A stretch of 17,575 bases of DNA, taken from positions 1 through 17,575 of the forward strand of contig JAXMNT010000087.1 of assembly GCA_034670305.1 (NCBI GenBank), read 5' to 3'. The number at the start of each line of letters is the position of its first letter. The first letter of the stretch is position 1. Positions 1-17,575 of this stretch are shown piece by piece. The notes beneath the pieces are model-generated. The model searched no databases, was not told the DNA's origin, and saw only the letters and a list, made by a program, of their open reading frames with translations. The position numbers were made by a program, and so were the translations under genes. The stretch comes from Deltaproteobacteria bacterium (GTDB taxonomy: Bacteria > Myxococcota_A > Polyangia > Polyangiales > Houyiibacteriaceae).

Positions 1-127
<127 letters not shown>

Positions 128-147
128 TGTCGGCTAGCATGGCCGCC

Positions 148-825
148 ATGGAGCAAGAGCTCCCTCTAGCCATCTCTCGGCTCGCGATGCCGGCGGTTTT
201 CGTCTTCGTCGTTCCGACACTCAGTCTCTTTGCTGCGTCTCGTGCACGGGCCCGCGGCCACAGCCAGCTGCTTTCCGTGGCGGTCGTGGGCGGAATGTCC
301 TGGGGTGTCTTCATTCTCGCGCTGGGGGCGCTGTCGACACTTGGGGAGCATCGGGGCTTGGACGAGGGTCCGACTGAGTTGAGCGGGTTGATGGTGATCT
401 TGCCTTCGGTGGCAGCGGGACTCCTCGGACTTCTCTGGGTTGCGCGCAGGCCCGACTTCCGGGAGCCCGCACCACCAGCAGACCGCTCGCCGTTCTCAGT
501 CCGGGTACGGGTCTGCGCAGCGGTCGCTTGCGCACTGGCATCGGTGGCCTCGACGTTGTGGCTGTACGACGGCCACACCTGGCGGGCCCACCGCCTCTTG
601 CCGGACTCGGCGGAAATTCTTGAGGAGAGCGCGCTCACGGAGCCGTTTCTGTCCGATTACGCCTACCGAATCCGCGCGCGCATGTCGGAGGACGACTTCC
701 ATCATTGGACCGAGCAACTGGGCGTTGAGCCCGGACCGGACGAGGAAGAACGTGGGGACGAGCAGTGTTGGTCGAGCGCACAGTACGAAGATGGGGTGGG
801 CACGTACTCCGCCAACTGTATGTAG
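148..825 (+). CDS. Hypothetical integral membrane protein (about 4 TM helices plus a soluble C-terminal domain)
   Basis: ORF 127..825 has in-frame ATGs at 139 and 148, so the start is uncertain. Four hydrophobic segments ([72 protein letters not shown]) are followed by an acidic soluble tail. Confidence 0.65.
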
Positions 826-858
826 CCGTCGGCTGAGCCTCTGAACCTCTGAATCGAC

Positions 859-996
859 GCCGAAGCCGACGCCGACGCCGACGCCGATCCCGAAGCCGAC
901 GCCGAGGCCGACCCCGACGCCGTAGCCGACGCCGAGGCCGACCCCGATGCCGATGCCGATGCCGATGCCGAAGCCGATGCCGAGGCCGATGCCGAA
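859..996. repeat. Degenerate hexamer tandem array (GCCGAN/CCCGAN)x23, intergenic
   Basis: Period-6 array of GCCGAC/GCCGAT/GCCGAA/GCCGAG units between convergent genes. Confidence 0.93.
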
Positions 997-1020
997 GCCG
1001 CGATGGCCCCGAGCGACTCA

Positions 1021-1043
1021 ACGGGCACGGGCACGGGCACGGG
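1021..1043. repeat. Short (ACGGGC)x3.8 array, reverse complement of the GCCCGT array at 5410
   Basis: Sequence is acgggcacgggcacgggcacggg. Confidence 0.8.
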
Positions 1044-1063
1044 TGACGCACCCCGTGCCTCCT

Positions 1064-1924
1064 CTACCGGTGGGGGCCGGCGGGGGGTGGGGCGTTGAGG
1101 GCTTGGAGGGTGCGGAGGGCGGAGCCGAGTTCGTGGAGTTCGGGAACTCGGTGCCAGGTGAGGAGGAGGCCTTTGCTGCGGGTGGCGTGCGCGGTGTCGG
1201 GGGCGGCGGCTTGGAGTTGTTGGAGGGCTTTGGGGCCGAGCGCGGGGCCGAAGGTGGCGGCGTCGAAGGGTGGGGTGGCGTCGCCTTCGAAGTCGGGGGC
1301 GCAAGGGGCCCAGAATGTCCAGCCGAGGGTGGAGGGGGCGATGGTGACCGATGGGTTGCGGACGCGCAGTCGCAGCCCGCGCGGGCCTCGGTCGATTTTG
1401 GCTTCGCCGTGCATCATCGCGAGTTCCTGCAAGGTCGCGTGGCAGAAGCCGGCGAGCCGGGCGACGAGATCGATGGCGGCGTCGAGCGGCTGTGTGTCCT
1501 TCAGCTCGCGCAGCTCGCAACGCACCACGCCTTCGGCGGCGGAGAGCTTGGAGCGTGGGCCGCAGCTGGCGAAGAGCTGCTCGGCGTGGGCGTCCCAGAG
1601 CCGTTCGAACGCCCACTGCTTCTTGGCCGCCAACTGTTCCACCCGTTGGAAGTCGGGGCCGCCTTCGACGACGTAGCGCGCGCTCACCGCGATGCAGCGG
1701 TGTTTGTGTTTCGGGGCGCCGACCGACTCGACCCGGACCACGACTTCACCGAAGCCGACTTCGTAGGGGGCGTCGGCGTCGTCGCGCGACTGGGCCCTGC
1801 GGTCCCCCACGCGCTGGCAGATGGATCGAGAAGTCGCGAAGCGCGCGTTCTGCGCCTGAGAGATCGCGAGCGAGCCGGCGACCACGGCGAACAACGCCAC
1901 GACGACCCCCACCGCGACGCCCAT
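1064..1924 (-). CDS. Hypothetical protein with N-terminal membrane anchor or signal (286 aa)
   Basis: ATG start 35 bp downstream of the RtcB-like stop; hydrophobic N-terminus [22 protein letters not shown]; protein-like composition compared with the overlapping shadow ORFs. Confidence 0.65.
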
Positions 1925-1959
1925 CTAGCCGCCCGCTTCCAGCGTGCGCGCCGCTCTGT

Positions 1960-3195
1960 TCACGCGTCGCCGGGCATCGGTTTGTCGCGAAGCACGTAGC
2001 GCACGTTTGTCGTCACGACCGCTTCGCCGAGTTCGAGGCGCTCCATGCAGCCGAGCACTTCGTCGCCGCGGTAGGCGTACTTGGCTTCGCGGGGATGCAG
2101 GATCGTCTCGGTGGATCCGTCCGGTCGGCGGATGGTGAACTTGCGGTCGTCCGGGCCGTGTTCGATCACGCCGGTGACCTTCTCGAACTGGGGGTAGAGG
2201 TAGCCGCCGCCGTGGGGGAGCAGGTTCGCGCCAAGGACGCGATCGACCACCCCGTGTTTCTTCGCGCGGTCGAGGAACCCTTCGCGTTCGGCGATGTCTT
2301 CGCGGAAGTTCGCCTTCGGTTTCACCAGGTACACCGGCAGGTCCGCGCTGATGGTCAGCGGGAAGACGGTGCCGTTGTCGACTTCTTCGTCTTCGAAGAC
2401 GTAACAGCCGAGGTGGGCCCGGTTCATCGTCGTCAGCCCCTGGTGGGTCGCGTTGATGACCTCGCGCCAGCCGCCCTGGGACTCGTCGTCGTTCTGTTCC
2501 CCGAAGAGCGCGGTGGCCATCGCGGCGCGGCGCGCGTGGTTCCAGTTCTGGATGCGCATGTAGATCTCATGCCACCACACCGCGTGTTCGCCTTCGAGCA
2601 CATTGAGGGTGCCCCACGGGGTCTCGATGAGGCGGGAGCGCTTCTTCAAGTCTTCGTCGTGGTCGTAGTAGATGCCGCTCCCGAAGGGCGAGCTTCCGCG
2701 GTGTTCGTGGCCGCTCGAGTGCATCACGAAGTAGGCCTTGGCGTCGCCGCCTTCGACGGTCTCGCAGACGTCGAGGAAGTGGTTGCCGTGGTCGAGGTCG
2801 TAGACGACCGGGAGTCCTTCGCACTCGACTTCACCGTCCATCAGCTTTTGTGCGTTGGCCATCAGCTGGTCGCGGTCGGTGACTTCCGGGAGCGCGCCGA
2901 CCAGCATGCCGCAGCCGTTGCTCTTGATGTCGAGCACGACGAAGTCGCCGGTCCACGCGATGCGCCCGCCGTAACCGAACCCTTGAGTCCAGCGTTTGAC
3001 GTTGCGGGTCACGGTGGCGTCGGGCGCACCCACGAACGTTGCGTCCGGTGGCAGCCCCATCTGGCGCTGGGCTTCTTGGATCTTGGCGATGCCGTACGGC
3101 ATGTTGGCCGCGCAGAGCTGTTCGCCCACGTCGCCGACGCCAGCCATGAAACAGTGTTCGCGGGCTCGTTCGAGGAGCGCGTCGCTATCGGTCAT
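1960..3195 (-). CDS. Divergent RtcB-superfamily protein (RNA 3'-phosphate/5'-OH ligase fold), 411 aa
   Basis: RtcB motifs in canonical order: APD59, NGC95GM, GN138H139FLD, VMH159SS, ATH251Q, PH328GGG, E370AKYAY375R. Strong GC3 codon bias. Confidence 0.8.
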   Translation of the reverse strand: MTDSDALLERAREHCFMAGVGDVGEQLCAANMPYGIAKIQEAQRQMGLPPDATFVGAPDATVTRNVKRWTQGFGYGGRIAWTGDFVVLDIKSNGCGMLVGALPEVTDRDQLMANAQKLMDGEVECEGLPVVYDLDHGNHFLDVCETVEGGDAKAYFVMHSSGHEHRGSSPFGSGIYYDHDEDLKKRSRLIETPWGTLNVLEGEHAVWWHEIYMRIQNWNHARRAAMATALFGEQNDDESQGGWREVINATHQGLTTMNRAHLGCYVFEDEEVDNGTVFPLTISADLPVYLVKPKANFREDIAEREGFLDRAKKHGVVDRVLGANLLPHGGGYLYPQFEKVTGVIEHGPDDRKFTIRRPDGSTETILHPREAKYAYRGDEVLGCMERLELGEAVVTTNVRYVLRDKPMPGDA

Positions 3196-3262
3196 ACAGA
3201 AGTCTCTCTTTGGGGTGCTTGGATAGGGGCCGCCAGTCTCGCGAAGCGGTCCGCAGCGGCGA

Positions 3263-4334
3263 CTAGAAAGTCGCCTGAAGGGTCAAAGCTGCGCCGCGTT
3301 CAAGGGGCGCGACGCCAGGCGCCCGCAGGCGGAACCCACGGCTGGCGCTCTCGTGGTCGGCTTGCAGGGCTTCGTCGAAGCTGCGGGCGGACTCGAGGCG
3401 GGCGCTGGCCGAGCCGCCGCCTTCGGCGTCGAGGCGATCGCGGAGTTCCTGGTAGCGGGTCCAGCGCTTCTCGGCGTCGGAGCGGCTCGCGAGTCCGATG
3501 ATGCCGGTGATGAGCGAGATCCCCGAACCGATCAGAATGAGGTAGTCGAACGGGCTGTCGATCGAGAAGTCGTTGGGCGCGAGGTACAGCGGGATGACCA
3601 TCAGCCCGAGCGCGACGTTGATGCCGGACTCGATGAAGCGCGCGATCTTGGTCCGGCGGGAGAGGTACTCGAGCGAGGCTTCGCCGAAGTCCACGCGCGC
3701 TTGCACCGCTTCGAGATCGGTCATCGGCATGTGGGTGTATTCGATGGCGCGGCTCGAGGGGTTCGGCGTGACGAAGAGGCTCACGAGGCCGGTGACCAGG
3801 TTGGCGGTGCCGTAGAGCAGCAAGTAGGTCGCGGTCTCTCGTTCGTCCCACTTGTAGATGCCGATGCCCACGCCGAGGCCGCCGGCCAGGAGCGAGAAGA
3901 CACCATCGAGGATGCGGCTGTTGCCGCGGGCCGAGAGCGCCTGAAGGTCCTGGTCGAGCACCCGCAGGCGCGCGCGAAGTCGCGGCGGAATGCGCGCGAG
4001 GTCTTCGTCGATGCCGGTGTGGCCAGGCGGGGCGGCGTACCGGACCTCCGGATAGCCGGTGCCGGGGGGCGGGGGGATGTCGCCCGTCAGTGCGACGTCC
4101 ACGCCGAGGTCGGCGGCTTCGGTCGAGGTCGCACCCTCCGCGGTGGCGGTTGGCGCGGGTGCGGTGCGGTCGCCTCGCGGCGCGCTCAGCCCAGAGGCGC
4201 CTTCGGTGCTCTGTGCCGAGGCGGGGCTGGCGCATGCGGCGGCCAGGAGCACGGCGCTTCCCACAGACAGCAGGGCAGCCATCCAAGATTGATGCGCACG
4301 CGAGGGACGGACCACGGGGGGAAGGGGCACGGGC

Positions 4335-4345
<11 letters not shown>
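3263..4345 (-). CDS. Hypothetical membrane protein (signal-like N-terminus, about 4 Gly-rich TM helices)
   Basis: Signal-like segment MAALLSVGSAVLLAAACASPASAQ (alternative start 4282), a Pro/Ala/Thr linker, and TM-like segments GVFSLLAGGLGVGIGIY, YLLLYGTANLVTGLVSLFV, GINVALGLMVIPLYL and YLILIGSGISLITGIIGLA. Overlaps the upstream TPR gene by 11 nt. Confidence 0.8.
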
Positions 4346-7480
<3,135 letters not shown>

Positions 7481-7546
7481 GTCGTTGTGGGTGGTGCGTA
7501 GGTCGTCCCGAGCGTCCCCTCCTCGAGACGACCCCACGCCAGCGCA

Positions 7547-7927
7547 TCAGCTCTTCTTGAGAAGGTCGCGGATCTCGCGGAGCAATACGACATCCTCGGG
7601 GTCCGGCGCGGGCTCGGGCTCGGGCTCGGGCTCTTCCTTCTTCTTCATCTTGGCCATCATCTTGTTCGCCGGTTTGACCAGGAAGAAGTAGATGACGGCG
7701 GCGGTGAGAAGGAAGTTGACGATGGCGGTCACGACCAGGCCGGCCTGAACCGGTCCGATGTTGATCGCGTCGTCGAAGTTGGGCGTTCCGACGATCGCGC
7801 CGAGTGCGGGATTGATCACGCCTTCGACAAACTTGTCGACGATGGTCTTGAACGCGCCGCCAATGATGACGGCGACCGCCAACTCGATCACGTTTCCACG
7901 GAGAATGAACTCTTTGAAGCCCTTCAT
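7547..7927 (-). CDS. mscL: Large-conductance mechanosensitive channel MscL
   Basis: FKEFILRGNVIELAVAVIIGGAF N-terminal signature, TM2 AIVNFLLTAAVIYFF, C-terminal LLREIRDLLK; AGGAGG RBS upstream. Confidence 0.97.
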   Translation of the reverse strand: MKGFKEFILRGNVIELAVAVIIGGAFKTIVDKFVEGVINPALGAIVGTPNFDDAINIGPVQAGLVVTAIVNFLLTAAVIYFFLVKPANKMMAKMKKKEEPEPEPEPAPDPEDVVLLREIRDLLKKS

Positions 7928-8037
7928 CGGGGCCTCCTTTCTTGGGGACGAATGTGTCGAGTCGCCTTACCACGAATTCGGCGTCGGACACCCGTTGTCC
8001 ACGCAAATAGCCAAAAGCGGTGGCGTGTCGGATTGAC

Positions 8038-8063
8038 GGTGCCCGAAGCGGGCTCACCTTTTT
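8038..8063 (+). terminator. Intrinsic-terminator-like hairpin with T5 tail
   Basis: GGT-GCCCG-aag-CGGGC-tc-ACC followed by TTTTT (8059-8063). Confidence 0.4.
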
Positions 8064-8105
8064 GGGGGTGGTGTTGAATCCCGGCTGCCCGGGACCCGTC
8101 CACCG

Positions 8106-8130
8106 GATGCCGCGTAGCGATCGCGGCATC
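8106..8130. terminator. Perfect 9-bp hairpin 22 nt downstream of the pyrC-carA-lipoprotein operon
   Basis: GATGCCGCG-tagcgat-CGCGGCATC. There is no U-tract on the minus strand, so it may be an mRNA-stabilising or atypical terminator structure. Confidence 0.4.
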
Positions 8131-8152
8131 AAAGACCGAATCAGTGCCCGTG

Positions 8153-8536
8153 TCAGCGCTCTCGGGCGCGAAACGTCATGACCAAACCACGATCGTCGAT
8201 CGTGATCGCCCTGCGCTCCATCAGTGGCTCTTCCTGACAGTCCAGGAGCGACAAGTCGTAGATGCCTGGCTCGAGGTCCCAGGCTCTTCCTTCACCGATG
8301 GCGATGACTTCCGAGGGACCGAGCCGGTCCGGTCCCCGACGCGTCCCGTTCTCGGACAGATGGGTGGGCCACGCGTAGACGAAGCAAACGATGTCTTCGC
8401 TGTGGTTGCGCACCAAGAGCGCGACGCCATCTGCGTCGGGGGTGGTCTGGTTCGCGCCGCTCTGGACCGCAGTTCCGCTCGCGCAGGCAGCGGCAAGACA
8501 GACCACACACGCAGCCCACGACCGGAGCGCGTGCAT
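8153..8536 (-). CDS. Small hypothetical lipoprotein (127 aa)
   Basis: ATG overlaps the carA stop (TGATG). Lipobox VVCLAAA-C, then a beta-rich domain (VRNHSEDIVCFVYAWP...GPDRLG...PGIYDLSLLDC). Confidence 0.75.
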   Translation of the reverse strand: MHALRSWAACVVCLAAACASGTAVQSGANQTTPDADGVALLVRNHSEDIVCFVYAWPTHLSENGTRRGPDRLGPSEVIAIGEGRAWDLEPGIYDLSLLDCQEEPLMERRAITIDDRGLVMTFRARER

Positions 8537-9642
8537 CAAGACATGGCCGAGACGAACTGGTCGAACAGGTAGCGGGAGTCGTGGGGACCTGCCCCGGCTT
8601 CGGGGTGGTACTGGACCCCGAACGCGCGCTGCGAAGGGTCGGCGATGCCCATGCAGGTCCCGTCGTTGAGATGCACGTGGGTGACCTGTGCCGTCGGCGC
8701 CAAAGACTCCGGATCCACCGCGAACCCATGGTTCTGCGTCGTGATCTCGATGCGGCCCGTCTCGAGGTTCTTCACCGGCTGGTTGATGCCGCGGTGACCG
8801 AACTTGAGCTTGAAGGTGCGGGCGCCGAGCGCGAGCGAGAGGATCTGGTGCCCGAGGCAGATCCCGAACATCGGGAACTCTCCGAGCAAGGCGCGGGTCA
8901 GCTCGATCCCGTACTCGACCGGCGCGGGGTCTCCTGGGCCGTTGGAGAGAAACACGCCGTCGGGCTTCAGCGCTCGGACTTCGTCCGCCGTCGTTCGGTT
9001 CGGCACCACCGTGACCCGGCAGCCGGCGTCCACGAGGCACCGGAGGATGTTTCGTTTGGCACCGAAGTCGACCGCGACCACGTGTGGCCCGCTGTCTTGC
9101 CCCGACCGTGGTTCGGCGAGCGCCCACACGCCGGTTCCTTCGGTCCAGGGGTAGGGTTCCTTGGCGCTCACCTCACCGGTGAGGTCTTTGCCGGTCATCG
9201 GCGCCGCGTCCGCCGCCATCTTTCGGAGCGTGTCCACATCGGAGGTGCCCATCGCGGCCATCTGTGCGCCACGGTCGCGGATGGCGCGGGTGAGCGCGCG
9301 GGTGTCCACGCCTTGGATGCCCACCACGCCGTGGGTGCGCAGGTAGTCCTCGAGCGTCGCTTCGCTGCGCCAGCTGCTCGCGATGGGGCTGAGCTCGTGC
9401 ACGACGAACCCAGCCAGCGCCGGTGCGGCCGCCTCCACGTCGTCTGCATTGACGCCGGTGTTGCCCATCATGGGGGCGGTCATCGTGACGAGCTGACCGC
9501 AGTAGGACGGGTCGGTCAGCACTTCCTGATACCCCGTCATGCCGGTCGTGAAGACCGCTTCGCCGATGCTGTCGCCCGGCGCGCCCATCGCTTCGCCGTC
9601 GAAGACGGTGCCGTCGGCCAGAACCAAGTGTGCCTGTGTCAT
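8536..9642 (-). CDS. carA: Carbamoyl-phosphate synthase small (glutaminase) subunit
   Basis: LADGTVF, GEAVFTTGMTGYQEVLTDPSY, LSNGPGDP, FGICLGHQ (catalytic Cys), FGHRGINQPV, QNHGFAV, QYHPEA. ATG at 9642 overlaps the pyrC stop (ATGA). Confidence 0.97.
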   Translation of the reverse strand: MTQAHLVLADGTVFDGEAMGAPGDSIGEAVFTTGMTGYQEVLTDPSYCGQLVTMTAPMMGNTGVNADDVEAAAPALAGFVVHELSPIASSWRSEATLEDYLRTHGVVGIQGVDTRALTRAIRDRGAQMAAMGTSDVDTLRKMAADAAPMTGKDLTGEVSAKEPYPWTEGTGVWALAEPRSGQDSGPHVVAVDFGAKRNILRCLVDAGCRVTVVPNRTTADEVRALKPDGVFLSNGPGDPAPVEYGIELTRALLGEFPMFGICLGHQILSLALGARTFKLKFGHRGINQPVKNLETGRIEITTQNHGFAVDPESLAPTAQVTHVHLNDGTCMGIADPSQRAFGVQYHPEAGAGPHDSRYLFDQFVSAMS

Positions 9643-10922
9643 GTCGTCTCTTCCGGCAGCTCGTGAACGATGCGTCCGTCCACGAGGGTCAGCGTTGCTC
9701 TGCCCCGCACCCGCGCGCCGAGCAGGGGGGTGTTGGCGGCTTTGGAACGAAGCGCGTCCGCGCGCACGGTCCATTCGGCGCCAGGATCGATCACGGTGAG
9801 GTCTCTCGCGCCCGTGAGCGCGGCACTTCGACCCAGAATGTTCGCGGGGCCGGTGGTGAGTGCGGCGATCGTCGTGCCCAGGGGCAGATCGCCCGACGCG
9901 ACCAGCGCGCAGAGAAGGGACACCGCGGTCTCGAGCCCAGCGATGCCCGGAAGCGCCACTTCGAGTTCGCACTCTTTCGCGAGGGCATGGTGGGGCGCGT
10001 GGTCGGTCGCGATGGCGTCGATGGTTCCGTCGCGGACGCCCGCGAGCAGGGCCTGCCGGTCGGATTCCTCGCGGAGCGGCGGCACGACCTTCGCCAAGGT
10101 GTTGAAGCCCTCGAGCAACGCGTCCGTGAACGAGAGGTGGTGCGGCGTCACGTCGGCGGTCACTCGGACGCCGCGGGCTTTGGCTTCGCGCACGACCTCG
10201 ACCGCCCCGCCGCTCGAGAGGTGGGCGACATGCAGATGCGCGCCGCTCATCTCCGCCACCCGCACATCGCGGGCCACCGCCGCGTCCTCGGCTTCTCGGG
10301 GCCAACCGCGCAGCCCCATGCGGATGCTGCGCACCCCTTCATGGACGAACGCACCTCGGACGAGGTCCGGCTCTTCGCAGTGCTGCATGACGACCAGGCC
10401 GAAGGTCGAGGCGTACTCGAGTGCGCGCCGAAGCAGTCCCGCGTCTCGAATGGGCCAGCGGTCGTCGGTGACACCGACCACGCCGGCGGCCTGCAGCTCC
10501 GCCATCTCGGTCAGGGCCACGCCTTTCATGCCGAGCGTGATGCAGCCGAAGGGCAGAAGCCGCGTGCCACCGAGCGCGCGGGCGCGGGCGACGAGCATGT
10601 CGGTGACCGCGCGGGTGTCGTTGGGGGGAAGGGTGCCCGGCATGGCGCACACGGTCGTGTAGCCACCGGCCGCCGCGGCGCGGAGCCCGGACTCGAGGTC
10701 CTCTTTGTGTTCTTCGCCTGGCTCCCGCAGGTGGGTGCGCAGGTCGATGAGTCCGGGGACCACCCAGCAGCCCGTCACGTCGCGGACTTCATGATCGCCC
10801 GCGATGGGTGCAGCGTCGGCTCCGAACGACGCGCCCTCGGCGCCGACGATCACGTCGGCCACTGCGTCGAATCCGGAGGCGGGGTCGAGCACGCGTCCGC
10901 CGCGGAGCAGAAGGTGGCCCAT
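9639..10922 (-). CDS. pyrC: Dihydroorotase-family protein, probably the non-catalytic PyrC' type
   Basis: PGLIDLRTHLREPG, AAAGGYTTVCAMP, HCEE, HVAHLS, DVTPHHL, KVVPPLR, IATDHAPH, PGIAGLET, NTPLLG. The first Zn-ligand His is replaced by Arg. Start is ATG 10922 or GTG 10931. Confidence 0.88.
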   Translation of the reverse strand: MGHLLLRGGRVLDPASGFDAVADVIVGAEGASFGADAAPIAGDHEVRDVTGCWVVPGLIDLRTHLREPGEEHKEDLESGLRAAAAGGYTTVCAMPGTLPPNDTRAVTDMLVARARALGGTRLLPFGCITLGMKGVALTEMAELQAAGVVGVTDDRWPIRDAGLLRRALEYASTFGLVVMQHCEEPDLVRGAFVHEGVRSIRMGLRGWPREAEDAAVARDVRVAEMSGAHLHVAHLSSGGAVEVVREAKARGVRVTADVTPHHLSFTDALLEGFNTLAKVVPPLREESDRQALLAGVRDGTIDAIATDHAPHHALAKECELEVALPGIAGLETAVSLLCALVASGDLPLGTTIAALTTGPANILGRSAALTGARDLTVIDPGAEWTVRADALRSKAANTPLLGARVRGRATLTLVDGRIVHELPEETT

Positions 10923-10931
10923 CGAGACCAC

Positions 10932-10960
10932 GCGTTACGTCAACCCCGGCCGGCCGTCAA
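10932..10960 (-). promoter_or_regulatory. Possible sigma70-type promoter for pyrC-carA
   Basis: TTGACG-N17-TAACGC on the minus strand, ending 9 nt before the ATG at 10922. The -10 element is imperfect. Confidence 0.3.
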
Positions 10961-11071
10961 CGGTGCCTGCAGGCTGGGGCCGGCACCAGTGACGGCGATG
11001 AATCCCTAGCTCCTTGAGATGACGAGAGAATTGGACGTTCGCTGTCGTATCGGAGGCGATCCGGAAGAAAA

Positions 11072-11087
11072 TGTAGCGATCGCGACA
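11072..11087. promoter_or_regulatory. Near-palindromic TGT-N10-ACA operator-like site in the divergent intergenic region
   Basis: TGTAGCGATCGCGACA; 14 of 16 positions are self-complementary; lies in a relatively AT-rich divergent promoter region. Confidence 0.35.
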
Positions 11088-11233
11088 CGTCGAGGTCGTT
11101 TTTTTCGCTCGGGCGATCTCTTCGTGATCTCCATAGGTTAGCGTGACCACACCCGGTGTGACCCCAGGTTGGATGGCCCTACATCGCACGTCACCGATTG
11201 TCATCGCTCAGACCGGCTGATAGATCGATCGGT

Positions 11234-11494
11234 ATGCGCATCTCGAACAGCTTCAGTGAAGGCGAGATCCAGGTTCTCGAGTTCATCCTTCAGACCCTCC
11301 TTCGCGGCGGCACGCCCAGCATGGCCACCCGCAACAAAGACTTCGCCTCTCTCTATCGAAAAGTGATTTCGATGAAGAAGCGGGTCCACGCGAAACGTGA
11401 GAAGGACATTCTCGAGTCCTCGGTCGGAACCGTCGCCGCCGTCGACGATGACGACATCTCCGAGATCGATTCTGATCTCGAAGAAGCCGTCTGA
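11234..11494 (+). CDS. Small hypothetical protein (86 aa): helical basic core with acidic tail
   Basis: MRISNSFSEGEIQVLEFILQTLLRGG...RKVISMKKRVHAKREK...DDDDISEIDSDLEEAV. Normal codon bias; fills the gap between divergent pyrC and convergent pilB. Confidence 0.75.
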   Translation: MRISNSFSEGEIQVLEFILQTLLRGGTPSMATRNKDFASLYRKVISMKKRVHAKREKDILESSVGTVAAVDDDDISEIDSDLEEAV

Positions 11495-11659
11495 GCCGCG
11501 AGCCGCACCGGTTTGGCTGATCGCCCGCGCCCTGCATCGCAGGGTCGCGGGCGTTCACGCGTTCTTGCCGACCGACGGGCCTCGTTTCGAGCTGGCGGCC
11601 CTAGGACACGCGCAATCTCTTGGCGGCTGCGGGAGCCGCTGTGAGGCGAAACGTCGAGG

Positions 11660-13363
11660 CTAGCGGCTGTCGGCGGCGGTGACGCGGACGACCTCTTCCA
11701 TCGTCGTCACGCCTTCGGTGACCTTGGTCAGGCCGCTCATGCGGAGGGTCTTCACGTTCTCTCGGATCATCTCGTCTTTGAGTTCCGCCGTCATGCAGCC
11801 CTGAAGGACCATCTCTTTGAGGCGGTCGGTGAACGGCATGACTTCGTAGAGCGCGATGCGGCCCTTGTAGCCGCTGTCGTTGCAGGTCCGGCAGCCGGTG
11901 CCCTTGAACACCCGCACCTTGTCCAGGTTCTCCGCTTTGAACCCGACGTCGATGAGCGCCTGCTGTTCCGGCTGGACCTCGACCCGGCAGTCTTCGCAAA
12001 TCTTTCGCGCGAGGCGCTGGGCGACGACGAGGTTCACGCTGGCGGTGACCAGGAACGGCTCCACGCCCATGTTGAGCAAGCGCGTGACGGTCGAAGGCGC
12101 GTCGTTGGTGTGCAGGGTCGAGAGCACGAGGTGGCCGGTGAGCGCGGCCTTGACCGCGATCTCGGCCGTCTCGAAGTCGCGAATCTCGCCGACCATGATG
12201 ATGTCCGGGTCCTGACGCAAGAACGAGCGCAGCGCGGCGGAGAAGTTCAGCCCGATGTCCTCGTGCATCTGAACCTGGTTGATGCCCGTGAGGTTGAACT
12301 CGACCGGGTTCTCGGCGGTGGAGATGTTGGTCTCGGAGTCGTTGAGCTCCGAGAGCGCCGAGTAGAGCGTCGTCGTCTTGCCCGAACCCGTTGGTCCGGT
12401 GACGAGCACCATGCCGTAGGGCTGGTGGATGTTGAACTGGAAGTCGTCGAGCGCCTTCTGTTCGAACCCGAGCCGGGTCATGTCCAGCTGCAGGTTCGAC
12501 TTGTCGAGAAGCCGGAGGACCATCTTCTCGCCCCACAGCGTGGGCAGGGCGGAGACTCGAAAGTCCATCTCTCGGCCTTTGCCGAGCTTGAGTTTGATGC
12601 GGCCATCCTGGGGCAACCGGCGCTCGGCGATGTCGAGCTGCGACATGATCTTCAAGCGAGACGCGAGCGCGTTCTTCAGCTTGTGCGGCGGGGCCATCTC
12701 CTCGTGGAGCACGCCGTCGATCCGGTACCGGACCCGAAGCGTCTTCTCGTAGGGTTCGACGTGGATGTCGCTCGCGCCCTTCTTGATGGCGTTGAGCAGG
12801 ATCGCGTTGCACAGCCGGATGACCGGCGCGCCTTCGGACGCCCGCTCGAGGTCGAGGAGGTTCATCTCGTCCTCTTCGCTCGCGACCTCGATCTCGTCCT
12901 CGTCGAAGCCCTCCATGATCTCGTCGTACGAGATCTCCGGTGCGGCGTAGTACGTCTCGACGGCGGCTACGATGGCGGCTTCGGAGGCCACGACGGGCTC
13001 GACGTTGTAGCCGGTGAGGAACTTGATGTCGTCGATGGCGTGGAGGTTGCTCGGGTCCGCCATGGCGACGATGAGCGAAGAGCCTGCGCGGGAGACCGGG
13101 ATGATCTTGTGGCGCTGACACACCTCTTGGGTGATCAGCTTCAGGACCTCTTGGTCGATCTCGTACTCGCTCAGGTCGATCGCCTGGACGCGGTACTGCT
13201 GACTGAGGAAGTCGGTGATCTCCTGGTCGGAGATGTAGCCCATCTTCGCGAGCGCATACCCCAGGCTCACGCCGTCTTTGCGCTGGGTGTCTTGGGCGGC
13301 TTTCAGCTGTTCGAGGCTGATTCGCTTGGAGCGAACGAGCAGCTCACCGAGTCGGTTCGACAT
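11660..13363 (-). CDS. pilB: Type IV-A pilus assembly ATPase PilB (567 aa)
   Basis: MSNRLGELLV MshEN-type N-terminus, ASDIHVEPYE, LDIAERRLPQDGR, Walker A GPTGSGKT, LRQDPDIIMVGEIRD, TGHLVLSTLHTND, Zn tetracysteine CEDC...CRTC, GYKGR. GGAG RBS upstream of ATG 13363. Confidence 0.95.
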   Translation of the reverse strand: MSNRLGELLVRSKRISLEQLKAAQDTQRKDGVSLGYALAKMGYISDQEITDFLSQQYRVQAIDLSEYEIDQEVLKLITQEVCQRHKIIPVSRAGSSLIVAMADPSNLHAIDDIKFLTGYNVEPVVASEAAIVAAVETYYAAPEISYDEIMEGFDEDEIEVASEEDEMNLLDLERASEGAPVIRLCNAILLNAIKKGASDIHVEPYEKTLRVRYRIDGVLHEEMAPPHKLKNALASRLKIMSQLDIAERRLPQDGRIKLKLGKGREMDFRVSALPTLWGEKMVLRLLDKSNLQLDMTRLGFEQKALDDFQFNIHQPYGMVLVTGPTGSGKTTTLYSALSELNDSETNISTAENPVEFNLTGINQVQMHEDIGLNFSAALRSFLRQDPDIIMVGEIRDFETAEIAVKAALTGHLVLSTLHTNDAPSTVTRLLNMGVEPFLVTASVNLVVAQRLARKICEDCRVEVQPEQQALIDVGFKAENLDKVRVFKGTGCRTCNDSGYKGRIALYEVMPFTDRLKEMVLQGCMTAELKDEMIRENVKTLRMSGLTKVTEGVTTMEEVVRVTAADSR

Positions 13364-13456
13364 GCATCTCCATGGGGGGTGGGGGCAGAGGGGTGGGGCG
13401 GGACCGGGCCCAGTGTAGGACCTCGCGGGTGTTTGAGGCCAGATCGTTCTCCCTCC

Positions 13457-13482
13457 GGGGCACAGCCCCCAAACCCCCGTCC
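13457..13482 (+). repeat. REP-like dispersed element, copy 1 (GGGGCACAGCCCCCAAACCCCCGTCC)
   Basis: Near-identical to 16055-16079; contains a GGGGC-aca-GCCCC mini-hairpin. Confidence 0.6.
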
Positions 13483-13617
13483 TGGGGAGGCCGCCTCGCT
13501 CCACCGCGCCGGTCGCCCCGTCGCACAAAGACGGCCCAAAACGTTGTGCTCTACCCTCCGCACCCCCGCCCCGGATGTGGCAGTCTCCCATCCGGGTTCC
13601 ACCCGCCGGACGCCACC

Positions 13618-14775
13618 ATGAGCTTCATGCGCAGACTCTTCAGCAGCGCCTACCGCCAAGCCCGCCGGGCCGAAGCGAAGGGGCTGTACCGGGAAGCAGC
13701 CGCGATCTACGCGGAGAACGACCTCCCCGAAGAAGCGGCGAACGCGCTCTTGGTCCACGCGGCGCGCGCCTCGGAGCTCGAGGAGCAGCTGGCGGCGTTG
13801 CGCGACGCGCTGCGCTGGTTGCCGGAAGGCCACGACCGCCGAATCGAGGTGGAAGGGCGGATCGGCACCTCGATCCTCGAAGAGGCACAACGCCGGGGCG
13901 TGCACACTGCCGAAGAAAAGCGCCGGCTCGAAGAAGCCGCCCAGCGGCTCGAGACCGCGGAGCTGCACTCGAAGGCAGCGACGGCGTACGAGATGCTCGA
14001 TCGCACCGACGATGTGGCCCGCTGCCTTCAGCTCGCGGGCGACGTAGAGCGCCTCGAGGCGCTGCTCGAAGAGACCAGCGGGGAGGCCCGCAAGGAGCGG
14101 GCGCTTCGGCGCTTCCTCTCCGACTACGAGATGGCGATGGCGGTGGGCCATCGGCTCGAAGCGCGGAAGGCGCTCGAACAGGCGCTGGAGGTCTCTCCCG
14201 AAGAACGCACGGTCGCGGATCTGCTGCGCCGTCTCGAGGCGCGGTTCATCCCCGGCCGGCGGCTGACGCTTCGGTTCGATGGCCGCGAGGTCTCGTTCGT
14301 CGGTCGCACGTCGCTGGTGCTGGGGCGAGACGCCGATGTGGTGGTGCGCGGCGCGAGCGTGTCCCGTCGCCACACCGAGATTCTGCGGGTCGGATCCAAG
14401 ATCGTCGTGCGTGACCTCGAGAGCCGAAACGGGACCCTGGTGCGCGGCGTCCCGATCGCGGGCGAGCTCGAAGTGGACGGCGTGGTGGACGTAGGCCTCG
14501 GCGACGACGTCACGGTGCGGGTCACCCCGATCGACGGCGGGCTCCGGCTTCGGGTGCTGGAAGGGCTGGACCGCGACCGCGTCGCGCTGGCTGGCGAAGG
14601 CGCGCTTCGGATCGATGGTCTGAGCGCGACCATCGCCTTCGAGAAAGGCCATCCGACCCTCACCCCGGACGAAGGCAGCCGCACCCGGCTCGATCGACAG
14701 AACGTGGCGGCGCGCATCGTTCTGCTGCTCGGCGACGCGATCGAGGTCGACGGGGTGGCGGTCGAGGTCCTCTGA
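13618..14775 (+). CDS. FHA-domain protein with N-terminal helical (TPR/SNAP-like) repeats (385 aa)
   Basis: FHA motifs LVLGRD, SVSRRH and DLESRNGT; all-alpha N-terminal half; ATG at 13618; stop overlaps the kinase start (TGATG). Confidence 0.88.
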   Translation: MSFMRRLFSSAYRQARRAEAKGLYREAAAIYAENDLPEEAANALLVHAARASELEEQLAALRDALRWLPEGHDRRIEVEGRIGTSILEEAQRRGVHTAEEKRRLEEAAQRLETAELHSKAATAYEMLDRTDDVARCLQLAGDVERLEALLEETSGEARKERALRRFLSDYEMAMAVGHRLEARKALEQALEVSPEERTVADLLRRLEARFIPGRRLTLRFDGREVSFVGRTSLVLGRDADVVVRGASVSRRHTEILRVGSKIVVRDLESRNGTLVRGVPIAGELEVDGVVDVGLGDDVTVRVTPIDGGLRLRVLEGLDRDRVALAGEGALRIDGLSATIAFEKGHPTLTPDEGSRTRLDRQNVAARIVLLLGDAIEVDGVAVEVL

Positions 14776-16049
14776 TGTGGAAGCGCATCAAAGGCTTCTT
14801 CGGTGGCAAAGAGGAGGACGAGACGCCGGTCGAGGTGGTCGACGAGAAGCCGAAACCCCCGGTTCCCCCCGCGGTGGAATCGGACGTTCCAAAGACGATC
14901 CCCGAGCAGCTGGAAGCGCTCGCGACCGGCACCCGGCCGCCCGACGCCAGCCACGCGGCGCAGCTCTTCGACACGTTGGTCCGGGACGGTCGGGCGGCGC
15001 GCGCACTCGACCTGGCGCGCAAGGTGCTCGCCCGGTTTCCGCACCTGACCCCGCTCGCGCTGCGGGTGGCGGAGGTGCACTCCTCGCGGGGCGACGACGA
15101 CGCGGCCTGGAAAGCGCTCGAGCCGATGGTGACGGAGCCGGACGCGCCCCTCTCGGCGATGGTCCTCGCGGCCGAGATCGCGGAGCGGCGCGGACGGGTG
15201 CAGGAAGCCCTCGCGCTCTACGAACGCGTGCTCGGCCGCGATCTCGACTTTCCGCAGGCCCGCGAACGGGTGGAGCGGCTGCGCGATTCGGGTCCGACCC
15301 AAGACCTCGCCGGCGCGACCTTGGCCGGGGACGGTGCGCTGGCGCGCGGTCGCTACCGGGTCGAACGGGAGCTCGGCCGTGGTGGTGCCGGCACCGTCTT
15401 CGCGGCGCAGGATCTCCGGACCGCGCGCCGCGTCGCGCTCAAGGTCTACCACCGTCGCGGGCGCGGCGAACTCGAGCGGCTTCGGATCGAAGCGCGCACC
15501 CCGGCGGCGATCGAACACCCCGGTGTGGTGCGGGTGTTCGACTTGGATCCAGCGCTCGGATCCATCGCGATGGAGTGGGTCCAGGGCGGGTCGGTGCGGG
15601 CCGAACTCTCCCGGGGCAAGATCTCCAAAGCCCGCATCCATCGGTGGGTGATGACGATGCTGGAGGCGATGGAGTTCGTGCACCGCTCCGGCTGGGTGCA
15701 CCGGGATCTCAAACCGTCGAACTTCCTGCTGCGGAGCGACGACCGGGTGGTGCTCACCGACTTCGGACTGGCGACCCCGACCGGCGAGGTGCCGCTCGCC
15801 AAAGGCGGGGTGGGCGAAGGCACGCTCCAGTACATGCCGCCCGAGCAGCGCGCCAACGACCCCGCGCAGCCCAGCGCCGACGTGTACGCGTTCGGCAAGA
15901 GCTTCGATGAACTGATGCGCGCCGCCTCGGATCTCGACCCCGAGACCAAGGACGCCTGGACCGAGTGGACCCAGCAGTGTCTGCACCCCGACCCGCAGCG
16001 CCGCCCCGACGTACCCACCCTCCGGGCCGGCCTGACGCCCCCAGAATAA
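14775..16049 (+). CDS. Hanks-type Ser/Thr protein kinase with N-terminal TPR-like region
   Basis: LGRGGAGTVF, VALK, alphaC Glu (RIEAR), HRDLKPSN, DFG, GTLQYMPPE, ADVYAFG, PQRRP. No TM segment. Confidence 0.94.
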   Translation: MWKRIKGFFGGKEEDETPVEVVDEKPKPPVPPAVESDVPKTIPEQLEALATGTRPPDASHAAQLFDTLVRDGRAARALDLARKVLARFPHLTPLALRVAEVHSSRGDDDAAWKALEPMVTEPDAPLSAMVLAAEIAERRGRVQEALALYERVLGRDLDFPQARERVERLRDSGPTQDLAGATLAGDGALARGRYRVERELGRGGAGTVFAAQDLRTARRVALKVYHRRGRGELERLRIEARTPAAIEHPGVVRVFDLDPALGSIAMEWVQGGSVRAELSRGKISKARIHRWVMTMLEAMEFVHRSGWVHRDLKPSNFLLRSDDRVVLTDFGLATPTGEVPLAKGGVGEGTLQYMPPEQRANDPAQPSADVYAFGKSFDELMRAASDLDPETKDAWTEWTQQCLHPDPQRRPDVPTLRAGLTPPE

Positions 16050-16054
16050 TCTTG

Positions 16055-16079
16055 GGGGCACGGCCCCCAAACCCCGTCC
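16055..16079 (+). repeat. REP-like dispersed element, copy 2 (GGGGCACGGCCCCCAAACCCCGTCC)
   Basis: Lies 5 nt after the kinase stop; matches 13457-13482 with one substitution and one deletion. Confidence 0.6.
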
Positions 16080-16193
16080 CGGTGACACGGCTTGCTCGCT
16101 TCGCTCGGCTTCGCGTCGAACAATTTCGAATAATTCGTTCCAGACCTCGACACGGGATTGACGGATCTGAACCTTGGCGCCACTGGGCTGGTC

Positions 16194-17336
16194 ATGAGTA
16201 CTCGAACATGGGCGCGTGTGGGTAAGTGCGCGGTCTTGGCCGTCTTGATGGCCGGCTGCGGAGACGACGATGCCGCTGTGGATGGAGGGGCCGATGCGGG
16301 TTCCGACGCCACGGTCGCGGATGGCGGGGTGGACTCCGGGTCCACCGCCGACACCGGAAACGGCGACGTCGGAATGGACGGTGGCGACGGGTGCATCCAG
16401 GTCGCGACCAGTGGTTGGACGCTGGCGAACTACGACGACGTGTCGGTCTCGTTCAGCGGCGTGATGGATCCGGCGGTCGAGGGCAGCACCCCGCTGATGC
16501 TTCTCTTCGAACGCTACATGCCGGGCCCCGACGTCGGGACCTTCCCGCTCGGCGGCTCCGGTCCGGACGGCAACTTCGGCACCTGCGCGCACTGCGTCGC
16601 CGTCCACCCCGAAGCGACGCGCGGCTTCTTCGCCGACCGCGGCACCCTCGTGAACAACGAAGACCCGTACGGGCGCAGCCTGGACTCGACCCTCACCAAC
16701 GTGCGGCTCGTCGAGGTCTCCATCGACCCGGAGACGCGCAGCTCGACGCCGATCGACGGCGGCCGCTGCCTCGAGATCGAAGACGTCGTGATCACCGGCC
16801 GCTTCCCGCCAGACGGCTGGGCGTGCGACGCCGACCTCTACAACGATGGCGAAGGCTGCCACTGCGAATGCGGCGCCTACGACCCCGACTGCGACCGCCA
16901 CGGCTGCCCGCCCTTCGATCCCGAGTGCGTGCCCGAGGACGACCTGCCCGTGGTGGACTGCCGCGCCGAAGACGTGTGCGCGTTCGACCCCGAAGCCGAC
17001 AGCACCCGGTGCTACGCGGTGTGCGATTGGAGCACGCGCACCAGCTGCGACATCGGCACCTGCGTCTTCCCCACGAGCTTCGAAGACGGCAGCACCTGCC
17101 ACACCTCCGACGCCCGCCTCGACACCGCCCGGGTCGGCGAAGACTGCGGCCCCGGCCCGTACCAGAAGTACTGCGAACTCCAAGACGGCTTCGCCCTCGG
17201 CTACTGCGACCCCGCGAACGTCTGCCGCGCGACCTGCATCGACGACGGCGAGTGCACGGAAGTTGGCCACACCTGCCGCCGCTTCGGCTCCGAAGACGGC
17301 CTCGGCTACTGCGGCCCCGAACCCGTCGACGGGTAG
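16194..17336 (+). CDS. Cys/Asp-rich lipoprotein of myxobacterial type (380 aa)
   Basis: Lipobox AVLAVLMAG-C, an Asp/Gly/Ala linker (DAAVDGGADAGSD), and many Cys motifs (WACDADLYNDGEGCHCECGAYDPDC, CIDDGEC...C...C). Confidence 0.85.
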   Translation: MSTRTWARVGKCAVLAVLMAGCGDDDAAVDGGADAGSDATVADGGVDSGSTADTGNGDVGMDGGDGCIQVATSGWTLANYDDVSVSFSGVMDPAVEGSTPLMLLFERYMPGPDVGTFPLGGSGPDGNFGTCAHCVAVHPEATRGFFADRGTLVNNEDPYGRSLDSTLTNVRLVEVSIDPETRSSTPIDGGRCLEIEDVVITGRFPPDGWACDADLYNDGEGCHCECGAYDPDCDRHGCPPFDPECVPEDDLPVVDCRAEDVCAFDPEADSTRCYAVCDWSTRTSCDIGTCVFPTSFEDGSTCHTSDARLDTARVGEDCGPGPYQKYCELQDGFALGYCDPANVCRATCIDDGECTEVGHTCRRFGSEDGLGYCGPEPVDG

Positions 17337-17357
17337 CGCTCCGCAGGAGCCGCAGAT

Positions 17358-17453
17358 CAGACGCAGCGTCCGCACCAGACGCAGCGTCCGCACCGGACAC
17401 AGCGTCAGACACAGCGTCAGACACAGCGTCAGACACAGCGTCAGCGTCAGCAC
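17358..17453. repeat. Period-6 array of 16 units with higher-order 18-mer and 12-mer structure (CAGACG-CAGCGT-CCGCAC; CAGACA-CAGCGT)
   Basis: Read directly; intergenic, after the lipoprotein stop. Confidence 0.9.
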
Positions 17454-17455
17454 TA

Positions 17456-17498
17456 GCAGGTTGCTGAAGAACGCCCGCAGGGCGTTCTCGCAGCCTGC
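17456..17498. other. Long imperfect palindrome (bidirectional terminator, REP or MITE-like)
   Basis: GCAGGTTGC-tga-AGAACGCCC-gca-GGGCGTTCT-c-GCAGCCTGC, between convergent genes. Confidence 0.65.
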
Positions 17499-17501
17499 CC
17501 C

Positions 17502-17531
17502 TTGCCCCTGCCCTTGCCTTTGCCCTTGCCC
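17502..17531. repeat. Short (TTGCCC)x5 array
   Basis: ttgccc ctgccc ttgcct ttgccc ttgccc; same unit family as 5410-5523. Confidence 0.8.
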
Positions 17532-17536
17532 GCGGA

Positions 17537-17575
17537 TCAGCGGTCAGATCGCTTGATCAGCGCGACGAGCATCGC
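17537..17575 (-). CDS. 3' end of a gene entering from the right (...AMLVALIKRSDR*), possibly a four-helix-bundle protein
   Basis: 12 sense codons plus TGA at 17537-17539. The amphipathic AMLxxLI pattern recalls four-helix-bundle (bAvd/23S-IVP-like) C-termini, but the fragment is too short to be sure. Confidence 0.35.
   Translation of the reverse strand, partial: AMLVALIKRSDR

Follow-up and report, generated by a model that had tools for sequence, protein, structure and literature searches.

An unannotated protein family of Myxococcota, archaea and WOR-3 forms a deep branch of the RtcB superfamily and may act on a non-canonical substrate

The gene at positions 1960..3195, on the minus strand of the window (the whole stretch of 17,575 nucleotides that was analysed), encodes a 411-aa protein of an unannotated family. 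From the ORF, its translation, its homologues and a structural model, we conclude that this family forms a branch of its own, deeply split from the rest of the RtcB superfamily. The family is real and conserved, and is currently recognised by no model. To our knowledge, all characterised RtcB-fold proteins are enzymes that join or cap nucleic acid ends via a guanylyl-histidine, and the present family is a second branch of this one-activity fold. The residues for chemistry are kept, those for strand binding are swapped, and the neighbouring genes encode transporters, phosphohydrolases and ligases; the family is therefore a candidate, open to experimental test, for a reaction new to the RtcB scaffold. 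Given the altered substrate contacts and the different neighbours, it probably performs related chemistry on a substrate unlike that of RtcB.

Results

The ORF is intact, running from an ATG at 3195 to a TGA at 1962-1960. A preliminary description of this DNA had placed the gene at the same positions without a strand; the gene is borne out, and the minus strand is added here. All of the motif positions listed in that description are found in the translation, namely P58-D59, S92-N93-G94-C95, G137-N138-H139-F140 and H159-S-S-G-H-E164 in the N-terminal part, and H251-Q252, A260-H-L-G-C-Y265, P327-H328-G-G-G-Y332 and E370-x4-Y375-R376 in the C-terminal part. Sequence searches with the window protein gave zero matches to Pfam PF01139, NCBIfam or the PDB, and none to the Pfam RtcB model even at E ≤ 1; PADLOC, and phmmer and hmmsearch against the PDB, likewise returned nothing with the protein or its profile as query.

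The family comprises 483 homologues of close length, which fall into 226 clusters at 50% identity. It is spread over Myxococcota, Asgard and other archaea, and WOR-3, and the combination of Polyangia-type Myxococcota, to which the members from that phylum belong, with Asgard archaea is an unusual distribution. Among the public records examined, members that bear a name are called ‘hypothetical protein’ and carry no Pfam domain, an annotation gap. We did not find it described in the literature, where an earlier mention is possible in Burroughs & Aravind 2016 or Maughan & Shuman 2015. The genome records returned for family members are all titled MAG, with no cultured host among them, and heterologous expression is therefore the likely route to study. 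Complete chromosomes with the gene include OZ245758.1, CP070761.1 and CP070708.1. One homologue, of 743 aa, is fused to an APH-type kinase; a family-profile search, which is weak evidence on this point, gave no longer fused forms of 733-2090 aa.

An AF2 model of the 411-aa protein was obtained with a pLDDT of 95.3 and a pTM of 0.93. When this model was used as a Foldseek query against the PDB, there were 16 matches at E ≤ 1e-3, and all among the matches listed were RtcB (E 2e-8 to 9e-6, TM 0.44-0.51). The best were 8odp_A and 4dwq_A (E 2e-8 and 2.3e-8, respectively; TM about 0.48), and the next match that was not RtcB came at 1.1e-2. In the viral structure library BFVD, both of the two significant matches were phage RtcB ligases. 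The fold suggested in the preliminary description is thus supported, RtcB alone being significant in the two libraries. As the TM scores to RtcB are no higher than 0.44-0.51, the structures must differ over large parts.

Profile comparison gives the same kinship. Using hhalign, the family profile was matched to a profile of E. coli-type RtcB over 215 columns, with an E of 1.6e-5 and a probability of 79%, and the motifs paired in the way that the preliminary description had suggested. Pfam RtcB hits below threshold were seen in six of 59 members (best E 0.0071), and two member scores against that model, 14.3 and 14.7 bits, lie under its gathering threshold of 27 bits; any other Pfam family was matched by at most one of the 59. 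In the ESM Atlas, 25 of the 30 nearest clusters lie within the PF01139-carrying set. These sub-threshold hits, together with the hhalign pairing, the RtcB-only structure matches and the conservation of individual residues, indicate that the match to RtcB motifs exceeds chance. With no Pfam, NCBIfam or PDB sequence match, and a link made by profile-profile comparison and fold only, the family lies outside the characterised RtcB clades, as had been proposed.

Residue conservation was assessed in two sets, one of 59 diverse homologues (down to 22% identity) and one of 69 genome-encoded members. In P. horikoshii RtcB the Mn1 ligands are Cys98/His234/His329 (E. coli C78/H185/H281), the Mn2 ligands are Asp95/Cys98/His203 (E. 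coli D75/C78/H168) and the GMP-accepting histidine is H404 (E. coli H337) (PMC8051266). The two metals are bridged by Cys98 (PMC8051266), so the earlier designation of Asp95 as the bridging ligand was wrong. Throughout the genome-encoded set, the core residues D59, C95, N138-H139-F140, H159, H251 and H328 are each present in 68-69 of the 69 members.

The predicted nucleotidyl-accepting histidine is H328 (codon 2212..2214, minus strand), which lies in the P-H-G-G-G-Y motif and is aligned by hhalign to E. coli H337. It is kept in 59/59 homologues and in 68/69 genome-encoded members, the remaining one having a gap, and with the glycines after it (P-H-G-G-G) it is conserved in 58-59 of the 59. C95 (2911..2913, minus strand), within N-G-C-G-M, is the predicted metal-bridging Cys; a permissive hhalign run sets C95-G-M opposite E. 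coli C78-G-M, and the residue is kept in 55/59 homologues and in all 69 genome-encoded members. The codons for N138-H139-F140 (2776..2784, minus strand) align by hhalign with E. coli N167-H168-F169, and these residues occur in 58, 59 and 58 of the 59 homologues, respectively, and each in 69/69 genome-encoded members. By this alignment, H139 corresponds to the Mn2 histidine H168, and N138 to N167, the Asn in contact with both the 5'-OH and GMP.

The Mn1 ligand set of E. coli is matched by C95, H159 and H251, the last lying one residue off in hhalign. H159 (2719..2721, minus strand; 59/59) aligns with the Mn1 ligand H185. H251 (2443..2445, minus strand; 59/59) is the probable equivalent of the Mn1 ligand H281. 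Of the pairing given in the preliminary description, the conservation of this position stands, but hhalign sets it opposite H280 and not H281, and the register is therefore uncertain by one residue. D59 (3019..3021, minus strand), in the P-D motif, is found in 59/59 homologues and is paired with the P-D of RtcB by spacing and conservation only. The permissive hhalign of the N-terminal third was set aside as untrustworthy, having paired D51, and not the invariant D59, to that P-D. Towards the C-terminus, Y375-R376 (2068..2073, minus strand) align by hhalign with E. coli Y380-K381, the first column holding Tyr in 51 and Phe in six of 59 homologues, and R376 being present in all 59. D22, G76, E164, G195 and R223 are invariant residues peculiar to the family.

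Alignment shows consistent changes across the family in the strand-holding arginines, in the second-metal Asp and in the PGSMG loop. R238 of P. horikoshii RtcB (E. coli R189) holds the 5'-OH strand by its phosphates (PMC8051266). Its counterpart by hhalign is H163, in a column of H14/P12/S12/R5 among the 59 homologues and H38, P20 and R1 among the 69 genome-encoded members. R341 of E. coli, the arginine of HGAGR, aligns to Y332, which is kept in 52/59, and the RtcB P-G-S-M-G is replaced by P-L-T-(L/I)-S, with Ile in the window protein. The lack of an in-register Asp before the Cys, remarked on previously, is seen again here, as the position three before C95 is Ser or Pro. Of the Mn2 set, H139 and C95 are present; nearby, N93 is found in 53/59 homologues (69/69 in genomes) and D/E89 in 47/59. 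From these sequence patterns, N93 or D/E89 may stand in for the missing Asp, or the second metal may be lost, and such a loss could change or end the use of an NTP.

In human RTCB, the guanine contacts are E230, S409 and K504 (PMC8668186). The guanine-contacting Glu aligns to D142 (column D23/N14/E11 of 59), the Ser to V288 (A26/V11/I8/S8 of 59), and the C-terminal Lys (E. coli K407) to R403, where Lys or Arg is found in 44/59 (K31/R13). As a separate observation, ordinary GTP-dependent ligation also fits the retention of N138, of the Tyr aligned to Y380 and of this C-terminal Lys/Arg.

The genes around the family vary by lineage, and the transporter, HD and ATP-grasp genes described below all lie outside the window. 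Of the Myxococcota loci, 20/46 have a transporter of the MFS fold directly downstream, and 13 more have one within 10 kb; its best structural matches are the NTT ATP/ADP translocators. None of nine members of this transporter tested gave the Pfam TLC hit. Among 19 archaeal loci, 15 carry a gene for a YedJ/YpgQ-type HD phosphohydrolase, which adjoins the RtcB-fold gene in 14 of them and lies 1.8 kb upstream in the other. ATP-grasp ligases adjoin the RtcB-fold gene in 3/3 WOR-3/Hydrothermus and 3/3 Hadarchaeota loci. A 444-aa Hadarchaeota neighbour was considered as a possible equivalent of the Myxococcota transporter; the two are similar in length and unrelated (BLASTP E 7.5).

Within the window, a co-directional gene lies upstream of the RtcB-fold gene (3263..4345, minus strand, 67 nt away), and its 360-aa product has a signal peptide as well as several membrane helices. 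This membrane protein has no Pfam match and forms one cluster with ORFs of six other loci (seven loci with the window), its gene adjoining the RtcB-fold gene in three of these and in the window, and lying 1.7-2.8 kb off in the other three. An identity as a SLATT protein was rejected, being suggested by one weak match at E 0.014, whose 15 bits fall short of the cutoff of 41. Downstream and co-directional, 35 nt past the stop of the RtcB-fold gene, is a 286-aa ORF of doubtful status (1064..1924, minus strand), which has no Pfam or NCBIfam match and no relative across 71 related loci.

The preliminary description had noted that genes for RtcA, RtcR, archease and PrfH were absent nearby. A phmmer search with E. 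coli RtcA and RtcR gave no hits among 4,616 ORFs from the 71 loci and the window, in agreement with this. For archease and PrfH the statement holds among the ORFs submitted to Pfam: no archease, PrfH or cyclase was found among the window ORFs submitted and 74 neighbour ORFs. The window also contains no Rfam family or tRNA.

Discussion

The family shares with RtcB (PF01139; P. horikoshii 4dwq, human RTCB 8odp and the E. coli enzyme) its fold, and is similar to it in length, 411 aa here and 408 aa in E. coli. The metal-binding Cys and three His, the nucleophilic His in P/S-H-G-x-G, the N-H-F motif, the Tyr of A-Y-K/R and the C-terminal basic residue all align. It differs in its low identity (11-13%), in the TM scores and the lack of any sequence-model hit reported above, and in an N-terminal region of 130 residues without confident alignment. 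Further differences are the missing Asp three before the Cys, the equivalents of R189 and R341 (His/variable and Tyr, respectively), the replaced PGSMG loop, the family's own invariant residues and its other genomic partners. The modules RtcBA-RtcR, RtcB2-PrfH and RtcB-archease resemble the family in the fold of the catalytic protein only, and their partner genes were not found in the window or the related loci examined. Among the RtcB paralogues of Myxococcus xanthus (RtcB1-3), RtcB3 reportedly does 5'-phosphate capping. These paralogues come from the same phylum and reportedly show that the acceptor specificity of RtcB-type enzymes can shift; compared by description only, they are unlike the present family in being described as RtcB, whereas the family is unseen by the RtcB model.

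We moderately favour the reading in which the family members are Mn-dependent histidine-nucleotidyl transferases whose acceptor is non-canonical. The retention of the RtcB fold, the Cys/His cluster (C95, H139, H159 and H251) and H328 leads to the prediction that the protein would bind an NTP together with Mn2+ or a divalent metal like it, and that a covalent H328-NMP intermediate would form with release of pyrophosphate. The NMP would then be passed from H328 to a phosphate group of the acceptor. Because the strand-holding residues are replaced and RNA-repair neighbours are missing, this acceptor is unlikely to be the pair of broken RNA ends on which RtcB usually acts. The neighbours (nucleotide-transporter-like, HD, ATP-grasp and kinase) lean towards a non-standard substrate, and our leading guess is a nucleotide or another phosphorylated small molecule.

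The most specific form of this proposal is a new histidine-nucleotidyl transferase that uses the RtcB scaffold to act on free nucleotides or phosphorylated small molecules and not on polynucleotide ends, which we put forward tentatively, as possible but on the improbable side. Such an enzyme might couple an NMP to a nucleotide at its 5'-phosphate, giving a dinucleoside polyphosphate, or might turn a phosphoester made by a kinase into an activated NDP-derivative. In Myxococcota, the adjacent NTT-like transporter would carry the product or substrate, and in Asgard archaea the adjacent HD hydrolase would turn it over.

An ordinary ligase or end-capper, acting on 3'-phosphate and 5'-OH ends of broken RNA (or DNA) and having drifted past the reach of RtcB models, would explain the RtcB fold and the full core of Cys, His and His nucleophile. 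It would also account for N138 (58/59), whose RtcB counterpart is an Asn that touches both the 5'-OH and the phosphate of GMP (PMC8051266), and for the Lys/Arg aligned to E. coli K407. Its plausibility is raised by Myxococcus RtcB paralogues that reportedly differ in their ligation and capping activities (PMC10630183). However, both the arginine for the 5'-OH strand and that of HGAGR are replaced, as is the guanosine-packing PGSMG loop; rtcA and rtcR are absent from 72 loci, no archease, prfH, tRNA or Rfam RNA was seen in the window, and what is conserved around the family is genes for a transporter, an HD hydrolase or ATP-grasp ligases. We thus regard ordinary ligation or capping as unlikely.

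Still less probable is a metal-dependent hydrolase or phosphoesterase, for example a cyclic-phosphate or nucleotide phosphodiesterase, that employs the RtcB metal site and forms no nucleotidyl-histidine. RtcB itself uses this site to hydrolyse 2',3'-cyclic phosphate (PMC8051266), the metal in contact with the gamma-phosphate of GTP lacks its in-register Asp ligand here, and the archaeal HD phosphohydrolase partner suggests nucleotide breakdown. Against this, the near-complete conservation of P-H-G-G-G is hard to explain unless H328 is the catalytic nucleophile.

A decayed or non-catalytic RtcB relic, to which the alteration of several near-invariant RtcB motifs might point, is scarcely credible, since the positions that differ from RtcB are conserved in their turn, both in the 59 homologues and in the 69 bacterial and archaeal genome copies, a pattern that already contradicts it, and the family has an intact ORF here and 226 clusters. 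In short, the interpretation offered in the preliminary description, that of a separate RtcB clade that may act on a non-standard substrate, survives on each of the three counts on which it could have failed: the model matches RtcB, the family lies outside the characterised clades and its substitutions are conserved among homologues, which speaks against decay.

Finally, a scan of positions 800-6000 gave nothing promoter-like and a single terminator-like site, which lies on the plus strand.

Fold and homology of the RtcB-like protein

The RtcB-fold gene (1960-3195, minus strand) is an intact ORF of 411 aa, running from an ATG at 3195 to a TGA at 1962-1960, with a start that agrees in alignment with the N-terminal start of its homologues. 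All the motif positions claimed for it in the preliminary description were found in the translation, which contains P58-D59, S92-N93-G94-C95, N138-H139-F140, H159-SSGHE, H251-Q252, AHLGCY (260-265), P327-H328-GGGY and Y375-R376. The protein matched no Pfam family even at E <= 1, nothing in NCBIfam at E <= 0.1 and nothing in PADLOC. Against all PDB chains, both phmmer with the 411-aa protein and hmmsearch with a 44-sequence family profile gave chance-level matches only (E >= 0.68), with no RtcB among them. The G+C content is about 68% across the window and 0.648 in 2001-3000, within the RtcB-fold gene, versus 0.708 and 0.673 in the flanking kilobases, a difference too small to be taken for a sign of transfer.

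The link to RtcB proposed from motif order is borne out by the predicted structure. An AlphaFold2 model built from the 44-sequence alignment (mean pLDDT 95.3, pTM 0.93) gave 16 Foldseek matches in the PDB at E <= 1e-3, with RtcB in every row listed, including human RTCB (8odp_A, E 2e-8), the P. horikoshii RtcB-GMP/Mn complex (4dwq_A, E 2.3e-8) and the T. thermophilus protein (2epg_A, E 9e-6); the following match, at E 1.1e-2, was unrelated. The sole two matches at E <= 1e-3 in a viral structure library were phage '3'-phosphate/5'-hydroxy nucleic acid ligases'. TM-scores to RtcB in the PDB rows were 0.44-0.51 at 10-13% identity, so the fold is common to both and much of the structure has diverged. 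Profile comparison with hhalign, pairing 59 family members (down to 22% identity) with 26 E. coli-type RtcB sequences, gave E 1.6e-5 and a probability of 79%; the alignment spans 215 columns and sets family residues 133-403 against E. coli RtcB 162-407. The Pfam RtcB family was matched sub-threshold by 6 of the 59 members and other Pfam families by one member each, and 25 of the 30 nearest ESM Atlas clusters fell in the set carrying PF01139.

Distribution of the family

A word-indexed protein search returned 483 homologues of similar length at E <= 1e-3; the 120 listed carry no Pfam domain and, where named, are called 'hypothetical protein'. Among cluster representatives, searched exhaustively, 226 clusters matched at E <= 1e-3, 66 of them at E <= 1e-30. 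Judged by these sequence searches, the RtcB-fold proteins are a real, sizeable family. Scanning a single genome from each species, keyed on two conserved peptides, yielded 71 loci, all with record titles that say MAG; because of this keying, the true range may be wider. The bacterial hosts are Polyangia-type Myxococcota, WOR-3/Hydrothermus, one Anaerolineaceae and one Armatimonadetes, and the archaeal hosts are Thor-, Hermod-, Hod- and Promethearchaeota, Hadarchaeota and Hydrothermarchaeales. A quick maximum-likelihood tree of 69 full-length copies, omitting two partial ORFs below 330 aa and one locus that did not cluster (L049), placed 47 rows in a Myxococcota clade with support 97, 14 in an Asgard clade with support 94 and the remaining 8 in a deep mixed group. 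In this tree the window's copy is nested in Polyangiales, beside L001 at 75% identity.

Catalytic residues are kept and substrate contacts are altered

In P. horikoshii RtcB, Mn1 is bound by Cys98/His234/His329 (E. coli C78/H185/H281) and Mn2 by Asp95/Cys98/His203 (E. coli D75/C78/H168), His404 (E. coli H337) accepts GMP, and Asn202 (E. coli N167) contacts the 5'-OH and the GMP phosphate (PMC8051266). By hhalign, N138-H139-F140 correspond to E. coli N167-H168-F169 (conserved in 58, 59 and 58 of 59 members), H159 to H185 (59/59) and H328 to H337 (59/59), and Y375-R376 to Y380-K381 (Y in 51 plus F in 6; R in all 59). H251 (59/59) lies opposite E. coli H280, one residue from H281. A permissive hhalign run pairs C95-G-M with C78-G-M (Cys in 55/59), and D59 (59/59) is paired with RtcB by spacing and conservation only. 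Among 69 genome-encoded copies, D59, N93, C95, N138, H139, F140, H159, E164, H251 and Q252 are invariant, and H328 is present in 68 with one gap. That the Cys/His cluster and the P-H-G-G-G histidine are completely conserved points to an active enzyme; that the protein is a dead relic is contradicted by this conservation and is scarcely credible.

The differences from RtcB are as consistent across the 59 members as the kept residues, in line with the early reading of rewired substrate-binding motifs. As that reading held, the in-register Asp before the Cys is missing, with S or P three residues before C95; N93 (53/59) or D/E89 (47/59) might replace this Mn2 ligand. The P-G-S-M-G loop that packs on guanosine in RtcB is likewise lost, becoming P-L-T-(L/I)-S, and the Arg of H-G-A-G-R becomes Y332 (52/59). 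E. coli RtcB R341 is said, from work by Maughan and Shuman in 2016, to help bind the 3'-phosphate strand. P. horikoshii Arg238 (E. coli R189) holds the phosphates of the 5'-OH strand (PMC8051266); in the hhalign alignment R189 lies opposite H163, in a column of H14/P12/S12/R5 among 59. The guanine contacts of human RTCB include E230, S409 and K504 (PMC8668186). In alignment these fall at D142 (D/N/E in 48/59), V288 (Ser in just 8/59) and R403 (K/R in 44/59).

Gene context in relatives

Neighbouring genes were compared in 4,616 ORFs from the 71 loci and the window. Searched with the E. coli sequences of RtcA and RtcR, this set gave no match at E <= 0.01; an E. coli RtcB query matched two family members only (E 0.002), and an RtcB HMM matched three family ORFs only (E about 0.03). 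No canonical rtcB was detected by this HMM within 10 kb of the family gene. The partner genes vary by lineage, and the informative ones all lie outside the window.

Of the 46 Myxococcota loci that could be evaluated, 20 have a multi-pass membrane protein of 410-560 aa directly downstream in the same orientation, 13 have it elsewhere within 10 kb, and 13, window included, lack it. This protein has no Pfam or NCBIfam match. An AF2 model of this protein (for example L035:7203-8654, with equivalents in 33 Myxococcota loci) has an MFS fold (pLDDT 91.0), and NTT-type ATP/ADP translocators account for five of the six best PDB matches, led by AtNTT1 (9j3m_A, E 1.1e-9, TM 0.68); the other MFS transporters listed score TM 0.49-0.59.

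In archaea, 15 of 19 loci carry an HD phosphohydrolase closest to YedJ/YpgQ-type proteins (for example L059:9263-9925) on the strand of the family gene. In 13 of these the HD gene is upstream at a distance of at most 239 nt, and in one it is upstream by 1.8 kb; the Asgard arrangement is upstream. In the Hydrothermarchaeales locus, which also has a SLOG/LOG-like protein nearby, it follows 10 nt downstream. In one Hodarchaeota locus, a GalT-like but divergent HIT protein is encoded near the family gene. Proteins of both the HD and the HIT type act as nucleotide hydrolases or transferases. The Hadarchaeota order (3/3 loci, one partial) is AstE/AspA-type deacylase, weak ATP-grasp, zinc-ribbon membrane protein, family gene and xylose-isomerase-like TIM barrel. 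All three WOR-3/Hydrothermus loci (L052:88-5865, L071:8608-14573, L045:8994-14656) show a tight operon of a lysine-2,3-aminomutase-like (KamA-like) radical-SAM enzyme, the family gene, two D-Ala-D-Ala-ligase-like (Ddl-like) ATP-grasp proteins, PurE and PurC. In P0155 (743 aa), a single representative, the RtcB-fold domain (residues 340-715) shares the chain with an APH/choline-kinase-type phosphotransferase domain (Pfam E 3e-20) at the N-terminus, a fusion that would fit an enzyme activating a phosphomonoester.

Proposed activity

The family is like RtcB in its scaffold and catalytic core, and unlike it in lying outside the defined RtcB family with rewired substrate contacts. Most likely, going by the kept residues, the first RtcB step would be retained, in which the histidine attacks an NTP in a metal-dependent manner. 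The loss of the strand-gripping arginines, and the nucleotide-handling and small-molecule genes that stand in for RNA-repair partners, argue for an acceptor other than broken RNA ends. The same two observations weigh against an ordinary RNA ligase or capping enzyme that has diverged strongly, a reading which the shared core would suit and which we consider unlikely. A hydrolase using the metal site without nucleotidylation would also draw on the conserved Cys/His cluster; with the predicted nucleotide-accepting histidine equally conserved, it seems distinctly improbable. Our literature search found no description of the family, which comparative papers outside its reach might mention.

Gene context in the window

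As first described, no rtcA, rtcR, archease or prfH is seen among the annotated genes of the window. The RtcB-fold gene is flanked by co-directional minus-strand ORFs. The product of 3263-4345, 67 nt upstream, is 360 aa long and has a signal peptide, a Pro-rich linker and several helices in a membrane domain; it has relatives only in the six closest loci, and its sole SLATT match is weak (E 0.014). Downstream by 35 nt, the 286-aa ORF at 1064-1924 has no relative in any of the 71 loci. A TPR protein (4335-5777) is followed by an inosine-uridine-type nucleoside hydrolase (5789-6862, minus strand), 2.6 kb upstream of the RtcB-fold gene, and, further upstream, an MscL mechanosensitive channel (7547-7927, minus strand). 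The minus-strand genes carA (carbamoyl-phosphate synthase small chain, 8536-9642) and a dihydroorotase-like amidohydrolase (9639-10931) overlap by 4 nt and are an ordinary pyrimidine-synthesis pair. A PilB-type T2SSE ATPase (11660-13591, minus strand) lies beside plus-strand genes for an FHA protein (13372-14775) and a TPR-containing Ser/Thr kinase (14775-16049); the end of the former coincides with the start of the latter, which suggests a coupled signalling pair. No Rfam RNA or tRNA was found in the window. Long hexanucleotide tandem arrays of up to 29 copies (82-100% matches) occur at gene ends or between genes, at 1-127, 855-1000, 5405-5521, 5524-5703, 17356-17450 and 17494-17531, and in any frame these would translate into runs of a dipeptide, for example GS, AS, PM, RA and PC.
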